A stretch of 64,000 nucleotides of DNA, from positions 134,648 through 198,647 of the forward strand of contig JAUWNJ010000001.1 in the NCBI GenBank assembly GCA_030612725.1. The letters are read 5' to 3'. The position numbers and the translations under genes were made by a program. This stretch comes from Planctomycetales bacterium (GTDB lineage: Bacteria; Planctomycetota; Phycisphaerae; SM23-33). Positions within the stretch are counted from its first letter, which is position 1; each line of letters starts with the position of its first letter. The notes below the pieces were generated by a model. The model was not told where the DNA came from. It did not search any database and worked only from the letters and a program-made list of their open reading frames with translations. This document shows, in pieces, positions 1 through 64,000 of the stretch.

Positions 1-1248
1 GAATGATTTTGTCATTGCGAAGTTGGTGTTTTCCGTGGCCGGATCGAAGGCTATCCAGACTCGCGGCGGATTGGCACTGGTCAGGACCAATGCGCCCGAA
101 CCTATGCTGACGAGTCGCTTCTGCTGCGGCGCGCCGACCGGTTCCCATCCCGTAGCCCGACGAACGGCCACAGGTGATAAGTCAACACTCGCCAGAATGG
201 GATGATCGGACAGTACGTCGGCGTCGCGTAAGGCGAAATTTTCCGGCGACTTACCTTTCCGCCACCCCGTCGGCGGCGCGGGCGGGTCAATTACCACCGC
301 AGGCAGACCGGCGGCGGGTAACTTACCGATAGCGATAACGGCGTCGGCCTTGGTCGGGTCGGACACCAGGCGCAGGGCGGGATGTTTCCGAACGAAACGC
401 CGAATAAGCGGGTCAGGCCGGCCTATTATCGCCACGTCGGCCGTTACCTTCCGTCGCCGAACCGCATAGGCCCATGCATCAGGACCCACTCCCTGGTTGG
501 TAATAATGACCGAGTAATAATCACCCGCGCCGGATATTTCCATCACGAACGATTGTCGCCCTCCGGGCCGAAGGTCGTATTCGGGAAATACGGAACTGAC
601 GCCATTACCACTGACGATAACCATGCCCTGTTGTGGCTCGGCCATGTGGTTTCGCAATGCCACGAAGACCTGGACGTTTTTTTCGCCGATGTATCTGACG
701 GCGAATGCGTCGATAGTTACATTCCCCGGCCTGACGGGCAGGGCAATGGTGGTTGTATTGGGGCCGTCTTCGAGTTTCAGTGTTGCCGCAGCGAAACGGT
801 AAGTATGTTGGACGTCCCCGCTCATTACCGGAAGGGTCAGGTCTTCAGCGGCAACGGGGAGCGTGCGAACCTTGTATGCTCGCAGGGTTGCCTCGTGCGG
901 GCTGATAAAATCGCTCGTTCCACCCAAGACCGTTGGCAATATCAGGCGAACGCGGTCGTTGTCCGATAGTCGTTGCAGGAACGCGTGAGTGATTTCTCCG
1001 AGCGTCTCGTGTTCTTCATCCCCAAGCCACGTCAGTTCCGCCGATGGCCAGATGGCTATGGCGATGCGTCTTGCGGGTGCTTCGGAGTAGAACACAGGCT
1101 GCGACAGTGCGATTCCCGCCGCTGTTGCACCGGCCAGAAGCATCAGCCAGGCCGCTGAAATGCGTCGGGTCTTTTTCGCCGCCGGGCCAAGCGATTCGAA
1201 CGTTCGCTGCCAAAGTCGGAGGCTACCGACTGGAATTACCTTGTGCAT
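1..1248 (-). CDS. Hypothetical membrane-anchored protein; 3' end runs off the window start. It is absent from the ORF track because no stop falls inside the window.
   Basis: The minus strand is open for about 416 codons from ATG at 1246-1248 (MHKVIPVGSLRLW...). An N-terminal hydrophobic helix (AAWLMLLAGATAAGIAL) is followed by a large soluble domain. It resembles the N-terminal double-TM/BatA-like proteins seen again at 23329-25848. Confidence 0.55.
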   Translation of the reverse strand, partial: MHKVIPVGSLRLWQRTFESLGPAAKKTRRISAAWLMLLAGATAAGIALSQPVFYSEAPARRIAIAIWPSAELTWLGDEEHETLGEITHAFLQRLSDNDRVRLILPTVLGGTSDFISPHEATLRAYKVRTLPVAAEDLTLPVMSGDVQHTYRFAAATLKLEDGPNTTTIALPVRPGNVTIDAFAVRYIGEKNVQVFVALRNHMAEPQQGMVIVSGNGVSSVFPEYDLRPGGRQSFVMEISGAGDYYSVIITNQGVGPDAWAYAVRRRKVTADVAIIGRPDPLIRRFVRKHPALRLVSDPTKADAVIAIGKLPAAGLPAVVIDPPAPPTGWRKGKSPENFALRDADVLSDHPILASVDLSPVAVRRATGWEPVGAPQQKRLVSIGSGALVLTSANPPRVWIAFDPATENTNFAMTKSF

Positions 1249-1340
1249 CGGTCGGCGAAGCGCCCAAAACGCCGCCGCCGCCACCGGAACCAAAGATAAC
1301 AATGCCCATGGATAAATTAATTGCATCTAAAAACCCGTCG

Positions 1341-1460
1341 GAAATTGTAGTCGGTAGCCGGTAGTCAGTAGTCAGGAAAAGAAGAAATAGTCGGATGTTG
1401 GATTCTTTTCTTCGTTTCTTTTTTACCGGCTACTGGCTATCGACTACGGGCTACTAATCA
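1341..1460. repeat. Imperfect palindromic intergenic element of about 120 bp. It contains GTAGCCGGTAGTCAGTAGT, which is also found at 16727-16745.
   Basis: TAGTCGGTAGCCGGTAGTCAGTAGTCAGG ... ACCGGCTACTGGCTATCGACTACGGGCTACT form inverted arms. The central AAAAGAAGAAA and TTTTCTTCGTTTCTTTTTT are also complementary. Confidence 0.5.
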
Positions 1461-2453
1461 CAATTGTCCCAAATTGTGTTTTTTGATAACCGCTCTGAGC
1501 AGGAGGTAGTTTTTTCCTTTGTAGCGATACACCTCTCCGGATATGTGGAAGATCGCCCCGAATCCCGTTCCTTTATTTGACAGCGTCTCCATTCGCTCCA
1601 GGTATATATTCGGAAGGACTCGCATGGGCGGTTCGCGCAGCGTATTGTCGGCCTCGAATGCGACGCGGGACCATTTTTGCCCTTTCTCGCGGTACAGCAG
1701 TCTTGCCAGCCTGTGAACGGTATTTTTCCCGGGTCCGGAGCGTAGCGTTTTGCCCGATGGTACGCCTGACGTCGAAGGTTCGACTTTGGGCAGTTTCGGC
1801 TTGATGTCCGGTACGATCGGTCGACTTGGCGTCTTGCCGAGCAATTCAGCGGCGACATCATCGGCGGAAGCCCCCGATGGTCTGCTCGTAGCCGGTTGGC
1901 TCGTTGGTTCGACGATGCTCACCACAGGCGGTTCGGCAGGCTTGCTTGTTGTCGTTGTCGTAGCCGGTTCGGTGGTCGGTCTGCTCGTAGCAGCCGGGGC
2001 GGACGAGGTCGATTTCGGTATCAGAAGCACCCGGTGCAGAAGCATGTAGTACCCGCCTCGATACCGGTGGACCTCGCCGGAGAGTTTGAATTTCGCTTTG
2101 GGGTTTTCGGGGAGTTCCTTTTCAAGAGCCTCCAGCGACTCGCACGGAAGAAGATACAGCACGCCCACTCGCGGGTCTTTTATTGTGTTCCACTTATCGG
2201 CGGGGTCCCTGGCGATAGAAGCGACCCGGTCGATAATCATCACGCCGCCCGGAAGCATCGCCCGCCGCCCGCGTGACGGTTTAATCGACGTCGGAAGTGT
2301 AATGGGAACCTCATTCTGGTCGAACGGAGCAATTCGTAGCCCGTTCGCCGGAACACTTGTCGGACTGGTTGAACGGTCGGAAGACTGCGCCGCAGCCCAA
2401 GCCGCTATCGCCAATGCACAAACCATCCAGAATATCCGCATCGGTAACTTCAT
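1458..2453 (-). CDS. Secreted hypothetical protein with a Pro/Thr/Ser-rich linker
   Basis: Signal peptide MKLPMRIFWMVCALAIAAWAAAQS; low-complexity region TSRPTTEPATTTTTSKPAEPP; no recognisable catalytic motifs. Confidence 0.5.
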   Translation of the reverse strand: MKLPMRIFWMVCALAIAAWAAAQSSDRSTSPTSVPANGLRIAPFDQNEVPITLPTSIKPSRGRRAMLPGGVMIIDRVASIARDPADKWNTIKDPRVGVLYLLPCESLEALEKELPENPKAKFKLSGEVHRYRGGYYMLLHRVLLIPKSTSSAPAATSRPTTEPATTTTTSKPAEPPVVSIVEPTSQPATSRPSGASADDVAAELLGKTPSRPIVPDIKPKLPKVEPSTSGVPSGKTLRSGPGKNTVHRLARLLYREKGQKWSRVAFEADNTLREPPMRVLPNIYLERMETLSNKGTGFGAIFHISGEVYRYKGKNYLLLRAVIKKHNLGQL

Positions 2454-2508
2454 AATACCCTATTCCACAGACAACCATTCTACGACCGTCAGGCTCGACT
2501 GTTCAAGT

Positions 2509-2555
2509 CTATTGGCGCACGAGCGCGGGAAGTGCCCACTATATCGTAACCCCCT
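2509..2555. repeat. Left copy of a split palindromic element flanking the PEP-CTERM gene (blocks A+, B-, C-)
   Basis: CTATTGGCGCACGAGCG-CGGGAAGTGCCCAC-TATATC-GTAACCCCC. Block A is a direct repeat of 3700-3716. Blocks B and C are reverse complements of 3673-3699. Confidence 0.55.
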
Positions 2556-2616
2556 GTCGAAGATCCGCCGTGGCGGGGATGCGATTTCGGCAGTCCTTCT
2601 GCCGTCTGGATTAAAC

Positions 2617-3473
2617 TCAGGACCTGCGCCTGCGTAACATTGCCAGCCCGCCGATAGCCAGAAGCGACAGGCTCGCCGGTTCGGGAATGACTGCGACCCA
2701 GGCCTCAGTGTTACCACTGGGGTTGGTCCCGGTGCCCACGATGGTCGTCCCGTCGGTGGATACGCCTGTTGCCTGGGTCAAAGTCCAGCCGGTAAGGTCC
2801 ACGCCCAGGTCCGTCAGTACATCCATGAGGCTTCTCATGCCTTCGTCGGCATCCCAGACGAACGCCTCGGAGCCCGAGGCCGAGGTGCCCTGCCCGACCA
2901 CGACAGACCCGTCGGCAGAGACGCCTTTCGCCTCGCTGGAGAAATCGCCGCCCGGCAGGTCGCCCAAGCCAACCATCCCCCCGCCCGCCGTCCAGCGGAA
3001 CGCCTCCCAGCCCGATGCCGAGATGCTCCTCCCGACCACGACAGACCCGTCGGCAGAGACACCAAGCACCCAGCTGTAGAACTCGCCGCCCGTCAGGTCG
3101 CCCAGGCCAACCATCCCGCCGGCCGCCGTCCAGCGGTACGCCTCCAGGCCCGAGGCCGAGGTGCTCCCCCCGACCACGACAGACCCGTCGGCAGAGACGG
3201 CATACGCGCTGCTGGAGAAATCGCCGCCCGGCAGGTCGCCCAGACCGACCATCCCGCCAGCCTGCGTCCAGCGGAACGCCTCAGGACCCGAGCCCCAGTT
3301 GCCTGTCCCGACCACGACAGACCCATCGGCAGAGACGCCATACGCACAGCTCCAGAAAACACCGCCCGGCAGGTCGCCCAGGCCGGTAAAACTCACCGCC
3401 GCTGAGGCCCGCCCGGCCAAGACGCCCATCAGTATCACCGCCAGTAACAAAACAATCCACTTGCGCTCCATGT
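2617..3473 (-). CDS. PEP-CTERM sorting-domain protein with four internal repeats of about 42 aa
   Basis: Starts MERKWIVLLLAVILMGVLAGRASA (the ORF-track Met at 3651 lies further upstream; the internal Met at 3471-3473 gives a signal peptide). Repeats GLGDLPGGxFxSxAxxVSADGSVVVG. C-terminal PEPASLSLLAIGGLAMLRRRRS is a PEP-CTERM motif plus TM helix plus basic tail. Confidence 0.7.
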
Positions 3474-3672
3474 TCAGTCTCCTTTTCCTTCGTTCTGAAG
3501 ATGTCCCATTTGTCCAACACCGACCCCTCTCTTTTAACTGCACTGCTTCCAAAGCGAGCCGGAGCCATGACGTATAGTATATCACACGTTGTCCCTTTAT
3601 CAAAAATCTCCTCAAAAAATTAGGGATTTTCGAGGTTAAATGGGGGTACAAAAGGCTTCACTCAACTACCCG

Positions 3673-3716
3673 AGGGGGTTACAATGTCTGGGCACTTCCC
3701 TATTGGCCCACGAGCG
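3673..3716. repeat. Right copy of the split palindromic element (blocks C+, B+, A+)
   Basis: GGGGGTTAC-AATGTCT-GGGCACTTCC-CTATTGGCCCACGAGCGG. Together with 2509-2555 it reconstitutes C-B-A-B'-C' if the intervening 1.1 kb is removed. Confidence 0.55.
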
Positions 3717-3735
3717 GTTTTGAGGTAATAGATGG

Positions 3736-3953
3736 CATGATGGATAAATACGAGATAATCATTTTCTGGAGCGAGGAAGACAAGGCATATATCGCCGAGG
3801 TTCCTGAACTACCGGGCTGCATGGCCCACTGGCGACAGTCATGAGGCCGCTTTGGCCAATATCCGCTCGGCAGTGGAATTATGGATTGAAACCGCCAGGG
3901 AATTCGGCGACCCGATCCCCGAACCCAAAGGCCATCGGCTCGTCTTCGCGTAG
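3736..3953 (+). pseudogene. HicB-family (UPF0150) antitoxin remnant with a +1 frameshift; no hicA partner seen
   Basis: MMDKYEIIIFWSEEDKAYIAEVPELPGCMAH then TGA. The next frame continues (G)DSHEAALANIRSAVELWIETAREFGDPIPEPKG, the canonical HicB core. One extra T in CAC-T-GGCGAC breaks the frame. Confidence 0.5.
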
Positions 3954-3987
3954 AAATTAGTCGCTGTGGTTGCGGTGCTCGATCCGA

Positions 3988-4809
3988 TCAATCATCTTTT
4001 TTTGGTTTTTCCAGCAGCATTTTCTTCAGCAGTTTCGGTACGCCCATTTTCAATCGACCGGCGAAAGTAAATTTCTGACGTTGCCTGCTGATGATTCTCC
4101 GGGCGAAGGCCTTTGCTACTCCTTTTCCGTCGGCGCGTGCGCGGACTTTGAACATCGCGGTCTTTCCGGACGGGATGGGTTTCAGGTCCGGCTCGTTAAT
4201 CCGCATAACTACTTCGTCGCCGTATTTCAGAGCGCCGCTGAGTTCCTCCAGCGGTAGTTCGAACGTGTTGGGGTTATCTACTTCGAAGGACAGTTCCATC
4301 CATGACGGCGGGCCTTTGATATACCTGACCTTGCGGAACCGCCAGGACGGTTTCCGAAACGCCGGCATCAGACCGTTGCGAGATACGCGCACAGGTATCT
4401 TCAGGCCTAGAAAATGAAACTTCGACTCGGTGCTGAACCGGTACGGAATTTCCTCTTTCGCGCGAATTTTCGATAACAGCGGCGCCAAATTCGCAAATTC
4501 CACTGAAACCGGTACGCGGACGATTGACGTCTTATTAGCGGGCAAATTCATGACGGGCGTCGGCAGCGCGCCGTGGACGATCTCCGTACCAGCGGACGTA
4601 ACCTGGTAATTCAGGCTCGAAAAATTGAGTTCGAAACCATTGGGGTTGGTTACCTTCATATCGAAGAGAAGATCGATCTTCTTGAAATCGAAACCCCCCA
4701 CGTCGATACTGTGAATCTTGACAATGGGCGGCTTGACGCAGCCGACCGAGACGCTCATCAATAAGGCTGCGACGATTGCGACTGACGCTCTTTGGCGTGT
4801 CGTTCTCAT
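3988..4809 (-). CDS. Lipoprotein with LEA14-like/WHy (LEA_2) domains
   Basis: Lipobox VSVGC. Two repeats resemble the NDR1/HIN1-like late-embryogenesis-abundant fold (IDVGGFDFKKIDLLFDMKVTNPN; SFEVDNPNTFELPLEELSGALKYGDEVV). Confidence 0.45.
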   Translation of the reverse strand: MRTTRQRASVAIVAALLMSVSVGCVKPPIVKIHSIDVGGFDFKKIDLLFDMKVTNPNGFELNFSSLNYQVTSAGTEIVHGALPTPVMNLPANKTSIVRVPVSVEFANLAPLLSKIRAKEEIPYRFSTESKFHFLGLKIPVRVSRNGLMPAFRKPSWRFRKVRYIKGPPSWMELSFEVDNPNTFELPLEELSGALKYGDEVVMRINEPDLKPIPSGKTAMFKVRARADGKGVAKAFARRIISRQRQKFTFAGRLKMGVPKLLKKMLLEKPKKDD

Positions 4810-4820
4810 CTTTTCGCCTC

Positions 4821-6896
4821 CTACTGGTTCGCCTGTCGAGTATAGTTCAACAATCCGCCGGCTGCGAGAATTTCACGCTGGCGGGCGCTGAGGTTGACCC
4901 GGCAGGTGAAATTGAAATCCTTTGTGGTGTTGCGGACGGTAACGGTTTCGGCGGAACCGACAACCTCTGCGACGTTTTCGATGATGAGTTGGTCGCCGGC
5001 GTCTATACGGTCGTAATCACCGGCCTGTTCGAAGGAAAGCGGCAGGATGGCGAAGTTGACCAGGTTTGCCTGGTGGATTCGCTCGATGGTTTTGGCGATA
5101 ACGACCCGGACGCCCAGGTACATCGGACACAGGGCTGCGTGCTCGCGCGACGAACCCTGCCCGTATGAATCGCCCGCGACGATAACGCCGCACCGCCCGG
5201 CCTGTTTGACCGACGTCGCACGTTCGGCGAAGGTTGGCTCGCCCGGTTCGTTCAGCGGCGCGAAGACGTGCTTTGCGTATTCCGGCACATTCGAGCGGAG
5301 TTTCAGCAGCGTCCCTGCCGGCATGATATGGTCGGTGGTAATCTTCTCGCCGACCTTGATGACGGTAACCCCGTCGATTTTTTCCGGCAGCGGTTCTCCG
5401 GCGGGCGGTTTGACGATTGTGGGGCCTCGAATAATTTTGACCTTGGCCGATTCGTCCGGCGGCAGCGGGGGGGTAATCATACCATCGTCAATCAGGAATT
5501 TTTCGACCTGCTGGATTTGCGGATACTCCGCAGACAGTTTTCGCGGGTCGGTGATTTCGCCCGTCAGGGCAGCAGCCACGGCGACCTCCGGCGAAACGAG
5601 ATATGTCTTGTCGCCCTTCGTTCCGGAGCGTCCGGCGAAGTTGCGGTTGAACGTCCGCAGGCTCAACCGACCGTCGCCCGGCGAGAAGCCCTGCCCGATG
5701 CAAGGTCCGCAACCACATTCCAGAATCCGCGCACCGGCGGCTACCATATCGCCCAGCGAACCGTTATCGACCAGCATCTTCAGCACCTGGCGGCTGCCCG
5801 GCGCGATGCCGAGTTCCACACGCGGGTGGACCTTGCGACCCTTAAGCACGGCTGCACACAACATCAGATCGCGAAGGCTGGAATTCGTACACGAACCGAT
5901 AAGCACCTGGTCCACCTTCGTTCCGGCCAGGTCGGTTATGGTTACGACGTTTCCCGGAGACGACGGCGCAGCGGCCATGGGTACGACGTCGGATAAGTCG
6001 ATTACGACCCTGCTGAAACTTACGCTGACCATACCGTCGTCTGGTTCGGATATTTCCGCGTCGGGGCAGTGCCTGCGGATGTTCTCGATAACGGCTGCGT
6101 CCTGCTCGGCGTCGAGGCGCTTGGTTATCCGGTCGTACTCGGCGTCGGCATCGGCCGACAGTGCGGTGAACTGCTCGGTACGTTCCTGGGCGGCGAGAAA
6201 AGCCTGCGTTGCCTCGTCGGACGGGAAAACACTGGTCGTTACGCCCAATTCCGCGCCCATGTTGGTACAGGTCGCACGGGCAGGAACCGAAAGCGACGCA
6301 ACGCCTTCGCCGCAGTATTCGACCACCGCGCCGACGTTGCCGCGAGTTGTCATAATGCTCAGCAGTTTCAGAATAATGTCCTTGGGCGTAACCCAATCGC
6401 TCAATCGGCCTTGGAGTTCCACAGCCACAACGGCTGGGCTTGTCAGATAGAACGCTCCGCCTCCCATTGCCACAGATACGTCAAGCCCTCCGGCTCCGAT
6501 TGCCAGAGCGCCTATTCCCCCGGCGGTGGGCGTATGCGAGTCGCTGCCAAGGAGCGTCCTGCCCGGCGCGGCGAATCGCTCAAGATGAACCTGGTGGCAG
6601 ATACCGTTACCGGGTCGGCTGTGATACGCCCCGACTTTCGCGGCTACGGACTGGAGGTACAAATGGTCGTTGTGGTTTTCGGGTCCGAACTGGGACATGT
6701 TGTGGTCCACGTAGCTGACCGACATCTCCGTCCGGACGCGCGGTACGCCCATCGCCTCGAACAGCAGGAATGCCGTCGTACCGGTGGCGTCCTGCGTGAG
6801 TGTCTGGTCGATGCGGATACCGATTTCTTCGCCGGTCTCCAGTTCGCCGTCAACGACGTGGGCGGCGAGAATCTTTTCCGTTAGTGTGCCTTGCAT
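4821..6896 (-). CDS. Aconitase-family hydratase (691 aa, catalytic plus swivel domains fused)
   Basis: Aconitase signatures GSDSHT, ILECGCGPCIGQG and SGTKGDKTYLVSPEVAVAAALTG; C-terminal swivel-domain-like region. Confidence 0.8.
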   Translation of the reverse strand: MQGTLTEKILAAHVVDGELETGEEIGIRIDQTLTQDATGTTAFLLFEAMGVPRVRTEMSVSYVDHNMSQFGPENHNDHLYLQSVAAKVGAYHSRPGNGICHQVHLERFAAPGRTLLGSDSHTPTAGGIGALAIGAGGLDVSVAMGGGAFYLTSPAVVAVELQGRLSDWVTPKDIILKLLSIMTTRGNVGAVVEYCGEGVASLSVPARATCTNMGAELGVTTSVFPSDEATQAFLAAQERTEQFTALSADADAEYDRITKRLDAEQDAAVIENIRRHCPDAEISEPDDGMVSVSFSRVVIDLSDVVPMAAAPSSPGNVVTITDLAGTKVDQVLIGSCTNSSLRDLMLCAAVLKGRKVHPRVELGIAPGSRQVLKMLVDNGSLGDMVAAGARILECGCGPCIGQGFSPGDGRLSLRTFNRNFAGRSGTKGDKTYLVSPEVAVAAALTGEITDPRKLSAEYPQIQQVEKFLIDDGMITPPLPPDESAKVKIIRGPTIVKPPAGEPLPEKIDGVTVIKVGEKITTDHIMPAGTLLKLRSNVPEYAKHVFAPLNEPGEPTFAERATSVKQAGRCGVIVAGDSYGQGSSREHAALCPMYLGVRVVIAKTIERIHQANLVNFAILPLSFEQAGDYDRIDAGDQLIIENVAEVVGSAETVTVRNTTKDFNFTCRVNLSARQREILAAGGLLNYTRQANQ

Positions 6897-6931
6897 GGAA
6901 AAACTCCGAATTGTTTCCGTCCGGGTTTATT

Positions 6932-7690
6932 TTACCGGTTGCGACGGTATGTTTTTCTCGGTGGTGTTCCGTTCCAGTGTTCCAGCCAGAATTTCATCGC
7001 CACTTCCGGGTGCCGTTCATGCCCGCTGCCGGGAATGACTTTGGTGGTAACTTTGAAACCCGCCGATCGTAGGTAAGCGATGCCCTTCTCTGATTGGTCC
7101 TTAATCGTGCCCAGGTCGTTCTGGGTATAATAGACCATCACAGGCGTCTTGACGGCTTCGGGCGGATACCATCCGTCCAGTGCGTTGCGATTGAAATTAC
7201 CGCTGCGTGATACAACGACGGAGAAAATGTCCGGATGCCTCATCCCGATGAAATAGACTGGGAACCCTCCACCGGAGAATCCCGTCATCATAATGTTCCG
7301 CCGGTCGATGTTGTAGATGTAGTGCATCTGCCCGATAATGCTCATAATCAGGCATTCGTCGCGCAGGAGTTGATTGATGTCGCCTGCGCCGAGTATCCCG
7401 TCGGTGCTGGTGAGTTTCGGGCAGATGAGGAGACATCCGTAATTTTCGGCCAGCATCTTCCATTCACCGACATGGTGAGCGGCTACGTCGAACGGGGCGG
7501 TTCCGTGGCAGGAGACGATTACCGGCGTGGGTCTGTCACGACGGTAGGTGCTAGGGACGTAAAGGTAATACAGTCTTCCGGTAATAGGCTCGACCAGAAG
7601 CCTGGGGTCAACAGGCGTATTCTGATCCTGGGGCACGGCACAGCCTGCCAGGCACAACAAGACCAAACATATTGTCAGGAAAATACGCAT
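6932..7690 (-). CDS. Alpha/beta-hydrolase lipoprotein of the esterase/PHB-depolymerase family
   Basis: Lipobox LAGCAV; nucleophile elbow GFSGGG; HGTAP near the N-terminus, typical of the esterase_phb family. Confidence 0.6.
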   Translation of the reverse strand: MRIFLTICLVLLCLAGCAVPQDQNTPVDPRLLVEPITGRLYYLYVPSTYRRDRPTPVIVSCHGTAPFDVAAHHVGEWKMLAENYGCLLICPKLTSTDGILGAGDINQLLRDECLIMSIIGQMHYIYNIDRRNIMMTGFSGGGFPVYFIGMRHPDIFSVVVSRSGNFNRNALDGWYPPEAVKTPVMVYYTQNDLGTIKDQSEKGIAYLRSAGFKVTTKVIPGSGHERHPEVAMKFWLEHWNGTPPRKTYRRNR

Positions 7691-8036
7691 CTCATTCGCG
7701 CTCGCACATTTATTTGTCCGGATGCCTTCGTGTGAACATAAGGTAATATAAAATCACGCCGCCAAAAAGCAAGCGCCGATGGAGCGCAGCATCGTCATCG
7801 GCATAGAGATATTTCCGCGTTGACTGGTCATAAATATTCACGATGTGATCAAAAAAACATCCGACAAAAAATCTTCAACGCATTTGTGCTAAAGTGAAGG
7901 CGCGCTTTGTGTCGAAAAAATTTTTAGTTAAAAGATTTTTTATGTTTGGAAAAAGTAAGCAGTCTGTGTAAAAAACTATTACGTGGTTTAATGGAAAACT
8001 TTTTTGGAAACACCTAACCCGAGAGGAGGTGGCAAA

Positions 8037-8252
8037 ATGGCAAAGAAGAAAGCCAAAAAGAAAGCCACGAAGAAGAAGGTAGCAAAGAAGACGACGACGA
8101 AGAAAAAAGCAACAAAGAAGAAAGTAGCAAAGAAAAAGGTAGCGAAGAAAAAAGTGGTAAAGAAAAAAGTGGTAAAGAAAAAAGCCACGAAGAAGAAAGT
8201 GGCGAAGAAAAAAACCGCAAAGAAAAAAGTAGCGAAGAAGAAAAAGAGATAA
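8037..8252 (+). CDS. Lysine-rich histone H1-like nucleoid protein
   Basis: MAKKKAKKKATKKKVAKKTTTKKKATKKKVAKKKVAKKKVVKKK... (about 45% Lys, tandem KKKAxKKKVA repeats). GGAGG sits 6 nt before ATG 8037. The upstream region 7700-8030 is AT-rich. Confidence 0.7.
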   Translation: MAKKKAKKKATKKKVAKKTTTKKKATKKKVAKKKVAKKKVVKKKVVKKKATKKKVAKKKTAKKKVAKKKKR

Positions 8253-8305
8253 GTTCCACGGTTGAAAACAGCCGGAACGAAACATACGAGACCTGAAAGG
8301 GTTTC

Positions 8306-9358
8306 GTGAGCAGCAGGCGCCCTTGCCACGGCGGTGCCTGCTGCTTTTTTTATGCGCTTCGTAACACGAGCGAGACACCCGCGGGCACGTATGAACTTGC
8401 AGGGTCGGCAAACGGGCCTATAATATCGTGCGTGCGAACAATCGCTATAACCAACCAAAAAGGCGGCGTGGGAAAGACCACAACGACCGCCAATCTCGGT
8501 GCGGCCTTGGCTGGACGCGGAAAAAACGTCTGCCTTATCGATCTGGACCCGCAGGCACACCTCGCGATGCACTTCGGTATCGACCCGAAGACGACACAGG
8601 CGAGTATGTACGACGTCCTTACCTCCGATACGCCACTTACTCGCGCTGCCGTCGGCATCGAAAAAAACCTGACAGTCGTCCCGTCGGTAATCGACCTTGC
8701 AGCCGCCGAGGTCGAACTCGCCGGGGCCGTCGGGCGCGAGCAGATACTCCGCGACCGTATCACCGAAGAAAATCTACCGTACGATCTTATAATAATCGAC
8801 TGCCCGCCAAGCCTGGGTCTGCTGACGCTCAACTCGCTTGCAGCGGCGGACGAAGTCCTTATCCCGCTCCAGCCTCACTTCCTCGCCCTCCAGGGACTCG
8901 GACAACTCCTGGAGACCGTCTCGCTGGTGCGTCGTCGGATCAACCCGTCCCTGACCGTCGCCGGCGTAATCTTCTGCATGTTCGAGACCGGAACCCGCCT
9001 GTCGGGTGAAGTAGTCGATGACGTGCGGAACTTTTTCGCATCCGCGCGAGGCGGCGACGCGCCGTGGTCGCAGACGCATATTTTCCAGACTCGCATCCGA
9101 CGCAACGTCAAACTCGCAGAGTGCCCCAGTTACGGAACGACCATCTGGAATTACGACCCGTTGAGCCACGGGGCTGAAGACTACGCCGCTCTGGCAGATG
9201 AATTCCTGACCGCATTTATTAACGACGACGAAAATAACGCCGAGCAGGTAGAGCAGGACACCGCTATCGAGGTCGGTGAACCGGCTGTCGCCGGTGATGA
9301 AGCCGCCGCCGAACCTGTCGAACCGCAGGCAGCTCAATCCGCCGATACGCCACAATGA
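8306..9358 (+). CDS. ParA/Soj-family P-loop ATPase with an acidic C-terminal extension; no parB nearby
   Basis: Deviant Walker A KGGVGKTTTTANL; motifs DLDPQ and IIDCPPSLG; C-terminal tail DDENNAEQVEQDTAIEVGEPAVAGDEAAAEPVEP. The start codon is uncertain, since the conserved core begins around residue 43. Confidence 0.75.
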   Translation: MSSRRPCHGGACCFFYALRNTSETPAGTYELAGSANGPIISCVRTIAITNQKGGVGKTTTTANLGAALAGRGKNVCLIDLDPQAHLAMHFGIDPKTTQASMYDVLTSDTPLTRAAVGIEKNLTVVPSVIDLAAAEVELAGAVGREQILRDRITEENLPYDLIIIDCPPSLGLLTLNSLAAADEVLIPLQPHFLALQGLGQLLETVSLVRRRINPSLTVAGVIFCMFETGTRLSGEVVDDVRNFFASARGGDAPWSQTHIFQTRIRRNVKLAECPSYGTTIWNYDPLSHGAEDYAALADEFLTAFINDDENNAEQVEQDTAIEVGEPAVAGDEAAAEPVEPQAAQSADTPQ

Positions 9359-9750
9359 CCAGACCTTCGCACATCATGCGCCGTCGGCTAGTCCTGTCAG
9401 CCTGTCTTATCGTCTGGGCCGGCGCGCTTATCGCCACTCACCTTCCCGCCGACCGACTGCCGATGGCGGGCGTCTCCGATAAGTTGCTCCATGCCGCCGG
9501 TTACTTCGTCATTTCCGGTTTGTTCTGGTTGACGTTGCGGGTTCACGGAGTTGCAGCGGGCAAACGCATCGCCCTTGTCTTTTTCACAATGCTCGCCTAT
9601 GCCGCAATTGACGAGATAACCCAGCCACTGGTCGGAAGGGATAATTCCCTCGGAGATTGGTTTGCCGACGCAACGGGCATGATTATCGCGCTGATACTTC
9701 TGGAATTGCTGACATTGGCCAGATCATGGTCGCCGCGACGGAAGAAATAA
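9355..9750 (+). CDS. VanZ-like membrane protein
   Basis: Small polytopic protein with the HxxGY and DExxQ pattern of the VanZ family (LHAAGYFVISG...AAIDEITQ). It overlaps the parA-like stop (ATGA), suggesting translational coupling. Confidence 0.5.
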   Translation: MTRPSHIMRRRLVLSACLIVWAGALIATHLPADRLPMAGVSDKLLHAAGYFVISGLFWLTLRVHGVAAGKRIALVFFTMLAYAAIDEITQPLVGRDNSLGDWFADATGMIIALILLELLTLARSWSPRRKK

Positions 9751-9777
9751 CTCATAGGCTGGGACGGAGCCTACGGG

Positions 9778-11310
<1,533 letters not shown>

Positions 11311-11532
11311 TGGGTAATTAAGACTTTCATCGGCGTTTCAACGCCGCTTACCTTAATAGGCCGAAGCAACGCGCCCGTTCGCATAGCGAGCGTTGCACCC
11401 CGGCCGAGACCATACCCAATGTCGCGTGCAATGCAGCATGATACAAGTATTGTAAGAGATTCTCCCCGTTTTTCCAACGATATTCCGCGCCGAACTCAAA
11501 ACTTGCCGCTCGGACCTGACTTTTATTTGTGG

Positions 11533-12225
11533 TTATTTTTCCTGTGTAAGACGCTCGAAGCACTCTTGCGGCGAGGCCGACAGAATCTTCCGGGCTGCCT
11601 GTTTCTTAAGGGCCTCCAAAGCCTCGTCGCCGCAGGAGACGCCGCGATTCTTCATCGCGAAGAACTCTGACGGTATCAGGCCGGGTCGGAGACGAAACGT
11701 CAGCGTTTTACCCGTCGAGATCCGCCTGGCCTTGAAGGTGAAACTCTTCAAAGACATTCCCTTGGCCTTCTTTTTGGGCTTGGCGAGTTTTCTTCCGGTG
11801 TAAAATTTCATCACATCCCAAACTCCCCGCATGGCTCCGGCCACCGACAGTTCAAAATCCGCATCGGATGGGGTTTCATCGGGAAAGAGCGCGCCGGCTG
11901 TATATCGTATCGCCTGGTAGCCCGCGGCGATACCGACGCAAAGCCCGTCGTCGTGATCATCTTCCGGTTCGGCTTTGGATGATTTTTTCGGCGTTGCGGA
12001 TGTTACCGTTCCGGCGTGATCTTCGTGGGCGTGATGGTAGTCCATTGCCTGGGCGAAGGTGATGGTTTCGACTTTCCCGCCGGAGCGGCGAACGCGCAGC
12101 GGCTCGGTCTTCGCGCTTATTTTCTGAACGTCGGAAGGGTTGGTGCATCCGGGTTGGGTCAAAGCCCATCCGGTCAGGATCAGGGCGGCGACTACTGTCA
12201 ATATCGTTGGTTTTACCTTGTGCAT
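11533..12225 (-). CDS. Lipoprotein with a His-rich segment and a possible FmdE-like fold
   Basis: Lipobox QPGCT; HHAHEDHAG; GLCVGIAAGYQAIRY resembles the FmdE/FwdE core weakly; C-terminal CGDEA...PQEC. Start taken at MHKVK. Confidence 0.4.
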   Translation of the reverse strand: MHKVKPTILTVVAALILTGWALTQPGCTNPSDVQKISAKTEPLRVRRSGGKVETITFAQAMDYHHAHEDHAGTVTSATPKKSSKAEPEDDHDDGLCVGIAAGYQAIRYTAGALFPDETPSDADFELSVAGAMRGVWDVMKFYTGRKLAKPKKKAKGMSLKSFTFKARRISTGKTLTFRLRPGLIPSEFFAMKNRGVSCGDEALEALKKQAARKILSASPQECFERLTQEK

Positions 12226-12263
12226 TTCGTTCTCCAATTAAACAGGTAGTGTCAAGAGCATAT

Positions 12264-12983
12264 TCAGGGTTTTTTCGCGCTCCAGAAGGGTTTGTCCCTG
12301 TTCCAGAAGCCCATGGGGACATTTTCTTTCGCGGATGCTGTAACGTGCGAGTCCAGAAAGACGATATTGAGTTTGTCCCGATGGCGGTAATCGAGATTTT
12401 CTGCGACGCAGGCGTGATAAAGAACGACTCCCGGACCCAGGGACGTACCCCAGCAGTCCGCCAGGGCGAGAACCTCCGAAGGACTCTCAAATTCCGGCAT
12501 CCTGCGATATTCCGTGTGGTCCGGCCTGCCCCCCAGTCCCCAAGTCCCGTTCATGCCGTAACTGAGAGCGTAGTCGCGCGACACGCTTGGCTCGCCCTGC
12601 CGCGGTCGGGTTCTCATTAGCTTTGACTTATCGTGACTGGGACACATAATCGCCGATGCCTTCTCCGGCAGGCCGATCAGATGCCCTTGGTCATCATACG
12701 ACAGTGAGACGCCGACATATTGCAGTAAGCCTTCGTTCATGAACCAGTGTTGCCGACTGACAGGCTCGCGATTCGGCGGTTCTGCCGAGGGTAGCCAATC
12801 GTCGTTTTCGCCGGCATAGAGATTCGTCGCCAGGCCCAGGTTCCGCAAAGTCGTACTGCACACGACCTGCCGTGCCGCCTCCTTGGCCATTCCAAGTGAA
12901 GGCAGCATGATACTCACCAGCAGCGCGATAATCGCCACCACGACGAGTAATTCGACTAACGTAAATCCCTTTTGCTGAAACAT
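12264..12983 (-). CDS. Prepilin-type N-terminal cleavage/methylation protein with a DUF1559 (H-X9-DG) domain
   Basis: MFQQKGFTLVELLVVVAIIALL is a class III signal. The C-terminal HRDKLNIVFLDSHV is the H-X9-DG motif typical of Planctomycetes. Confidence 0.8.
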   Translation of the reverse strand: MFQQKGFTLVELLVVVAIIALLVSIMLPSLGMAKEAARQVVCSTTLRNLGLATNLYAGENDDWLPSAEPPNREPVSRQHWFMNEGLLQYVGVSLSYDDQGHLIGLPEKASAIMCPSHDKSKLMRTRPRQGEPSVSRDYALSYGMNGTWGLGGRPDHTEYRRMPEFESPSEVLALADCWGTSLGPGVVLYHACVAENLDYRHRDKLNIVFLDSHVTASAKENVPMGFWNRDKPFWSAKKP

Positions 12984-13097
12984 TGATTTATTTCCGTTTT
13001 CAGAATGGGTGGCACAATCCCCAAGAGATTATGCCACCCGCTTTCTAAAGCCGGCAGATGAGCGGCGCGAATCTGCCGGAAACGATTTCAAGCCGTC

Positions 13098-13772
13098 TTA
13101 CTTTCCGGCACTTTCGCGTTGCTCAAGCGACGATCTTCGGGTGCGGCGACGCAGGAGCACCCCCCAGCTCCCGCATGCCAGTAATAGCATCGTTGCCGGT
13201 TCCGGAACGCTTCCAACGGCGTCGATGAACCTGCCGCTTTGGGGGCCGGCAACTTCCCTGATGACCTTTACGTAATGAACGTCATCCACCAACCCATTGA
13301 AGTCGAATTCAAGGTTGTCAAAATAACCCGCCATTCCGGCACCGATTGTGCCGATTTGGACGTAGTTGGCTTCCGCGTTATCGGGACTGGCCCAGACCGA
13401 TGAGACGCCGTTTGGCCCGCCGCAGGTAACGATCAGAAGATCGTCGCCGGTAACGTCTTTGAGTGCCGCGTCGAAGTGAACGGTAAAGGATGCGTCACCG
13501 AAAGACCTCCAACCGGCGACTGAATCCTGATCATCGCTCGCGTCCCAGGCGTAACCGTTCCCGTTCTGATCGCCATCCGGCGCGCCGGTCAACCACCAGG
13601 TCGTGGACGCCGTCATCAGTTCCGGCGACGCGAGGAAACCGTAGTTCTGAACGTCTCCCGTCCAGGCGGTAACATCGTCCGCCCAGTACCGACCGTCTTC
13701 CCATGCCGCGGAGGCCGAACCGGCCAACCCGACAACAAACAATGCTGCAATTGCAATTTTTCTGTGTTTCAT
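13098..13772 (-). CDS. PEP-CTERM sorting-domain protein
   Basis: Signal peptide MKHRKIAIAALFVVGLAGSASA; C-terminal VPEPATMLLLACGSWGVLLRRRTRR. Confidence 0.7.
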   Translation of the reverse strand: MKHRKIAIAALFVVGLAGSASAAWEDGRYWADDVTAWTGDVQNYGFLASPELMTASTTWWLTGAPDGDQNGNGYAWDASDDQDSVAGWRSFGDASFTVHFDAALKDVTGDDLLIVTCGGPNGVSSVWASPDNAEANYVQIGTIGAGMAGYFDNLEFDFNGLVDDVHYVKVIREVAGPQSGRFIDAVGSVPEPATMLLLACGSWGVLLRRRTRRSSLEQRESAGK

Positions 13773-13932
13773 GGTTTTTTCCTTTTCCTTTAAAACAAAA
13801 GCCCAAAATGGTTGTTGGGTGGGTCGGCCTTCGGGCTTACCTGCCTTGTCTTCAAGTACGTTCCATCAAAACCCTCTCTTTCACATTTTTGCTCACCTCC
13901 TTTTTCTCGTTTTAGTTCCTGTATCATGCAAA

Positions 13933-13972
13933 AAGGGAGCAGTCAGACGCATGGCGTCTTGAATGCTCCCTT
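13933..13972 (-). terminator. Nested hairpin followed by a T-run on the minus strand; candidate intrinsic terminator for the feo operon
   Basis: AAGGGAGCA-gtc-AGACGC-atg-GCGTCT-tgaa-TGCTCCCTT. The minus-strand transcript continues with UUUUUGCAUG. Confidence 0.35.
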
Positions 13973-14357
13973 GCTGGCTTGTTGCTGCTGGCTGGGTTGC
14001 GTTATTTCGTCAAAATCAACTTGTCGTTCCGCGTAATCCTCAAGCGGTACAACTCCTGACCATGACGTATTGTTATCTCCTGGCCGTGAGTGAAAAGGTT
14101 CTGCGAATCAATGACGGGCGCCGCCTCAACAGACTTTACCAAGCCGATAGCCGATGGGCTTACCGCTTCGCAAAATCGCTGCGAATCACACGAACCACTC
14201 TCTGAAACGTCTTTGTCCACAATAATCCCAATGAAAAACCACACTGAAAGTTTTATCTATCTAACATTGTATATAAACATAAACTTTCGTCAAGCAAAAA
14301 ATGGAGTTTTTTGGCGGAAATTTTGCGGGCAATTCTAACTTGTTCTATATCAGAGTG

Positions 14358-14513
14358 TTATGCTACATTTGTTTTATTTGAATTGCAGGAATTTCTCATT
14401 GGGCAGTGTCCGCAGGGGCCTTTTGCCTTGTCGGTGAGGCTCCGATAGAGCGACCATGCCGCACCGGCAAGGGCTACGAAAACAACAACGCCCACTATCA
14501 CGTATTCCCACAT
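14358..14513 (-). CDS. FeoB-associated Cys-rich small membrane protein (51 aa), absent from the ORF track
   Basis: MWEYVIVGVVVFVALAGAAWSLYRSLTDKAKGPCGHCPMRNSCNSNKTNVA: a TM helix, then YRSL, then a CGHC...C tail. It starts 13 nt after the feoB stop. Confidence 0.55.
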   Translation of the reverse strand: MWEYVIVGVVVFVALAGAAWSLYRSLTDKAKGPCGHCPMRNSCNSNKTNVA

Positions 14514-14525
14514 GTCCGATTTCCC

Positions 14526-16706
14526 TTATACCAGTCGTGAGCCGACTTGATAGACGATTGTCGTCAGCACCCACGCAAGTACGGTGAGGTAGGTTACCTG
14601 GAGCATCGCCCATTGCCACCCGGCTTCGCGCACCGTTACCGCCAAGGTTACCATGCAGGGCATGCTTATCAGGCAAAACAACATGATGCAGAATCCTATC
14701 AGCGGCGTGTATTTCGCAGCGAGTTTTTCGCGGAGATCCACGGATTCTTCGTCAACGTCGTCGCCGACCGAATAGAGCACGCCCATCTGTCCGACGAAGA
14801 CCTCTTTGGCGGCGAATGCCGCAATAGCGGCGGTGGAAATTTTCCAGTCGAATCCGCAGGGCTTGAACACCGGCGCGATGGTTTTCCCTGCCCGACCTAT
14901 GGCGGAGTGTTCAAGTTCGGCTTCACGCTCGGCGGCGTCGATCTTGGTGATCCGGTCGGAAATCTGTGTGGCGTCGGCCTGTTGTTCGGCCTGAACGACG
15001 GTGCGTTGTTGCTCAAAGACAGCCCGTTTTTCGTCGCCCAGTTTAGGCCAATACGCCAGCGCCCAGAGAACCACGACGATAGCAAGGATGATCGTTCCGG
15101 CCTTTTTTATGTAAAGCCAGGTCCGCTCCCACATATGTATCGCCAGTCCTTTGATTGTCGGCATGCGGTAGGGGGGTAGTTCCATAACGAACGGTGTGGC
15201 TTCACCTTTGAGGAGAGTTCCCCGGAAAATCTTCGCACAGATAATCGCCAATGCGATGCCTATCATGTAGATAAGAAACAACCATAGCGCGTGATTGGTT
15301 ACCGGGAAGATTCCAAAGAGCCACAAGACAATGTTTATAGGGAAGAACGCACCGAGTATAAGGACGTATATCGGCAAGCGCGCCCCGCAACTCATGAGGG
15401 GCAGCACGAGTATGGTGGTCAGGCGGTCGCGGCGGGTCTCCAGCGTCCGGGTGGCCATAATGGCCGGTACGGTGCACCCGAAACCTATCAGCATTGGGAT
15501 GAAACTCTTTCCGTGCAGTCCTATCTTGTGCATCAGGCGGTCGATAACGAAGGCGGCGCGGGCCATATAGCCGGAGTCTTCCAGGAACGCAATCGCCAGG
15601 AACAGCAGCATTATCAACGGCGTGAAGACCAGCACGGCTCCGACACCTTCGATAATCCCATCGACCAGCAGGCTCCGCAGTACGCTGTCAGCGCCCGATT
15701 CGCCCCAGAGTCCGCTGACGGCTCCGGCGAGGTCGCCTTTCCATCCGTCAAAGGCATCGACCACCGGATTACCCACCGAGAAGGTCAGTTGAAAGACCAG
15801 ATACATCAGGATCGCGAATATCGGCAGACCGAGGTAGCGGTTGGTCATTACCGCGTCGATTCTGTCGGAGTGCTCGTGGCGTCTCTCGACGGATTGCGTA
15901 ACGGCCTCGGTGCATGCGCCGGAAATGAACCCATATCGCCGGTCAGCGAATATAATCTCGGCAACGTCGCCGCAGATGCTCTCGATGTGCTTTCGGATTC
16001 GCTCGGCTTCGAGCGTCAGTTCTTCTATGTGTTCCGGGCACACCTGTCCGAGGCGTTTAATCGTTTCGTCGTCGTTTTCCAGTAGTTTTATGGCAAACCA
16101 TCGCGAGCGCTGCTTGCTGCACTTTTGTTCGACCAGTTCGGTCAGTTGCAGGATGTGCGGTTCGACTTCTCTGCCGTAATTGGGATATCGCTGCTCGGAT
16201 GTGGTTTTTCCGACCGATGCCAGGGCGGCATCGAGCAGTTCGGAGATTCCTTTGCCCTTATGCCCGACCGTGTTGACTATCGGAACGCCCAGCAGTTCGG
16301 AGAGTTTTTCCTCGTCGATGTTATATCCCCTGCTGGCGGCTACGTCCGACATGTTGAACGCCAGCACCAGCGGTACGCCCAGTTCCATCAGCTGCGTTGC
16401 CAGGTACAGGTTTCGTTCGAGGTTGGACGAATCCACGATATCGACGACCACGTCGGGCTTTTCGTCCAGAAGGAAATTGCGGGTAACGACCTCTTCGATG
16501 CTGTAGGCCGTCAGGCTGTAGGTTCCGGGCAGATCGACCACATCCAGACGGACGTCGCCGTGGGTGGCCGAGCCCGTCTTCTTTTCGACTGTTACTCCGG
16601 GATAGTTTCCCACGTGCTGGCGTGCGCCGGTAATGGCGTTGAAGACCGTTGTTTTACCGGAGTTGGGATTACCTGCCAGTGCAATCGTAAGATGCTTGTC
16701 TTTCAT
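14526..16706 (-). CDS. feoB: Ferrous iron transporter B
   Basis: N-terminal G-protein domain GNPNSGKTTVFN and DLPGTYS, followed by a polytopic membrane domain with Gate motifs. Confidence 0.9.
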   Translation of the reverse strand: MKDKHLTIALAGNPNSGKTTVFNAITGARQHVGNYPGVTVEKKTGSATHGDVRLDVVDLPGTYSLTAYSIEEVVTRNFLLDEKPDVVVDIVDSSNLERNLYLATQLMELGVPLVLAFNMSDVAASRGYNIDEEKLSELLGVPIVNTVGHKGKGISELLDAALASVGKTTSEQRYPNYGREVEPHILQLTELVEQKCSKQRSRWFAIKLLENDDETIKRLGQVCPEHIEELTLEAERIRKHIESICGDVAEIIFADRRYGFISGACTEAVTQSVERRHEHSDRIDAVMTNRYLGLPIFAILMYLVFQLTFSVGNPVVDAFDGWKGDLAGAVSGLWGESGADSVLRSLLVDGIIEGVGAVLVFTPLIMLLFLAIAFLEDSGYMARAAFVIDRLMHKIGLHGKSFIPMLIGFGCTVPAIMATRTLETRRDRLTTILVLPLMSCGARLPIYVLILGAFFPINIVLWLFGIFPVTNHALWLFLIYMIGIALAIICAKIFRGTLLKGEATPFVMELPPYRMPTIKGLAIHMWERTWLYIKKAGTIILAIVVVLWALAYWPKLGDEKRAVFEQQRTVVQAEQQADATQISDRITKIDAAEREAELEHSAIGRAGKTIAPVFKPCGFDWKISTAAIAAFAAKEVFVGQMGVLYSVGDDVDEESVDLREKLAAKYTPLIGFCIMLFCLISMPCMVTLAVTVREAGWQWAMLQVTYLTVLAWVLTTIVYQVGSRLV

Positions 16707-16744
16707 GGGTTATGTCCTGATAATAGTAGCCGGTAGTCAGTAGT

Positions 16745-16908
16745 AAAATCCGAATGTCGAATATCGAAATGCGAAACAATATCGAATCACCGAAATACGA
16801 ATTTTCAAAACGCCGTCCGGAAACTCCTGCCGTTATTGTTTTGAACATTTGAATTTTGTATTTCGAATTTGTTTCGGATTTCGTGCTTTGGATTTCGGAT
16901 TTTTTCAC
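16745..16908. repeat. AT-rich imperfect palindromic element of about 165 bp between feoA and feoB (copy 1)
   Basis: Arms built from AAATCCGAA/TTCGGATTT, CGAAACAA/TTGTTTCG and TTCAAAAC/GTTTTGAA. Homologous to 19250-19418 at roughly 75% identity. Confidence 0.6.
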
Positions 16909-16914
16909 CGGCGT

Positions 16915-17169
16915 CTATTCCGGCCTGACGAGTATTCGATGTACCATTCCTCTTCCCAGGACGAATTTGCTTCCTTTTACCGATACGATGAACGGTCCGG
17001 GTCCGCGATTGATAATTTCCAGGTTCTCTCCCGGCGCCAGACCCATCTCGGCCAGGCGGTGCGTCAGTCCTCTTCCGGCGTTTCGCACTCCGGCGAATGT
17101 AACGGTTTGTCCTACCAGCGTCATTGCCAGCGGCATTGTCGGAAGCGAATTATTGTTTCGGTCGTTCAT
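16915..17169 (-). CDS. feoA: FeoA
   Basis: SH3-like FeoA domain (LAMTLVGQTVTFAGVRNAGRGLTHRLAEMGLAPGENLEII). Confidence 0.75.
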   Translation of the reverse strand: MNDRNNNSLPTMPLAMTLVGQTVTFAGVRNAGRGLTHRLAEMGLAPGENLEIINRGPGPFIVSVKGSKFVLGRGMVHRILVRPE

Positions 17170-17876
17170 TCTTCGTCGGGTTCCACGGTAATGCCGGAGG
17201 CTTCGGTTTTCCTGAGTGTCAGGTGATATTTGCGGATGCGGATTTCGATCGGGTCGCCCAGCGGCGCGACTCGCTCGACCTTGAACGGCGTACCGGGAGT
17301 AACGCCCATGTCCATAAGCCTCCGACGTGCCGGACCGACCCCGCCGCTGATTTTCACGATTTTACCACCTCGCCCCGGTTTCATTTGATCCATTGTCGTT
17401 GTCAAGGTTGATTGCTCCGATGTTCCAGGCTGGTTTTGCCGGCAATAGTCCGAAAACTTTTTCGCCCATTCCGATCCGCCCTGCGGGCACTGTTGGGTGA
17501 ACGCCGCCAACAGGCTCAGCCGCTCCATTACGACATCATCCACCACGTGTTCCATCCGGCAGGCGTTTTCTTCAGCAACGGTAGGGGCGATGTTCAATAC
17601 GTCTATCAGGAAGGACATCAGTAACTCGTGCTTATCGAGGACCTTCTGGGCAAGTTCCGTTCCGCGAGGCGTAAGAGTTACAAACTGGTACGGGTCGTGG
17701 TTGACCAACCCGTCATCGGCAAGATGCTTCAGTGCCGCCGTTACCGACGATTTACTCACGTTGGTTGCTACGGCAATGTCGCGCACACGTGCCACACCGT
17801 CCTGACGCACAAGAACGAGCACGGCTTCGAGGTAATCCTCAAGACGACGAGTAAGTTTCAGACTCTTTTTCGCCAT
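17166..17876 (-). CDS. DtxR/MntR-family metal-dependent repressor with a C-terminal FeoA/SH3-like domain
   Basis: HTH region TRRLEDYLEAVLVLVRQDGVARVRDIAVATNVSKSSVTAALKHLADDGLV, a metal-binding/dimerisation domain, and a C-terminal FeoA-like domain. Start taken at MAKKS (17876). Confidence 0.7.
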   Translation of the reverse strand: MAKKSLKLTRRLEDYLEAVLVLVRQDGVARVRDIAVATNVSKSSVTAALKHLADDGLVNHDPYQFVTLTPRGTELAQKVLDKHELLMSFLIDVLNIAPTVAEENACRMEHVVDDVVMERLSLLAAFTQQCPQGGSEWAKKFSDYCRQNQPGTSEQSTLTTTMDQMKPGRGGKIVKISGGVGPARRRLMDMGVTPGTPFKVERVAPLGDPIEIRIRKYHLTLRKTEASGITVEPDEE

Positions 17877-17960
17877 TGACTGTTGCACTCGAGACATAAA
17901 CAGGAAAGTTTGCCTCCTAAAACAGTGTACGCCCCGTGCAACACGAGTCAAGAAGAAAAT

Positions 17961-19232
17961 TCAACTTGAGGGTTGGTGGGATTTATTCTTCGATGCCCGA
18001 CCTTCTGATTCTGTCAACGCCAGTCGCAGGTGGTTTATTGTCGTCAGTGCGGCGCGTCGGCGGATGATGTCGCGGGCGCCGCTGAAAATATGGCGATGAA
18101 CCTTTGACGAGGATGGCCCGGAAAGAGCGATATATACCAGTCCGACGGGCTTGTCGTCCGATCCGCCGTCCGGGCCGGCGATTCCGGTAACTGACAGGGC
18201 GAAATCCGCCCCGAATTTCTCTCTCACGCCGCGGGCCATTGTATCGGCCACCTGTTCGCTGACAGCACCGTGGGATTCGATTACTTCGGCAGGGACGTTC
18301 AGCGTCGCCGTCTTGGCGGAATTTGCGTATGCGACGATGCCGCCGAGGAAATATTCGCTGGCTCCGGGCGTCTCGGTCATCATCTGGCCTATCATTCCGC
18401 CGGTGCATGATTCCGCCGTTGCCAGCGTCATCCCGCAGTCCTTCAGGGCGTCGCCGACAACAGACGCAAGTGTCTGCTCGTCTTGCCCGAAGATGAGTTC
18501 GCCAAGTCGGTGGCGGATTTCATTGGCTGTGTTTTCGGCGGCAGCGTCGGTGTCGGCGGGCGTTTGTCCTGTGGCGACGATTCGTATAGAGATGATTCCG
18601 CCCTTGGCGGTCGTGCCGACCTTCGGATTGGCGTCGCGGGCCATCAGGTCGGCGATTCGCTCGCCGATGTCGGATTCGCCGGTACCGAATGCGTGGAGAA
18701 CCCTGCGTGCCAAAGCCCCAGCCACGCCCAGTCGAGGCGCGACTTGCCGCTCGAACATCTCGGTCATTTCATTCGGAGGACCCGGAAGGGCGAAAACATC
18801 AACCCGACCCAGACGTGCGGCGATACCCGGGGCTGTTCCACAATCGTTGTCCATCGCTTCTGCTCCGGCGGGAATCATTGCCTGGGTAAGATTGGAAGGT
18901 TTCATCGTCCGGCCGATCCGGTCGAAAAACGCCTTGATACGTTTGGCTGAATGTGCGTCTTCGATAAGTTCGACGCCCATGGCGTCGGCAAGTGCCCGGC
19001 GGGTCAGGTCGTCGAGTGTCGGGCCTAGTCCGCCTGTGATAATGACCAGTTCAGCCTCGGCGGCGGCGCCGATAATGGCTTGAGTAATCCGATTCGCGTC
19101 GTCGCCGACGGTAACGTGACGGACAGCGACGATCCCGCGTTCAGCCAGGCGGGCAGAAAGATAGGCGCTGTTGGTATCGACGCTCGCCCCGCCGATAAGT
19201 TCATCTCCGATTGATATAATGATTGTCTGCAT
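17961..19232 (-). CDS. cinA: CinA-family protein (competence/damage-inducible; NMN deamidase)
   Basis: N-terminal MoCF-binding-like domain (IIISIGDELIGG...VIITGGLGPT) plus C-terminal CinA domain (LATAESCTGGMIG). Confidence 0.85.
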   Translation of the reverse strand: MQTIIISIGDELIGGASVDTNSAYLSARLAERGIVAVRHVTVGDDANRITQAIIGAAAEAELVIITGGLGPTLDDLTRRALADAMGVELIEDAHSAKRIKAFFDRIGRTMKPSNLTQAMIPAGAEAMDNDCGTAPGIAARLGRVDVFALPGPPNEMTEMFERQVAPRLGVAGALARRVLHAFGTGESDIGERIADLMARDANPKVGTTAKGGIISIRIVATGQTPADTDAAAENTANEIRHRLGELIFGQDEQTLASVVGDALKDCGMTLATAESCTGGMIGQMMTETPGASEYFLGGIVAYANSAKTATLNVPAEVIESHGAVSEQVADTMARGVREKFGADFALSVTGIAGPDGGSDDKPVGLVYIALSGPSSSKVHRHIFSGARDIIRRRAALTTINHLRLALTESEGRASKNKSHQPSS

Positions 19233-19249
19233 AGTACGTCTATATTAGA

Positions 19250-19418
19250 AGCAAAACCGAAATCCGAAGCACGAAATCCGAAACAATATTGAATGACCAA
19301 AATCCAAATTCTCAAAACTCCTCCTCTAACAGGTTTCGACGAGATTGTTTTGAAAATTCGAATTTCGGATTTAGAATTTGTTTCGGATTTCGATATTCGG
19401 ATTTCGGATTTGGGCGCA
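19250..19418. repeat. AT-rich imperfect palindromic element (copy 2) upstream of cinA
   Basis: AAAACCGAAATCCGAAGCACGAAATCCGAAACAATATTGAATGACC ... GTTTTGAAAATTCGAATTTCGGATTTAGAATTTGTTTCGGATTTCG. Confidence 0.6.
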
Positions 19419-19423
19419 GCCGG

Positions 19424-19762
19424 TTATTTCATGTGTTCCGGTACGAGCGGTTCTGCCAGGGCGAATCGGTCCCAACTCATACCTCCGCATTTCGGGCACA
19501 GGCCGCTTTTCGGTATCACCCCGTGCGCCGGGGCGTATCCACAGTAATGGCAGTTGATAAACATCCGCTTGGGTCTGGCGGCAGAGGGCGGAACGCGAAA
19601 ATAGTCACTGCAGGCGGCATCGGTCAAACGGGCGTAATGCGGGCGACCCGGTCGCCTTTTACGGTCAGCCAACCTGCTCCGAGTTTTAATGTTGCCGGCG
19701 CTCATACGTTTCAATTCCCGCTGTCTGTCGGGTCGGTGGTGCACTGCGAACAGACACACCAA
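19424..19762 (-). CDS. Small basic zinc-ribbon protein (hypothetical)
   Basis: CHYCGY...CPKCGG four-Cys ribbon; N-terminal Arg-rich region. Start uncertain. Confidence 0.3.
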   Translation of the reverse strand: MVCLFAVHHRPDRQRELKRMSAGNIKTRSRLADRKRRPGRPHYARLTDAACSDYFRVPPSAARPKRMFINCHYCGYAPAHGVIPKSGLCPKCGGMSWDRFALAEPLVPEHMK

Positions 19763-19946
19763 CCTGCTATTATTTTAGACGTTTCCGGCGGCAAATAGTT
19801 TCGGATAATTTGGGGATTTTGGCAGTTTCGTCCTTACTCTATGTTTGGCAAGGTGTTATGGCCACCGTTGACTCAATAAAACTATTCCCCCTCTTGCTTA
19901 CCGAGGGGTTTCACGCCCGCAAACTTACGCGTATAATGTCTCCGAC

Positions 19947-20435
19947 ATGAATTACCTGAAAAAATGTCTCTGCCTGGTGTTTCTGACCGGCGTAATGGGC
20001 GGGTGTGAAGTTGTCTCGCCTGTTTACAGGCAGAGTACTGGTGGTTATCTCGGTGCGGACATTACGCCCAAGAACACCTGGAGCGTTCGAGGCGATCTTG
20101 CCAATCCCGCTGCCGCTGCCGATGAGGATATTTCCACTGCCGCTCGCAGCAACTACGGTTATACAGGGGCAGAATTGATAATCGACCTGAAGAAGGTCTG
20201 CCTCTTTCAGACCGTTATCCTCGAGCACGGAACCGCCAAAAGCGGGCACTGCCGGGAGGTCGATATATCCACTGGTGTGGACGGTAAAAATTTCAGCAAA
20301 AAACACGTCGCACCCGGAACACGTCGCTTTACGATCATTTCGCTACCGGCTCCGACGCTCGCGAGATACGTTCGCATCAAGGCCGTCAGTCCCGGAAGAG
20401 GCCGATGGTACATCGCGGAGGTTTATATACAGTAG
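19947..20435 (+). CDS. Lipoprotein with an F5/8 type C (discoidin)-like domain
   Basis: Lipobox LTGVMGGC. The C-terminal ARYVRIKAVSPGRGRWYIAEVYI is typical of discoidin/carbohydrate-binding domains. Confidence 0.5.
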   Translation: MNYLKKCLCLVFLTGVMGGCEVVSPVYRQSTGGYLGADITPKNTWSVRGDLANPAAAADEDISTAARSNYGYTGAELIIDLKKVCLFQTVILEHGTAKSGHCREVDISTGVDGKNFSKKHVAPGTRRFTIISLPAPTLARYVRIKAVSPGRGRWYIAEVYIQ

Positions 20436-20454
20436 GGACTTGGGACTAGGGACC
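20435..20454. repeat. GGGACTTGGGACTAGGG motif, also found at 45138-45168
   Basis: It overlaps the stop of the preceding gene. A single CAATCCG-like unit (AAATCCGCAATCACC) follows. Confidence 0.5.
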
Positions 20455-20583
20455 AGGAACCAGGCAACAGAATAAAAAGCAAAATCCGCAATCACCTGGC
20501 CCCTCTCGCCGCACCCGACGCCGAGCAGCGCATCGCCCGTAGTTTGGGTGAAAAAAGCGTTCAGCGTTCTTTTTTTATCTTTT

Positions 20584-20611
20584 GCTGACTGCTGACTGCT
20601 GACTGCTGATT
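20584..20611. repeat. (CTGACTG)x4 heptamer microsatellite
   Basis: CTGACTGCTGACTGCTGACTGCTGATTG. Confidence 0.7.
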
Positions 20612-20631
20612 GCTTCAAAAAGGAAAACGAC

Positions 20632-21090
20632 ATGAACGAAGAAAACGCAGCAGGTACATCGGGAACTGACACAAAATTTGTGATTATCGCTGGTTCGCTG
20701 CTTTTGGTGATTATTGCGCTGTTGGCGGGGCTGGCGTTGCGTATGCGAACCCGTGCGATGCGGGCTGAACGCGATGTTGCCGCTCTGCGGAGCCAACTGA
20801 AGTTTGCGACCGGCGCAGGCGTGCGATTCTCAGGCGGCCCGGGTTCCCCCGACGCGATGATCCAGCAGATGGTTGCCAAGGCAATTCGCCGTCATAAAGT
20901 GCAGCCTGAAAATCTCCGGGCAGAGCAGGTTCACCTCAACGGACGGGACGTAAAGGCCCTCCGCCTGCCGGTAGATGTCGCCGAGAGGTTCGGCTTCAGC
21001 CCCGGCGACGTGATAATCGTGGATGAACCTGCGCCGACAACCACAACGGCGCCGAATAAGACAACGCGTCGCCGTACCGGCGACGGCTAA
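20632..21090 (+). CDS. Membrane-anchored protein with a C-terminal AbrB/MazE (SpoVT-AbrB)-like domain
   Basis: TM helix FVIIAGSLLLVIIALLAGLAL; C-terminal VHLNGRDVKALRLPVDVAERFGFSPGDVIIVDE resembles the swapped-hairpin motif. Confidence 0.4.
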   Translation: MNEENAAGTSGTDTKFVIIAGSLLLVIIALLAGLALRMRTRAMRAERDVAALRSQLKFATGAGVRFSGGPGSPDAMIQQMVAKAIRRHKVQPENLRAEQVHLNGRDVKALRLPVDVAERFGFSPGDVIIVDEPAPTTTTAPNKTTRRRTGDG

Positions 21091-21161
21091 ACGGATTTTC
21101 CGATAGTTCGGTTTGCCCGCTGAAGCCTTGGCGAAGGCGGGTATTTCGGTAGAATAACGTC

Positions 21162-22760
21162 ATGGCTAAGAGTTTTGTGCGAATATCGCTGGCGACTAAG
21201 TTTCGCGTTTTGTTCGCCATTTCCGGGATGGCGATTATCGTCTCGGCGATGGCGCTTCCGTGGTACTTCACGGAGCGTCTGACCGAGGCCGCCGCCGAGC
21301 GTTCAGCCTCCGAGATAGCCCGCCTGGCACTGCACGAATGGGAGCAGAATCGCCATGTCGCTCCGTTGGCCCAAAGCGCCGTCGCCAGATACTTCACTGC
21401 CGGGGCGGACGGGCGGCGCGGGCCTGATTTCATCTCGCTCCTGGCTAAGGACAAGGACGCCGGAGCGATGGATGAATCCGTCCGGCGGGCGGTATCGCTC
21501 TTCAACGACGATCAGCATCGCAAAATGGTCCTGATAACCGAGGAAGACGAGGAAGGGCGAAAACTCTATCGCTGCCTCCACGCCGTGCGAGCGAAGGCTT
21601 CATACCTTTCAGGCAACTCCGGACGGAGCGAACCGGACATCCAACTGGGACAGTTAATCGGCGTTATTGACATCACAATTCCCCCGCCGGCTGGGGCGCT
21701 GATCTGGTGGACGCGAGGAATGTTCGTGCTGGGCGCAATCATCGCGGCAATGACGGCCTTAATTACGCTCCGTTTTATCGCCCGCCAGGTTGTCCTGAAA
21801 CCTATTCGCCAACTCGACGACCTGGCAAACAAGGTTGCCGAGGGCGACTTGAGCGTGCGATGCAACCTGGTCGGCGGAGATGAATTCGAAAAACTCTCGC
21901 AGCGATTCAACGAAATGCTCGACGTCATCAGCGTCCAGACCGACCAACTTCGCCAGGCAAACCGGGCGCTGGACCTTCGGCTGAGCGAACTGGCCGAGGC
22001 AAACGTCGCGCTGTATGAAACAGATCGTATCAAAAACGAGTTTCTCGCCAACGTCTCGCACGAGTTGCGGACGCCGCTCAACAGCATTATCGGTTTCGCC
22101 GAACTACTGGGGCAAACCGACGACGAGAAACGTCGGCGACATGCCGGAAACATCCTCACTTCGGCGCGACTGCTGGAGGGAATCGTCAACGACCTGCTAA
22201 CGGCTGCTAAAATCGAATCCGGTACCGGCGAGGTCAGACGGGATAAGGTTTCAATAACCGATCTGGTCGAGACGCTCGGGCAACTTATCCGCCCCATGGC
22301 CGATAAGAACCACCTCCGAATCGCCGCCAAAGCAGCCGAAGGCGTTCCTGTGATAACCACCGACCCCGGAAAGGTTCAGCAGATACTCTATAACCTGCTG
22401 AGCAATGCCATCAAGTTCACACCGCCCGACGGCGACGTTACCATCTCCGCCCGTCGGGTCGCCGCTACCGTCTCGCCTCTCAAGGTCGATTCGGTGGCGA
22501 TGGCGGTGGCCGACACGGGTCCGGGAATCCCCGCTGCCGACCAGAAGCGGATATTTGAAAAATTCTCACGCCTGGATAATACGATGACCCGCGAGCACGG
22601 AGGGGCAGGACTGGGACTGGCAATCTCGAAAACGCTCACGGGTCTGCTGGGCGGAAGACTCACCCTCGACAGCGAACCGGGACACGGAGCCACCTTCACA
22701 CTCATCCTTCCCGTCAACCCGCCCGGTCAACGCGACGAAAATAAAACGCGCGACCAGTGA
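21162..22760 (+). CDS. Sensor histidine kinase (TM, HAMP, HisKA, HATPase_c)
   Basis: H-box FLANVSHELRTPLNSIIGFAELL; N, G1 and G2 boxes (LLSNAIKFT, DTGPGIP, GGAGLGLAI). Confidence 0.85.
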   Translation: MAKSFVRISLATKFRVLFAISGMAIIVSAMALPWYFTERLTEAAAERSASEIARLALHEWEQNRHVAPLAQSAVARYFTAGADGRRGPDFISLLAKDKDAGAMDESVRRAVSLFNDDQHRKMVLITEEDEEGRKLYRCLHAVRAKASYLSGNSGRSEPDIQLGQLIGVIDITIPPPAGALIWWTRGMFVLGAIIAAMTALITLRFIARQVVLKPIRQLDDLANKVAEGDLSVRCNLVGGDEFEKLSQRFNEMLDVISVQTDQLRQANRALDLRLSELAEANVALYETDRIKNEFLANVSHELRTPLNSIIGFAELLGQTDDEKRRRHAGNILTSARLLEGIVNDLLTAAKIESGTGEVRRDKVSITDLVETLGQLIRPMADKNHLRIAAKAAEGVPVITTDPGKVQQILYNLLSNAIKFTPPDGDVTISARRVAATVSPLKVDSVAMAVADTGPGIPAADQKRIFEKFSRLDNTMTREHGGAGLGLAISKTLTGLLGGRLTLDSEPGHGATFTLILPVNPPGQRDENKTRDQ

Positions 22761-22794
22761 AGGTGATTCACGGTCTTCCGGGAATCCGGTTGTA

Positions 22795-23223
22795 TCAATA
22801 CCACACGGTAACGATGACGTTCGGCTCCGGTTTTTTACCCTCCATCGTTCCGATGACCTGGCCGACGTATTTGACCTCAACTTCGTTGCTGTCAAGCCAC
22901 TCGTTTATCGTCTCGGCCATGTGGTCGAGAGCGGATACCGTTAGTTTCGAGTGGAACAGTCGGCAGCGGACGGCTCCGGTGCCCGTAAGGATCGGCGTCC
23001 GTTTATACCGATGCTCCTGATCCGTGGTTCCGGTGTGTGCGCCGAAGGCTTGAATCTTAGTCGATGACCGCCCCGAAATCGGTCCGGAAGCGTCTTCCTC
23101 ATCGGCAAGCGACAGCGGCGCAAGATCGTCGTAATCCAATGGAATGGGGGCTTCTTCCGGAGTGGAAGTTTCTTCCGGGATAGAGGTTTCTTCCGGGGTG
23201 GGGGTTGTTTCGTCTTGAGACAT
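22795..23223 (-). CDS. Hypothetical protein with an acidic PEET-rich N-terminus
   Basis: MSQDETTPTPEETSIPEETSTPEE... and a conserved-looking C-terminal ...INEWLDSNEVEVKYVGQVIGTMEGKKPEPNVIVTVWY. Confidence 0.4.
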   Translation of the reverse strand: MSQDETTPTPEETSIPEETSTPEEAPIPLDYDDLAPLSLADEEDASGPISGRSSTKIQAFGAHTGTTDQEHRYKRTPILTGTGAVRCRLFHSKLTVSALDHMAETINEWLDSNEVEVKYVGQVIGTMEGKKPEPNVIVTVWY

Positions 23224-23328
23224 CGTTCTTCTCCTGAACAGGAAATATAAATATGATGGCAAAAACTCAATTACCAATCCATACATTATACGCTCGCCGG
23301 CGTCGAGAACAAGAAAGTCTCGGTAATT

Positions 23329-25848
23329 TCATCGTCGGGTAATGCGTGCGAGGCACCATTCGCCAAGCATCAGCGCCAGGCCGACCCCGAGCAACCACGG
23401 CCAAAGGTCTGTCATTCGACGAGAATATGACTGCTTCAGCACGTCGCGTAGTTTCTCCGCGGGAACGATTTTCCCGCCGGTCAGATCGGCAAGCCGTCGA
23501 AGAGATTTGCTGTCCGCCCCAATTGATCGGTACTCGCACCGGTACAGTACGCTTGCCTGACCACGCCAGAGAGTAACGCCCTTGTGGTCCCGAACGGCTA
23601 CGCCTGCCGGCAAATCCGCAGGCCAATCGGTCCGGGCGAGATACTTACCGGGAGCCACCTGGTCAAAATTCGCGCCGCGAGTCTCTTCGCCGCCGACGGA
23701 GATAATCTCGGCCAAAAGTTCCAGTTTGTTGACGGGCAAACCTTTGTTCCGTGCAGTCAGTATGATTTCAAGCCGCCCGGCACGTCGCTTAATTGCCGCG
23801 TCAAACCTCGGATCGTTGATTCCGCGAAGAGTCCATTTAATTGAGGCAGAGATCAGTTTCGCTGCCTCGGCGGAACGAGCCCACGCTTCGTTGTCATTTT
23901 TCGAGATGGGCACCGCCAGGCAGACGCACCGGCCCAGTCCGGACCGACATCGCCCGCCGACAGGCTCGCCACCTGTTGTGCGGACGAGTATTTCAGCGTT
24001 TTTTCGAGCGGCAGAGAGGATGTAGGCGTCGATGTCCGGCAGGGCGGTCAGTCCGGTGTCGAACAGTGCAGCCGGAATGGTCAGCGCGGTGCGCTTCCGT
24101 CGCAGAACGTCGCCCCTGCCTCGCCGAACGAGTTTTGCGAAAACTTTCGCCAATCCGGCAAGCCGGTCCCGCTCGACGTAGGGCGCACCCAGCAATTTCG
24201 CCAGCGATTTGATGGGCGCGACAGTATCGCCCGACGACGCCGAAGAATTTTCCCGAATGGCAACCACAGCCAGGCCGGCTTTTGAGCGACGCAAAGCGTC
24301 GGCCCATTCGGAGGGGTCAAACTGCTCGGTTTTCAGGTCGCTGACAATCAGCAGCATCGTTTTTCGACCTGTCGGTGGCGGTTTTGACAGGGCGGCTTCG
24401 ATGGCGGGGGTTACTCTGGTCGAACCGGATGGACGGACTTTTTTCATCGCCTCGCGCAAGGCTGTGAAATCGCCCGGCGAGTTGCCGCTGTCATAAACCA
24501 CTTCGGGGCGATCGGAAAAGGCGATGACCGTCAGCGTATCTCGTGCGGTGAGGTGGTCTTTGAGTGCAATGACGGCTTCGGAGGCGAGGTCGAATTTTAT
24601 CTGCGATGACCCGCCGCCGGTGCGGGCGGTTAGCTGGGTCATCGAACCGGACTTATCCAGCAGCACCACCAGCCGCAGCGGACGACGCTCAAACGGATTT
24701 GCCAGAAGCGGCAGTACCCGGTTGAGCGGGTCTTCCCGATCGGACGGCGTTTCGTGCGGGCCTGTACCGATAAGGGTCAATCCACCCCCCGCGCGGACAT
24801 ACCGGGCCAGTGCCCGCCGCTGCGCCGACGAAAGAGACGAACCCGTCGCGTCGGACACGATAACAGCGGAAAATCGGGCCAGTGCCGAAGCGTCATCCGG
24901 CATGGCATCGTGCGGAATGAATGTAACAGGATAACGAATTTCGCGGAGTATAGACCGGGCATCCTTTCCAATACCAACTGCGGCGATGACCTGGCGGACC
25001 GGAAGGACCAATGTCGAAGCCGAGTCGTTCTCGGTGATAACCACGTCGCCGGTAAGACTTACGGAGTATTGGCCCCATGCGTCGGACGCGACGGCGTCGG
25101 TAACTCGAACGGTGCTCGGCGAATTGCCCGTCAGCGACAGTTTCCGGACTCCGAGCGGATGAGATTGTCCTCGACGGGTGATTGTCAGCGTCCGTTTCAA
25201 CGGGGAATTGGCGGAAACATCGGCCGTTATTTCGACCTGCGTATCGGAGATTCGTCGGGCGGCGAAAGCGACGATTCTTGCATCTGCCGGCGGTGCGTTC
25301 AGCGGAACGATGCGTACCTGAACGCCAAGGTCGGCAACGGCCTGGGCGGCGGCCGAGTAGTCAGTCTCGGTGAATCGCCCGTCGGTTTCGATAATCGCAG
25401 CGGACAGGGCGTTTGGGCCTCGTGATGCGATTAGCCGCAATGCCGGTGCGATAAGCGTGGCGTGGTGGTGCAGGTTTTCAACCTGTGCGGCGTGGGAGAT
25501 ACCGTCGGCGAAACCGAACTGCTCAACCTTCGCGCCGGACGGGAAATCCGATTTCCGAATGCCCCGCCCCTGCCCCCGCACCGATCCGGACACATCGCTC
25601 AGCAACAGGTAAGGTAAATCCGCCTGCTTTCCGATCGGCGCTTTCGGGCGCGCCAGAGCAGTCGCCACCAGCGTCAGCGCGATGCACTGCGCGACTACAG
25701 CCGGGATGGGAATTCGCCGCCCATGCCGCCCGGCAAACCACGCCGACAGTACCGGCATCGCCGCCAGCGGGATCGTAACCAGCCAGACCGGGCAGGTGAA
25801 TAACAACCAACTTTCGCCGATAACGGAACCGACCATCCGGTACTCCAC
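23329..25848 (-). CDS. Large BatA-like membrane protein with a VWA domain
   Basis: N-terminal double-TM segment (WLLFTCPVWLVTIPLAAMPVLSAWF...); VWA MIDAS motif LVVLLDKSGSM; C-terminal TM helix. Confidence 0.65.
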   Translation of the reverse strand: MEYRMVGSVIGESWLLFTCPVWLVTIPLAAMPVLSAWFAGRHGRRIPIPAVVAQCIALTLVATALARPKAPIGKQADLPYLLLSDVSGSVRGQGRGIRKSDFPSGAKVEQFGFADGISHAAQVENLHHHATLIAPALRLIASRGPNALSAAIIETDGRFTETDYSAAAQAVADLGVQVRIVPLNAPPADARIVAFAARRISDTQVEITADVSANSPLKRTLTITRRGQSHPLGVRKLSLTGNSPSTVRVTDAVASDAWGQYSVSLTGDVVITENDSASTLVLPVRQVIAAVGIGKDARSILREIRYPVTFIPHDAMPDDASALARFSAVIVSDATGSSLSSAQRRALARYVRAGGGLTLIGTGPHETPSDREDPLNRVLPLLANPFERRPLRLVVLLDKSGSMTQLTARTGGGSSQIKFDLASEAVIALKDHLTARDTLTVIAFSDRPEVVYDSGNSPGDFTALREAMKKVRPSGSTRVTPAIEAALSKPPPTGRKTMLLIVSDLKTEQFDPSEWADALRRSKAGLAVVAIRENSSASSGDTVAPIKSLAKLLGAPYVERDRLAGLAKVFAKLVRRGRGDVLRRKRTALTIPAALFDTGLTALPDIDAYILSAARKNAEILVRTTGGEPVGGRCRSGLGRCVCLAVPISKNDNEAWARSAEAAKLISASIKWTLRGINDPRFDAAIKRRAGRLEIILTARNKGLPVNKLELLAEIISVGGEETRGANFDQVAPGKYLARTDWPADLPAGVAVRDHKGVTLWRGQASVLYRCEYRSIGADSKSLRRLADLTGGKIVPAEKLRDVLKQSYSRRMTDLWPWLLGVGLALMLGEWCLARITRR

Positions 25849-25863
25849 CGATTAGTAGTAGTA

Positions 25864-25945
25864 TGTAGGCTGGGACGGAGCAAAGCGGAGTCCCACCTTT
25901 TTGCAGCGAGAAAGGTGGGACTCCGCTTTGCTCCGTCCCAGCCTA
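25864..25945. repeat. Perfect 36-bp-arm palindrome (hairpin) between two same-strand genes
   Basis: GTAGGCTGGGACGGAGCAAAGCGGAGTCCCACCTTT-ttgcagcgag-AAAGGTGGGACTCCGCTTTGCTCCGTCCCAGCCTAC. Half-copies occur at 38437-38462 and 9763-9778. Confidence 0.7.
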
Positions 25946-26815
25946 CTATTGACCACCGACTACCATTTTTTTGACTGGCGTTGCGAAGACCTCCGGCACG
26001 ATTATCACGACCGTCTCGAACTGAAGAGCCTTCCTCTGGTGTATCAGGAAATGATATCCCGGACTGCTCCGTCGTCGCGCTTCTGCCGCAGGACCGATAA
26101 GAATAAAATCGCCCCGTGGAACCTTTAATCTGAAATCCATACCGTCGAGGCCGTAATAGATCGGTTCGGAGACAAGGGCGTATTTTCCCGAACGTTTAAT
26201 ATATCCTTTGCGTCGCCGGTTGGAACGGATCGCCGCAGCCGCCGTTATGTGAACAGCCGAGGGGTCGTCGTAGTTTATTGTGGCTGTTGTTACCAGCACG
26301 TTGTCGCCGGCGGGGTAATCTCGCCCGACGAGCGATGCGTCCCGACGGTAGGTGAAAATTGTCTGCGATTTATTAGAAGATTTAAAGACTATGGGCATGG
26401 GCCTTCCGGGGCTGGACAAAACCGAGGTCTGAACCAGTGGTTGTCCCGTAAGACTCTGAAGAATGGCGGTAACGTTTTTCCATGCGCCCTTGCGCCCCAA
26501 CCCGACGCGGACACCGTTGCCGGTCAATGCCGAACCAACATGAGCGCCCGCCGGTTCTTCGTCGAGGTAACTCCACAAGTCCTCCGAGTCGCTCACCGAC
26601 CCCACCGGTACCTGCACGGTTATCAGGTTCGTGCGTATCACCAGGACGAAATCTCGAGGATTTTGCTTGTGTGCATCAGTGAAGGGTTCCAGCGTAACGC
26701 CTTCAAGGGTCGGAGGCTCGCCGCGAGGGAATGGGGACTCTTCCGGGGTTTTGCACCCACCCAAAGCCGACAATACCGCAATAAGCAGCACACAGATTGG
26801 ACGCCATCGTTTCAT
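25946..26815 (-). CDS. Hypothetical lipoprotein
   Basis: Lipobox ALGGCKT; no recognisable domain. Confidence 0.45.
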   Translation of the reverse strand: MKRWRPICVLLIAVLSALGGCKTPEESPFPRGEPPTLEGVTLEPFTDAHKQNPRDFVLVIRTNLITVQVPVGSVSDSEDLWSYLDEEPAGAHVGSALTGNGVRVGLGRKGAWKNVTAILQSLTGQPLVQTSVLSSPGRPMPIVFKSSNKSQTIFTYRRDASLVGRDYPAGDNVLVTTATINYDDPSAVHITAAAAIRSNRRRKGYIKRSGKYALVSEPIYYGLDGMDFRLKVPRGDFILIGPAAEARRRSSPGYHFLIHQRKALQFETVVIIVPEVFATPVKKMVVGGQ

Positions 26816-26904
26816 AGCACTAAAACCTGTGCATGATAGTAGCGTCTAACCCCATCCGATGTCAAAGCCGACGGATAGCTATCCGTCGGCTTCGGTGTCC
26901 TTTA

Positions 26905-27663
26905 TCACAGTGTATCGTTCTGGCCGACAGGTTCCCGGAGATCAGCCTGCATGATGCTGAGGCTTGCTCTACGCCAGCCTCGAATAAACTTCATCTGAAC
27001 GACGATGCTCAGCAGCAGTACAAAGACCGGATATCCTATGAAGCGGTCGTAGTATAGAACCTTCGTTAATATCGTTACGTTCTTTGCGTCCCAGACCATC
27101 CGGCTTGTCCAGTCGATAAGGTCGTCGAGGTTATACAGCGCTCCGCAGGCTAAGGTGCTTCCTGTAACCTGCTGCCAGGGAATCAGGAACACCAACAGCA
27201 GTAATGACCAGAAGAATCCGCCGATGAACCCTGCCGTACCCCCGGTTCGTCCGACGAGCGACAACTGTACCGCCGTCAGCATCGTGAGAACCAACAACAT
27301 TCCCGCCGCCATGGCGATAAATTTCGTCATCGGAAGAGCCCAACGCAGCACCTCATACCATGTCCAGGCATTGTCGTCGGTTTTGGCGTCCGAAGCATCA
27401 GCCGGTGCGGTGGTCGCCTGCTCGTTCCTGGCCTGAGCAACGCCAGATAACTGCGGCGCATCGTCAATTACTCCGACATATCGCACCGATACAAACGCTG
27501 CCGCCTGAACGACGAGCGAAAGCACGATCAACCACCACAGGTAATTCTTGGCCCGACGAACAGTAAAAAGAGCGGCGTGATATTCTTCATTCTCAAGAGG
27601 CGAGCGGACAGGCTCCATAATCGATGACTCCTTCATATATGGTTGCAGAATCCATTCCTGCAT
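26905..27663 (-). CDS. Hypothetical polytopic membrane protein
   Basis: At least four predicted TM helices; no motifs. Confidence 0.4.
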   Translation of the reverse strand: MQEWILQPYMKESSIMEPVRSPLENEEYHAALFTVRRAKNYLWWLIVLSLVVQAAAFVSVRYVGVIDDAPQLSGVAQARNEQATTAPADASDAKTDDNAWTWYEVLRWALPMTKFIAMAAGMLLVLTMLTAVQLSLVGRTGGTAGFIGGFFWSLLLLVFLIPWQQVTGSTLACGALYNLDDLIDWTSRMVWDAKNVTILTKVLYYDRFIGYPVFVLLLSIVVQMKFIRGWRRASLSIMQADLREPVGQNDTL

Positions 27664-27822
27664 TCCTGTATGTTCATCGGTTCAAAAGGCGATTATCCAT
27701 TAGGTCTGCGGTTCGTTTATGTACACAAGCGAGCGAGTGGTAGGCTTGCAACCTTCCGCTCGCCCGTGTTAATTCGGAAAATTCCAATGAGGTTTGGGCC
27801 TCTGTTAAGACGCAGCAGCGCC

Positions 27823-28404
27823 TTACTTCATGGCCTTCGCCATCTCTTCGTACATTTCCTTATGGATTTTCTCGGCGGTGTAACCTTTCTTTCCAATTTT
27901 GCTGGTGGCATCCTTCATAGCCTTAGTCAGGGCTTCGAACATTTTCAGTGTCATGCCCATGTCCTTCATTTGATTTTCGTCGGCCATGTCTTTCGCGTCA
28001 ATCTTCCATTCGCCGTCTTTCTTGACGAGGTTCAACGGTTCTTTTTGACCCTTTTTGGTGGCAGTGGCCTTGTCGCCGTCTATCTTGATTTCCATGTCTT
28101 CAAGCCACTTGTCATCCTTAAAATCGTCCAGGTAGCTTTTAGGGATGGCGTCTTCGCCATATTCCTTTACCATGGCCTCTTTGAATTTCATCTTGGCGTA
28201 CGTCACTTCGCACATGACGCCCAGGAACTTTTCCTGGTCTTCCGTCGCGTCGAAACAGGCGACGAACGCTTCACTGTCGCCGTCTTGCATCGCCTTGACC
28301 ATGTTCTCCAGAGCCTCTTTCGGCGTCGATGCCTTCTTGCTGCAACCAGCCGATAAAGAGAGACTCAAGCAAGCAATAACCGCCAATATCATCTTACATT
28401 TCAT
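27823..28404 (-). CDS. Lysine-rich lipoprotein; the gene is visibly AT-rich relative to its neighbours
   Basis: Lipobox LSAGCSK; K/E/M-rich sequence. GC is clearly below the surrounding ~60% (estimated by eye). Confidence 0.5.
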   Translation of the reverse strand: MKCKMILAVIACLSLSLSAGCSKKASTPKEALENMVKAMQDGDSEAFVACFDATEDQEKFLGVMCEVTYAKMKFKEAMVKEYGEDAIPKSYLDDFKDDKWLEDMEIKIDGDKATATKKGQKEPLNLVKKDGEWKIDAKDMADENQMKDMGMTLKMFEALTKAMKDATSKIGKKGYTAEKIHKEMYEEMAKAMK

Positions 28405-28446
28405 CTTTCTTTCCTTTTCATGGGTCATTAAACGCTTTCATCTAAC

Positions 28447-31440
28447 TCACTTTACTACCAGATTTACCAATCGGTCCGGTACGACGATTTTCTTGATGAT
28501 TGTTTTTCCTTCAACGGCGGCTGCGACTTTTGGCTCGGCCAGTGCGGCGGCGATGATTGTTTCTTCGGCGGCGTCGGCGCTGACGGTAATAAGTCCACGC
28601 ATCTTACCGTTGACCTGAACGGCCAGTTCGACCGTATCTTCAACCAGCAGCGATTCGTTATATTCCGGCCAGGGTTCGTAAGTCAGCGATTCGTCGTGCC
28701 CCAGTTTTTGCCAGAGTTCTTCGGCCAGGTGCGGCGCGAACGGCGCAAGAACCAATAAGAACCGCCCAGCCTGGCCCTTCGAAATCGCACCGGCCTTGAA
28801 AACCACGTTGACAAATTCCATCATCGCGGCAATTGCGGTGTTGAACTTCATGGCCTCGATGTCGTCGCCGGCCTTCCTGATGAGTTTGTGCAAGGCACGC
28901 TCGACTTTTTCGTCGCCGGCTTTGTCAATCAGTAACGATTGAATATCCTCACCACCCGCTATCATTCGCCAGACTCGATGCAGGAAGCGATGCACGCCGG
29001 GCACGTCGCGGGTGTTCCAGGGTTTGGAGGCCTCCAACGGCCCCATGAACATTTCGTACAGGCGGAAGGTGTCGGCTCCGTATTCGGCGATGACTTCGTC
29101 GGGGTTGACGACGTTCTTGAGGCTCTTGGACATTTTTTCGACGGATTCTGCCAGGACTTCGCCGGTTTGCCTGTGTACGGGTTTGTCGCCGGAGGTGTTC
29201 ACGTCCTCGTATCCGACGCAGACGCCGCGCTTGTCGCGGTAGGCATAGGAGCGGATCATGCCCTGGTTGAAGAGTTTTCCGAACGGTTCAGACCCGGAGA
29301 CATAGCCAAGGTCGAACAGCACCTTGTGCCAGAATCGCGAGTAGAGCAGATGCAGCACGGCATGCTCGGCTCCGCCGACGTAAAGGTCAATGCCACCGAT
29401 TGTGGATTGCGGATTGCGGATTGCGGATTCCTCGCTCGGCGGTTTCATCCAGTACTTTTCAACATCACTATTGCAGAAGGATTTGTCGTTTTTCGGGTCG
29501 AGGAAGCGGAGGTAGTACCAGCACGATCCTGCCCATTGCGGCATGGTGTTGACTTCACGTTTTGCAGGCCCGCCACAGGACGGGCAGGTGGTATTGTTCC
29601 AATCGGTCGCCTTTGCCAACGGCGGAGCCGGCGGGGCGTCGGGGTCGTCGCTGGCCGACGGGGTGAAGTCGTCCATCTCCGGCAACTTGAGTGGAAGTTG
29701 ATCTTCGCCCAGCGCGACCGTTCCGCACTTCTCGCAGTGGATAATCGGGAACGGCTCGCCCCAGTACCGCTGCCGGCTGAAGAGCCAGTCCCGCAACTTG
29801 TAATTCACAGCCGCCTGACCAAGCCCCTGCTCGTCAAGCCAGGCGGTAATCTTCTTCTTGAACTCCGCCGTCGTCATGCCGTCATACGGGCCGGAATTGA
29901 CGGCGATGCCATCGCCGGTGAAAGGCAACTTCTCTAGTACAATATCACTTCCCTCCAAACCAAAATCCTGCAGGAGACTTTCTATCTGCCGCTTAGGACC
30001 CCTAACCGTCATTTGGGAAGAGTCACTACTGATTGAGCCTCCAAGATAATATTTTTGTTGAACCAGACTTGGGCTACCTTTCTTTGAGAAAAAGATTCTC
30101 CTGTCAAAGGAACAATTATAACTTTCAACAACCCGTATAATTGGAAGATTAAACGCACCCGCAAATTCGTAGTCTCTTTCGTCGTGGGCCGGGACAGCCA
30201 TTATCGCGCCGGTGCCGTAACCCATCATTACATAGTCAGCCACCCAGATAGGAATTTTCTCGTCGTTGACCGGATTAATCGCATAAGCGCCGGTGAAGAC
30301 GCCGGTTTTTTCCTTCGTATCAGCGGTGCGGTCGAGTTCGGATTTGTGGGAGGCTTCTTGTACATACCTGTCAACCGCATCTCGCTGCTCGTCGGTGGTA
30401 ATCTGCTCTACCAGCGGATGCTCCGGCGCGAGGACCATATATGTAGCGCCAAACAAAGTATCGGGGCGTGTGGTATAGACTCTTATAACTTCATCATTAC
30501 CCACAACAGTAAAATCAACATCGGCCCCCTCGCTTCTACCGATCCAGTTTCGCTGCATAATCTTTATCGACTCAGGCCAGTCGAGTTCGTCCAGCCCTTC
30601 CAGCAGGCGGTCGGAATATGCGGTGATGCGGAGCATCCATTGCTTGAGGTTCTTGCGATAGACAGGCCAGTCGCCGCGGTCGGATTTGCCTTCGTTGGTA
30701 ACTTCCTCGTTGGAAAGAACCGTCCCGAGTTTCGGGCACCAGTTGACCGGAACCTCCGCCATGTACGCCAGGCGGTATTCGTCAATCAGCCGGCGCTGCT
30801 GGTCGGGGGCAAGTTTCTGGAACTTCCTCTGGCCGTAGGCGACGCCCTCCAGACTTATGTTTGGAATCCGGTTATAGGGAGCCACGGGGACGACGTTTCC
30901 GCCTGCATCTACAGCCAGTTCGCCGGAAAAGAGTTTGTCAATCAGTTCCTCGATCGGCCTGGCTGCGTCGGCGTCCGGGTCGTACCAACTGTTGAACATC
31001 TTCAGGAAAATCCACTGTGTCCAGCGGTAGTAGTCCGGCTCGGTCGTAGCCAAACGGCGCGACCAGTCGTAACTGAAGCCGAACATCTTTATCTGACGCT
31101 CGATGTTGGCGATGTTGGCAGCCGTGGTTTCGCGCGGGTGGACGCCGTGCTCGACGGCGTATTGTTCCGCCGGCAGGCCGAAGGAATCGTAACCCATCGG
31201 GTGCAGGACATTGAAACCCCTCATCCGCTTATAGCGGGCGACAATGTCGGTGGCAGTGTATCCTTCCGGGTGTCCGACGTGCAGGCCTGCGCCGGACGGG
31301 TACGGGAACATGTCCAGGATGTAGAACTTGGGCTTATCGGCGAAATCCGCCTCATCCGGGTTAGGCTGGACGAAAGTCCCGTTTTCCTGCCAATACGCCT
31401 GCCACTTCTTCTCAATTTCCGTAAAATCGTATTTTTCCAT
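28447..31440 (-). CDS. leuS: Leucyl-tRNA synthetase
   Basis: HVGHPEGY (HIGH motif), KMSKS, and editing and anticodon-binding domains. Start taken at MEKYDF (31440) rather than the track's upstream alternative start. Confidence 0.9.
29401..29430. repeat. (CGGATTG)x3 / (CAATCCG)x3 heptamer repeat, in-frame inside leuS
   Basis: TGTGGATTGCGGATTGCGGATTGCGGATTCC encodes [10 protein letters not shown] on the minus strand, inside a roughly 15-aa insertion relative to canonical LeuS before the GG.EH region. Confidence 0.75.
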
Positions 31441-31445
31441 TATTA

Positions 31446-31751
31446 TCACCAATCGCTCATGCGTTTGTGGACCTGCCGGCAAGTCATTCCGATAATCAGA
31501 AATTCCTTTCGCGGATTCGTCGGGCCTGATACCAGCGTTACGTCTTTTTTGCTCACGCCGAGCGCGTTTGCCAGTATAGCGGCAACGGCCTTGTTGGCCT
31601 TGCCTTTCTCCGCCGGTTGTGATGTCGCTATCTTCAGGCAATCGCCCAACACGCCGACGATCCGATCCCGCGACGCGCCCGGCACGACCTTCACCGGAAT
31701 GACTGTACCATCATGAACGTCTCGAATGCTGATTCCAGCAATTTCTGTCAT
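31446..31751 (-). CDS. DUF167/YggU-family protein
   Basis: [14 protein letters not shown]...[38 protein letters not shown] is characteristic of DUF167. Confidence 0.6.
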
Positions 31752-31789
31752 TGAACAGATTTCCAATTTTCAATTAATACTACAGTGCA

Positions 31790-32060
31790 GCCTATCCAGG
31801 ATGATAATTGTTTAGTCCCGAAGGGACAAGGGATGGTAGCCGTGGGCGTCAGCCCACGGACATCGGTGATACAACAACTTCAGCCCCGGAGGGGCGCCGG
31901 AAAACTCGCTAATAGACTTCCACTCGTCATACGTTCTTTCCGACGTCCCTTCGGGACTAAATTTTTCCGGCCTTTCTCCGGGGGCTTACGCCCCCGGCTA
32001 CTGTCCTCCGGCCCTTCGGGCCTGTGATAGGTTACGGTAACCGAAAGGGCCGCCGAATGT
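31790..32060. other. Hairpin-dense non-coding region of about 270 nt: candidate structured ncRNA or REP cluster
   Basis: AGTCCCGAAGGGAC and GTCCCTTCGGGACT are mutually complementary 130 nt apart. There are also local hairpins GCCGTGGGCGTCAGCCCACGG, CCGGGGGCTTACGCCCCCGG, GGCCCTTCGGGCC and GGTTACGGTAACC (tetraloop-like UUCG/GNRA). Confidence 0.35.
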
Positions 32061-32085
32061 TCTTTCAATTGGCAATTGGCAATCA

Positions 32086-32643
32086 TTACAGCATCCCTTC
32101 CTGTTTCGCGTAATCGAACACTCCTCCGGCTGCGATGATTGGTCCGACGTCGCCGAGCGGCGATAGGTCGAATTGCTCGGAAGTTCGCAGGTTCTTCAGC
32201 ACGGCAGCGGCAGTGTCTATCTCGATCTCGTCGCCGGTGGTGAATTTTTCCACCAGGCGATTCGGCGTCTCGAACGGTACGAGGTATCCGCCGTTGACGC
32301 TGTTGCGATAGAAGATTCTCGCGTATGACTGGGCCACGACGACTGATACGCCCGCTTCGGCCAGCGCCAGCGGCGCATGCTCGCGTGACGAGCCACAGCC
32401 GAAGTTTTTACCGGCAATAACCACGGTGAATTCGCTGGCGAATTCGTCGCCGACGACAAATGGGATGTTCCCATCGGGCAGACCCGACTGCGTCGGCGGG
32501 ACGCCGATGAGGGCGTACTTTCCGAAATACCTGCGTTCGTCCGCGTCGGCGGGGTTGTAGGAAAGATACTCGGCTGGGATTATCTGGTCGGTGTCGATGT
32601 TGTCGCCGAGAACAAACACCTTTCCGCGAATGACATTTTCCAT
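32086..32643 (-). CDS. leuD: 3-isopropylmalate dehydratase small subunit (LeuD-like, short type)
   Basis: IDTDQIIP, GCGSSREHAP, YARIFYRN; no adjacent leuC. Confidence 0.7.
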   Translation of the reverse strand: MENVIRGKVFVLGDNIDTDQIIPAEYLSYNPADADERRYFGKYALIGVPPTQSGLPDGNIPFVVGDEFASEFTVVIAGKNFGCGSSREHAPLALAEAGVSVVVAQSYARIFYRNSVNGGYLVPFETPNRLVEKFTTGDEIEIDTAAAVLKNLRTSEQFDLSPLGDVGPIIAAGGVFDYAKQEGML

Positions 32644-32700
32644 ATTTTTATCCTTTCGATGGTTCGCAGGTATTCTATCGCATGGTGCAGTGTTCCGAAA

Positions 32701-32770
32701 GGTTAGAGGTTAGAGGTTAGGTTCCGCGATAGTGAGCGGTTGTCTGTTTTCTCACCTCTCACCTCTCACC
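32701..32770. repeat. (GGTTAGA)x3 followed by (TCTCACC)x3: imperfect inverted tandem heptamers
   Basis: GGTTAGAGGTTAGAGGTTAGG ...34 nt... TCTCACCTCTCACCTCTCACC. The arms can pair 8 of 9 positions. Further on, the GGAGGGAGACCT motif is duplicated (32795-32806 and 32845-32856). Confidence 0.5.
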
Positions 32771-33061
32771 TTAAAAAAAGGGCGACACCCAGGCGGAGGG
32801 AGACCTGAGAATCGCCCCTACTTGCCGCAACCCTTGGTGCAGGTGGAGGGAGACCTACACCTTAAGTGGGTGCGGCGGACATTCGCGACAATAACGCCTA
32901 TCCGATTTTTCCGATTATTACATTACTACGTTATTCTTCGACAAAACCGAAGAAAATTCTTGAGAATTTTTTTCGCCTCGCGTACCTTTCCCATCAACTT
33001 TAACGATTTTGCCGGTTTATAGTTCTGATCTTCAGCCTGTTTTTTGTTCGTTCACTCGCTA

Positions 33062-36000
33062 TCAACTGCATCCCAACGATGCGCCACAGTTAAAGCATTT
33101 ATAACAGTTCCCGTTTCGTACCGTAATCGCTCCGCATACGTCGCATGGCGGGGCGTCCTCCTGGAAATGTGAGAACTGCTGATCGATACGATTGATGGTA
33201 CGCACTGCCTTCATTTTCTCAAGCCCAGCCGCTGTAAGATCGTCCGGATTGTGGTCGTTTTCGCCGTTTCCGCCGTCACCACCTGTAAGTAAATCGGCGC
33301 CGGGGGCCGGTACATCCTTGCTGCCGGTCCGGCCGGCGCCTCGCATCCCGGGGGCTGAATCATCCTTGCTGCCACCCGCAGAAACCGGAACTGTTGACCC
33401 GCCGCGACCTGCCGTGCGACCCGTCGCGGTAGTCATACCGGTTTGGTTCAAAAAATTCATGTCCAACCAGCGGAATATATAATCAACGATACTCTTGGCG
33501 AACGGGATGTCCGGATTTGCGGTCATTCCGCCCGGTTCGAAACGCTGGTGCGAGAATTTTCTCGTCAAAGCGTCCAGCGGGACGCCGTACTGGAGGCACA
33601 GGCTGATTGCCGTTGCGAATGCGTCCATCATTCCGCCGACGGTCGAACCTTCCTTGGCCATTGTGATGAACACCTCGCCTGGAACACCGTCGTCGTGCAG
33701 TCCGACGGTTATGTACCCCTCGTGCCCGCCGACCTCGAACTTATGAGTCAGCGACTGGCGAGTCGCCGGAAGACGACGCCGGCGGGGGAGCGGCTTGGAC
33801 GAAGAAGTTTCGACTTTGGTTTTTTCAGGCTCCTCGACCTCTTCGTCGTCTTTTTTCAGGTTCAAAGGTTGGGAAACCTTTGAACCGTCGCGATAGATAG
33901 CAACGGCTTTGAGTCCCATCTTCCATCCGCTGATGAAAGCGTCACGAATATCATCGACGGTCGAATCTTTGGGCATGTTGACGGTCTTTGAGATCGCCCC
34001 GGACAGGAAAGGCTGGACCGCCGCCATCATTCGCAGGTGCCCGGTGTAGTGGATGGATCGGTTGCCGTTGACCGGCTTGAAGGCGCAATCGAATATCGCC
34101 AGATGCTTTTCATTCATATCGGGCGCCCCTTCGATTGTGTCGTTTTCTTCGATGTGCTGGAGTATCCGCCCGATCTGCTCCTTACTGTACTCAAGCCTCT
34201 CCAGCGCCAGCGGGACGGTCTGGTTGACGAGTTTGAACATTCCCCCACCGGCCAGTATCTTATACTTCACCAGCGCGATGTCAGGCTCAACACCGGTAGT
34301 GTCGCAGTCCATCAGGAACCCGATCGTACCGGTCGGCGCAAGCAATGTAGCCTGTGCGTTTCGGTATCCGCTGGTCAGACCGGCTGCGATTGCTTCGTCC
34401 CAACCGGTGCGGGCAGCGTCGATCATCTCGGTCGGGCAGGCCGAGCGGTCTATGTCCTCGACTGCCTGACGGTGCATCCGCATCACGTTAATCATCGCTC
34501 GTCGGTTAGGGGCGAACTCCGGGAACGGACCGATCTGACTGGCGAGTTCGGCGCTGGTTGCGTATGCTTCTGCCGTCATTATCGCCGTTATGGCGGCGGC
34601 TACGGCGCGTCCGGGATCGCTGTCGTATGCCCATCCAAGACTCATAATCAGCGCGCCGAGGTTCGCATAACCAAGCCCCAGCGGGCGGAACTCGTGACTG
34701 TTGCGGCAAATCTTCTCCGTCGGATAACTGGCGTGATCTATTATCGTCTCCTGGGCGATAATGAATATCCTCGCGGCGCGACGGAAACCGTCTATATCAA
34801 ACGAACCGTCCGCCTGGCGGAACTTCATCAGGTTGATACTCGCAAGGTTGCACGCAGAATCGTCAAGGAACATATACTCGCTGCACGGGTTGGAGGCGTT
34901 TATCCGACCGCTGACCGGGCAGGTGTGCCAATCGTTAATTGTCGTGTCGTACTGCACGCCCGGATCGCCGCAGAGATGGCAACTCGAAGCCATTTTTTTG
35001 AGCAACTCGGCTGCACGATACCGACCTGTTACCTTCTCGGGATCAGTAACAGCGTGCGTGCACCATTCCCGGTCGTTCTGGGCGGCCTGGAGAAAATCCT
35101 CCGTCAATCGAATCGACAGATTGGAGTTCTGGTACATCACCGTCCCGTAGGCTTCGCCGTTGTAATCGCCGTCGTAACCGGCGTCTATAAGCGCCCAGGC
35201 CTTCTTTTCCTCTTTGGCTTTGCACTCGATAAATTCGAGGATGTCCGGATGGTCGCATCTTAGCGATTGCATCTTGGCGGCCCGGCGGGTCTTACCACCG
35301 GACTTGACGACGGCGGCTATCTGGTCGAAGACGCGCATGAAACTCAACGGACCGGAAGGAATCCCGCCGCCGGAAAGTTTCTCCTTGCTCGACCGAAGCG
35401 TCGAGAGGTCCGTTCCCGTCCCGGAACCATACTTGAAGAGCATCGCCTCCGAAGCCGCCAGGCGCATGATGTCTTCCATCGTGTCATCGACGCTCTGGAT
35501 AAAACAGGCTGAACACTGCGGGTATTTATAACCCTGAAGCGTCTTGGCCGGCGATTTGCTCTGCTTGTCCCAATGGAAATTACCTTCCGAACCTTCCACG
35601 CCTTTGACGTGGAAAAGCCCTACGTTGAACCATACCGGGGAATTGAACGCCCCGTACTGATTCAGGCACAACCAGGACAATTCGTCATGGAAAGCATCGG
35701 CGTCGGCGTCGGAAGCGAAGACGCCGTCCTCGCGCGCCCAGTCGGCGATGGTCCGGCTGACACGGTGAATCAACTCCCGCACCGATTTTTCGCGCTCCGG
35801 CGTATCCTGCTCGCCGAAGAAATATTTACTGACGACGACGTTTGTAGCCAATTGGCTCCACTGTTCGGGAACCTCCACGTCGTTCTGTTCGAAGATAACT
35901 TCTCCGTTTTCGTCTTTGATGGAGGCAGAGCGTTTCTCCCAGGTTATCTGTTCGAAGGGATCGACCCCTTCGGGGCAGAAATGCCTTTCCACCCGAAGCC

Positions 36001-36079
36001 CGTCCGGCGCATCCCTGATTGCCTCTGTCTCGCCAACACCGTCCTGATCCGTCAGTACCGAAGAAGAATGAACTGTCAT
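33062..36079 (-). CDS. nrdJ: Class II (adenosylcobalamin-dependent) ribonucleotide reductase
   Basis: About 1000 aa; ten-stranded barrel motifs (NPCSE...); C-terminal CDVCG...CYKCFNCG zinc ribbon. Confidence 0.85.
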   Translation of the reverse strand: MTVHSSSVLTDQDGVGETEAIRDAPDGLRVERHFCPEGVDPFEQITWEKRSASIKDENGEVIFEQNDVEVPEQWSQLATNVVVSKYFFGEQDTPEREKSVRELIHRVSRTIADWAREDGVFASDADADAFHDELSWLCLNQYGAFNSPVWFNVGLFHVKGVEGSEGNFHWDKQSKSPAKTLQGYKYPQCSACFIQSVDDTMEDIMRLAASEAMLFKYGSGTGTDLSTLRSSKEKLSGGGIPSGPLSFMRVFDQIAAVVKSGGKTRRAAKMQSLRCDHPDILEFIECKAKEEKKAWALIDAGYDGDYNGEAYGTVMYQNSNLSIRLTEDFLQAAQNDREWCTHAVTDPEKVTGRYRAAELLKKMASSCHLCGDPGVQYDTTINDWHTCPVSGRINASNPCSEYMFLDDSACNLASINLMKFRQADGSFDIDGFRRAARIFIIAQETIIDHASYPTEKICRNSHEFRPLGLGYANLGALIMSLGWAYDSDPGRAVAAAITAIMTAEAYATSAELASQIGPFPEFAPNRRAMINVMRMHRQAVEDIDRSACPTEMIDAARTGWDEAIAAGLTSGYRNAQATLLAPTGTIGFLMDCDTTGVEPDIALVKYKILAGGGMFKLVNQTVPLALERLEYSKEQIGRILQHIEENDTIEGAPDMNEKHLAIFDCAFKPVNGNRSIHYTGHLRMMAAVQPFLSGAISKTVNMPKDSTVDDIRDAFISGWKMGLKAVAIYRDGSKVSQPLNLKKDDEEVEEPEKTKVETSSSKPLPRRRRLPATRQSLTHKFEVGGHEGYITVGLHDDGVPGEVFITMAKEGSTVGGMMDAFATAISLCLQYGVPLDALTRKFSHQRFEPGGMTANPDIPFAKSIVDYIFRWLDMNFLNQTGMTTATGRTAGRGGSTVPVSAGGSKDDSAPGMRGAGRTGSKDVPAPGADLLTGGDGGNGENDHNPDDLTAAGLEKMKAVRTINRIDQQFSHFQEDAPPCDVCGAITVRNGNCYKCFNCGASLGCS

Positions 36080-36287
36080 CAGATACCTCTTGCTACTTTG
36101 TTCTAATAAGAATGAATAAAACGATTAATTCGACGAAACAACTCTGACCTGATAAAGATTCGAATCCCACCGCCGCCATACGGGACGCTTTTTCACCGCG
36201 GACTAACCAAGTCCAAACCCCGTGAGAATTACTACCCGCCGAGGATTTGGGAACAGAATCGACAAAGAGCTACGCGTTACCACACTG

Positions 36288-36340
36288 TCCCGCAATCATC
36301 AAGCATAACCCTATATGTTGAGGTGGTCAAGCAATATTTA
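36288..36340. promoter_or_regulatory. Pair of NrdR-box-like AT palindromes about 210-260 nt upstream of nrdJ
   Basis: CCCTATATGTTG and CAAAATATAGTGC have centres about 31-35 bp apart, resembling tandem NrdR operators (acaCTATATaTaGtgt). Confidence 0.3.
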
Positions 36341-36756
36341 ACCAAAATATAGTGCTTTTTTATAAGTGTCGTTCTCTAAAGGGATTCCCTTCAATAAAAA
36401 ATTTGCCCAACAGGAATTAACACCCCCGAATTACTGTTTTTACCGAGATTGATACCATATGGTGGGTGCAATGCGCTCGGCAGGCACAAATTGTGGAAAT
36501 CCTGTTGGAAGGTGTTGGTAATTTTCCTGTTATGAGGTGATACCGCGTACGATAAGTTAATGCGCCCGTCTGAGATAAACGAGTCGCGATTGCAAGGGAG
36601 CGGTCATTAAGACTTTCGCATTGGTCTGACCGCTCGCTTGCGGTCGCGGCTGGTAAGATGCTCCTGCACGATGAGCGCATTATTTTTCGTACGTGGTATC
36701 TCTCGCCAGGCGATCAAAAAACTTTCACTTCAACTTGACTTACTGTCGAGTCGATG

Positions 36757-36777
36757 TTATTATGAACGCAGGTTCAT
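36757..36777. promoter_or_regulatory. Perfect 9-4-9 palindrome 13 nt upstream of the DUF134 start codon; candidate autoregulatory operator
   Basis: GTTATGAAC-GCAG-GTTCATAAC. Confidence 0.5.
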
Positions 36778-36789
36778 AACGAGATAATT

Positions 36790-37170
36790 ATGCCCAGACC
36801 CAGATTACAACGGATAGTATCGGCTCAACCGGTCGTTACGGTTTATAAGCCGGCCGGCGTACCCGCCGGCTCTCTTGAGTGGGTCAATCTTACACTTGAT
36901 GAGTTCGAGGCGATCAGATTGATTGATGGCGAGGGTTTGGACCAGGAATCCGCTGCGGGACAAATGGGCATTTCCCGCCCGACGGTAACGCGGATATTGG
37001 CTTCTGCCCGGGGTAAAATTGCCCGGTTCCTCACGCACGGTCATGCTCTTCTGATTCAGGGCGGCCCGGTTATTTCCCCTCTTCCCGGGCGCGGACCTGG
37101 AAGAGGTGGGGGGTTGGGTCGTGGTCGCGGCGGACGCGGTGGACGCGGAAGAGGAAGAATGGGAATATGA
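36790..37170 (+). CDS. DUF134 (UPF0251) predicted DNA-binding protein with a C-terminal RGG/Gly-Arg tail
   Basis: MPRPRLQRIVSAQP...YKPAGVP...LTLDEFEAIRLIDGEGLDQESAAGQMGISRPTVTRILASARGKIA matches the DUF134 core; tail GRGPGRGGGLGRGRGGRGGRGRGRMGI. Confidence 0.6.
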   Translation: MPRPRLQRIVSAQPVVTVYKPAGVPAGSLEWVNLTLDEFEAIRLIDGEGLDQESAAGQMGISRPTVTRILASARGKIARFLTHGHALLIQGGPVISPLPGRGPGRGGGLGRGRGGRGGRGRGRMGI

Positions 37171-38057
37171 AAACGTTTTTCGATTGCATTCCGTGTTTTG
37201 TACACCAGTCGCTGGACTCGGTTCGGATGACGACGACTGACGAGGCGGTCCACGAGCGGCTGCTGCGCGAGGTACTGCGAACCCTCGCCGAGATGGACAT
37301 GCGCCAGTCGCCGCCGGCAATGGCCAAACGCATCCACCGAATTATTCGGGAGATGACAGGCCAAGCCGATCCGTACCACGACGCCAAGGAGCGATTCAAT
37401 CGGTTGGCAATGGATATTTATCCGGAACTCGCCGCGCAGGTCGAGCGTTCAGCGAATCCGCTCGAAACGGCTGTTCGTCTGGCGATCGCCGGTAATGTCA
37501 TAGATATGGGCGTGAACCATAACCTGAGCGACGAACATGTCCACGAGGGTATCGACCATGCCCTGGACGCGCCGTTTGAGGCCGACATTGCCGCATTTGG
37601 CGAAGAGATTTCGAACGCGGCAAATATCCTCTATCTCGCCGACAACGCGGGCGAGATCGTCTTTGACCAACTGCTGATAAAGCAGTTGTTGGCCGAGAAG
37701 GTAACGGTCGCGGTCAAAGGTTCGCCAATCATAAACGACGCCACAATGGAAGACGCCGAAACGACCGGCCTGACCAAACTGGTAAAAGTTATCGATAACG
37801 GTTCGGACGCGCCCGGCACGATTCTTGAAGATTGCAGCGACGATTTTCGACGGCGTTTCGACGAAGCGGACCTGGTCATCGCCAAGGGTCAGGGCAACTA
37901 CGAGACGCTCAATGAGGTCGGAAGGGACATTTTTTTCATTCTCAAGGCCAAATGTCCGGTAATCGCCAGAGATATTGGTTGCCATGTCGGCAGCCTGGTT
38001 TTGCGTCGGTCCCGGTCAACAATAATGAAAGAAGGTGATAGTCATGCCAAGAGGTAA
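37167..38057 (+). CDS. DUF89-family protein (ARMT1-like metal-dependent damage-control phosphatase fold)
   Basis: N-terminal CIPCFVHQ; RLAIAGNVIDMG; GSPIINDAT; strong resemblance to archaeal stand-alone DUF89 proteins. Overlaps the DUF134 stop by 4 nt. Confidence 0.6.
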   Translation: MKTFFDCIPCFVHQSLDSVRMTTTDEAVHERLLREVLRTLAEMDMRQSPPAMAKRIHRIIREMTGQADPYHDAKERFNRLAMDIYPELAAQVERSANPLETAVRLAIAGNVIDMGVNHNLSDEHVHEGIDHALDAPFEADIAAFGEEISNAANILYLADNAGEIVFDQLLIKQLLAEKVTVAVKGSPIINDATMEDAETTGLTKLVKVIDNGSDAPGTILEDCSDDFRRRFDEADLVIAKGQGNYETLNEVGRDIFFILKAKCPVIARDIGCHVGSLVLRRSRSTIMKEGDSHAKR

Positions 38058-38346
38058 CGGAACAGGCCCGGCGGGTGGCGGCGGACAAGGTAGCGGACAA
38101 GGTAGCGGACAAGGTGGTAGACAAGGTGGTGGACAAGGTGGTGGACAAGGTGGCGGACAAGGTGGCGGACAAGGTGGCGGACGCGGACGAGGACAGGGAC
38201 GCGGACGAATGGGCGGACCATTTGCCGCAGGAGCAGGCGGAGATTGCGTCTGCCCGAATTGCGGGCACAAGGCCCCACATGTGGCCGGTCAACCCTGTAA
38301 TCAGCAGTCCTGCCCGAAGTGCGGTGCAACAATGGCCAGAGGCTAA
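38044..38346 (+). CDS. DUF5320-like small protein: MPRGxGTGP N-terminus, (GQGG)n repeat, C-terminal double CPxCG zinc ribbon
   Basis: MPRGNGTGPAGGGGQGSGQGSGQGGRQGGGQGGGQGGGQGGGQGGGRGRGQGRGRMGG...GDCVCPNCGHKAPHVAGQPCNQQSCPKCGATMARG. An AAGGTGA RBS sits 7 nt upstream. The start overlaps the DUF89 gene by 14 nt. Confidence 0.5.
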   Translation: MPRGNGTGPAGGGGQGSGQGSGQGGRQGGGQGGGQGGGQGGGQGGGRGRGQGRGRMGGPFAAGAGGDCVCPNCGHKAPHVAGQPCNQQSCPKCGATMARG

Positions 38347-38436
38347 CCGGACAACGCGCCTTGTATGGGGAGCAGCCTTACGAGCCGCGACCGTGAGGGA
38401 GCGGTCAGGCCGATGCGAGAGTAGGTAGACTGAGAC

Positions 38437-38462
38437 GGAGCAGAGCGGAGTCCCACCTTTTT
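38437..38462. repeat. Half-copy of the 25864-25945 palindrome family (GACGGAGCAGAGCGGAGTCCCACCTTTTT)
   Basis: Shares GGAGCA(A/G)AGCGGAGTCCCACCTTTTT with 25873-25900; followed by CCCTTTTTTCA. Confidence 0.5.
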
Positions 38463-38470
38463 CCCTTTTT

Positions 38471-39202
38471 TCATCGGTTTGCGTGTCGCCGGAATGCTGT
38501 CCCTGCCAGAAGCCAACTGACTGTGAGCATCGTCGCCAAGACCAGGATGGGTATCCAGGGAGTAGGGAACCACGATTGGCCTGTAACACCGAAGCGCAGC
38601 AACTCCACCGTATGCGTCAGCGGCGAGACCATTGCAATCGGTCTGGCCCATGCCGGAAGGGCGTCGAGAGGCATGAACACGCCGCTGATGAACAGGATCG
38701 GGAATCGGAAAAAGTTCAACAGCGTCATCGCCTCGAAGACTTCTCTCACCCGCACCGCGATGATCATGCCAAGCAGGGCGAAGGTCGCCGCTCCGGCGAG
38801 CAGGCCGACGATAAAAACCGGAAGGTGAACCATCGGCATTTTCAGCAGCACCACCAGGCCAAGCGTAAGGACCGTCGAGGTGGCTACGCCGTAGGCCGCT
38901 GCGCTGACGACCTTTCCCAGAACAATCGTCTGATGCGATACAGGCGCAAGGAGCAGACGCTGCAAAGTCCCGGACCGCTTTTCCCACGTAATGACGATGG
39001 CGGCCATTGAGGTATTACCGAACAGGAGGGTCATTCCGATGATCCCCGGCGCAACGGTAAGATAAGTGGAAGGATTCTTGACGTATATGGCAAGCATCAG
39101 GACGGCGGGAAAGAGCAGTCCCCAGGTTACCAGCGGCGGCTTGGAGTAGTAACTTTCGACGTCCTTTCGACTGATGAACAATGCGCGTGCGATTTGGATC
39201 AT
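38471..39202 (-). CDS. ABC-2 type transporter permease
   Basis: Six TM helices; ABC-2 signature region; its start overlaps the ATPase stop (4 nt). Confidence 0.75.
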   Translation of the reverse strand: MIQIARALFISRKDVESYYSKPPLVTWGLLFPAVLMLAIYVKNPSTYLTVAPGIIGMTLLFGNTSMAAIVITWEKRSGTLQRLLLAPVSHQTIVLGKVVSAAAYGVATSTVLTLGLVVLLKMPMVHLPVFIVGLLAGAATFALLGMIIAVRVREVFEAMTLLNFFRFPILFISGVFMPLDALPAWARPIAMVSPLTHTVELLRFGVTGQSWFPTPWIPILVLATMLTVSWLLAGTAFRRHANR

Positions 39203-40155
39203 CGGCGCACCTCCGATCCGGCGGAGTTTTTCTCGAGGATCGCCATGAAGGCCTCTTCGAGACTCGGCGTCTCAGTGCTGATTTTCAGGATTTTCAGGCC
39301 TGATTTTTCCGCCCAGGCGACAATCTGCATTGTGGTCTGGTGGACATCGGCCACCTCGAACCGCCATTTTTCATCTGTGATGTTGGCGGACATAACGGCA
39401 GGGCACGCGGCGAGCAGGGTATCGACCGGGACATTTGCGGAAAAGACTACGGAGAGGATTTCGGCCCCGGCTGCCTGTCTGCCTATCTCGTCAGTCGCGC
39501 CTTCGGTAACGACTTTGCCTTTTATGAGGATGAGCACTTGGTCGGAGAGGTCCTCGGCTTCGGCGAGGTTGTGAGTCGTCAGGAAAACCGTCGTTCCGTG
39601 TCGGTTGATGGTTCGGATGAGTTCCCGAAGCGTCCGTGCGCTGGGCACGTCCAGCCCGGACGTCGGCTCATCGAAAAAGACCACTTCGGGGCTGTGCACC
39701 AGCGAGGCGGCAACGGTCAGGCGGCGTTTCATTCCGCGCGACAGCGCACGGAAGCGAACGGAGGCCTTTTCGGTAAGGTCGAACGTCTCCAGAAGTTCGT
39801 CCACTCGTCGGCGCCGCTCCGACCGCCCCAGGCCGTACAACTGACCGAGGTATTCCAGGTTCCGCCGGCAGGTGAGTTCCGGGTAGAGATTGGATTCTTC
39901 CGGAACGACGCCGATTCGTTGCTTGACGGCGACGCCTTCGCGATCAATGTCGAATCCGCAGACGCTCACCTGTCCGGCGTCGCGGTGCAGCAGACCGGCA
40001 AGGATGTTGATGGTGGTCGTCTTGCCGGCGCCGTTAGGCCCGAGGTAGGCGAATATCTCGCCTCGCCGGACGGTAAAATCGACCCGGTCCAAAGCCACAA
40101 GGTCGCCGTACCGGCGCATCAGGCCACGAACCTCGATTACGTTGTCGTTGCCCAC
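39199..40155 (-). CDS. ABC transporter ATP-binding protein
   Basis: Walker A GPNGAGKTT, signature LSRGMKRRL, Walker B VVFFDEPTSGLD. Confidence 0.85.
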   Translation of the reverse strand: MGNDNVIEVRGLMRRYGDLVALDRVDFTVRRGEIFAYLGPNGAGKTTTINILAGLLHRDAGQVSVCGFDIDREGVAVKQRIGVVPEESNLYPELTCRRNLEYLGQLYGLGRSERRRRVDELLETFDLTEKASVRFRALSRGMKRRLTVAASLVHSPEVVFFDEPTSGLDVPSARTLRELIRTINRHGTTVFLTTHNLAEAEDLSDQVLILIKGKVVTEGATDEIGRQAAGAEILSVVFSANVPVDTLLAACPAVMSANITDEKWRFEVADVHQTTMQIVAWAEKSGLKILKISTETPSLEEAFMAILEKNSAGSEVRR

Positions 40156-40168
40156 ATTTATCTCGTAA

Positions 40169-40241
40169 CACGGGCGTCTCGCCCGTAAGTAGCATGGCCG
40201 TCTCGGCCATGTTCTGTTCTTTCACGGGCGAGACGGCCGTG
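40169..40241. promoter_or_regulatory. Three consecutive short hairpins with GTCTCG/CGAGAC-type loops between the Cys-rich ORF and the ABC ATPase gene
   Basis: ACGGGCG-tctc-GCCCGT; CATGGCCG-tctc-GGCCATG; CACGGGCG-agac-GGCCGTG. Confidence 0.45.
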
Positions 40242-40259
40242 CCACGCCCAATTGCCCTA

Positions 40260-40400
40260 TTTGCAGCAATCATCCTTGGGTGCGCACGGGTGTTCGGTTA
40301 CGTCGCCGTGGCATTTCCGGATCTGCTCGGGCGAGCAGTCTTCGGGTCTGCCCTTCAGGTTTTCGGGCTTTTCGCAACAGGGTTTGTTTTCTTCGCACAT
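40260..40400 (-). CDS. 47-aa Cys/His-rich putative metal-binding peptide, absent from the ORF track; overlaps the ArsR 3' end in another frame
   Basis: MCEENKPCCEKPENLKGRPEDCSPEQIRKCHGDVTEHPCAPKDDCCK (8 Cys, 2 His), TAG stop at 40257-40259. Its ATG lies inside the ...CCATGTGCG... of the ArsR C-terminus, a 45-nt overlap. Confidence 0.45.
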
Positions 40401-40786
40401 GGTTTTATCCTTTCAGAAATTTTCTGTTGACACTGCTTTATGTCGGCGGTGCCAGGTTCTAAAAAACGGTCTGTTACATTTTTCCATTTGGCGATGGTTT
40501 TGTTGTTCAGACGATAGTGAACGTAGTAGCCGTGTTTTTCGTCTGTAACCAGTCCGGCGTCGCGGAGTATTCGCAGGTGTTGCGAGACGGCCCCGGCCGT
40601 TACGCCAAGCTTCGCCGACATCGCCCCGACACACAATGCCCGACCCTTGAGCAACTCAATAATCCGCACTCGTGTATCCACGGACAGGACTTTGCAGATT
40701 CTGGCGAGTTCACGTGCATCGCTCACAGTTTGGCCATCCTTTTTAGTATCCGCTAAAAAACTAATACAAAATCCAGGGAATGTCAA
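40355..40786 (-). CDS. ArsR/SmtB-family metalloregulator
   Basis: Winged-helix core LARICKVLSVDTRVRIIELLKGRALCVGAMSAKLGVTAGAVSQHLRILRDAGLV with the CVG metal-site Cys. Start uncertain. Confidence 0.7.
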   Translation of the reverse strand: MTFPGFCISFLADTKKDGQTVSDARELARICKVLSVDTRVRIIELLKGRALCVGAMSAKLGVTAGAVSQHLRILRDAGLVTDEKHGYYVHYRLNNKTIAKWKNVTDRFLEPGTADIKQCQQKISERIKPCAKKTNPVAKSPKT

Positions 40787-40906
40787 GCAATTAAAGGAAG
40801 TGATTTTCGACGGGTAAAACCGTTACCGGTCCCGCCTTGTGAATAACGCAATCTCAAAAAAATACATTCTCTGGAAAAAGAGCGCGGCGTCGTTTATTAA
40901 TGCGGC

Positions 40907-42307
40907 ATGCTCGGCGACGCATTTCAACCTGAAATTCGCGAATTGATTATCAGGAAAGATTTCGCGATGCTCAAGAAGTACATGACCGCTCTGGACTCAC
41001 CGGACGTAGCCGAACTTGTCGGCGACCTGGACGGCGAGGAACTCGGCGTAGTCTTCCGTCTCCTTCCACGCCAAATCGCAGCCGAGGTCTTTTCGCTCCT
41101 GGAACTGGAAAAACAGGAACACCTTCTGGAGGTGCTTTACGGTGAGGCCCTTGCCGGCATCCTCAACGAGATGCCGCCGGACGACCGGACGGAACTGCTC
41201 GAAGACCTTCCCGAAGATGTCGCAACCAGGTTAATCGGAAGCCTCAGCCCAGCCGAACGCCAGGTCGCCACCGACCTGCTTCGGTATCCTGAAGATTCCA
41301 TAGGTCGGCTTATGACGCCGGAGTTTGTCGCCATTGACGCCGGCGCTACCGTCCGCGGCGTGCTGGACCACCTCCGCGAAGTCGCACCGCAGAAAGAGAC
41401 CATCAACGTCCTGTATGTCGTCGATTCCGACGGCAGGCTAATAGACGACATCAGCCTGGAAGATTTGGTACTGGCTGAACCCGATTCCGTCGTCGGCGAA
41501 ATTATCGACCGCCACCCGGTAAGCCTCCAGGCCACCGCCGACCGCGAGGAGGCTGTCGATATTATCAAGAAATACGACGCCGTCGCCCTTCCGGTCGTCG
41601 ATGAAACCGGAATCATGGTCGGTATCGTTACCATCGACGACGTGATGGACGTAGCCGAGGAAGAAAACACCGAGGACTTCCAGAAGATGGCCGGCGTCGG
41701 CGCTCTGGAAGAACCCTACTTCGCGACGACTTATCCCGAAATGCTCCGCAAGCGACTGCCTTGGCTGGCGATGCTGTTCGCTGCCGAGATATTGACCGTC
41801 CTTGCCCTGACGAATTTCCAAAACACCCTCAACGTAGCAATGTTCGCGCTGATAGTGCTCTTCATGCCGCTGGTCAACGCCACCGCCGGTAACACAGGTT
41901 CGCAAATGGCAGGTCTGGTAATTCGAGGTCTGGCAGTCCGCGAAATGGAGCCGGGGCACTGGTGGCGGATACTGATGCGCGAATTGGCCCTGGGCTCGAC
42001 GATGGGGGTGATACTGGGCGTGCTGGGAGTGGTCGCTGCGATGGTGCTGCTGAGCCTGGGTCAAGCCGGCGCTTCCATGTCGGATGTCTCGCGATGGTCC
42101 AATGCCATCGCCGTCGGCGTCAGTATCACAGCGGCTGTAATTGTCGCAAATCTCGCCGGAGCCATGATACCGCTCCTGTTCAAACGCCTCGGAATGGACC
42201 CCGCCGTTACGTCCGGCCCGTTCCTCGCCTCAATAATGGACGTAACCGGCGTGATGATATATTTCTCCGTCGCATCGGGAATACTGGTGCTGCTGCAAAC
42301 AACATAG
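40907..42307 (+). CDS. mgtE: Magnesium transporter MgtE
   Basis: MgtE N domain, tandem CBS domains and a C-terminal MgtE TM domain (PFLASIMDVTG). Confidence 0.85.
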   Translation: MLGDAFQPEIRELIIRKDFAMLKKYMTALDSPDVAELVGDLDGEELGVVFRLLPRQIAAEVFSLLELEKQEHLLEVLYGEALAGILNEMPPDDRTELLEDLPEDVATRLIGSLSPAERQVATDLLRYPEDSIGRLMTPEFVAIDAGATVRGVLDHLREVAPQKETINVLYVVDSDGRLIDDISLEDLVLAEPDSVVGEIIDRHPVSLQATADREEAVDIIKKYDAVALPVVDETGIMVGIVTIDDVMDVAEEENTEDFQKMAGVGALEEPYFATTYPEMLRKRLPWLAMLFAAEILTVLALTNFQNTLNVAMFALIVLFMPLVNATAGNTGSQMAGLVIRGLAVREMEPGHWWRILMRELALGSTMGVILGVLGVVAAMVLLSLGQAGASMSDVSRWSNAIAVGVSITAAVIVANLAGAMIPLLFKRLGMDPAVTSGPFLASIMDVTGVMIYFSVASGILVLLQTT

Positions 42308-42382
42308 CCGGCAGTGTGCGTTCAAAGGTTGAGGGCAGCCATAGAAGTCCGGAATGTCAGGGACAATTTACGGAGAACAATC

Positions 42383-44017
42383 ATGAAGACGAAAAATACT
42401 GAAGATCGGACAAATCAAAGGGATAATACCCGCGCATTTTCAATGGTAAGCCTGATTGCAGGCCTGGCTATTGCGTCTATGCCATTGCCCGCCGCTGCGG
42501 CAAAGGCGCCCGTTCCATCTTTGACCCTTTCAAACGCCAAGGCCACTGCCGTCAGGGACACTTCCGTGGTCATTTGGTGGGACACGGTTGTACCGGCTGA
42601 CGGGCGGATAGAGTACGGATTGAACGCCAGGTACGGCAAATCGACGAAGAAAAAAGGTTTGAGTTATTTCCATACCGTCAAGGTTGCAGGCCTTACGCCC
42701 GGAACGACGTATCACTACAGAATCAGGGCAAAGGACTCCGGGGGCAAAGAGGCGGTATCCAAAGATTACACCTTTACCACCCGCACCGCGAAGGAACTGG
42801 AAAAGACAATACGAGCGGCAAGAAAGAACCACGACCTGCCCAAGACCTATTATGTCAAAACAAACGGAGATGATTCCGCCGACGGCCTGTCTCCAAAAAC
42901 CGCCTGGCGACATCCTTCTTGTGCCGCTCAGCAAGTCGAGGCAGGAGATACGATTCGTCTTATAGACGACCCCAAAAACCCTGATGACGGAGTCTGGAAA
43001 GATGAGCATATAGTTTTTTCTAATTCCGGCATTGACGTAGCGCCTATTACAATAACTTCTCACAACGGCGCGCCGACTCTGGACGGGGTTGATGATGCGC
43101 CTAAAGAGGCGGGGATCAAAATAGAGAACGGCAAGGGTTACATTGATATAACCGGAAAACTCGTTATAAAAAATTATTTCAATGGGATATATGCTTCAGA
43201 TGTGCATCACATAAATATCAAAGACGTAACATTAACTTCCAATTGTGCCTTTCAAATACATTTCAAGCCGAACTGCAAGCATATATGTATAGACGGCGTG
43301 GAAATTACGGATAACGACAAGGGAAAAAGAGGAGGCGCCATTGTTTTCCAAAGTTGGAGAGCGCCGAGCAAATATCTGACGGTTAGAAACAGCAGATTCA
43401 AGACGAACCGGCATGACGCCATTAATTATCACACCAACACCCAGTACGGCCTGGTGGAGAACAATACGATCCACGACGCTTCATACGGCGCGGCAATAAT
43501 GATTCACAATTACAGCAATAAGAACATAGTCATAAGAAACAACAAGATAATAGACAGCACAAGGGGAATCCAACTCGTCGGCGTGGAGAACTGTTTAGTG
43601 CAGGACAATACTATCACGAACAGCCGTGCCCGCTACGGAATTTTGCTCTTTACCTACGAGGATCATCGCAGCTGGATAAAGAACGTTACAATAAGAAACA
43701 ACACGATCAAACGGTCCGCGGCTATGGGTATATACTTTGTGGTTGGGAAGAAAGCGGCAATATCGGATGTGCTTTGTGAGAACAATTCGATGGAGAAGTC
43801 CTTCAGCCTCGAAGGCGCGAATATATCCGACATTACAGTGAGGAATATGCGAGACAAGGCGAGAACATTTATAATAAAAAAGCATCCTGTTTCGAATCTG
43901 CGAGTCGAATTCACGGATGGCAGGAAATTTTCCGTTGACGGAAAAGGCAAATATCCGGCCTATACATTCCCGTCCGGAACTCGTGGAACTCACAAGATTA
44001 AGGTGATTGGGAAATAG
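42383..44017 (+). CDS. Secreted protein: purple-acid-phosphatase-N/FN3-like domain plus right-handed parallel beta-helix repeats. The beta-helix-encoding 3' two-thirds is AT-rich.
   Basis: Signal MVSLIAGLAIASMPLPAAAA; VVIWWDT...GTTYHYRIRAKD (PAP N/FN3-like); PbH1-like repeats NNTIHD, IRNNKI, DNTITN, IRNNTI. DNA from about 42950 onward is visibly lower in GC than the gene's 5' part. GGAGAA RBS before ATG 42383. Confidence 0.6.
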   Translation: MKTKNTEDRTNQRDNTRAFSMVSLIAGLAIASMPLPAAAAKAPVPSLTLSNAKATAVRDTSVVIWWDTVVPADGRIEYGLNARYGKSTKKKGLSYFHTVKVAGLTPGTTYHYRIRAKDSGGKEAVSKDYTFTTRTAKELEKTIRAARKNHDLPKTYYVKTNGDDSADGLSPKTAWRHPSCAAQQVEAGDTIRLIDDPKNPDDGVWKDEHIVFSNSGIDVAPITITSHNGAPTLDGVDDAPKEAGIKIENGKGYIDITGKLVIKNYFNGIYASDVHHINIKDVTLTSNCAFQIHFKPNCKHICIDGVEITDNDKGKRGGAIVFQSWRAPSKYLTVRNSRFKTNRHDAINYHTNTQYGLVENNTIHDASYGAAIMIHNYSNKNIVIRNNKIIDSTRGIQLVGVENCLVQDNTITNSRARYGILLFTYEDHRSWIKNVTIRNNTIKRSAAMGIYFVVGKKAAISDVLCENNSMEKSFSLEGANISDITVRNMRDKARTFIIKKHPVSNLRVEFTDGRKFSVDGKGKYPAYTFPSGTRGTHKIKVIGK

Positions 44018-44092
44018 GGGAATTAAGGGCGGCGTCTTTAAGTTGGAGCGCCCCCTGGGGGCAGGCAAACACCGCGAACACGGCGCCCGCCG

Positions 44093-44884
44093 ATGAAATC
44101 AGGAAAGTGTGCGAGTAGCATGTGTGAATCGGAGAAAGTCGCAATCGATAGCCCCGGCGAATCGCCGTTTGGCGGTTTATCATTGCTGGGCCGATTCGGC
44201 AGGCTGTCTGTTGTTACGCTGGTGGTTTCGAATCTGATCCCCCTGTTCGGGGTGATTTTTGCGGGGTGGCGAGTGTTTCCCATCATGCTGCTCTTCAGCC
44301 TCGAAAATATCATTATCGGATTCTACAACGTTCTCCGCATGTGCATGGCTCCCTGCGACCTCGAAGAACTCGAAAGAACAAGTGAAGGCATCCACACCAA
44401 ACAGGGATTGATACTTTTCTTTTGCGTCCACTACGGCATGTTCGTTTTCGGGCACCTGTTTTTCGTAATCGTCTTTTTCGGCCTGGCTGGATTATCCGGG
44501 GGCGAACACCAGACAGGAACAACAATCTCGGTATCATGGGAGGACGCTGTTGCTACCGGCGAGCCTCTGGTTACAAATTGGTGGGGACTCGGCATCGCGT
44601 TTGTAGCCTGTTTTATCAGCCACGGGGTCTCCTATGTGAAGAACTTCATCGGATCCGGCGAATATAAACGGGTAACTGCCAACAAACTGATGATCAGACC
44701 TTATGGTCGGATGATCGTTCTGCACATTACGATAATCTTCGGCGCTTTCCTTGTAGTATCTACGGGAACGCACGTTGCCGCCATTGTGCTTCTGGTCGTT
44801 CTGAAGTTGATTCTGGACCTGGCTGGACACCTGTACGAGAGGAAGAAGTTTCGTCAGCGTACCCAGGGGGAAATACCGGGATAA
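44093..44884 (+). CDS. Hypothetical polytopic membrane protein
   Basis: Five or six TM helices; no known motif. Start uncertain. Confidence 0.4.
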   Translation: MKSGKCASSMCESEKVAIDSPGESPFGGLSLLGRFGRLSVVTLVVSNLIPLFGVIFAGWRVFPIMLLFSLENIIIGFYNVLRMCMAPCDLEELERTSEGIHTKQGLILFFCVHYGMFVFGHLFFVIVFFGLAGLSGGEHQTGTTISVSWEDAVATGEPLVTNWWGLGIAFVACFISHGVSYVKNFIGSGEYKRVTANKLMIRPYGRMIVLHITIIFGAFLVVSTGTHVAAIVLLVVLKLILDLAGHLYERKKFRQRTQGEIPG

Positions 44885-44973
44885 TATCGGGCCTGTTGCG
44901 GATGCCGTGGGGAAACCCTTCCTGAAACTCAACTGGTACAGTTTTTGGGGGGCAGACCACCTTGACCGCGCTG

Positions 44974-45112
44974 CGTTCGCGTTTGCGCGCGCAAAGGCGA
45001 ACGTAAAAATCAGGGTCACGAAAAATTCCAAAAAAACTTTTCCCAAGGCCGCCAAGGACTTATGGCGTCGCTATCCGTTTTGTGTTCGCCTTTGCGCGCG
45101 CAAACGCGAACG
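44974..45112. mobile_element. MITE-like unit of about 140 bp bounded by two 30-bp quasi-palindromes that are exact reverse complements of each other
   Basis: CGTTCGCGTTTGCGCGCGCAAAGGCGAACG (44974-45003) and GTTCGCCTTTGCGCGCGCAAACGCGAACG (45084-45112). The 80-bp core is AT-rich. Confidence 0.4.
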
Positions 45113-45137
45113 GAAAAGATAATATAGAGAACAGATA

Positions 45138-45168
45138 GGGACTTGGGACTAGGGTTTAGGGACTAGGG
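45138..45168. repeat. GGGACTTGGGACTAGGGTTTAGGGACTAGGG, second locus of the GGGACTTGGGACTAGGG motif
   Basis: Identical 17-mer to 20435-20451; an AACAGAA...AAAA tract follows at both loci. Confidence 0.6.
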
Positions 45169-45193
45169 AACAGAAGAAAAGAAAAATAGATGA

Positions 45194-45296
45194 ACCAATC
45201 AACCAGTCAACCAGTCAACCAATCAACCAATCAACGGATTAACCGGAATACCGGAATACCGAGGGATCCGCAATCCGCAATCCACAATCCGCAATG
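45194..45296. repeat. Composite microsatellite block: (CAACCARTx5), (CCGGAATA)x2, (ATCCGCA)x4
   Basis: CCAATCAACCAGTCAACCAGTCAACCAATCAACCAATCAACGG...AACCGGAATACCGGAATACC...GGATCCGCAATCCGCAATCCACAATCCGCAATGG. Confidence 0.75.
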
Positions 45297-45410
45297 GCAC
45301 TCTGGGCCGTTTAGGCAAGCCAGGCAATGGTGGATTTTTTGAAATGGGCGAAAAAATGACCCCGAAAATCGTAACTGCTTGCACGCCAAGGATTTGCGGA
45401 TTTTGGAAAC

Positions 45411-45515
45411 TTTCCCAATTGTTCCCAATCGTTCCGAATCGTTCCCAATCGTTCCCATTTGTTCCCAATCGTTCCGAATCGTTCCGAATTGTTCCGTTTC
45501 GTTCCGTTTCGTTCC
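45411..45515. repeat. About 10-11 tandem copies of a 10-mer (TTCC[CG]AAT[CT]G)
   Basis: TTCCCAATTGTTCCCAATCGTTCCGAATCGTTCCCAATCGTTCCCATTTGTTCCCAATCGTTCCGAATCGTTCCGAATTGTTCCGTTTCGTTCCGTTTCGTTCCGG. Confidence 0.8.
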
Positions 45516-45547
45516 GGTTAAAGGCGCTGCTCATTTGGGACGGACCG

Positions 45548-46363
45548 TTACCGTTCCGGTGCGAAGAGTTCGTCCATCTTCGCAGCCACGTCGTCTGCCT
45601 GCATGAGCGTCTGTCCTATCAGGACGGTATTGACGCCCGCGTCGGCCAGACGCTTTGTGTCGGTTCGCGTCTTGATTCCCGATTCGCTCACGAGCACCGT
45701 CCGATCGGGGACAAGTTCCGCCAGCCTGAGAGTCGTGGCGATGTCCGTCTCGAATGTTGTCAAGTCGCGGTTGTTGATTCCGAGCAAACTATAGGATGCG
45801 TGCGGGAATCCGATCATCGACCGGATGCGCATGAAGTTGTCTGGGTTGTGGGTTTCGACCAGGCAGGTGAGTTTCAGCGAAGCAGCAAGTATCATCAGGT
45901 CGGTCAGTTCGCCGGGCGTGAGGCACTCGGCTATCAGGAGTATCGCGTCGGCTCCGGCGACTCGACTTTGGAGAACCTGGTACGGGTCGATGATGAAGTC
46001 CTTTCGCAGGACGGGAAGGCTGACTGCCTGGCGAACGGCTTGGAGGTCGTCGAGCGAACCGCTGAAGTATTGTTCGTCGGTCAGGACGCTGATGGCGTCA
46101 GCGCCTGCGTCTGCGTATTTTCGGGCGATTGCGGCGGGGTCGAAATCAGCGCAAATCACCCCGGCCGACGGCGAGGCCTTTTTGACTTCGGCGATGACGT
46201 TGAGGAGTTTTTCGCCCTTGCGTGTGCACGCGGAGAAGAAGTTCCGCACCGGCGGCGCGTCGGCGATACCGGCTTGGAGTTGCTCGATCGGACGGCTGCG
46301 TTTGAGGCGGGCGATTTCTTTCCGCTTGGTTTCGACGATTCGGTCTAATATATTCCCAGTCAC
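45548..46363 (-). CDS. trpC: Indole-3-glycerol phosphate synthase
   Basis: IAEVKKASPS, LRKDFIIDPYQ, LIGINNRDL: IGPS signatures. Confidence 0.85.
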   Translation of the reverse strand: MTGNILDRIVETKRKEIARLKRSRPIEQLQAGIADAPPVRNFFSACTRKGEKLLNVIAEVKKASPSAGVICADFDPAAIARKYADAGADAISVLTDEQYFSGSLDDLQAVRQAVSLPVLRKDFIIDPYQVLQSRVAGADAILLIAECLTPGELTDLMILAASLKLTCLVETHNPDNFMRIRSMIGFPHASYSLLGINNRDLTTFETDIATTLRLAELVPDRTVLVSESGIKTRTDTKRLADAGVNTVLIGQTLMQADDVAAKMDELFAPER

Positions 46364-46393
46364 GAAAGGTTACATTAAAAGGCTATCGAAACG

Positions 46394-47278
46394 ATGTCAA
46401 ACGGTTTAGTTTCTCTGATACTGGCTGCGACGACGCATCCGTCGAGCGACGGGGTATTGACAGGCCGGATGCTTGCGCTTCTGGCGATGGGGATTTGCGT
46501 GCTTGCGGTCTGGACATTTTTCCGCCTGTTGCGTCCTGGAAAGTTTTTTCTATCCGACACGCCGGGCCGGTCGAACTCGCTGCACATCCTGCATATTTTC
46601 GCAGTGTACATTGCGCACATGGTTGTCGGTTGGCTGGCGCTGTTGGTCATAGCGTTCTGGCAGGGCGTCGAGTTGGTATCAGGTGAACCCGCACCGATGA
46701 CCGTGAGTCTCCCGGCAACGGGCGTCAGGTTGGTGGTACTTATCGTCGGGGTGATGGTTGTCGCGTCGATGACGTTTTCCGGCGGCGTGAGGCGCGGGTT
46801 GGGATTCAGCAGCCGGAGATGGCTCATCGATACCGGGCGAGCGATTGTGGGGTTTCTGGCGATCCTTCCGCTGTGCATCGCGGCATTGATGTTGATGAAA
46901 TATCTGGTTGACAGGGGCATCCTGCCTATTGATCTGACGGAGCATCCTGCCCTGGGGTTTGTTCGCCAGGCATCGACGGCGTGGGTGGTCGTGGTGTTCG
47001 TCGTTGTTGCTGTCCTTGCGCCGATCGGGGAGGAGTTGTTTTTTCGCGGGCTTGTCCAATCGCTTCTTCGCAAGCATCTCGGTGGTCCCTGGCCTGCGAT
47101 ACTGGCGACGTCGGTCATCTTCGCAGCCGTTCATGTGCCCATCTATAAGGACATGCCCGCGCTTTTCCTGCTTAGTGTGGCATTGGGGTACAACTACGAG
47201 CGGACGGGACGATTGCTCAGTCCGATACTAATGCACGCCATATTCAACGCCGCGATGCTTTGGCATGTGTTAGGTTGA
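46394..47278 (+). CDS. CPBP-family (CAAX protease/Abi) intramembrane metalloprotease
   Basis: EELFFRG and FAAVH motifs with surrounding TM helices. Confidence 0.7.
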   Translation: MSNGLVSLILAATTHPSSDGVLTGRMLALLAMGICVLAVWTFFRLLRPGKFFLSDTPGRSNSLHILHIFAVYIAHMVVGWLALLVIAFWQGVELVSGEPAPMTVSLPATGVRLVVLIVGVMVVASMTFSGGVRRGLGFSSRRWLIDTGRAIVGFLAILPLCIAALMLMKYLVDRGILPIDLTEHPALGFVRQASTAWVVVVFVVVAVLAPIGEELFFRGLVQSLLRKHLGGPWPAILATSVIFAAVHVPIYKDMPALFLLSVALGYNYERTGRLLSPILMHAIFNAAMLWHVLG

Positions 47279-47600
47279 AGCAGAAAAAGGAGAAGAGAGA
47301 TAGCGATAATGCGCATAAAAAAAGACTGCCGGTGCGGGGAATCCGGCCTCCTCGCCAAATCTCCGCACTCCAGCAGCCTTTACATAAGTACCCTCTCGTT
47401 TGCCTCTCCAGTAAATCCAGGCAAAGGGTCGATGAGCCTCCCGCCCGGCGGCATGAGCATTGCTCGCTGAGCAGAGTCCATAACTGAACTTATTATACGC
47501 GGAAACGGGGATTTCGTCAAGTGAAATTTGATTTTTCCGGAAATGCGTAGCACGGGCGATGCGTAGCATCACTACGCGAGACGCCCTGTTACTGATGAGG

Positions 47601-48296
47601 TTACCTGATGAGGTCTGTGATGATACGAACCATTTCGGGCATCCTGTCCGCCAGTAATCCGAGCGGTGCGACCAGCATTGTCGTGGCGATCAGCAGGAAC
47701 GTAACGGCCATGGGCGTAGCGACGGTTGGTATCTCAGCCAGTTGTGAGGAGATAAGTTTTTCAAATCTTCCGCCGAAATCGGCTACATCGTCGCCTTCGG
47801 TCGAAATTGAGACATTTCTCAGAAGCGGCATGGTCGAAAATTTCAGCACGAAGTTTTTTTTCTGCAGCGTGAGACTTTTGTTTCGTCGCTCGAAGGGTTC
47901 GCCCATTTCCTTCAGTGCTCGCTCTGCGGCGCGAAGGGCTGCCGGGAGGGTAATGTTATAGACGACCCAGTTGCCCGCCCGTCGCGGCGCCAGCACTATC
48001 GCAACGGAGATCATTACGCCGATTACCGCCGGTAGCGCCCAGACGGAGGTTCCGAAGTAATTCATCACGGGCACGCAGAAGACAGGGGCGAAGGCTGCGT
48101 TGAGCAGGATAAAGTCGCTGCGTGCGGCGAGTATCTGGGGATTGGGCCGACTGTTGAGCAGTCCCAGGAGCAGGAAATAAACCGCCACAGGCGCCACAAC
48201 CGCTGCGACCTGAACGGCAAGACTAAATTGTTCGCTACCAACCATAGCAGAGTACCCTGACCTTGATATTCTACTCGATATCCTGCGGTTTTGCAA
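47601..48296 (-). CDS. Hypothetical membrane protein
   Basis: TM helices; no motifs. Start ambiguous (MVGSEQ at 48245 is an alternative). Confidence 0.35.
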   Translation of the reverse strand: MQNRRISSRISRSGYSAMVGSEQFSLAVQVAAVVAPVAVYFLLLGLLNSRPNPQILAARSDFILLNAAFAPVFCVPVMNYFGTSVWALPAVIGVMISVAIVLAPRRAGNWVVYNITLPAALRAAERALKEMGEPFERRNKSLTLQKKNFVLKFSTMPLLRNVSISTEGDDVADFGGRFEKLISSQLAEIPTVATPMAVTFLLIATTMLVAPLGLLADRMPEMVRIITDLIR

Positions 48297-48615
48297 CCTT
48301 TCTGTATCCGATTGCGTGAATTACGTCAAGAACTTCAGTCCACGTGGGGAACTGGCGGTTATTGACGCTTTTGTACCGTTTTATTGCCATGAGGAATTCG
48401 AACTGTTCGTCGGTCATTTCGCCTTCTTCGGCGGCCTTTCGGGATTCGCTTCGTCGGTGTCCCGGACCGCGCCGACGGTCCAGCCCCACGCGCTGCTCAA
48501 TGACATTAATCCGCCGTTCCGAGTCTTTGCGTCGATTTTCACCTTTACGCTTCTCGTCCGTCAAACCGGCGTTGTCCTGATCCGTCTTCTTCGCAGATGT
48601 TTTATCTTCAGTCAC
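48271..48615 (-). CDS. Hypothetical small basic protein
   Basis: Arg-rich N-terminal half (RRINVIEQRVGLDRRRGPGHRR); structured-looking C-terminal half (EQFEFLMAIKRYKSVNNRQFPTWTEVLDVIHAIGYRK). Confidence 0.35.
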   Translation of the reverse strand: MTEDKTSAKKTDQDNAGLTDEKRKGENRRKDSERRINVIEQRVGLDRRRGPGHRRSESRKAAEEGEMTDEQFEFLMAIKRYKSVNNRQFPTWTEVLDVIHAIGYRKVAKPQDIE

Positions 48616-48694
48616 GTGCCGTTCTCCTGGGAGATAAATCTTTCCCTGACTCTTCTATCGGCACGATGCTTCTGTAAGTGCAGGGTTCTACAAA

Positions 48695-49060
48695 CTAGAA
48701 ATATTCATTTTCTTCGTCGTCGTGGCGTTCTGTCTTGAAGCCGTCGGCGGGTCCGAATTCGTCTTCTGACTCATTGTTGTCGTCTTCTTCGCAGAAGCTT
48801 CCTATTTCATCCAGTTGCGATATGCACTCTTTGGCATCGGTCAACATTGATTCGGGGACGAGAATCGGTACGCCCTTATGTTGTCGTTTGCTCCGAGCGG
48901 GTGGAGGTTCGTAGTCCTCGTCCATTATCGCCGGTATGTCGTGGTCCTCCAGAAGTTGGCAGTACCAGTCTGCCTGTTCAAAGGAATGGGCGTACACCAC
49001 AGGCACGTATCCGCTAAAGTTTTCCGATTCCAAATCACCAGGTTTGTTCTTCGACATCAC
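48695..49060 (-). CDS. DUF2007-like small acidic protein (PII-like putative signal-transducing fold)
   Basis: YVPVVYAHSFEQADWYCQLLEDHDIPAIM pattern, then an acidic tail EEDDNNESEDE...DDEENEYF. Confidence 0.4.
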   Translation of the reverse strand: MMSKNKPGDLESENFSGYVPVVYAHSFEQADWYCQLLEDHDIPAIMDEDYEPPPARSKRQHKGVPILVPESMLTDAKECISQLDEIGSFCEEDDNNESEDEFGPADGFKTERHDDEENEYF

Positions 49061-49535
49061 ATCACCATACTAATGTTGGCCACTGAAACTATTTACCTCG
49101 TTACAGACTTCGAACGCAAACATAATTTTTCGACTATCTCCAAAGCATTTCAAGAGTAAAAACGCCTTCGGCGAGAAAATTTTCTAACCCCGTCCGGGGC
49201 GCGACGGTAAGATGTCAAGCCGACGAACGCGGTATCCGATATATAGCGAAGGCAGGGTACAACCGCTGGGGAATGCCTGAAATGCTCTGAACCCATCTGC
49301 CGGCGGACAAGCGGATAAAACAGGCCCGTGAAATAATTGAAAAAGGTTACAATGATTACTCGCCGGACACTCACGACCTGCATACGAGTTGATTTGTGAA
49401 GATGCGCCGTTTGCTGTGATTCGTCGTTAAAAAACCTTGAAAAATAAAGAACAACATCAAAAACCTTGGTTTTCCGGGCGAGTTCTGGTACATTGCCGCA
49501 ATGTTGATTCCGGTGGTATTATCGGGAAATAGATT

Positions 49536-50270
49536 ATGAAAATTGCGATGGTTGCATTGGTTTTGGTGGTGTCGGCCCTTGCAGGATGCTCGCCGACCAA
49601 CGATGAGTATGTTACCGACGCCAGGCTTGATCAAGGGCTTGTGATTATCCTTCCGGGCATCGAGGGCGAAGGGGCCAACAGCTACAACATTCGCCGGGGA
49701 CTTCTTTCGGCGGGGGTCGGGTCGGCCATTCCGATTTACCGATGGGGGCGCCCCATCCCATTGGCGGGGGTGCTACTGAACCAGACCGATTTTCTCGGCA
49801 ACCATCTTGCCGGGGGAAGGATCGCCAGGTTCATCGAAAATTATCAGGATACCCATCCCGGAAAACCGGTCTGGATAATCGGGCATAGCGGCGGCGGTGG
49901 CGTCGCGGTCTTCGCCGCTGAAGAACTGGAGGAAAACCGGAAAATCGACGGGCTGGTGCTTCTCTCGGCCAGTATCTCCGGAAACTACGACCTTACCAAG
50001 GCCCTGTCGCATTGCCGGAGCGGGATTGTGAATTTCTATTCCGGGCGTGACGAGATACTCGGCGCGACCCTTTTCGTCGGAAACGTCGATGGTGGGCGTG
50101 CGCGTTCAGCAGGACTTGGCGGATTCGATAAGAACCCGTCGGGACTCCGGGAAGTCCCCTGGCACAGTGGAATGTCGTCCAGCGGGAACCACGGCGGACA
50201 CATGGACTCCACCAGCCCAAGGTTCATTACAAGGTACGTCGCGCCGCGAATGAGGGGGTCGGGGTGGTAG
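49536..50270 (+). CDS. Alpha/beta hydrolase lipoprotein
   Basis: Lipobox LAGCSP; nucleophile elbow GHSGGG; possible TTGGTT/TACATT promoter around 49466-49500. Confidence 0.55.
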   Translation: MKIAMVALVLVVSALAGCSPTNDEYVTDARLDQGLVIILPGIEGEGANSYNIRRGLLSAGVGSAIPIYRWGRPIPLAGVLLNQTDFLGNHLAGGRIARFIENYQDTHPGKPVWIIGHSGGGGVAVFAAEELEENRKIDGLVLLSASISGNYDLTKALSHCRSGIVNFYSGRDEILGATLFVGNVDGGRARSAGLGGFDKNPSGLREVPWHSGMSSSGNHGGHMDSTSPRFITRYVAPRMRGSGW

Positions 50271-50457
50271 TACTTCGTTGGATTTGAATCTGTCAGCATG
50301 ATGATGCGACACAGACCTGCCCGCCCACTGAAAACAACAAGGAATGCACGGCGGGCAGGCGGGCAGGTCTGTGTCGAATTAATAATGCCTGGAGAGTCAT
50401 TGATTTAATAATGGACAGAATATCTGCAGGCGGTGCCACAGAAAAAGAAAGGCAAAC

Positions 50458-51399
50458 ATGGCAAAATATCTGGTTACAGGCGGAGCGGGATTTATCGGTT
50501 CCAATCTCGTCAGGTACATATTGGCGAAGGGGCATGACGTTGTTGTTGTCGATAATTTCGCCACCGGAAAACGTCAGAATATCGTCGATTTCGTCGATAA
50601 GATTGAATTTATCGAAGGCGACATTCGCGATCGCGATACGATGGACAAAGCCGTCGCCGGCGCGTCCGCGATTTTTCACGAGGCGGCATTGGGGTCGGTC
50701 CCGCGAAGCGTTAAGGAACCGCTCATAAGTCACGACGTCAACGTCAACGGTACGCTGACGGTGCTTGAATCGGCCAGGGCCGGCGGGGTGAAGCGGGTCA
50801 TTTTTGCGGCGAGTTCAGCGGCTTACGGTAACAGGGAGGAATCCCCCAAGCATGAGGCTATGACGCCGCTACCGATCAGTCCATACGCTGCAAACAAGGT
50901 GGCTTGTGAGTCTTACATGCGGGCCTATGCCGCCTGTTACGGTATGGAAACGCTGTGTCTGCGCTATTTCAATGTTTTCGGGCGTTACCAGGACCCCGAG
51001 GGCGCGTACGCAGCGGTGATTCCCGCCTTCGTATCAAGCATACTCAAAGGTCAAAAACCCGTGGTCTTCGGCGACGGCGAACAAAGCCGGGACTTCTGCT
51101 ATATCGACAACGTCTGCGAGGCGAACTGGTTGGCGGCCAACGCACCGGCCCAGGTCTGCAATGGAGCCGCGATCAATATCGCCTGCCATGCGCACACGAC
51201 CCTTAATGAAATTCTCGCCATGTTGAAAGAACTGATGGATTCCGACATCGAGACCGAATATACCGATACGCGTCCCGGCGACGTGAAGCACAGTCTTGCC
51301 GACGTGTCGCTGGCAAAAAAGACGATAGGATACGAACCGAAGGTCTTCTTCGCCGACGGAATTCGCAAGGCGATTAACTGGTACACTGAGAACCTGTAA
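50458..51399 (+). CDS. NAD-dependent epimerase/dehydratase (UDP-sugar 4-epimerase-like, extended SDR)
   Basis: GGAGFIGS Rossmann motif, catalytic YAANK, about 310 aa. Confidence 0.85.
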   Translation: MAKYLVTGGAGFIGSNLVRYILAKGHDVVVVDNFATGKRQNIVDFVDKIEFIEGDIRDRDTMDKAVAGASAIFHEAALGSVPRSVKEPLISHDVNVNGTLTVLESARAGGVKRVIFAASSAAYGNREESPKHEAMTPLPISPYAANKVACESYMRAYAACYGMETLCLRYFNVFGRYQDPEGAYAAVIPAFVSSILKGQKPVVFGDGEQSRDFCYIDNVCEANWLAANAPAQVCNGAAINIACHAHTTLNEILAMLKELMDSDIETEYTDTRPGDVKHSLADVSLAKKTIGYEPKVFFADGIRKAINWYTENL

Positions 51400-51456
51400 C
51401 CCTCGAATTTTTATCGGCGTGCTTAGCCCAATGGGGCGGGCTTTTGTGAGGTATGC

Positions 51457-52476
51457 GTGGCGGAACACAAACTGAACATCCTGTTCACCTGTGCCGGTCG
51501 GCGGGTCGTCCTGTTGGAGGCTTTCCGTCGGGCAATGAAGGAACTGGACGTAGCCGGGAAAATTCTGGCGACGGATATAACCAACGCATCGGCTGCATTT
51601 CATAAAGCCGATAAGGGTATAGTGGTTCCCCCGACCGGGACGGTCGAATATATTCCCGCCCTGTTGAAAATCTGCACTTCCGAAAATATCGGTCTGGTTA
51701 TTCCGCTGACGGACCTTGACCTTCGCAGCCTGACGCGCCGGCGTGAAGAGTTTTCCTCTATCGGCAGCGAAATAATGATAGGTTCGCCGGAGACCATTGG
51801 GATGTGTCGGGACAAGACCCTCACAAGTAAGTTTCTCCGACGGATTGGTCTTCAGACCATTCGCACCTTCTCTCTGGAGCAGTTCAGGGAAAAGCCGTTT
51901 TTTCCGTGTTTCATCAAGCCGATTCGCGGTTCGGCGAGTATCGGGACCGGCAAGCTTCATTCCGAAGCCGAGATGAACGCCCACCTGGCGACCTATGGAA
52001 ACCTGATGCTCTTTCAGGATTACGTTCCCGGTGCGGAGTACACACTCGATATTTACCGAAGTCGTAGCGGAAAGGTTCTCAGCGTGGTTCCTCGCCAGCG
52101 GTTGGCTATCCGCGCCGGTGAGGTAGAGAAGGGCCTGACCGTTAACGACAGCGAATTAATCGACGCCGCCGTCTGTCTCGGTGAAAATCTGGACGGTCTC
52201 TGGGGCGTCGTCAACGCCCAGTGCCGAAGACCCTCCGGCGACAAAGCGCACTTTTTCGAGATTAATCCGCGTTTCGGCGGCGGCGCGCCGTTGTCAATTA
52301 ACGCCGGAGCGGACTTACCGAGATACGTCCTGGAAGAAACGCTGGGTATGCCCATATCGGCCGGGATGGGAAAATTCCAACCGGACATGCTAATGCTGCG
52401 ATACGATGACGCGGTATTCGTCCATGCCGATAATCCTTCAGAACTACCGGGTTTCGATACGCCACAAAAAAGATAA
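51457..52476 (+). CDS. ATP-grasp domain protein (carbamoyl-phosphate-synthase-like short form)
   Basis: CFIKPIRGSASIG...FEINPRFGGG are ATP-grasp signatures. GTG start. The stop overlaps the next gene's ATG (TAAATG). Confidence 0.65.
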   Translation: MAEHKLNILFTCAGRRVVLLEAFRRAMKELDVAGKILATDITNASAAFHKADKGIVVPPTGTVEYIPALLKICTSENIGLVIPLTDLDLRSLTRRREEFSSIGSEIMIGSPETIGMCRDKTLTSKFLRRIGLQTIRTFSLEQFREKPFFPCFIKPIRGSASIGTGKLHSEAEMNAHLATYGNLMLFQDYVPGAEYTLDIYRSRSGKVLSVVPRQRLAIRAGEVEKGLTVNDSELIDAAVCLGENLDGLWGVVNAQCRRPSGDKAHFFEINPRFGGGAPLSINAGADLPRYVLEETLGMPISAGMGKFQPDMLMLRYDDAVFVHADNPSELPGFDTPQKR

Positions 52477-53187
52477 ATGACTGTCATGCCCGTACGACCC
52501 AGTCGCATCCAAGCCGTCGTCTTCGACCTGGACGACACGCTCTTTCTCGAGCGCAATTACGTTCGCAGCGGATTCGCCGCTGTGGGCGAATACCTCCGTA
52601 ACCAGACCGGTCGGCGCGTAACGTTCGAGCAGTGGATGTGGCGACGATTCGTATCAGGCCGGCGCGAAGGAATGTTTGACTCGCTCAGCAAGCACTTCAA
52701 CCTGTCTCTGACGAGCAAGGATATTCACCGACTTATCGAGGTTTATCGCTCTCACAGGCCTGACATTCGTCCGTGCCGGGGCGTCGAGGCGGTGCTGGCG
52801 TCTCTTCGCCGACGCAGGATGAAACTGGGGCTGATTTCCGACGGCTTCCTGCCCGCCCAGCCACTGAAACTACAGGCAATCGGGCTGGGGAAATACTTCC
52901 ATAAAGTCATCTTCACTGAGCAGATGGGTCGGGATGCGTGGAAGCCTTCGCTTCGGGCGTTTGAGTCGATCCGTCGGGCATTGCGCGTCCCGCACGCCGG
53001 ATGTGTTTATGTAGCCGATAACCCAGCGAAGGATTTTATCGCCCCTAACGGCTTGGGTTGGATGACGGTTCAGTGGCGCAGGGGCCGGCAGGTTCACGCG
53101 GGCAATCCCGCACCGCGGGGAGGGTGCCCTCAAAGAATCGTCCGTTCAGGCCCGGAACTGCTGAGGTTGGTAGCACGTTTTATGTGA
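52477..53187 (+). CDS. HAD-superfamily hydrolase (subfamily IA-like)
   Basis: Motif I VVFDLDDTL; motif III-like region ADNPAKDF. Confidence 0.7.
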   Translation: MTVMPVRPSRIQAVVFDLDDTLFLERNYVRSGFAAVGEYLRNQTGRRVTFEQWMWRRFVSGRREGMFDSLSKHFNLSLTSKDIHRLIEVYRSHRPDIRPCRGVEAVLASLRRRRMKLGLISDGFLPAQPLKLQAIGLGKYFHKVIFTEQMGRDAWKPSLRAFESIRRALRVPHAGCVYVADNPAKDFIAPNGLGWMTVQWRRGRQVHAGNPAPRGGCPQRIVRSGPELLRLVARFM

Positions 53188-54205
53188 ACAAGCGTATTTT
53201 GCTCGGTTCGGTCGATGCGACGCTTTGGGTTGGCTGGGGTTGGGGTTGAATTTCTTCTTCGTCCGATTCAAAGCCGACGGCTTGGCGCACGACATAGACG
53301 GGTCTGCCCCTGGTTTCGTCGTAGATTCTTCCGACGTATTCGCCGCAGATACCGATTGCCGCCAGTTGCATACCCGTCAATCCGACGGCCAGCATCACCA
53401 AGTTGGCGAGAATCGCTCCACCGAGAAAAGGCCAGAGTATCAGTGCGAAGACGCCATAGAGTATCGCCACCGCCGTCATTGCCGCACCTGTCAGTCCGAT
53501 CAATCGAAGCGGCATCACGGAGAAATCGAACAGGCCGGCGGATCCTATCGGCGCCGGTTTGCCCGACGTGTCTCCGGGAGCGGAATCGTATTGAACCTCT
53601 GCCTGGCGGAAGCCCACCCAGCGAACCATGCCGCGAAGAAAACGCGACCTCTCGCGCACCTGGCGGAGAACATCGACGACCTTTCGGTCCAGCAGGCGGA
53701 AATCCGACCGGTTGGTTACGTCCATACCCGTTAACCGTCGGGCCAGGCCGTGGACGCACCTTCTTGCCAACCGGCGAGGCAAAGATGAAGATGCCTCTTC
53801 GGTGTGCGTTTTGACCGTGCAGACCACCTCGTATCCCTGACGCCATCTGGCGACGAGTTCGGCGATAATCTCCGGGTGGTGTCGTCCGGCGGCGTCGATG
53901 CTGATAACGGCCAGACCTGTCGCGTAGTCGTAACCGGCGGTTATCGCTTCGGCGTCTCCAAAGGTGCGAGAGAACGAAACATATCTGACGCGCTCGTCGT
54001 CTTCGCCGAAGCCGCAAATAATCTCCAGCGATTCGTCAGTTGAACCGTCGTCGATGAAAATAATCTCGTACGACTGATCCAGTTTGTCCGCAGCCTGGCG
54101 CAAATTCGAATAGAACTCCGGCAGACTTTGGGCTTCGTTGAAAACCGGAACGACGAAACTGAATGTAGTTTCCGCGATGTCGTGATGCTCATCCATAGCA
54201 ATCAA
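53180..54205 (-). CDS. GT2 polyprenyl-phosphate glycosyltransferase (DPM1/ArnC-like) with C-terminal TM helices
   Basis: FSFVVPVFNEAQSL, IIFIDDGSTD, DAD-like region, two C-terminal TM helices. Confidence 0.8.
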   Translation of the reverse strand: MIAMDEHHDIAETTFSFVVPVFNEAQSLPEFYSNLRQAADKLDQSYEIIFIDDGSTDESLEIICGFGEDDERVRYVSFSRTFGDAEAITAGYDYATGLAVISIDAAGRHHPEIIAELVARWRQGYEVVCTVKTHTEEASSSLPRRLARRCVHGLARRLTGMDVTNRSDFRLLDRKVVDVLRQVRERSRFLRGMVRWVGFRQAEVQYDSAPGDTSGKPAPIGSAGLFDFSVMPLRLIGLTGAAMTAVAILYGVFALILWPFLGGAILANLVMLAVGLTGMQLAAIGICGEYVGRIYDETRGRPVYVVRQAVGFESDEEEIQPQPQPTQSVASTEPSKIRLFT

Positions 54206-54259
54206 CCTTGAATTTCACCATAGACTAACTACTCCTGCGGATTTGTAAAGACCACAAGT

Positions 54260-55084
54260 TTACAGATTGTCCGCTTTGGTGTTGCAGAGCCAATCGGAAG
54301 CTGTTTCCAGTAGTACGTGATGCAGCGCGAGGATCGTCTGGTAATCGAAAGCCACGTCCACGTCGTTAAAGCCCTGTGGCGATTCGTGAGTCATCGGCAT
54401 TGCAGCGCCGGCGTGATAGAACATAGCCGTCTGGCCCAGCGCCGGCGGGCACTCGCCGCGAGGTCCGTCTTCGGTAACCTCCGGCATCCAACTGTTATAT
54501 GGGATGTCCTGCGAGTCGAGGTCCTTGGCGTATTGCTGGGCGAAGGCGAGGATGTCTTCCTTTACCGCCACCGGCGCATAGTCAGTCTGGAGGATAGCGG
54601 GCGGGGCGTGGAAGCCGTGGAGGTTCAGCAGCATATCGGGGCCTTCGGCACTGACAACTTTCATTATGGCGGTCGTGGTGCGGCTCATCGGGTCGATCCA
54701 GTTGTCTTGCGCTAGGTTCACGCCTTCGTCGTCGAAGTAGCATCCCAGAAAGCCCACGTCGCCCCGCATCGGATGGACCTCTTTGCATCCGGGCCAGCCG
54801 TAGAGCGAGCCGTCCTTGCGTGTGCCCTGACCGACGCGGTGCATCTCTTCTTCCGGCAGGCCTACCCATCCGTCGTAGGGGTAGCGGGCGCGCCCGTCGG
54901 GATTGGCGATGGGGATAATAATCAGCCGCAGCCGCTGGAGTTTTTCCCGCAGTTCAGGCTGGGGCTTGCCGGCGATGTCTTTTCCGGTTTCCAAGACGTT
55001 GATAATCGACAGAGCGCCGATTGTCCCTTCCGGTTCTGCTCCGTGTGCTCCTGCCTGGATCATCAGCACGGGTCTTTTTCGCAC
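54260..55084 (-). CDS. M14-family zinc carboxypeptidase-like protein (succinylglutamate desuccinylase/aspartoacylase superfamily). The N-terminus is possibly truncated by a frameshift.
   Basis: HGAEPEG and NLHGFH zinc-binding motifs; GTG start. The same frame stays open about 150 nt further upstream with no start codon, while an ATG at 55259 is in a different frame. Confidence 0.6.
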   Translation of the reverse strand: MRKRPVLMIQAGAHGAEPEGTIGALSIINVLETGKDIAGKPQPELREKLQRLRLIIIPIANPDGRARYPYDGWVGLPEEEMHRVGQGTRKDGSLYGWPGCKEVHPMRGDVGFLGCYFDDEGVNLAQDNWIDPMSRTTTAIMKVVSAEGPDMLLNLHGFHAPPAILQTDYAPVAVKEDILAFAQQYAKDLDSQDIPYNSWMPEVTEDGPRGECPPALGQTAMFYHAGAAMPMTHESPQGFNDVDVAFDYQTILALHHVLLETASDWLCNTKADNL

Positions 55085-55275
55085 GCCAGGCCCGCGGCGG
55101 TAGTAGGCATCGGGCTTACGCGCACCCAGGGCGGAGTTCCAGTTCGCCGTTCCGCGAAGTTCCGGCTCGGCGTCGCCGTAAGTTACCGACCGGACTGTCC
55201 TGCCACCGGGGGATTGGGACCGAACTGGTCAGAATTTCACCTGATTGATTTTCGCTCATTGCAGTAGTTTCTTTC

Positions 55276-56004
55276 TTATTTCTGACAACATGCTTTCACC
55301 GCTGCAAGCAGGGCTATTGAGGCGGTTTCGATTCGGAGAATCAAACTTCCCAGCCGGACGCCGGCAAATCCGCTCTTTCCTGCCGCGGCGGTCTCATCGT
55401 CGGTTAGCCCGCCTTCCGGGCCGATAAGGATAACGATACTTTTTCCCACCGACCATCCATTCAGAACGGACGGAATTGTCGTGTCGCCTTCGGCGTGGCC
55501 TAGAATCTTTATATCAGCATCGGTGGAGGCAAGGAAGTTTTTCAGCGTTTTCGTTTCGGCGATTTCCGGCAGGAAATTGCTTCGGCACTGCTTGGCTGCG
55601 GCGATACATGTCCTGCGCCATCTCTCGGACGGGGCGGTTGTTGCGACGCTGCGATGAAAGATAATCGGCGTCAGGCGAGCGGCCCCCAGTTCGGTCGCCT
55701 TTTCCAGCAGCCAATCCAGCCGCTTGCCTTTGGGGATTGCGAACGCCAGATCCACCAGCGGTTCGGGGCGATTTTTGGCCTCCTGCTGACGGAGAATATG
55801 AACATCCGCCTGCTTTCGTCCGTGCAGGCGAAGCGTACCGTCGGCGCTGCCTCCGGCTCCGTCGAAGAGATTGACCTCCGCACCGTCTTTGAGTCGCAGG
55901 ACGTCGATGGCGTGGTGCGCCTCATCGGCGGACAACTCAACCGTCTCGCCGACCAGCGACTCGACGAAGAAGCGGCGCAAGTGATTCCTGCTGGTCTTAT
56001 CCAT
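55276..56004 (-). CDS. rsmE: 16S rRNA (uracil1498-N3)-methyltransferase
   Basis: PUA-like N-terminus; C-terminal SPOUT motifs (VILIGPEGGLTDDE...LGSLILRIETA). Confidence 0.75.
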   Translation of the reverse strand: MDKTSRNHLRRFFVESLVGETVELSADEAHHAIDVLRLKDGAEVNLFDGAGGSADGTLRLHGRKQADVHILRQQEAKNRPEPLVDLAFAIPKGKRLDWLLEKATELGAARLTPIIFHRSVATTAPSERWRRTCIAAAKQCRSNFLPEIAETKTLKNFLASTDADIKILGHAEGDTTIPSVLNGWSVGKSIVILIGPEGGLTDDETAAAGKSGFAGVRLGSLILRIETASIALLAAVKACCQK

Positions 56005-56052
56005 ATCTAAAACAAAAAGGCAAACCACAAAGAACACAAAGAAAAAAACTTT

Positions 56053-57987
56053 CTACTTCTTCTGTTCTTTGTGGTCTTTGTGCCCTTTGTGGTTCATTCT
56101 GTCAGTTTCCGTCGGCACGTCGCGTTTTCGGCCCGACAGCAGCAATATGTCTCGCAGATGTTCGATGTTGGACGCATCAGTCCATCGCTGGCGGAATTTA
56201 GGCTCCTGAACGATGTGAGCGATGGCCATCAGGGCGCGAAGGTGATAGTTTCTCTCGTCGCGCGACCCGACCAGGACGAACGCCGCCCGGACCGGCTCGT
56301 CCTGGCCGGCGAAATGCACGCCCTCTTTGCATCGAATCAGGAGGATTTCGAATGTCTTTTCGCCGTCAACGATAATATGCGGGATAGCCAGGCCCGGTTC
56401 GATGACCGTGCTGGAGGCGGTCTCTCGCTGTCGGAACAGTTCGAGAAGGTGCTGCTTGTCGATATCCATTCGCCCGGCCAGGGCTTCGGCAGCGAGGGTG
56501 AACATTTCTTCGGCGGATACTTTTTCGCCGATGTCCAGGATGTCGCACTTGCGGACAAGATGGTCGAACCTGTCGCGGACGACGTCGTCGCGCTCGAGTG
56601 CGATTTCTTTGAGTTCCTCCTCGAGCGTGCTGCGATAGATTTCCTTCGAGACCGCGCTTCGGACCATATAGACCAGCGCGCTTTCCCGGCTGATGCTGCG
56701 TCGGACATAGACGAAATACCAGATAACCCCTGCCAGGGCGAATGCGCCGGTCGTAATCAGCGGGACCGCTCCCATCTCCACGACGAGGAACCCGCACATC
56801 ACAATTCCGCTAATCTGCATCCACGGATACAGCGGCGAGCGGAACAGCGGGCGGTAGTTCTGGATTTTGCTGCCGCGCATGATAAGCACGGCTACGTTGA
56901 CCAGCAGAAAGAGCATGATCATCATCGTACTGGCGACCTTGACGAGGTTTTCGATACTCAGCAGTGTGATGACGACGATCATGAAACCGCTGGTGATGAA
57001 GATGCTCACGTGCGGCGTACCGAAGCGGGGCGAAATCTTCTGGAGGAATCCCGGAAGCAGTCCGTCGCGGCTCATTGCCATCGGGCTGCGGGAGGCAGAT
57101 AGTATGCCGCTGTTGGCAGTGGTGATAAACGCCAGCATCGCCGCCGCCGACAGGAGAATCAGCCCGCCTTTGCCCATGAATTTCTCGGCTGCCAGGCTCA
57201 GCGGCGTGAGATTGTTCTCAAGTGTATCTGCTTCCATCACGCCCACCACTATGAACGCAGCGGCGATGTAAAAAAGGGTAACGACCAGAGCGGCCAGGAA
57301 CATCCCAGCCGGAATGTTCCGTCCGGGATGATGGACCTCTTCGGCGATGCTGGCGACCTTGGTCAGGCCTCCGTAGGAGATGAAGACCAGTCCGGCCGTG
57401 GCGAAGACCTCGCCCCATCCCTTGTCCATAAAATTGGCGAAGTTTTCAAGCTCCATGGCGGGTGCTGGCATGCCCTTGACGACGAACACGCCCAGAATCG
57501 CCAGCAACACGGCTACCATAACGATTTGAAGCCGGCCTACGCCCTTGACGGTCAGGATGTTCAGGACGGTGAAGAACACGCAGGCGGCAATGGCGACGCC
57601 CTTAATCGGCCATTCGCCAATCTGTTCGCCGGGCAAAACAAGCCTGGCGAACGCACCAATACCGATGAGGGCGAATGCGGTTTTCAGGGCGATGCTGAAC
57701 CAGTTGGCCAGGCCCGCCAGCGTGCCCGGCAGCGGACCCATGCTGCGCTCGATGAAGAAGTAACTTCCCCCGCTCTTGGGCATTGCGGTTGCCAGTTCGG
57801 CCTTGGAAAGCATCGCTGGGATCACCATCACACCGGCCAGCGCGTAAGCGAGAATCATCGCAGGCCCGGCCTTGGCGAACGCCAGACCCGGAAGGACGAA
57901 CAGACCGGAACTTATCATCGCGCCGGCTGCGATGCAGAAAACGCCCCAGAATCCGAATTTGCGTTCAAGTTGAGCCAGTTTTCTCAC
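56053..57987 (-). CDS. APC-family amino acid permease fused to a C-terminal PTS EIIA(Fru/Ntr)-type domain
   Basis: 12-TM APC core (GSGLFVLPG...), then about 150 aa resembling EIIA type 2 (IPHIIVDGEKTFEILLIRCKEGVHF..PVRAAFVLVGS). Confidence 0.65.
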   Translation of the reverse strand: MRKLAQLERKFGFWGVFCIAAGAMISSGLFVLPGLAFAKAGPAMILAYALAGVMVIPAMLSKAELATAMPKSGGSYFFIERSMGPLPGTLAGLANWFSIALKTAFALIGIGAFARLVLPGEQIGEWPIKGVAIAACVFFTVLNILTVKGVGRLQIVMVAVLLAILGVFVVKGMPAPAMELENFANFMDKGWGEVFATAGLVFISYGGLTKVASIAEEVHHPGRNIPAGMFLAALVVTLFYIAAAFIVVGVMEADTLENNLTPLSLAAEKFMGKGGLILLSAAAMLAFITTANSGILSASRSPMAMSRDGLLPGFLQKISPRFGTPHVSIFITSGFMIVVITLLSIENLVKVASTMMIMLFLLVNVAVLIMRGSKIQNYRPLFRSPLYPWMQISGIVMCGFLVVEMGAVPLITTGAFALAGVIWYFVYVRRSISRESALVYMVRSAVSKEIYRSTLEEELKEIALERDDVVRDRFDHLVRKCDILDIGEKVSAEEMFTLAAEALAGRMDIDKQHLLELFRQRETASSTVIEPGLAIPHIIVDGEKTFEILLIRCKEGVHFAGQDEPVRAAFVLVGSRDERNYHLRALMAIAHIVQEPKFRQRWTDASNIEHLRDILLLSGRKRDVPTETDRMNHKGHKDHKEQKK

Positions 57988-58229
57988 CCTCAGAGAATCG
58001 TTTTTACGATGGGGATTCTAACCTGACGCTGCGATGAAAGGAAACGCCAAATACGTGCTGGAAAAAATAGCAGGGATACAGGGGATGCAAAGGATAGATA
58101 TTTGTTGTTAAAAAAAAAGAACAAAAGTATTTTATCCCCTGTATCCCTTGCATCCCTGCTAATCTTTCTGCAGATTCGAGTTTGCTCTACTTGCTTGACT
58201 TGAACTGAAGCGACATTGAGAATCCCTGC

Positions 58230-59276
58230 ATGGACAAACCGAAAGTAACCGCCGTCATTCCTTGCTACAACGTCTCGGAAGCCTGCGTGGACGTGATTGC
58301 CCGCTGCCAGGCTTACGCCGACCGGGTCATCGCCGTCGATGACGGTTCGACCGACGACACGCTGGAGTGGATAAAGACCACCGGATGCGAGGTCATCGCC
58401 CTACCGGAAAATCAGGGCAAGGGCGTGGCGCTGCGGCATGGATTCAAAGCCGCAATCGCCGACGACTGCGACTATGTCGTTACGCTCGACAGCGACGGCC
58501 AGCACCTGCCCGAAGAAATACCCAACCTCGTCTCGGCGGCGGTCGAGACCGGAAGCGACGTTGTCGTCGGCTCGCGCCGCGTTTCGGAGATGCCGCCACA
58601 GAGGCAGGTGGGAAACCTGCTGACGCGGTGGACCTTTCGCCTCCAGACAGGCAAAAAACTCCGCGATACGCAGACGGGTTATCGCCTCTTCACGCCGACC
58701 GCCTTGCGAAATATAATGCCGGGATTGTCGTGGGGCAGGTACGAGACCGAAATGGCGATGCTCTTCAACGCCGACCATGTGGGTCTGAAGATGACCACCG
58801 CGACGATATCCACCGTCTATATCGGCGACAATAAACTCACCTCCTTCCGCAACCTGCCCGATTCGATGCGGATATTTTTTGTTGTCCTGCGCTACGCCGC
58901 AGCCGGTATCTCATCGGCGGTACTGGAGTTCGCGCTGTTTTCTGCAATCGTGGGGCTGTTTCACATTCATTACATTCCGGCCCTGCTGATTTCACGGGCG
59001 GTCGCGCTGGTTAATCATTATCTCGTCTCGCGTTTTTTCGCGTTCCGCGTGCGGAAGAAGATTCACCGCGACGAGATGTTCCGCTACGCAGTGGTGGCCG
59101 GGATTAACCTGGCGGCGTCATTTGCGTTTCTGCATCTGATGATAAGCGCAGCCGGACTTAACGCGATACTTGCCAAGGCCGTCTCGCAAACCGTCCTGTT
59201 CTGGGTAACGTTTTTCCTTCTGAAGCAATACACGTTCAAAGTTTCCCTCCGCGCACAAGCAGCGGCAGGACCATAG
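58230..59276 (+). CDS. GT2 glycosyltransferase fused to a GtrA-like membrane domain
   Basis: TAVIPCYNVSEA...IAVDDGSTDDT (GT2) plus four C-terminal TM helices with the GtrA pattern. Confidence 0.75.
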   Translation: MDKPKVTAVIPCYNVSEACVDVIARCQAYADRVIAVDDGSTDDTLEWIKTTGCEVIALPENQGKGVALRHGFKAAIADDCDYVVTLDSDGQHLPEEIPNLVSAAVETGSDVVVGSRRVSEMPPQRQVGNLLTRWTFRLQTGKKLRDTQTGYRLFTPTALRNIMPGLSWGRYETEMAMLFNADHVGLKMTTATISTVYIGDNKLTSFRNLPDSMRIFFVVLRYAAAGISSAVLEFALFSAIVGLFHIHYIPALLISRAVALVNHYLVSRFFAFRVRKKIHRDEMFRYAVVAGINLAASFAFLHLMISAAGLNAILAKAVSQTVLFWVTFFLLKQYTFKVSLRAQAAAGP

Positions 59277-59408
59277 GGGAACGCTGAAAATCAGACACAA
59301 GGCGCCGTTTTTCGATGCAGTACTGGTTTCCTGTCGGCGTTTTGCCTTTGACAAGCAGCCTTTATCGGTCAAAATACCCTCTTTGGAACTTTTAACAGGG
59401 AGTCTGGA

Positions 59409-60233
59409 ATGCTTTGGGAAGAACTTACCGCCGATGATTTTGCACAGGCCGTTGTCGATTGCCGGCGAACATGCGTGCTGCCTATGGGCGTCCTCGAGCG
59501 CCACGGTCCTCACATGCCGCTCGGTACCGACATGATCGACGCCCATTACGTCGCCGCCCAGGCGGCCCGGCGCGAACCGACAGTGGTCTTTCCCCAGTGG
59601 TTCCTCGGGCAAATCCTCGAAGCTAGATGCTTCCCCGGAACGATAGCCATACCGCCGAAACTGCTGCTGGAAGTGATGCTGACCGTCCTCGACGAGATCG
59701 GACGGAACGGGTTCACCAAAATAATCATCTACAACGGCCACGGGGGAAATGGCGCACTGGTGAAATACCTTTGCCAAAGCCAGTTGGCCGAAGAAAAACC
59801 CTACAGTGTCTATTCGCTGTACTACGACGCCGGTATAAGCGACGAGGACCTCACCCACCTCCGCAAAGAGGTCTGGACCACCGAAGACCACCATGCCGGT
59901 GAGAGTGAAACATCACTGATAATGGCTCACCGTCCCGACCTGGTGAAGATGGACGCATTAGCCGGACAGGTCGGTAAAGCCCTGGGCCGACTCGACCACA
60001 TCAAACCCGGTTCTTCGACGATGGACTGGTACGCCGACTATCCGGAACATTACGCCGGCGACGCCCGGAAAGCATCAGCCGAGAAGGGCAAAGTCTTCGC
60101 CGAGGCTATGATTAACGGACTGGCGCGTTTTATCAGCGCCGTCAAGAACGACACCGTTGCGGGTGAACTGTCTGAGGAATTCTTCCGTCGCGAGCGGGAA
60201 TTGCGAAGCACCCGAAAGGAACGCGAAACGTGA
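59409..60233 (+). CDS. Creatininase-family amidohydrolase
   Basis: LPMGVLERHGPHMPLGTD and IYNGHGGN motifs. Confidence 0.8.
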   Translation: MLWEELTADDFAQAVVDCRRTCVLPMGVLERHGPHMPLGTDMIDAHYVAAQAARREPTVVFPQWFLGQILEARCFPGTIAIPPKLLLEVMLTVLDEIGRNGFTKIIIYNGHGGNGALVKYLCQSQLAEEKPYSVYSLYYDAGISDEDLTHLRKEVWTTEDHHAGESETSLIMAHRPDLVKMDALAGQVGKALGRLDHIKPGSSTMDWYADYPEHYAGDARKASAEKGKVFAEAMINGLARFISAVKNDTVAGELSEEFFRRERELRSTRKERET

Positions 60234-61144
60234 GTCATCACAGACGACATTTTCTGGAAAAGTTGCAGGTGCAGATCGCATCGGTTGGGGCGCTGGCGGC
60301 TGTTTATTTTCTCATCGCACCGGCGTTTCGGACCTGGGAACCTGGCGGGGCGGTTGTCTTTGTTCCGATGGGCGATTACGGACGACTTGCAATTTTTGCT
60401 GTCGCGGTCTGGATAATATCGGCCTGCTGTGCTGCGATGACGATTTCGGCCAGACCCGAAGGCGCGCTTCTGGCGACGATTATCGGAGCGGCGGGATTCA
60501 GTTTCGCCAGCGGCCCGATGCGAATGCTGCTGTGGCAATGGGACGGGCACTTCGGCAAACTCTTCGCGCTGCTGGTAGCCGAAGTTCTTGCAATGGTAGC
60601 CGTGACACTCGGCGCTATGGTAGTCATTTGTCTGGTCCGGGCAGGTATGCGACGCTCGTTCCCCAATCTGACCTGGGGTGCGCCGATACCAGCGGCGAAA
60701 ACCACCGAGAGTCAAACCGGTAAAACGCAGGCGACCCATGCCGCCGGAGCAGTTGTTATGGAACTGGCAATTGCGATGCTGCTGCTGGTGGTAACCTTCA
60801 GGTCAACAGACCGCGGACAGATCGCCTTCGCACTGGCGGCGAGTTTCTTCGTCGCTTCGGTGGCGGCCCATCAGATTTTTCCAATACGTGTATCAGCGCC
60901 GCTGTTGCTTGGTCCGATACTTATGGCGGTGCTGGTTTTCGGATTCGGATGGGCGGGTCTGGGTAGCGATGGGAACTCCAACTGGTATGCCGCGCAAATG
61001 GTCGCGCAAAACCTTCCCCTACGCGCCGCTCTGCCGATAGACTGGATGACACTGGGAACTGGCGGAGCAGTGGCGGGGTTCTGGCTTAGCAGCCGAATGC
61101 ACGAAACCAAACTGTCCGGACCGAAACCACAAAAAGAATCGTAA
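60230..61144 (+). CDS. Hypothetical polytopic membrane protein (GTG start overlapping the creatininase stop)
   Basis: Seven or eight TM helices; GTGA overlap. Confidence 0.4.
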   Translation: MSHHRRHFLEKLQVQIASVGALAAVYFLIAPAFRTWEPGGAVVFVPMGDYGRLAIFAVAVWIISACCAAMTISARPEGALLATIIGAAGFSFASGPMRMLLWQWDGHFGKLFALLVAEVLAMVAVTLGAMVVICLVRAGMRRSFPNLTWGAPIPAAKTTESQTGKTQATHAAGAVVMELAIAMLLLVVTFRSTDRGQIAFALAASFFVASVAAHQIFPIRVSAPLLLGPILMAVLVFGFGWAGLGSDGNSNWYAAQMVAQNLPLRAALPIDWMTLGTGGAVAGFWLSSRMHETKLSGPKPQKES

Positions 61145-61182
61145 ATCCTGTAACCAAACACACGAAAAGGAGATATACCAAA

Positions 61183-61950
61183 ATGAGTCATTCCTGTATC
61201 GCCGTGCAAATGTACACGCTTCGTGAGTTTCTCAAGACGCCCGCCGATATCGCCAAAACGCTGGCGAAGGTCAAAGCCATCGGCTACGAAGCCGTCCAGG
61301 TTTCCGGCTTTGGACCGTGCGACCCTGCCGAGGTGGCGAAAATCCTCGAAGGCGAAGGACTCATCTGCGCCTCTTCTCATACTTCGCTGGAGAGGCTGGA
61401 AGAAGAACTCGACGCCTTCATTGAAGAGCACCACCTCTGGGGATGTAAGCATACCGCCATAGCCTCAATGCCCGGAGAATATCACAATCCCGACGGCATC
61501 CTGACTTTTGCGTCCAAAGCTGACGAAATCGGAAGCAAACTCGCCCAGGCCGGTATCGTGCTTTCCTATCACAACCACGATTTCGAGTTCGCCAAAGCCG
61601 GCGATAAGACCTGGCTGGAGATACTTTACGACAACACCGACCCGAAGAACCTCCAGGCCGAACTGGACACCTACTGGGTTCAGTCCGGCGGAGGCGACCC
61701 GGCCGAGTGGATACGCAAATACCCCGGAAGGATGCAGATGATGCACGTCAAGGACATGGTCATCGGACCCGACGGACAACGGTTCGCCGAGATCGGCGAG
61801 GGCAACCTCAACTGGCCTGCGATTCTGTCGGCTGCTAAGGACACCGGAGTCGAATGGTATTGCGTCGAGCAGGATGACTGCTACGGGCGCGACCCGTTCG
61901 AGTCCCTGAAAATCTCACTGGAAAATCTCCACGAGATGGGATTGAAATAA
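61183..61950 (+). CDS. Sugar phosphate isomerase/epimerase (xylose-isomerase-like TIM barrel)
   Basis: AP-endonuclease-2/TIM-barrel pattern with HNHDFEF and metal-binding Glu/Asp/His residues. Confidence 0.7.
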   Translation: MSHSCIAVQMYTLREFLKTPADIAKTLAKVKAIGYEAVQVSGFGPCDPAEVAKILEGEGLICASSHTSLERLEEELDAFIEEHHLWGCKHTAIASMPGEYHNPDGILTFASKADEIGSKLAQAGIVLSYHNHDFEFAKAGDKTWLEILYDNTDPKNLQAELDTYWVQSGGGDPAEWIRKYPGRMQMMHVKDMVIGPDGQRFAEIGEGNLNWPAILSAAKDTGVEWYCVEQDDCYGRDPFESLKISLENLHEMGLK

Positions 61951-61968
61951 CGCTTAACGATTTGAATT

Positions 61969-63162
61969 ATGTCTGAAAATGAAAAATCCGGTTACTTCGG
62001 ACCTTACGGTGGGCAGTTCGTCCCCGAGACGCTGATGTCGGCATTGGCGCAGTTGCAGCGCGAGTATCGCGCTGCGATGGCCGATGAGACCTTCATTGCC
62101 GAGTTCGACCGTTGTCTGCGTGAAATCGCAGGCAGGCCGAGCGAGATGTACTTCGCGCGTCGGCTGACCGAGCAACTCGGCGGCGCGAAAATATATCTCA
62201 AGCGCGAGGACATGAACCACACCGGCGCGCACAAGATAAACAACACCCTTGGCCAGGCGCTGCTGACGCTGCGAATGGGTAAAAAGCGGGTTATCGCCGA
62301 GACAGGCGCAGGCCAGCACGGTGTGGCGACCGCGACGGCAGCGGCAGTCTTTGGCTTGGACTGCGAAGTGTACATGGGCACGGAGGACATTCGCCGACAG
62401 GCTTTGAATGTCTTCCGCATGGAACTTCTCGGCGCTCGCGTCATACCAGTTACCACCGGTCAGCGGACGCTCAAGGACGCCTGCAACGAGGCGATGCGTG
62501 ACTGGATGGGGTCGGTTGAGCATACGCACTACATACTAGGCTCGGTCGTCGGGCCTGCACCTTTCCCGGAAATGGTCCGCGAGTTTCAATGCTGCATCGG
62601 ACGAGAATCACGCGAGCAGATGCTCAAAATCGAAAGCCGATTGCCGGATACAATTGTCGCCTGTATCGGCGGCGGGTCAAATGCCGCCGGTATCTTCGTG
62701 CCGATGATCGACGATGAAACCGTCGAGATGATCGGCGTCGAAGCCGGCGGGCGCAGCATGGGTCTGGGCGACCACGCCGCATCGCTGGTGGCCGGGCAGC
62801 CGGGCGTGCTGCACGGGGCCAGAAGCTACGTGCTTCAGGATGCCGACGGGCAGACCGCGCAGGTTCACAGCGTCTCCGCCGGATTGGACTACCCCGGCGT
62901 CGGTCCTGAACACGCATACTGGAAAGACACCGGCAGAGTAAGATACACCACGTGCAGCGACGATGACGCACTCGATGCCGTCGTCGCGCTCTCGCGGGCA
63001 GAAGGGATTATCCCCGCCCTCGAGTCCGCCCACGCCGTCGCAGAGGCGATGAAAATCGCTCCGAAAATGAAGCCCGAGCAGATTCTCCTTATCAACCTCT
63101 CAGGCAGGGGAGATAAGGACTGCAACGAGATAGCGGATATTTTGGAACGACGGAAGAAATAG
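61969..63162 (+). CDS. trpB: Tryptophan synthase beta chain
   Basis: HTGAHKINN (PLP-lysine), GGGSNA, and the C-terminal consensus. Confidence 0.9.
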
Positions 63163-63193
63163 TCCAAGGATTACACAGATTATAAAGAAACAG

Positions 63194-64000
63194 ATGAGCA
63201 ATTTACGGGACAATCGATTGGTTAAAACGTTCGCTGACCTTCGTGCTGCGGGCAGGAAGGCGCTTATGCCTTTTTTGACTGCCGGTTATCCGGACCTGGA
63301 GACGACGGCTGCGTTGTTGAAGGATTTCGAGGCTCGCGGCGTGCGGATTGTGGAACTGGGAATTCCGTTTTCCGACCCGATTGCCGACGGACCTACGATC
63401 CAGACCTCCTATACCGACGCGCTTTCCAGCGGCGTTACCAGCGAAAAAATCTTCGATATGGTCCGCTCATATCGAAAATCTTCAAATCCGCAATCCGCAA
63501 TCCGCAATCCGCAATTGGCCTTAGTTGCGATGGTCAGTTATTCCATCGTCTTCAAGCATGGCGTCGAGTCGTATCTTGCCGAAGCAGCCGGTGCCGGCTT
63601 CGACGGAATTATCATCCCTGACCTGCCGCTGGAGGAAGCAGCCGACCTGGAACCGCTGGCGTCCTCAGCCGGCTTGGCCAATGTGATGCTTATCGCCCCG
63701 ACGACCCCGCCGGAGCGCAGACTTGAAATCGCCCGTCACTCGCGCGGGTTTATCTATTACATTTCCATCGCGGGCATCACCGGCGAGCGAGTCCGCCTGC
63801 CGGAGCAGAGCATCCGCACTGTGGCTGAACTTCGCACGCACACCGACACGCCGGTCTGCATCGGCTTTGGCGTTTCCAATGCCGAAACAGTCGCCCACGT
63901 TTGCGAGGTCGCCGACGGCGCGATTGTCGGCTCTGCCATCATCCACCGCATCACCGACGCCAAAGACGCCCCCCGCGACGAACTGGTCGGAAAAGTCGGC
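63194..64000 (+). CDS. trpA: Tryptophan synthase alpha chain (partial; runs off the window end)
   Basis: MSNLRDNRLVKTFADLRAAGRKALMPFLTAGYPDLETT...GVRIVELGIPFSDPIADGPTIQ; no stop before 64000. Confidence 0.8.
   Translation, partial: MSNLRDNRLVKTFADLRAAGRKALMPFLTAGYPDLETTAALLKDFEARGVRIVELGIPFSDPIADGPTIQTSYTDALSSGVTSEKIFDMVRSYRKSSNPQSAIRNPQLALVAMVSYSIVFKHGVESYLAEAAGAGFDGIIIPDLPLEEAADLEPLASSAGLANVMLIAPTTPPERRLEIARHSRGFIYYISIAGITGERVRLPEQSIRTVAELRTHTDTPVCIGFGVSNAETVAHVCEVADGAIVGSAIIHRITDAKDAPRDELVGKVG
63485..63515. repeat. (ATCCGCA)x4 heptamer repeat, in-frame inside trpA
   Basis: AAATCCGCAATCCGCAATCCGCAATCCGCAATTGG encodes [14 protein letters not shown]. It shares the SAIRNPQ peptide with the leuS insertion. 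Confidence 0.75.

What the first reader, a model, noticed from the sequence alone, without database searches (positions are those of the whole stretch)
2509..3953. PEP-CTERM repeat-protein gene inserted in a split palindrome with 17-bp direct repeats, next to a frameshifted HicB remnant
The element at 2509-2555 reads A-B'-C' and the one at 3673-3716 reads C-B-A, with A = CTATTGGCSCACGAGCG, B = GGGCACTTCC and C = GGGGGTTAC. Deleting the 1.1 kb between the two A copies would restore a C-B-A-B'-C' hairpin. That is the signature of insertion into a palindromic site with target duplication, reminiscent of integron cassette/attC or REP-targeting elements. The cargo is a PEP-CTERM surface protein with four near-identical internal repeats of about 42 aa. 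Immediately outside is a hicB antitoxin with a single-base frameshift and no hicA, suggesting a decayed mobile or addiction remnant.
Basis: seen in the sequence. Interest (0 to 1): 0.6.

Follow-up and report, generated by a model that had tools for sequence, protein, structure and literature searches.

The report
Fossil transposon cassette carrying surface-protein gene
The repeats are the two ends and the duplicated target site of an old insertion-sequence derivative that lost its transposase gene and carries a surface-protein gene instead. It landed in the promoter of a decaying toxin-antitoxin locus, and this is a known kind of mobile-DNA relic, not a new insertion mechanism.

Summary
The A, B and C motifs are real and are not chance. 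Comparison with related genomes changes the reading.

- **Empty sites.** Three related Planctomycetota contigs (L001, L019, L024) have one A copy, no B or C, and no PEP-CTERM gene. So B and C belong to the inserted DNA, not to a palindromic target.
- **Origin of the ends.** The same ends (GGGAAGTGCCCA, 7-8 nt, GTAACCCCC) bound two full-length insertion sequences in unrelated metagenome contigs (L013, 1244 bp; L014, 1510 bp). Each encodes a 374-380 aa IS481-like DDE transposase.
- **Structure of the insert.** Window 2526-3699 is IRL, then a HAF-repeat PEP-CTERM gene with its own promoter-like site, then the last ~35 transposase codons, then IRR. It is flanked by a 15-17 bp target duplication. 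That length is reported for part of the IS481/IS1202 group.
- **Classification.** It fits a mobile insertion cassette (MIC).
- **Age.** Two diverged relatives (L007, L009) share the insertion, so it is old and vertically inherited. Its ends and duplicated target copies are decaying, and no second copy was found.
- **Target.** A is the putative -35 region of the hicAB promoter.
- **hicAB decay.** hicA was deleted independently in different lineages. hicB carries an extra T at 3830 only in this window.

The attC/REP and split-palindrome idea is refuted.

The parts
2509..2525 (.). Left copy of the target-site duplication (A). The firmly duplicated core is 2511-2525.
   Evidence: It is 16/17 identical to 3700-3716. 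A single copy is present in empty sites L001, L024 and L019. It directly follows the conserved 'ttcaagt', which overlaps the -35-like box of the promoter of gene 1458-2453.
2526..2577 (+). Left inverted repeat (IRL, boxes B' and C') plus about 20 nt of adjoining insertion-sequence DNA.
   Evidence: It aligns to positions 1-52 of the L013 insertion sequence at 75%. The L007 orthologue aligns to positions 1-88 of the L014 insertion sequence. The 8-nt spacer between the boxes is the IRL type.
2617..3471 (-). Passenger gene: a 284-aa HAF-repeat protein with a signal peptide and a PEP-CTERM sorting tail.
   Evidence: TIGR02913 E 3.7e-28 in 5 stretches; TIGR02595 E 3.5e-4; Pfam PEP-CTERM E 4.6e-4. 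The reading frame is intact in window and L009 and, as far as the locus reaches, in L007. dN/dS is 0.34-0.47 over the C-terminal 88 codons.
2860..3384 (-). Tandem 138-nt (46-aa) HAF repeat array inside the passenger gene.
   Evidence: Tandem Repeats Finder gives period 138, 3.8 copies, 83% matches. The L009 orthologue is 389 aa against 284 aa here, apparently through additional repeat units.
3576..3603 (-). Promoter-like site for the passenger gene, inside the insert.
   Evidence: TTGATA-16-TATACT with an extended -10 TG, 10/12 matches, about 105 nt upstream of the start codon. The -10 is conserved in L009.
3599..3672 (+). Remnant of the 3' end of the transposase gene.
   Evidence: tblastn of the L013 and L014 transposases gives window 3599-3700 (42% over 38 aa, E 0.016) and 3647-3700 (72% over 18 aa, E 8e-4). 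The translation ...LHSTTRGGYNVWALP matches ...LHSTTPGGYDVWALP of L014 and L016.
3673..3700 (-). Right inverted repeat (IRR, boxes C and B).
   Evidence: 45 of 50 nt are identical to the IRR end of the L014 insertion sequence. The 7-nt spacer is the IRR type.
3700..3716 (.). Right copy of the target-site duplication (A). It contains the -35-like hexamer TTGGCC (3703-3708) of the hicAB promoter.
   Evidence: Empty sites read TTGGCA-17 nt-TAAAAT (L001) and TTGGCA-17 nt-TAGAAT (L024) upstream of hicA/hicB. The promoter role is inferred.
3737..3739 (+). All that remains of hicA: its start-codon region, fused to the hicB start.
   Evidence: An alignment with L019, which has an intact 84-aa hicA, and with L001, which keeps the first codons of hicA, places the deletion.
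3740..3953 (+). hicB antitoxin pseudogene, with an extra T at 3830.
   Evidence: The repaired protein hits PF15919 at E 8.6e-12. Orthologues in L001 and L009 lack the T and are intact. The closest protein is 93% identical.

Best explanation
Window 2526-3699 is a relic of a non-autonomous, passenger-carrying derivative of an IS481-like insertion sequence. It fits the description of a mobile insertion cassette (MIC).

**Structure.** It keeps the left and right terminal inverted repeats, 50-100 nt of adjoining insertion-sequence DNA at each end, and the last ~35 codons of the transposase gene. The rest of the transposase gene is replaced by a HAF-repeat PEP-CTERM gene with its own promoter-like site, in the opposite orientation.

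**Insertion.** A DDE transposase most likely moved the cassette as one unit, supplied in trans by a full-length copy. It entered the putative -35 and spacer region of the hicAB promoter, next to the divergent promoter of gene 1458-2453. Staggered target cuts 15-17 bp apart were filled in, which produced the two A copies.

**Fate.** The insertion happened before window, L007 and L009 diverged and has been inherited vertically since. The passenger gene is still under purifying selection, while the ends and the duplicated target are drifting.

**The TA locus.** Decay of hicA and hicB is a separate process at the same locus.

**Shown.**
- Insertion relative to empty sites.
- Homology of both ends and of the transposase remnant to full-length insertion sequences.
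- No transposase gene in the cassette.
- Shared ancestry of the insertion.

**Inferred.**
- Mobilisation in trans as a unit.
- The staggered-cut mechanism.
- The promoter assignments.
For: **Empty sites.**
- L001, L024 and L019 carry one A copy between the same flanking gene and hicB or hicAB, with no B, C or HAF gene.

**Occupied orthologous sites.**
- L007 and L009 have the same junctions.
- An independent assembly, L017, reproduces the left junction at 100% identity.

**Parent insertion sequences.**
- The same ends bound complete insertion sequences in L013 (1244 bp) and L014 (1510 bp), an insertion-sequence end in L016 and a solo end in L015. Similarity to the window stops at the GGG tip in every context.
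- The transposases match NCBIfam IS481 over the whole model (E 1.9e-30 and 4.5e-27) and are about 26% identical to annotated IS481 transposases on plasmids.
- They are 71% identical to each other.

**End polarity.**
- The 8-nt spacer of IRL and the 7-nt spacer of IRR are reproduced in the window's left and right ends.
- The interior next to each end is also homologous to the insertion sequences, as is the transposase C-terminal coding remnant.

**Literature.**
- 'Not a few' IS481 members make TSDs of about 15 bp, and the IS1202 group has a 15-17 bp class (PMC10045372).
- MICs are two IS-type inverted repeats without a transposase gene that flank one or more coding sequences. They are 0.7-3 kb long, share regions next to the inverted repeats with the parent insertion sequence, and can be mobilised in trans (PMC6199540).

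**Passenger gene.**
- It is intact with dN/dS 0.34-0.47.
Against: - Only this one locus carries the cassette. An exact-pattern scan of 185,579 species-representative genomes found the ends only in L007, at the same locus. No near-identical HAF cargo exists elsewhere; the best hit is 69% identical.
- No transposase of this family lies in the 64-kb window. Mobilisation as a unit is therefore not demonstrated.
- The two full-length insertion sequences show no visible target duplication. This may reflect chimeric metagenome assembly across a multicopy element.
- The transposase scores below the NCBIfam IS481 cut-off (106 against 224 bits), and Pfam detects only its HTH domains.
- The termini are GGG...CCC, not the TGT...ACA typical of IS481.
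Confidence: 0.75

Rival explanations
1. A complete IS481-like insertion sequence inserted here and made the duplication. Its transposase gene was later replaced in place by the HAF gene through an internal deletion plus gene acquisition. The cassette itself never moved.
For: The insert (1174 bp) is about the size of the full insertion sequences (1244-1510 bp). It keeps a genuine transposase 3' remnant. No second copy of the cassette was found anywhere.
Against: It needs two extra, precisely internal events that spare both ends. No relative with an intact insertion sequence at this site was seen. All three occupied sites already carry the HAF gene. The architecture matches described MICs, which are known to be mobilised in trans.
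Confidence: 0.17
2. A cassette inserted by site-specific recombination into a pre-existing C-B-A-B'-C' palindrome, such as an attC-like or REP-like site, and split it.
For: The A-B'-C' and C-B-A arrangement is real.
Against: Empty sites have A only, with no B or C. B and C are ends of transposase-encoding insertion sequences found in unrelated contexts. The junctions lack the integron GTTRRRY core. No other copy of the motif occurs in the window.
Confidence: 0.02
3. The inverted repeats are recombination sites of an invertible switch that flips the surface-protein gene or its promoter (phase variation).
For: Inverted repeats of about 29 bp flank a surface-protein gene together with its promoter.
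Against: The orientation is the same in window, L007 and L009. The gene and its promoter would flip together, so inversion would not switch expression. Box C of the right arm is partly deleted in L009. A switch does not explain the flanking direct repeats or the homology to insertion sequences.
Confidence: 0.02

Closest known systems
Mobile insertion cassettes (MIC231, derived from IS231, in the Bacillus cereus group)
   Same: Two IS-type inverted repeats, no transposase gene and one passenger coding sequence. The size lies within 0.7-3 kb. Sequence next to the inverted repeats is shared with the parent insertion sequence. A target duplication is present (definition in PMC6199540).
   Different: The parent here is an IS481-like element, not an IS4-family element, and the host is a Planctomycetota lineage. 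The passenger is a PEP-CTERM/HAF surface protein. Trans-mobilisation and multiple copies are not shown, and only one old, fixed copy is known.
IS481 family and the IS1202 group of DDE insertion sequences
   Same: A single-ORF transposase of about 375 aa with N-terminal HTH domains and a DNGSEF-type catalytic region. It matches NF033577 over the full model length. The element has terminal inverted repeats. The target duplication falls in the 15-17 bp class reported for part of this group (PMC10045372).
   Different: The score is below the curated cut-off, and identity to annotated IS481 transposases is about 26%. The termini are GGG...CCC rather than TGT...ACA. The transposase ORF has no stop codon inside the element and reads through IRR into the flank.
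Transporter ISs (tIS): insertion sequences with passenger genes
   Same: IS ends enclose a gene unrelated to transposition (concept in PMC3129680).
   Different: A tIS keeps its transposase gene. This element has lost it, apart from about 35 codons.
Integron gene cassettes and attC sites
   Same: A single promoter-proximal gene is bounded by imperfect inverted repeats. This resemblance is superficial.
   Different: No R''/L''/L'/R' organisation, no GTTRRRY crossover core and no flanking array. Integron insertion also does not duplicate 15-17 bp of target.
HicAB type II toxin-antitoxin modules
   Same: hicB belongs to PF15919/PF21748 and is 93% identical to intact homologues. The relative L019 has the canonical overlapping hicA-hicB pair.
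   Different: Here hicA is deleted down to its start codon and hicB is frameshifted.

Membership tests
Mobile insertion cassette (MIC) | Two IS-type terminal inverted repeats in the correct IRL/IRR configuration | tested here: met
   Both ends are homologous to the ends of the L013 and L014 insertion sequences. The left end has the 8-nt IRL spacing and the right end the 7-nt IRR spacing.
Mobile insertion cassette (MIC) | No transposase gene, and one or more passenger coding sequences between the inverted repeats | tested here: met
   Only an 18-38 codon transposase remnant remains. The single intact ORF is the HAF PEP-CTERM gene.
Mobile insertion cassette (MIC) | Flanking target-site duplication that proves insertion | tested here: met
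   The direct repeat is 15-17 bp. A single copy is present in three empty sites.
Mobile insertion cassette (MIC) | Mobilised in trans by a cognate transposase, with more than one copy or site | tested here: inconclusive
   Cognate full-length insertion sequences exist in metagenomes. No second cassette copy was found, and no transposase lies in the window. The rest of the genome could not be read.
IS481 family (parent element) | Transposase reaches the curated family model threshold | tested here: not met
   NF033577 aligns over the full model at E 1.9e-30, but the score is 106 bits against a cut-off of 224. Pfam rve was not detected. The element is therefore IS481-like, not a certified member.
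IS481 family (parent element) | Terminal inverted repeats with TGT...ACA tips | tested here: not met
   The tips are (Y/A)GGGAAGTGCCC.
IS481 family (parent element) | Target duplication within the family's range (mostly 6 bp, with a class near 15 bp; IS1202 group 15-17 bp) | tested here: met
   The duplication is 15-17 bp at the window, L007 and L009 locus. The ranges come from PMC10045372. No duplication is visible at L013 or L014.
Integron cassette / attC | attC with R''-L''...L'-R' boxes and a GTTRRRY crossover core at cassette boundaries | tested here: not met
   The boundaries read GAGCG|CGGGAAG and CACTTCC|CTATTGG. The inverted repeats are insertion-sequence ends.
Palindrome- or REP-targeting insertion | The unoccupied target is itself a palindrome | tested here: not met
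   The empty sites in L001, L024 and L019 contain A only, and A is not self-complementary.
HicAB toxin-antitoxin module | Intact hicB with an adjacent hicA | tested here: not met
   The hicB domain is recognised only after the extra T at 3830 is removed. hicA is reduced to its start codon.
HAF-repeat PEP-CTERM proteins (exosortase substrates) | HAF repeats plus a C-terminal PEP-CTERM sorting signal | tested here: met
   TIGR02913 scores 97 bits against a cut-off of 22.65. TIGR02595 scores 21.2 bits against a cut-off of 16. An exosortase in the genome was not looked for.

The most novel reading that the evidence does not exclude
The GGGAAGTGCCC-ended elements may be an undescribed IS481-related family of Planctomycetota. 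Its features would be a transposase ORF that stays open through the right end and a target duplication of about 15-16 bp. Its transposase-less cassettes would act as vehicles that move promoter-equipped PEP-CTERM/HAF surface-protein genes within and between genomes. That would be a transposon route for diversifying exosortase-dependent cell surfaces.
Probability: 0.15. Interest if true: 0.5.

Novelty: new member of a known kind. Interest (0 to 1): 0.33.

Why it matters
- **Reclassification.** A structure that looked like a new palindrome-targeting cassette system is an ordinary, if rarely annotated, class of mobile-DNA relic. This prevents a false lead.
- **A poorly charted insertion-sequence lineage.** The transposase falls below NCBI's IS481 threshold and the termini are atypical. 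This lineage supplies a clean natural example of the long (15-17 bp) target duplication that is still mechanistically unexplained for IS481 and IS1202 elements.
- **Domestication of a passenger gene.** A surface-protein gene delivered by a transposon derivative has been kept under purifying selection across species-level divergence.
- **Stepwise decay of a toxin-antitoxin module.** The toxin was lost repeatedly, then the antitoxin was frameshifted.

Tried and rejected
- **C-B-A as a hicA remnant.** In frame +3471 the region reads ...GVTMSGHFPIGPRAVLR**, which looked like a HicA C-terminus. I rejected this for three reasons. Pfam and NCBIfam gave no hit. The neighbouring frame matches the transposase C-terminus LHSTTPGGYDVWALP. 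Comparative alignment puts the real hicA remnant at 3737-3739.
- **Integron attC or REP models.** Rejected on the junction sequences and the empty sites.
- **Near-identical copies of the cargo elsewhere.** The protein search found only 41-69% identical HAF proteins, with similarity driven by the repeats.
- **Exact-pattern scan of genome representatives.** It returned the orthologous locus (L007) plus three Clostridia hits with no similarity to the window, taken as chance.
- **Viral contig scans.** Scans for the ends and for the transposase found nothing.
- **Plasmid tblastn.** It gave only distant IS481 transposases at about 26% identity.
- **Rfam.** Nothing was found in 2300-4100.
- **Target duplications at L013 and L014.** None was found with one mismatch allowed and a minimum of 7 nt.
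- **Which ends the window carries.** I tested whether both were IRR-type, as in the inner ends of a composite. Spacer length and interior homology show one IRL and one IRR.

Full report
**1. The observation**

- A (CTATTGGCSCACGAGCG) lies at 2509-2525 and 3700-3716, 16 of 17 identical.
- B/B' is a perfect 12-nt inverted repeat (2527-2538 against 3689-3700).
- C/C' is an inverted repeat with 12 of 13 complementary (2543-2555 against 3673-3685).
- No other copy exists in the 64-kb window. Shuffles give 0.29 expected hits for the 12-mer tip and 0.01 for the B-C pattern.

Between the elements lies one intact gene, 2617-3471 on the minus strand. It has a signal peptide, HAF repeats (TIGR02913, E 3.7e-28, five stretches) and a PEP-CTERM tail. 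The internal repeat is 138 nt, or 46 aa, in 3.8 copies at 83% identity. That is 46 aa rather than 42, and the copies are not near-identical.

To the right is hicB. After one base is removed it matches PF15919 (E 8.6e-12) and is 93% identical to intact 70-aa homologues.

**2. Empty and occupied sites**

The closest HicB homologue led to L001 (GCA_964449105.1), a syntenic relative. There the left-flank gene is followed by ...ttcaagt-CTATTGGCATATGAGCG-gttttaaggtaaaatag... and then hicB. It has one A copy, no B or C, and no HAF gene.

Two further unoccupied sites show the same thing.
- L024 reads ttcaagt-TTATTGGCACACGGGCG-gtcttgaggtagaat, followed by hicA and hicB.
- L019 (same sequence in the MAG GCA_030642005.1, L020) has a more diverged A, then intact hicA and hicB.

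Two closer relatives carry the insertion at the identical position.
- L007 is a Planctomycetales MAG. Its flank is 87% identical in nucleotides and its flanking protein is 88% identical.
- L009 has a 1435-bp insert, a 389-aa HAF protein and an intact hicB.

An independent Logan assembly of the window's own genome (L017) reproduces the left junction at 100% identity.

The segment 2526-3699 is therefore an insertion that duplicated its target. B and C came in with it. The target was not a palindrome. Deleting the DNA between the A copies gives a single A, not C-B-A-B'-C'. That arrangement would appear only at the joint of a circularised insert.

**3. What the ends are**

An exact-pattern scan of metagenome contigs for the ends returned four loci with no flank similarity to the window.
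- L013 (683-1926, 1244 bp) and L014 (720-2229, 1510 bp) are complete elements bounded by the same inverted repeats. They encode proteins of 374 and 380 aa.
- L016 is an element end at a contig edge.
- L015 is a solo end of about 41 nt.

Similarity between all these loci and the window stops exactly at the GGG tip. That is the signature of a mobile unit seen in five independent contexts.

The proteins have N-terminal HTH domains. They align over the whole NCBIfam IS481 model (E 1.9e-30 and 4.5e-27), though below its curated cut-off. They are about 26% identical to annotated IS481 transposases on plasmids and 71% identical to each other. They carry a WQTDNGSEF motif and a downstream DVE. I read these as the second Asp and the Glu of a DDE triad. 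That reading comes from the sequence pattern, not from a test.

**4. Anatomy of the window's insert**

- **Right end.** 45 of 50 nt match the IRR end of L014. Translation of 3599-3700 gives the transposase C-terminus...LHSTTRGGYNVWALP, against ...LHSTTPGGYDVWALP.
- **Left end.** It matches positions 1-52 of the L013 element. The L007 orthologue matches positions 1-88 of L014.
- **Spacers.** In both full-length elements IRL has 8 nt between the two conserved boxes and IRR has 7. The window's left and right ends reproduce this.

The insert is therefore IRL plus about 50 nt, then a cargo segment of about 1 kb, then about 100 nt of transposase 3' end with IRR. The cargo segment holds the HAF gene, a short 3' region, and a good sigma-70-like promoter on the minus strand (TTGATA-16-TGnTATACT, 3603-3576). 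No transposase homologue exists elsewhere in the window. This is the definition of a mobile insertion cassette (PMC6199540; PMC3129680).

**5. The duplication**

The base after the left copy is C in all three occupied sites, but G in the target. The base outside IRR is A in all five contexts. The element tips may therefore include one more base, and the true duplication is 15-16 bp. It counts as 17 only if the C shared with the inverted repeat is included.

The literature reports that most IS481 members make 6-bp duplications. It also reports that 'not a few' make about 15 bp, and that the related IS1202 group has a 15-17 bp class (PMC10045372). The length that looked exotic is thus characteristic of this transposase lineage.

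One point remains unexplained. L013 and L014 show no duplication. A plausible reason is chimeric assembly of flanks across a multicopy element, but I could not test this.

**6. Age and fate**

- On a tree of the flanking protein, window pairs with L008, whose flanking protein is 99% identical to that of L007. L009 pairs with L018. L010 lies outside both pairs.
- The cassette is present in window, L007 and L009. It therefore predates divergence of about 12-20% at the protein level.
- The duplicated copies have since diverged: one mismatch in the window and two in L009.
- L009 has lost 4 nt of box C in its right end.
- The HAF gene stays intact in window and L009 and in the part of L007 that could be read, with dN/dS 0.34-0.47 in its non-repeat C-terminal part. 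The repeat array differs in length (284 against 389 aa).
- The insert is more GC-rich (67-71%) than its flanks. That may reflect amino-acid composition or foreign origin.
- I conclude that the element is immobilised and its passenger domesticated. That last step is inference.

**7. The target and the hicAB story**

In empty sites, A plus the following 15 nt read as a promoter upstream of hicA/hicB: TTGGCA-17-TAAAAT in L001 and TTGGCA-17-TAGAAT in L024. The cassette landed in the -35 and spacer region and duplicated it. The right copy still precedes hicB as TTGGCC-17-TAATAG.

The state of hicA differs between lineages.

| Locus | State of hicA |
|---|---|
| L019 | intact, 84 aa |
| L024 | apparently frameshifted (one extra base relative to L019, by my reading of the sequence) |
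| L001 | first codons only |
| Window and L009 | start-codon region only |

The deletion end-points differ, so the toxin was lost independently in different lineages. The extra T at 3830 that breaks hicB is unique to the window.

The cassette did not cause that loss.

**8. Comparison and verdict**

The element works like, and fits the structural definition of, a MIC. Its parent is IS481-like but fails two IS481 membership tests: the curated score and the TGT termini. I call it IS481-like only.

Integron, REP and invertible-switch readings fail on the evidence above.

The main open alternative is that a full insertion sequence inserted first and its transposase gene was replaced in place. The available data cannot exclude this, because no second copy of the cassette was found.

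This is a new member of a known kind, of modest interest.

Noticed in passing
L019:3709-3960 (minus strand), L024:114-368, L001:4556-4578, window 3737-3739: A graded series of hicA decay next to a conserved hicB. L019 has an intact 84-aa hicA that the gene caller missed. By my reading L024 has a frameshifted hicA. L001 keeps only the first codons. Window and L009 keep only the start-codon region. The deletion end-points differ, so the toxin was lost independently in different lineages.
   Followed up: partly
window 3988-4809 (minus strand); L010:6145-6969; L018: The LEA_2-domain gene between hicB and aconitase is present in window, L010 and L018 but absent in L009, L001, L011 and L021. L010 and L018 share the same junction (ttcaagt-TAGATACNGNGGCATGGG-LEA_2 stop). 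That junction lacks A, the cassette and hicAB. On the flanking-protein tree, however, L018 is sister to cassette-bearing L009. This suggests allelic exchange or repeated loss at this intergenic hot spot.
   Followed up: partly
L013:635-1759, L014:675-1817, L016:1-191: The transposase ORF of this insertion-sequence family has no stop codon inside the element. It reads through the right inverted repeat, so its C-terminus is set by the flanking DNA (for example CCC|TGA in L016).
   Followed up: no
L013:643-682 and 1927-1966; L014:680-719 and 2230-2269: Neither full-length insertion sequence has a detectable target-site duplication, unlike the cassette in the window. Both IRL-side flanks begin ATG, and every IRR-side flank has an A next to the tip.
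   Followed up: partly
window 3657-3685 (plus strand) and 3610-3635 (minus strand): A promoter-like site (TTCACT-17-TACAAT) lies inside the right inverted repeat and points outwards towards hicB. A terminator-like hairpin with a T-run lies just upstream of the passenger gene's promoter.
   Followed up: no
window 31814-31859 (minus strand) and 31978-32023 (plus strand): Two copies of the Acido-Lenti-1 RNA motif (RF01687, 47 and 52 bits against a gathering score of 37) sit in inverted orientation in one intergenic region.
   Followed up: no
window 8040-8244: A purine-rich tandem repeat (period 15/30, about 5-14 copies, 72-78% matches) lies in an AT-rich stretch. On the plus strand it would encode a Lys/Ala-rich repeat.
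   Followed up: no
window ~7700-7880 compared with L001:7805-9685, L011:3045-4937 and L021:1-905: Relatives carry a ribonucleotide reductase gene between the Peptidase_S9-like gene and the ParA-like region. The window and L010 lack it at this position.
   Followed up: no
window 2617-3471 compared with L009:877-2046: The orthologous HAF passenger genes differ in size, 284 aa against 389 aa. The difference appears to be whole 46-aa repeat units gained or lost. An independent assembly (L017) breaks inside the repeat array.
   Followed up: partly

Follow-up and report, generated by a model that had tools for sequence, protein, structure and literature searches.

Planctomycetes attract study because their nucleoids are condensed and their unusual cell cycle proceeds without FtsZ; to our knowledge, the machinery that segregates their chromosomes is all but uncharacterised. 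In the 64-kb stretch of planctomycete DNA analysed here (the window), a gene for a very lysine-rich peptide is followed by genes for a ParA-type ATPase and a VanZ-family membrane protein. The question raised by this locus is whether these neighbours act together, and if so on what. The original prediction was that they could be a nucleoid compaction and positioning module, which they may be. The reading preferred here, to which we assign a probability of about 0.55, is that a nucleoid polycation of the Hc2/H1-like kind is encoded beside a chromosomal parA-vanZ operon, the two forming separate transcription units whose products would be coupled via the surface of the nucleoid.

The polylysine gene and its expression signals

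The polylysine gene (8037..8252, + strand) starts with ATG and encodes a 71-aa, 8.1-kDa product, MAKKKAKKKATKKKVAKK...KKKKR, with 42 K, one R, and neither D nor E (59% Lys, pI ~12). A lysine-rich gene had been predicted here and is present, with a size and content other than those proposed (72 aa and ~45% Lys). Beyond an initial MA there is no non-repeat part: the pentapeptide K-K-K-[V/T/A]-A, repeated about 14 times, makes up the protein and shows in the DNA as a 15-nt period with 13.8 copies. Despite the 42 Lys codons, the longest A-run is only 7. MAKKKA-type ORFs of this sort lie 5′ of parA in 14 Phycisphaerae-type places (the window, 12 DNA-distinct loci, and the duplicate L162), all of which keep the Shine-Dalgarno (SD) sequence, ATG, lysine frame and stop codon with differing nucleotide sequences; indels among the compared ORFs are multiples of 3, and the products range from 18 to 85 aa. 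By these signs the ORF is a real gene, conserved and of the Hc2/BpH1/H1 compositional type, as had been proposed. Minus-strand ORFs at 7875-8411 and 7988-8572 were discarded as antisense artefacts of the lysine repeat.

These proteins are invisible to HMM searches. A homology search with the window's peptide returned 8000 word-sharing candidates and no significant match, an effect of low-complexity bias, and none of five orthologues looked up by exact sequence was present in a collection of 15 billion proteins. The only profile resemblances are to Pfam HC2 (PF07382; E = 0.057, 14 bits against a cutoff of 40) and NCBIfam hist_H1_lk_Burk (NF038053; E = 0.57, 10.4 bits against a cutoff of 80), both far below threshold and compositional. 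As in Chlamydia Hc2 (HctB) and the Bordetella BpH1/Burkholderia H1-like proteins, lysine-rich pentapeptides follow one another, with A, V, T or P at the remaining positions, and acidic residues are absent; the length polymorphism by repeat number is also shared, Hc2 and BpH1 being polymorphic through gain or loss of lysine-rich pentamers (PMC2848022). Those proteins are, however, longer (150-237 aa, against 18-85 aa here); each of their pentamers bears two positive charges, and their N- and C-terminal regions are conserved and non-repetitive, whereas the peptides described here have three lysines per pentamer and no non-repeat flanks. Chlamydiae belong to the same PVC superphylum as the planctomycetes. 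We know of no linkage to parA of hctB or bpH1, nor of AlgP, another H1-like protein discussed below.

A putative promoter can be read upstream of the gene at 7946..7974 (+ strand; TTGGAA at 7946-7951, a 17-nt spacer, and TAAAAA at 7969-7974). In the relatives it takes the form CTTGCA-N17-(G)TGTAAAAA, with a GTCGAGAAAAAnTTT block upstream, and both hexamers and block are positionally conserved across 12 loci. An upstream TTACGTGG motif was considered as a parS half-site and rejected, being non-palindromic and without a parS-like match. The predicted AT-rich leader with a consensus GGAGG was recovered: GC content is 40% over 7691-8036, compared with 56% for the window, and GGAGG lies at 8025..8029 (+ strand), 7 nt 5′ of the ATG, with (A/G)GGAGGTG kept at this position in 12 of 14 loci. 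After the stop codon come two 3′-UTR hairpins (8253-8278 and 8286-8307, + strand), similar pairs of which occur in L161, L164, L171, and L172 with changes on both stem sides (judged by eye), and then an intrinsic terminator (8308..8353, + strand), whose GC-rich stem of 14 bp bears a conserved GCCACGGCG at its apex and leads into T7. This 108-nt 3′ region is predicted to fold with -52.8 kcal/mol (fold z = -6.8), and compensatory changes are found in 8 of 15 terminator pairs across 14 loci. An Rfam search of 7600-8500 matched no family, which sets the conserved hairpin apart from known RNAs. The window has three further copies of GCCACGGCG, none of them in a hairpin of this kind, and the idea that it marks a genome-wide terminator family was therefore rejected.

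Between the polylysine gene and the parA start there is a 179-nt spacer with the three hairpins and then a TTGCAG-N16-TATAAT promoter. The ATPase gene is therefore not "directly" downstream, as first described, and the idea of a single expression unit does not survive, since a terminator and a separate promoter stand between the genes. Its own conserved promoter, its SD sequence and the covarying terminator indicate that the polylysine gene is not co-transcribed with parA; it would be monocistronic, with signals consistent with strong expression.

A short ORF followed by three hairpins and a terminator just 5′ of parA might also be read as a cis-regulatory leader peptide, the translation of which, sensitive to Lys-tRNA or to stalling, would control termination and hence parA. 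This seems extremely improbable. A conserved TATAAT lies between terminator and parA, with the parA start 7 nt away; the three hairpins fold independently, with no antiterminator pairing in either the MFE or the centroid structure; the ORF has a consensus SD, avoids long A-runs, and varies from 18 to 85 codons; and parA has no link to lysine metabolism. On these grounds the attenuator was rejected.

The parA-vanZ operon and the probable location of a parB

The parA promoter (8397..8424, + strand) consists of TTGCAG (8397-8402), a 16-nt spacer, and TATAAT (8419-8424). CTTGC...TATAAT is conserved ahead of parA in 11 of 14 loci; a simple promoter scan did not pick it up because the -35 element matches at only 3 of 6 positions. 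The gene itself (8432..9358, + strand; 308 aa) most likely begins with GTG at 8432 and not with the longest-ORF GTG at 8306, since a start there would make the terminator hairpin part of the coding sequence. Since GTG 8432 stands 7 nt after the -10 box, the parA mRNA is probably leaderless, and its start is probably mis-annotated in most database entries.

Judged by its alignments, the ATPase is a canonical Soj-type chromosomal ParA. It matches Pfam AAA_31 (3.9e-56) and CbiA (1.2e-22) and reaches none of the NCBIfam equivalog cutoffs. The best solved relative is the chromosomal ParA of M. xanthus (8RAY, 3e-59); Soj proteins of Thermus (1e-46 to 4.6e-46) and Helicobacter (1e-38) also match, and identity to ParAs with parB immediately downstream is 42-49%. 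The assignment to ParA/Soj and not Mrp/MinD, made in the original prediction, thus stands: defined chromosomal ParAs are closest, and MinD is far weaker (only ~1e-12 to 1e-14). A deviant Walker A motif, NQKGGVGKTTT, occupies residues 8-18, with K10 and K15 invariant in 41 family members; KGGVGKT, D37/D39, and D123 are invariant in the family. For non-specific DNA binding, the relevant basic residues are R189 and the PRNVR region of Soj: R224 and K227 align with basic residues of the latter, and an R189-type arginine is present, shifted by two positions in the alignment (GTRLS vs ARTNL), a displacement that tells against the preferred reading. In its fold family, deviant Walker A, catalytic aspartates, and ParB pocket the core (residues 1-261) resembles the chromosomal ParA/Soj proteins of M. 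xanthus, T. thermophilus, and H. pylori. It differs from them in having no adjoining parB, a Planctomycetota-type 11-aa insertion around residues 204-215 with an invariant Trp (W212), an acidic A/P/E-rich disordered tail, an apparently leaderless start, and coupling to a VanZ-family gene.

The ATPase had been called an orphan that lacks parB. In position this is correct: tblastn with seven ParBs found no parB in the 64-kb window or in 29 planctomycete loci, nor did Pfam on 26 window ORFs, and a search of the window for parS, TGTTTCACGTGAAACA, with up to 3 mismatches gave no match; all seven non-planctomycete control loci have ParB directly downstream of parA. In any other sense "orphan" is misleading, as the complete ParB-peptide pocket is kept. 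Its residues V94, L128, L130, L133, L165, and I170 correspond to V116, L150, L152, L155, L187, and L192 of M. xanthus ParA (five identical, one L to I), which have been shown by mutation to bind ParB (PMC12462528). This pocket, together with the lack of linkage between parA and parB at all Planctomycetota loci sampled, makes it likely that a ParB is encoded elsewhere in the genome, a conclusion that draws on the conservation of the pocket and on the ParB Pfam domain reported as chromosomally encoded in other Planctomycetes. Literature searches on planctomycete chromosomal ParB, acidic-tailed ParA, and the lysine repeat sequence yielded nothing specific. Taken together, the intact Walker A, catalytic aspartates, and ParB pocket, with the candidate DNA-binding basic positions, suggest a nucleoid-binding ATP dimer driven by a distant ParB.

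The VanZ-family gene (9355..9750, + strand) encodes a 131-aa membrane protein with four hydrophobic segments, as read from its sequence. Its ATG overlaps the parA TGA as ATGA, a conserved overlap in keeping with the predicted translational coupling, and it is found directly 3′ of parA in the window and in L001, L002, L003, L009, L161-L169, L171, and L172. The protein passes NCBIfam vanZ_1 (NF037970; 45.4 bits, cutoff 20) and falls under the cutoff of Pfam VanZ (21.5 bits, cutoff 30.1); it also contains DKxxH and DExxQ...R...D, which we take to be VanZ motifs. It is like the Enterococcus VanZ of teicoplanin resistance in being small and having four hydrophobic segments, but there is no van cluster here, and overlap with parA is no known VanZ context.

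Conservation of the arrangement and charge scaling

Among the fetched Phycisphaerae-type loci, 13 of 16 have MAKKKA-type ORFs (12 DNA-distinct loci plus the duplicate L162); L165 is cut inside the polylysine ORF. Positional orthologues were recorded in L001, L002, L006, L081, L161-L164, L166-L169, L171, and L172. None was found at ~150 other, non-Phycisphaerae parA loci (1.39 Mb scanned), and in the scanned loci such ORFs are confined to the position immediately 5′ of parA, in its orientation, so that among 172 loci they are exclusive to the Phycisphaerae-type parA family. The three-gene order of lysine-rich gene, parA, and vanZ, the conservation of which in relatives was to be checked, is thus kept in one Phycisphaerae-type group; a metagenome scan with the ParA sequence gave only two close loci. 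The 5′ neighbour of the pair varies (esterase, RNR, a hypothetical gene or trigger factor), L002 and L006 also have different genes downstream, and in L002, L006, and L171 the pair has stayed together although both flanks have changed. Part of the adjacency must be inherited order, since the neighbourhood of esterase, RNR, parA, vanZ, trpE, and ROK is syntenic in most loci.

The C-terminal tail of ParA (9215..9355, + strand; residues ~262-308) had been described as poly-acidic and about 45 aa long. That it is acidic is a family trait, 101 of 104 family tails carrying a net negative charge and an abundance of A, P, and E, with lengths of 29-170 aa; "poly-acidic" overstates a 47-49-aa segment that is better called acidic and disordered, with 13 D/E (27%), no K/R, a net charge of -13, and a predicted pLDDT below 55 from about residue 270. 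Acidic autoregulatory tails are found in SSB and HMGB1 as well as in Hfq. In E. coli Hfq, a disordered acidic C-terminal appendage reportedly autoregulates nucleic-acid binding by a core that binds through a basic surface (PMC5606850). By analogy, the lineage-specific ParA tail is most likely a DNA-mimicking, self-inhibitory or polycation-contacting appendage. Unlike tails of the Hfq type, it has a dedicated polycation gene adjoining, with charge scaling between the two.

Across loci, the positive charge of the peptide rises with the negative charge of the ParA tail (Spearman rho 0.76, n = 16, p = 7e-4). The correlation persists after collapsing cores more than 80% identical (rho 0.70) and under independent contrasts (r = 0.68, p = 0.004), with only 10 of 15 contrasts agreeing in a sign test; it lends some support to an electrostatic relationship. 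The retention of adjacency despite differing flanks, and the scaling of the charges, suggest functional coupling of peptide and ParA through the nucleoid surface, which is plausible on these comparisons.

The strongest competing view is that the neighbours are functionally unrelated. The peptide would then be a general polyanion binder (of ribosomes or rRNA, other RNA, or polyphosphate), or else a nucleoid protein independent of ParA; adjacency would be inherited, and the charge correlation would come from lineage or composition. Separate transcription units and the broad synteny fit this view, as do the related loci L003, L009, and L082, which have no polylysine ORF although two of the three keep acidic tails, and the strongly acidic tails of Planctomycetia ParAs (L007, -10; L013, -35) that have no such ORF adjoining. 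The 18-24-aa versions also resemble tiny basic ribosomal peptides, such as bL37 and bS22, in size and composition. Another candidate polyanion is suggested by P. aeruginosa AlgP, a lysine-rich H1-like protein with KPAA repeats which reportedly associates with polyphosphate granules and is linked to the spacing of this cargo (PMC9239181); AlgP is, however, much larger and has a non-repeat domain. Against this stand an adjacency that outlasts the replacement of both flanks, an ORF exclusive to one parA family, and a charge correlation that holds under independent contrasts; no ribosomal-protein model matched the peptide, and a peptide whose length differs five-fold between loci does not look like a structural ribosomal protein. 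We consider this view unlikely, while giving it appreciable weight.

A more intimate relationship can also be imagined, in which the peptide and the acidic tail are a dedicated, co-evolving electrostatic pair like the disordered complex of histone H1 and prothymosin-alpha, with the degree of nucleoid coating setting both the place and the strength of DNA binding by ParA, or the peptide even serving as a ParA adaptor. This extension of the coupling favoured here is doubtful, and any physical contact between peptide and ParA is presumed.

A further step would be a system independent of ParB, with the peptide itself as the partner of ParA, coating DNA or some other polyanionic cargo, capturing the ParA tail by electrostatic attraction and/or stimulating the ATPase, and with VanZ as a membrane anchor. 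ParB, McdB, and ParG all stimulate ParA-type ATPases with basic N-termini. The general finding that partners of these ATPases typically act via basic N-terminal peptides (PMC12462528) is in line with such a role, as are the lack of parB and parS in the 64 kb and of parB beside parA in any planctomycete locus sampled, the joint scaling of peptide and tail charges, and L006, where the shortest peptide (18 aa) accompanies a ParA with essentially no tail. This nevertheless appears somewhat less credible still: a fully conserved ParB-peptide pocket makes little sense unless there is a ParB-type amphipathic helix to bind, the peptide has none of the four spaced large hydrophobic residues that the pocket requires, its gene is transcribed separately, a ParB domain is reported from planctomycete chromosomes, and acidic tails exist without an adjoining polylysine ORF.

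Proposed nucleoid coating and ParA in planctomycetes

Under the preferred reading, coupling via the nucleoid surface, two adjacent and separate transcription units have been kept together in one Phycisphaerae-type clade. The first encodes a very small polycation, disordered throughout and made of KKK[V/T/A]A pentapeptides, whose repeat number drifts by slippage (18-85 aa); it would coat a polyanion, with chromosomal DNA the most probable one, neutralise its charge and compact the nucleoid in the manner of Chlamydia Hc2, Bordetella BpH1, and the tail of histone H1. The second unit, a probably leaderless parA-vanZ operon, would supply ParA, with ATP dimers bound to the nucleoid and a ParB from elsewhere in the genome driving them, and the acidic tail would tune how this ParA sits on polycation-coated DNA. 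That the peptide binds DNA, and that the tail and the VanZ-family protein have roles here, we infer.

From this locus come a family of extremely small polylysine proteins that had not been annotated before and a defined planctomycete variant of ParA, distinguished by its acidic tail, its internal insertion, and its apparently leaderless start. Were the coupling not real, a cleaner annotation of three genes would remain. It also leads to a hypothesis that is simple and can be tested: electrostatics may tune nucleoid coating and ParA binding to each other. If the coupling is true, a ParA gradient would be regulated in a new way; if peptide and tail are in addition an electrostatic pair, chromosome compaction would be coupled to partitioning in the FtsZ-less planctomycetes.

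The polylysine gene and its product

The lysine-rich gene (8037-8252, + strand) opens with ATG and encodes 71 aa (MAKKKAKKKATKKKVAKKTTTKKKATKKKVAKKKVAKKKVVKKKVVKKKATKKKVAKKKTAKKKVAKKKKR), including 42 Lys and one Arg but no acidic residues (pI about 12); at 59% Lys, this differs slightly from the 72 aa and about 45% Lys of the original prediction. It is a tandem array with a 15-nt (pentapeptide) period, 13.8 copies long. Although it has 42 Lys codons, its longest A-run is 7 nt, consistent with a translated ORF in which slippery poly(A) is avoided. The AT-rich leader with a consensus GGAGG was correctly predicted: this motif precedes the ATG by 7 nt, and the 346 nt (7691-8036) separating the gene from a divergent esterase gene are 40% GC, vs. 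56% for the window.

A GTCGAGAAAAAnTTT block and a promoter-like pair, CTTGCA-N17-(G)TGTAAAAA, recur ahead of the polylysine gene in twelve loci. The block (7895-7925 in the window, some 20-30 nt ahead of the -35; also in the parA loci L001, L002, L161, L164, L166, L167, L171, and L172 from other genomes) may be an UP element or regulator binding site. Two long Phe/Leu-rich minus-strand ORFs (7875-8411 and 7988-8572; 178 and 194 aa) were rejected as genes: each arises opposite the AAG/AAA repeat as an antisense artefact, open to being mis-called.

The peptide has no significant profile match in Pfam or NCBIfam; the only sub-threshold resemblances are to Pfam HC2 (E = 0.057; 14 bits, the cutoff being 40) and NCBIfam hist_H1_lk_Burk (E = 0.57). 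Searching for homologues by HMM or by shared words gave nothing significant, and the exact polylysine peptide sequences were not found in the protein collection. Chlamydia Hc2 and Bordetella BpH1 have lysine-rich pentamers, no acidic residues, and repeat-number polymorphism (PMC2848022). The peptide is like them in its pentamer architecture, lack of acidic residues, and variable repeat number, but is far smaller, lacks non-repeat domains, and carries three positive charges per pentamer rather than two. By this analogy it would resemble an H1/Hc2/protamine-type polycation in action, family membership not being demonstrable.

Signals around parA

The parA gene (8432-9358, + strand) had been placed directly downstream of the lysine-rich gene. 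The two are adjacent, but a terminator and then a separate promoter intervene, making them neighbours rather than a shared expression unit or operon. The 108 nt downstream of the polylysine stop codon form three hairpins (-52.8 kcal/mol; z = -6.8 vs. shuffles), the third of which (a 14-bp GC-rich stem, then T7) is an intrinsic terminator; when 14 related loci are aligned, two-sided changes preserve the pairing at 8 of the 15 stem pairs. The hairpin tip (GCCACGGCG, 8320-8335) is almost invariant in 12 of the 14, above a covarying stem. This conservation exceeds what a terminator needs, and the tip could act as a recognition loop for a protein or RNA; the window's other three copies of the tip 9-mer lie outside hairpins of this kind.

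With a terminator downstream of it, the polylysine ORF might be read as a leader-peptide attenuator. This is highly improbable; beyond the terminator stands the parA promoter, TTGCAG-N16-TATAAT (-10 box at 8419-8424), whose TATAAT and CTTGC -35 are kept in 11 of the 14 loci. Because the ParA frame opens at GTG 8432, 7 nt past the -10 box and without a Shine-Dalgarno site, the parA mRNA is most likely leaderless. Many database ParA homologues are annotated from an ATG within TATA-ATG of the -10 box ("MxxVRT..."; e.g., L161). The window has ATA at that position, so that the downstream GTG would be the true start, and the homologue starts inside the box are probably mis-called by three codons. 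TATAAT also just precedes the parA starts of L161, L164, L001, L169, L167, L171, and L172.

Coupling of parA to a VanZ-like protein was supported. The VanZ-family ORF (9355-9750, + strand; 131 aa) overlaps the parA stop (ATGA), and scores above the NCBIfam vanZ_1 cutoff (45.4 bits vs. 20) and under the Pfam gathering score (21.5 vs. 30.1). A VanZ gene also comes right after parA in L001, L002, L003, L009, L161-L169, L171, and L172, with an identical 4-nt overlap wherever the genes were called; it is not the next gene in L006, L082, L170 (the P0090 locus), or the P0054 locus.

ParA and the whereabouts of ParB

ParA (Pfam AAA_31, 3.9e-56; CbiA, 1.2e-22) groups as predicted with Soj/ParA, not Mrp or MinD. 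Its closest solved relative is PDB 8RAY (3e-59), the Myxococcus xanthus chromosomal ParA (PMC12462528), followed by a mycobacterial ParA-like protein, Thermus Soj, and Helicobacter Soj; MinD matches trail by about 45 orders of magnitude. The deviant Walker A motif (KGGVGKT), D37/D39, and D123 are all invariant. An AlphaFold2 model has a confident core (mean pLDDT 84.8, pTM 0.81), with pLDDT <55 from about residue 270.

An 11-aa insertion, ASARGGDAPWS (W212 invariant), is common to this ParA and a Pirellulales ParA. It lies at 9041-9076 (residues about 204-215); its GGDAPWS, with the invariant Trp, is found in Phycisphaerae and Pirellulales ParAs (e.g., L007), is partial in Brocadia (L016), and is missing from the compared ParAs of Firmicutes and M. 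xanthus. The C-terminal tail, predicted as poly-acidic and roughly 45 aa long, is acidic but not poly-acidic (47-49 aa, 13 D/E, no K/R). Across 104 family members the tails are 29-170 aa, A/P/E-rich, and net negative in 101, with no conserved sequence. Insertion and tail are both lineage-specific.

In a set of 80 genome loci, ParAs from outside the planctomycetes share 42-49% identity with that of the window, and each of the seven checked is followed immediately by ParB. In all of the sampled Planctomycetota loci, which come from Phycisphaerae, Pirellulales, Planctomycetaceae, and Brocadiia, parA lacks an adjacent parB. No ParB was found by tblastn (seven ParBs) in the 64-kb window or 29 planctomycete loci, no ParB domain by Pfam scans of 26 window ORFs, and no parS-like site in the window with up to 3 mismatches. 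The "orphan" description therefore holds by position, but is not peculiar to this locus.

The peptide might then be a ParA partner that replaces ParB. Mutagenesis assigned six M. xanthus ParA residues to the ParB-binding pocket (V116, L150, L152, L155, L187, and L192; PMC12462528), to which V94, L128, L130, L133, L165, and I170 align here. This intact pocket, and a preprint describing a chromosomally encoded ParB Pfam domain in Planctomycetes, point to a ParB elsewhere in the genome; replacement by the peptide seems quite unlikely.

Conservation and possible function

The H1-like/parA-like/vanZ arrangement recurs in relatives. Small K/R-rich, pentapeptide-only ORFs (MAKKKA.../MARKKA.../MKMAKKAA...) immediately precede parA in the same orientation, encoding 71 aa in the window, 85 in L163, 61 in L164 and L168, 59 in L161/L162 and L169, 41 in L172, 40 in L001, 31 in L081, 24 in L167, 21 in L166 and L171, 20 in L002, and 18 in L006. 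Their ParA cores are 56-81% identical to the window core. No such ORF was found in L003, L009, L082, or any Planctomycetia or Brocadiia locus fetched, and the MAKKKA-type motif occurs nowhere else in all 172 fetched loci (1.39 Mb). In L168 (4725-4881) the gene is apparently disrupted (consensus SD, MAKKKAI-stop, then an SD-less K-rich ORF, MKSKNKAKKK...), for which a frameshift, faulty assembly, or decay of this copy could account.

The upstream neighbour is an esterase in the window, ribonucleotide reductase (RNR) in L161, L163, L164, L166, L168, and L169, a hypothetical gene in L001 and L167, and trigger factor with or without ClpP in L002 and L171; downstream genes also differ in L002 and L006. 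Given these variable flanks, the adjacency is more than frozen synteny, which nonetheless contributes.

In most relatives a roughly 630-aa RNR gene separates esterase and polylysine genes (L161 2453-4333, L164 2461-4353); the window has just the AT-rich spacer there, and an RNR paralogue (29% identical) at about 33848-35557 (- strand). The trigger factor of L002, a Phycisphaerae MAG (3680-5431, - strand), has a long lysine/proline-rich C-terminal extension (…AKPPKAEAKKPKAEGKKPKAAKPPKKPSARPSAKKTPKADRGKDKGKARGKK), a further polycationic tail in this lineage.

Peptide K+R count correlates with ParA-tail net negative charge (Spearman 0.76, p = 7e-4, 16 loci; 0.70 once cores >80% identical are merged); with independent contrasts, computed over a neighbour-joining tree, r is 0.68 (p = 0.004), with sign agreement in just 10 of 15. 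The shortest peptide is that of L006, whose ParA has no tail. Strict pairing is argued against by the acidic tails of L003 and L009, where no peptide gene is adjacent, and by Planctomycetia tails, which can be very acidic (L013, -35) without one. The relationship is a lead, not a result. Peptide and ParA might instead be functionally unlinked, with RNA, ribosomes, or polyphosphate as the peptide's target; with these unpaired tails on one side and the recurrent adjacency on the other, we consider this rather unlikely, though less so than ParB replacement.

The account we favour, at a probability of about 0.55, is that the peptide would be a nucleoid-coating polycation, its expression signals being consistent with abundance, and ParA a standard segregation ATPase, nucleoid-bound and ParB-activated. 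The acidic tail would tune ParA's interaction with polycation-coated DNA, by self-inhibition or by contact with the peptide; VanZ, its production translationally coupled to that of ParA, may have a membrane-related role. The locus is built of recognisable parts, "module" naming a putative function. The finding is real, and its conservation is better than a sequence-only reading could reveal.

Follow-up and report, generated by a model that had tools for sequence, protein, structure and literature searches.

A heptanucleotide repeat, (C/A)AATCCG, in frame in leuS and trpA of a Planctomycetales bacterium and recurrent across bacterial phyla

Heptamer arrays in the window

The window, a stretch of 64,000 nt from a Planctomycetales bacterium (GCA_030612725.1, contig JAUWNJ010000001.1, positions 134,648 to 198,647), carries tandem arrays of the heptamer CAATCCG in leuS, in trpA and in intergenic DNA, as well as arrays of the variant unit AAATCCG. 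The features concerned are as follows.

28447..31440, minus strand: leuS coding sequence, counted from the MEKYDF start (the mechanically listed ORF reaches 31641)
29398..29430, minus strand: CAATCCG array in leuS, three perfect units with partial or degenerate flanks (TRF)
63194..64000, plus strand: trpA coding sequence, running off the window end
63476..63514, plus strand: trpA loop codons (13 residues) with the array (TRF, orthologue comparison, AF2 model)
45266..45295, plus strand: (CAATCCG)4.3 array between genes, one of its units being CAATCCA (TRF, 91% match)
20474..20486, plus strand: minimal copy of ~1.6 units (AAAATCCGCAATC), adjoining a TAGGGAC array
19253..19283, plus strand: array of the AAATCCG variant that forms the left arm of an inverted pair located upstream of cinA (TRF)
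19357..19411, plus strand: right arm of this inverted pair, an array of CGGATTT, which is AAATCCG in reverse complement (TRF)
16741..16910, strand not assigned: second hairpin element (homologous, ~170 nt) whose arms are AAATCCG-like and CGGATTT (TRF)

According to TRF, the arrays in leuS, in trpA and at 45266-45295 consist of head-to-tail 7-nt units in 4.3-4.6 copies with a match of 91-100%. These arrays are real and non-random. A search of the window for two units of CAATCCG allowing at most one mismatch yielded eight matches compared to 0.07 expected, and none of 100 shuffles of the window reached this number. Among perfect arrays of at least 2.5 copies, period 7 was found seven times, whereas each of the other periods from 4 to 12 was found between zero and three times. 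About 14 of the 16 period-7 arrays detected by TRF in the window are located outside credible genes, the exceptions being those in leuS and trpA.

An earlier inspection of the letters alone (the sequence-only reading) had listed four CAATCCG sites, in leuS, in trpA, in the intergenic block and at 20474-20486, all of which are present. The intergenic array was described as uninterrupted, which is incorrect as it contains one G to A change (CAATCCA), and the copy at 20474-20486, taken for a single unit, has a length of about 1.6 units only. The intergenic array belongs to a cluster of arrays with 7-, 8- and 10-nt units that separates trpC from the convergent DUF6498 gene, and the hairpin element at 16741..16910 is positioned between feoA-dtxR and feoB. 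Scanning the window against Rfam at the gathering threshold gave nothing at any array. Two Acido-Lenti-1 matches were obtained away from the arrays.

In-frame insertions in LeuS and TrpA

The leuS product of the window is 100% identical to P0001 and contains tRNA-synt_1 and other Pfam domains. TRF placed the array at 29398-29429 (4.6 copies, 96% match), and the three tandem heptamers noticed before were confirmed as perfect units flanked by partial or degenerate ones. On the minus strand, the array (GAA TCC GCA ATC CGC AAT CCG CAA TCC ACA ATC GGT GGC) encodes 11 residues directly ahead of a conserved segment. Most LeuS orthologues have a loop of 4 or 10 residues at this site. The assumption that E. 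coli-type LeuS has no residues there holds, as the LeuRS of Neisseria gonorrhoeae (6q89) shows a 17-residue gap opposite the insert.

Both the leuS array and its junctions are unchanged in relatives with 84% (L002) and 67% (L004) amino acid identity, and the point substitutions observed in the leuS arrays of relatives fit descent. A shorter allele was found in L382 (GAG GAA TCC GCA ATC GGC GGC), which has the same junctions as L002 and the window and exactly 21 nt, i.e., three units, fewer, in agreement with the idea that coding copies change in 21-nt steps. At least three separate clades carry NAATCCG arrays at the LeuS site. The loop of a further orthologue contains another heptamer, (GGCAACA), in about 12 units corresponding to 84 nt and 28 codons, and the loops EESARDNLQSA and ESAIPRPKSK appear to be decayed relics of arrays. 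An ancestral xNPxGG loop was considered as a seed providing an AAT-CCG proto-unit and was dropped, since the sole short-loop orthologue examined reads AAC CCA.

In trpA, the array is a perfect (AATCCGC)4.4 at 63485-63515 encoding 11 residues (TRF), which verifies the reported run of four heptamers; the degenerate units AAATCTT and (C)AAATCCG precede it. Most of the 120 TrpA orthologues compared, including relatives at 82-89% identity, have a 5-residue loop (xGGGx), and the insert appears as an 8-residue gap against 5ey5_A. An identical array is present in P0121 (92% amino acid identity). In the AF2 model (pLDDT 90.8) the insert is predicted to form a coil from helix 83-95 to strand 109-113, flanked by helix 2 and strand 3, with pLDDT falling locally to 76-81. 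As for LeuS, at least three separate clades possess NAATCCG arrays at the TrpA site. In one of the orthologues (L207), a complete inverted pair, (CGGATTG)5...(AAATCCG)4, lies in frame, and the apparent ancestral loop codons (HDGK) are kept between both arms.

As had been proposed, both arrays were inserted in frame and lineage-specifically into variable loops of LeuS and TrpA, which the orthologue alignments demonstrated by the short loops of most orthologues at both sites. No orthologue was found with the peptide but without the repeat DNA; the peptide carriers examined also have the latter. A target duplication was not detected at the TrpA or LeuS junctions in the orthologue comparison. Coding arrays were identical in length among relatives at 67-92% amino acid identity (LeuS and TrpA), and the in-frame 21-nt difference of L382 was the only coding length variant observed at the level of assembled sequences. 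Intergenic arrays differ between the window and its sister genome (L002).

Within the coding arrays, 8 of 9 to 12 of 12 codons are identical compared to 53-76% at synonymous sites elsewhere (each P about 0.03-0.07). The flanking synonymous sites had been expected to be saturated, which was not the case as 53-76% of the codons are identical at identical residues, and the excess within the arrays is therefore only modest. It hints at a possible constraint on the nucleotides themselves.

Spread and properties of the repeat

Confinement of the repeat to the window, raised by the sequence-only reading, does not apply, as NAATCCG arrays were found in many other bacteria and in viral contigs. The CAATCCG-type repeat is present in at least 12 bacterial phyla, including Planctomycetota, Acidobacteriota and Verrucomicrobiota, and almost all carriers are metagenome-assembled genomes. 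Among the viral contigs of IMG/VR, 79 stretches of CAATCCG and 41 of AAATCCG were counted, compared to 7, 7 and 5 for permuted controls of the same composition. CAATCCG is thus 10-15 times commoner than such heptamers in these contigs, some of which carry 6-7 arrays. At array-bearing loci, period 7 occurs at 291/Mb versus 9-39/Mb for other periods.

Coding status was judged by Pfam scans, as a GC3-based test proved too noisy. Proteins with an array inside a Pfam domain include GluRS, UvrA, MurD, LpxB and kinases; the Pfam-confirmed in-domain arrays of other phyla comprise 12 in sense orientation, three in antisense and one with both arms. A complete inverted pair lies in frame in one LpxB (L107). 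Searching with the peptide (SAIRNPQ)6 for host protein families returned short hypothetical ORFs only, with genomes of isolates such as Bordetella hinzii and Chitinophaga niastensis among the sources. The arrays also yield spurious small ORFs, which public databases list under a wrong name ('major type 1 subunit fimbrin'). No published description of the repeat was found by full-text literature searches for the DNA strings and the encoded peptides, and a search for heptanucleotide repeats in Planctomycetes retrieved nothing.

The register of the arrays is fixed as (CAATCCG)n-CAAT: the start falls on C or A of CAATCCG in 77% of the long runs, and the end on CAAT or CAATC in 68%. Apart from the terminal CAAT(C), flank profiles of 221 arrays revealed no conserved motif and only a weak T/C-rich signal upstream. 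CAATCCG is free of stop codons in all six frames. Since 7 and 3 have no common factor, a tandem heptamer encodes the same cyclic 7-residue peptide in any frame, which for the sense strand is (SAIRNPQ)n, a hydrophilic sequence rich in Pro, Asn and Ser. The stop-free status was rejected as a special property, as it is shared by half (50%) of the heptamer classes on both strands. Among the other heptamers of the window, TAGGGAC, TGCTGAC, AGGTTAG, GTAGTCA and TCTCACC contain stops on one strand or both; the likewise stop-free CAATTGG and CGAATAT occur only intergenically.

Origin of the coding arrays and related repeat systems

We consider it rather probable that the coding arrays belong to a heptanucleotide simple-sequence repeat family with the unit (C/A)AATCCG that was filtered into permissive loops, and we infer slippage or template switching as the generator and selection as the filter. 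The source genome appears to be rich in heptamer arrays, mostly intergenic and frequently arranged as inverted pairs. Genic arrays would survive only if the net change in length is a multiple of three nucleotides, resulting in 3-unit (21-nt) steps, and if the site is a loop tolerating extra coil. Under these two conditions, the LeuS and TrpA loops, in which the array peptide would be a harmless addition, are expected to be colonised repeatedly in different lineages. Once fixed, a coding array would keep its length because one-unit slips are frameshifts that are removed by selection, and with time it would decay into ordinary loop sequence.

A coding array cannot have grown unit by unit, since gains of 7 or 14 nt shift the frame. 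At least 21 nt must therefore have come in at once or by conversion with an existing array as the source, a requirement that counts against simple slippage. Random slippage followed by decay predicts array ends in random phase, which is contradicted by the fixed register, and generic slippage accounts neither for a heptamer that outnumbers its permuted controls 10-15-fold nor for its occurrence in at least 12 phyla. The register, the excess and the spread over phyla and viral contigs would be the expected traces of a sequence-specific process shared across phyla, for example a templated addition or an enzyme-mediated insertion next to CAAT, that writes blocks of at least 21 nt. Ready-made blocks would then enter genomes, essential genes included, and give rise to new protein loops. 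We regard such a process, or alternatively the binding of a conserved regulator by the arrays, as unlikely.

Alternatively, the arrays might constitute, or have originated from, small MITE-, REPIN- or RPE-like mobile hairpins that are inserted as blocks, sometimes into genes; a mobile repeat family had also been considered by the sequence-only reading. Such an element would consist of two inverted heptamer arrays around a short spacer, and the single-arm arrays of leuS and trpA would represent remnants or half-elements. This origin appears doubtful. A 65-nt block of the window, (GGTGAGA)3-spacer-(CCTCTAA)3, is cleanly missing from the near-identical sequence of the sister genome, and a short inverted partner is found 12-20 nt upstream of many arrays, both consistent with mobile hairpins; however, each inverted pair in the window is built of its own heptamer (GTAGTCR, AGGTTAG or AAATCCG), and the pairs are thus not copies of one element. 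Likewise, the full inverted pairs in frame in TrpA (L207) and LpxB (L107) argue for insertion of an element, although the HDGK loop codons between the L207 arms agree poorly with a single contiguous insertion. The fixed register with its CAAT end and the occurrence of one unit in many phyla as well as in viral contigs, of which some carry 6-7 arrays, would be in accordance with mobility, whereas the variable unit numbers and the lack of a conserved flank or target duplication among the 221 arrays are not. IS200-like Y1 transposase (Y1_Tnp) domains are present in related lineages, but neither a transposase nor Y1_Tnp was detected among the ~40 window ORFs scanned.

It is quite improbable that the repeat acts as a functional nucleic-acid signal, either as an array for an RNA- or DNA-binding protein or as an unstructured, translation-enhancing sense leader; coding copies might then be tolerated spill-over or themselves be active on the mRNA. 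The preference for one specific heptamer over permuted controls and the excess codon identity within the arrays would fit a signal, and the published TAACTGA repeat follows the same logic (PMC4679880). In 38 of 137 cases a sense array precedes a co-oriented ORF start by no more than 30 nt, compared to 19 of 137 in antisense, and CGGATTG-sense arrays follow an ORF end within 30 nt in 28 versus 13 cases; this pattern is also visible in compact viral contigs, but the biases are modest and based on crude ORF calls. Moreover, the intergenic array of the window lies between convergent gene ends and not in a 5' leader, intergenic arrays turn over fast between sister genomes, and no binding factor was identified. 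The RNA strands differ in structure, the sense RNA of six units being essentially unstructured (-1.6 and -0.2 kcal/mol), but self-folding of the antisense RNA equals that of shuffled sequences. A G-U hairpin terminator formed by antisense (CGGAUUG)n was consequently rejected (MFE -8.2 kcal/mol, z = 0.07).

Contingency-style expansion had been suggested for the coding copies, with slippage switching or tuning LeuS and TrpA as in phase-variable genes, where a unit length that is not a multiple of three allows single-unit slips to toggle the frame. This is very unlikely. The constant array length in relatives at 67-92% amino acid identity argues that the coding arrays are not contingency loci. 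In addition, they lie mid-gene in conserved domains of single-copy housekeeping genes whose loss would be lethal or auxotrophic, and a one-unit slip shifts the frame. The Logan assembly is broken within the trpA array, which might be taken to favour such loci, but a k=31 graph is expected to break at a 31-nt perfect repeat shared with other arrays. An assembly or sequencing artefact is still less credible, even though the carriers are nearly all metagenome-assembled genomes, because in-frame arrays recur in independent NCBI, JGI, ENA and Logan assemblies and in contigs of 0.3-4.5 Mb (e.g., L016 and L074), reading frames stay intact inside conserved domains and point substitutions are consistent with descent.

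With the repeat family filtered by selection as the preferred reading, the arrays illustrate a route from non-coding microsatellite DNA to protein sequence, in which a stop-free heptamer specifying the same peptide in each frame would enter permissive loops of even essential enzymes by 21-nt steps and later become ordinary loop sequence. A specific heptamer family spread across many phyla, themselves known largely from metagenomes, with a fixed register and an excess over control heptamers, demands a mechanism. If a sequence-specific writing process were true, it would supply new protein loops to essential genes. From a practical point of view, the arrays disrupt short-read assemblies and could help to mark lineages in alignments of LeuS and TrpA.

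The closest analogues of the repeat appear to be heptanucleotide long SSRs (STRR, TAACTGA, GGGAATC), and its in-frame behaviour seems closer to that of Rickettsia palindromic elements (RPEs). The comparison with HIP1 drawn by the sequence-only reading is weak. Both are short over-represented oligonucleotides in coding and non-coding DNA, but HIP1 (GCGATCGC) of cyanobacteria is a dispersed 8-bp palindrome that is not known to add protein residues, whereas CAATCCG is a non-palindromic 7-mer in tandem. REP/REPIN sequences are imperfect palindromes with a conserved GTAG end and are linked to a single-copy Y1 transposase (RAYT). RPEs, discrete elements about 100-150 bp long whose sequence is defined, reportedly occur in frame in protein-coding genes (Ogata et al. 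2000), as do other MITEs. The likeness lies in repeated non-coding DNA found in frame in conserved or essential proteins with the fold undisturbed, at permissive sites in the case of the leuS and trpA arrays, and some CAATCCG-type copies are full inverted pairs (L207 and L107). Unlike RPEs, they are microsatellite arrays that vary in length and lack a fixed element body, and no sign of transposition was found; the coding copies of the window have a single orientation and do not form a discrete RPE- or MITE-like element with terminal inverted repeats.

Over-representation of heptamers in bacteria, with slippage hypothesised, is attributed to Mrazek et al. (2007) in PMC4679880 and PMC4692102. 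Coding SSRs are described in the literature as mostly multiples of three. The known heptanucleotide long SSRs comprise the cyanobacterial STRR (Calothrix/Nostoc), GGGAATC of Xanthomonas and GGGGAYT of Nostoc (PMC4692102). With STRR-like SSRs, the repeat shares tandem 7-nt units with period 7 in excess over other periods, a mostly intergenic location with some inverted pairs able to form hairpins, several heptamers per genome and intergenic copies whose length and sequence vary between related genomes. It differs in that (C/A)AATCCG is a new unit, neither G-rich nor quadruplex-forming, which occurs in other phyla and was repeatedly fixed within conserved domains of essential enzymes.

TAACTGA direct repeats are known from Beggiatoaceae, Cyanobacteria and Bacteroidetes (MacGregor 2015, PMC4679880). 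In both cases one heptamer is favoured while related heptamers are rare, the distribution across phyla is patchy with no evident transfer mechanism, and the copies tend to sit just upstream of start codons, for CAATCCG as a trend of only ~2-fold on crude ORF calls and with no majority. Occasional ORF copies encode the cyclic heptapeptides LSVISYQ and SAIRNPQ, respectively. TAACTGA has stops in all three forward frames, so that genic copies do not occur in this orientation, and its reverse copies are found at protein termini or in hypothetical ORFs (PMC4679880). CAATCCG, in contrast, is open in six frames and lies mid-domain in LeuS, TrpA, GluRS, UvrA, MurD, LpxB and kinases.

Heptamer inserts in LeuS and TrpA

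Re-examination of the sequence bore out heptamer arrays in leuS and trpA where the sequence-only reading had placed them:

28447-31440, minus strand: leuS coding sequence, start taken at MEKYDF
63194 to past the window end, plus strand: trpA coding sequence
63485-63515: trpA array, a perfect 31-nt run encoding an 11-residue peptide

On the sense (CAATCCG) strand the leuS array reads GAA TCC GCA ATC CGC AAT CCG CAA TCC ACA ATC GGT GGC, three perfect CAATCCG units flanked by partial or degenerate ones, and its 11-residue peptide lies directly ahead of a stretch of 12 residues. The intergenic copy described as uninterrupted has one G>A substitution (45266-45295); the copy at 20474-20486 is present and comprises only ~1.6 units.

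The names of homologues point to Planctomycetota/Phycisphaerae, and the window LeuS and TrpA are matched at 100% identity in the protein collection. Orthologue alignment and gaps in solved structures confirmed that both inserts are lineage-specific. Most of the 120 TrpA homologues, including relatives at 82-89% identity, possess a 5-residue xGGGx loop, and the empty site of an 87%-identical orthologue reads TAT CGT GCT GAT GGC GGG AAA CTC GCC. A 13-residue loop stretch is common to the window and homologue P0121 (92% identity), and the near-identical loop KSSNPQSSIRNPQ is found in P0125 (91% identity). The TrpA insert of the sister genome (L002, GCA_030592655.1) is a different one, of 24 nt, yet its LeuS has retained the CAATCCG array. 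In the AlphaFold2 model of the window TrpA (pLDDT 90.8) the insert is a coil leading from helix 83-95 to strand 109-113, in which local pLDDT falls to 76-81. By textbook TIM-barrel geometry, this alpha-to-beta loop would sit on the non-catalytic face of the barrel, at the N-terminus of the strand. Compared with solved structures, the TrpA insert corresponds to an 8-residue gap (5ey5_A) and the LeuS insert to a 17-residue gap (Neisseria LeuRS, 6q89).

The window LeuS possesses a further lineage-specific insert of ~60-75 residues (residues ~444-520; ~29880-30110, minus strand), which is missing from P0006 and has no heptamers in its make-up. In several LeuS relatives (P0006, P0061, P0070, P0076) an in-frame insert of ~200 aa with Pfam PF01797 (IS200-like Y1 transposase) sits where the editing domain begins (P0006 residues ~316-530), the flanking LeuS sequence being 67-87% identical to that of the window. 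In an independent short-read assembly of the trpB-trpA locus, the Logan SRR12623518 contig (L001) stops inside the trpA array, matching window position 63512; such a break would follow in a k=31 graph if the sample has other same-unit arrays of at least 31 nt.

Length stability and recurrence in the same loops

Contingency-style expansion, which had been considered for the coding arrays, is disfavoured because their length is stable among LeuS and TrpA relatives. Length, phase and junctions of the LeuS array are equal in the window, the sister genome (84% aa identity) and L004 (67%), and in L003 (74%) a 15-nt insertion is nested in the array. The TrpA array is identical in a 92% relative, and its junction AAT CCG CAA TTG GC is common to the window and relatives at 65-68% identity. 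Orthologues agree at 8/9 to 12/12 of the codons inside the coding arrays, a higher share than at synonymous sites elsewhere (53-76%), with each P ~0.03-0.07 and the comparisons non-independent.

The suggestion that coding copies change in 21-nt steps gained support from a LeuS allele of another clade (L382), reading GAG GAA TCC GCA ATC GGC GGC, which matches the sister genome in its flanks and is shorter by three units, exactly 21 nt. An apparent decayed relic of 4.6 units (EESARDNLQSA) occurs in its neighbour in the tree. The simplest reading is one three-unit contraction.

Neighbour-joining trees constructed with the loop masked place inserts of the NAATCCG type (CAATCCG and its variant AAATCCG) in at least three separate clades each for TrpA and LeuS. 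In other lineages different heptamers occupy these loops, with ~12 units of GGCAACA (84 nt, 28 codons) in LeuS and GNRQLAI and NSQFTIH peptides in TrpA. One TrpA orthologue (L207) carries in frame (CGGATTG)5, then HDGK..., then (AAATCCG)4, an inverted pair flanking the apparent ancestral loop codons.

The heptamer family in the window and across phyla

Within the window the two-unit CAATCCG pattern (up to one mismatch) occurs 8 times versus 0.07 expected, and perfect tandem arrays are enriched at period 7, with 7 arrays versus 0-3 at any one of the other periods between 4 and 12. The ~16 period-7 arrays, whose units include TAGGGAC, TGCTGAC, AAATCCG and its complement, GTAGTCA, AGGTTAG, TCTCACC and CAATTGG, are nearly all intergenic, and several are paired in inverted orientation across a short spacer; inside credible genes only CAATCCG was found. 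Tandem CAATCCG and AAATCCG are stop-free in 6/6 frames, and most of the remaining window heptamers run into a stop on one strand or both; freedom from stops on both strands is nevertheless common, being a property of half of all heptamer classes. As 7 and 3 have no common factor, every frame of a tandem heptamer yields the same cyclic heptapeptide, here SAIRNPQ (sense) and RIADCGL (antisense, the CGGATTG strand). Repeats observed in the window comprise:

1347-1454: inverted heptamer block, GTAGTCR/YGACTAC
2860-3384: 138-nt repeat x3.8 in ORF 2617-3651 (minus), without Pfam match
8040-8244: Lys-rich 15/30-nt repeat, just upstream of a ParA-like gene
16741-16910: AT-rich ~170-nt hairpin element with AAATCCG/CGGATTT-type heptamer arms, between feoA-dtxR and feoB
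19245-19415: homologous hairpin element of the same kind, upstream of cinA
20433-20486: TAGGGAC adjoining CAATCCG, recurring in other Planctomycetota MAGs (L069, L118)
32700-32771: inverted heptamer block, AGGTTAG/CTCACCT
38080-38218: 12-nt GGCGGACAAGGT repeat x8.6 in ORF 38075-38428
45100-45530: densely packed short tandem arrays in the gap separating trpC from the convergent DUF6498 gene (TAGGGAC x4.9; AACCAATC x5.4; ACCGGAAT x2.5; ATCCGCA x4.3; GTTCCSAATC x10.5)

That the repeat family extends beyond this window was confirmed by an exact 18-mer CAATCCG scan with one genome per species, which yielded at least 120 stretches. Judged by record titles, the matches listed include ~37 Acidobacteriota, 23 Planctomycetota, 17 Verrucomicrobiota, 10 Bacteroidota, 9 Chloroflexota and 5 Gemmatimonadota, besides Nitrospirae, Armatimonadota, Fibrobacterota, Hydrogenedentota, Cyanobacteria and proteobacterial records. 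Repeat-bearing loci contain 291 period-7 arrays per Mb, versus 9-39/Mb for other periods and 16/Mb in loci ascertained by TrpA. In IMG/VR, 18-mer matches amounted to 79 stretches for CAATCCG, 41 for AAATCCG, 25 for TGCTGAC and 10 for TAGGGAC, and to 7, 7 and 5 for three permuted heptamers of CAATCCG's composition.

Pfam scans of spanning ORFs demonstrated arrays within or between domains of real proteins. Twelve of these arrays are sense (among them a class-III aminotransferase, two Ser/Thr kinases, GluRS, two UvrA, an ABC ATPase, a molybdopterin-binding domain and an ArsA linker), three are antisense (MurD, Xaa-Pro peptidase, histidine kinase) and one, in LpxB, has both arms. The 12:3 ratio is suggestive of a sense bias (two-sided binomial ~0.035), the candidates having been chosen non-blind. 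A database search with (SAIRNPQ)6 matched only unannotated or mis-annotated mini-ORFs. Short (SAIRNPQ)n ORFs (P0241-P0341) bear the JGI name 'major type 1 subunit fimbrin (pilin)' and in one NCBI record 'fimbrial subunit', names which appear to be annotation artefacts of the repeat.

Position, register and origin of the arrays

By crude ORF calling, CAATCCG-sense arrays are followed within 30 nt by the start of a co-oriented ORF in 38/137 cases versus 19/137 for antisense, and CGGATTG-sense arrays are preceded within 30 nt by an ORF end in 28 cases versus 13 for the other orientation; compact viral contigs display the same positional pattern. Sense-strand RNA of six units is essentially unstructured (-1.6 and -0.2 kcal/mol); antisense RNA folds moderately, CGGAUUG no better than shuffled sequences.

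The register was analysed in 141 perfect runs of at least 25 nt, long enough to be free of phase bias from the search pattern. Starts fall at C or A of CAATCCG in 77% (chi-square p ~1e-34) and ends at CAAT or CAATC in 68% (p ~1e-24), run length modulo 7 peaks at 4-5, and the last complete unit is succeeded by C (79%), A (90%), A (85%) and T (93%), followed by random sequence. The arrays thus take the form (CAATCCG)n-CAAT. The same register was detected in un-ascertained AAATCCG arrays and was absent in TGCTGAC arrays.

Intergenic arrays turn over rapidly between the window and the sister genome. A 65-nt inverted block (32700-32771) has no counterpart there, being a clean indel in otherwise near-identical sequence, and the sister genome carries arrays where the window has none. 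Further observations concern the same region:

31814-31859, minus, and 31978-32023, plus: inverted pair of Rfam Acido-Lenti-1 RNA matches (47 and 52 bits; gathering score 37)
32773-32861, minus: ~90-nt segment with a T-run at its end, between the B12-dependent ribonucleotide reductase gene (on its upstream side) and leuD (on its downstream side)
33062-36079, minus: ribonucleotide reductase and TSCPD domain in a single 1005-aa ORF

The Acido-Lenti-1 pair lies inside a ~290-nt leuD-DUF167 spacer that is wholly missing from the sister genome, where the two genes overlap, and that looks like an inserted element. In the ~90-nt segment the window and the sister genome (84-88% identity) agree at 100% of positions; the segment matches no Rfam family and may represent a terminator or a conserved structured RNA. 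The ribonucleotide reductase/TSCPD region of the sister genome (2220-5240) was called as two genes of 718 and 285 aa.

The best-supported account is a heptanucleotide simple sequence repeat (SSR) family, in which slippage or template switching would generate and homogenise the arrays, and selection would filter those falling in ORFs, so that only multiples of 21 nt in permissive loops survive. This would explain why the same sites are occupied repeatedly, why array length is stable and why arrays later decay into loop sequence. The SSR account does not cover three points: the arrival of the first 21 nt or more in a gene, the fixed register and the cross-phylum preference for CAATCCG. For these reasons insertion as blocks, a templated mechanism or a function as binding sites may apply. 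An assembly or sequencing artefact is disfavoured.

No paper with the CAATCCG array or its peptides emerged from full-text literature searches. Rickettsia palindromic elements are repeat DNA tolerated in frame in conserved proteins; the CAATCCG arrays recall them in this respect, but are microsatellites rather than discrete elements. Heptamers are over-represented among long SSRs, and polymerase slippage has been proposed, according to the summaries of Mrazek 2007 in PMC4679880 and PMC4692102. Among described cases the TAACTGA repeat (Beggiatoaceae, Cyanobacteria and Bacteroidetes; PMC4679880) comes closest, being like CAATCCG a single favoured heptamer with a patchy spread across phyla. TAACTGA is located upstream of start codons; unlike CAATCCG, it meets stops in all frames when read forward, and the copies it has in ORFs are peripheral (PMC4679880).
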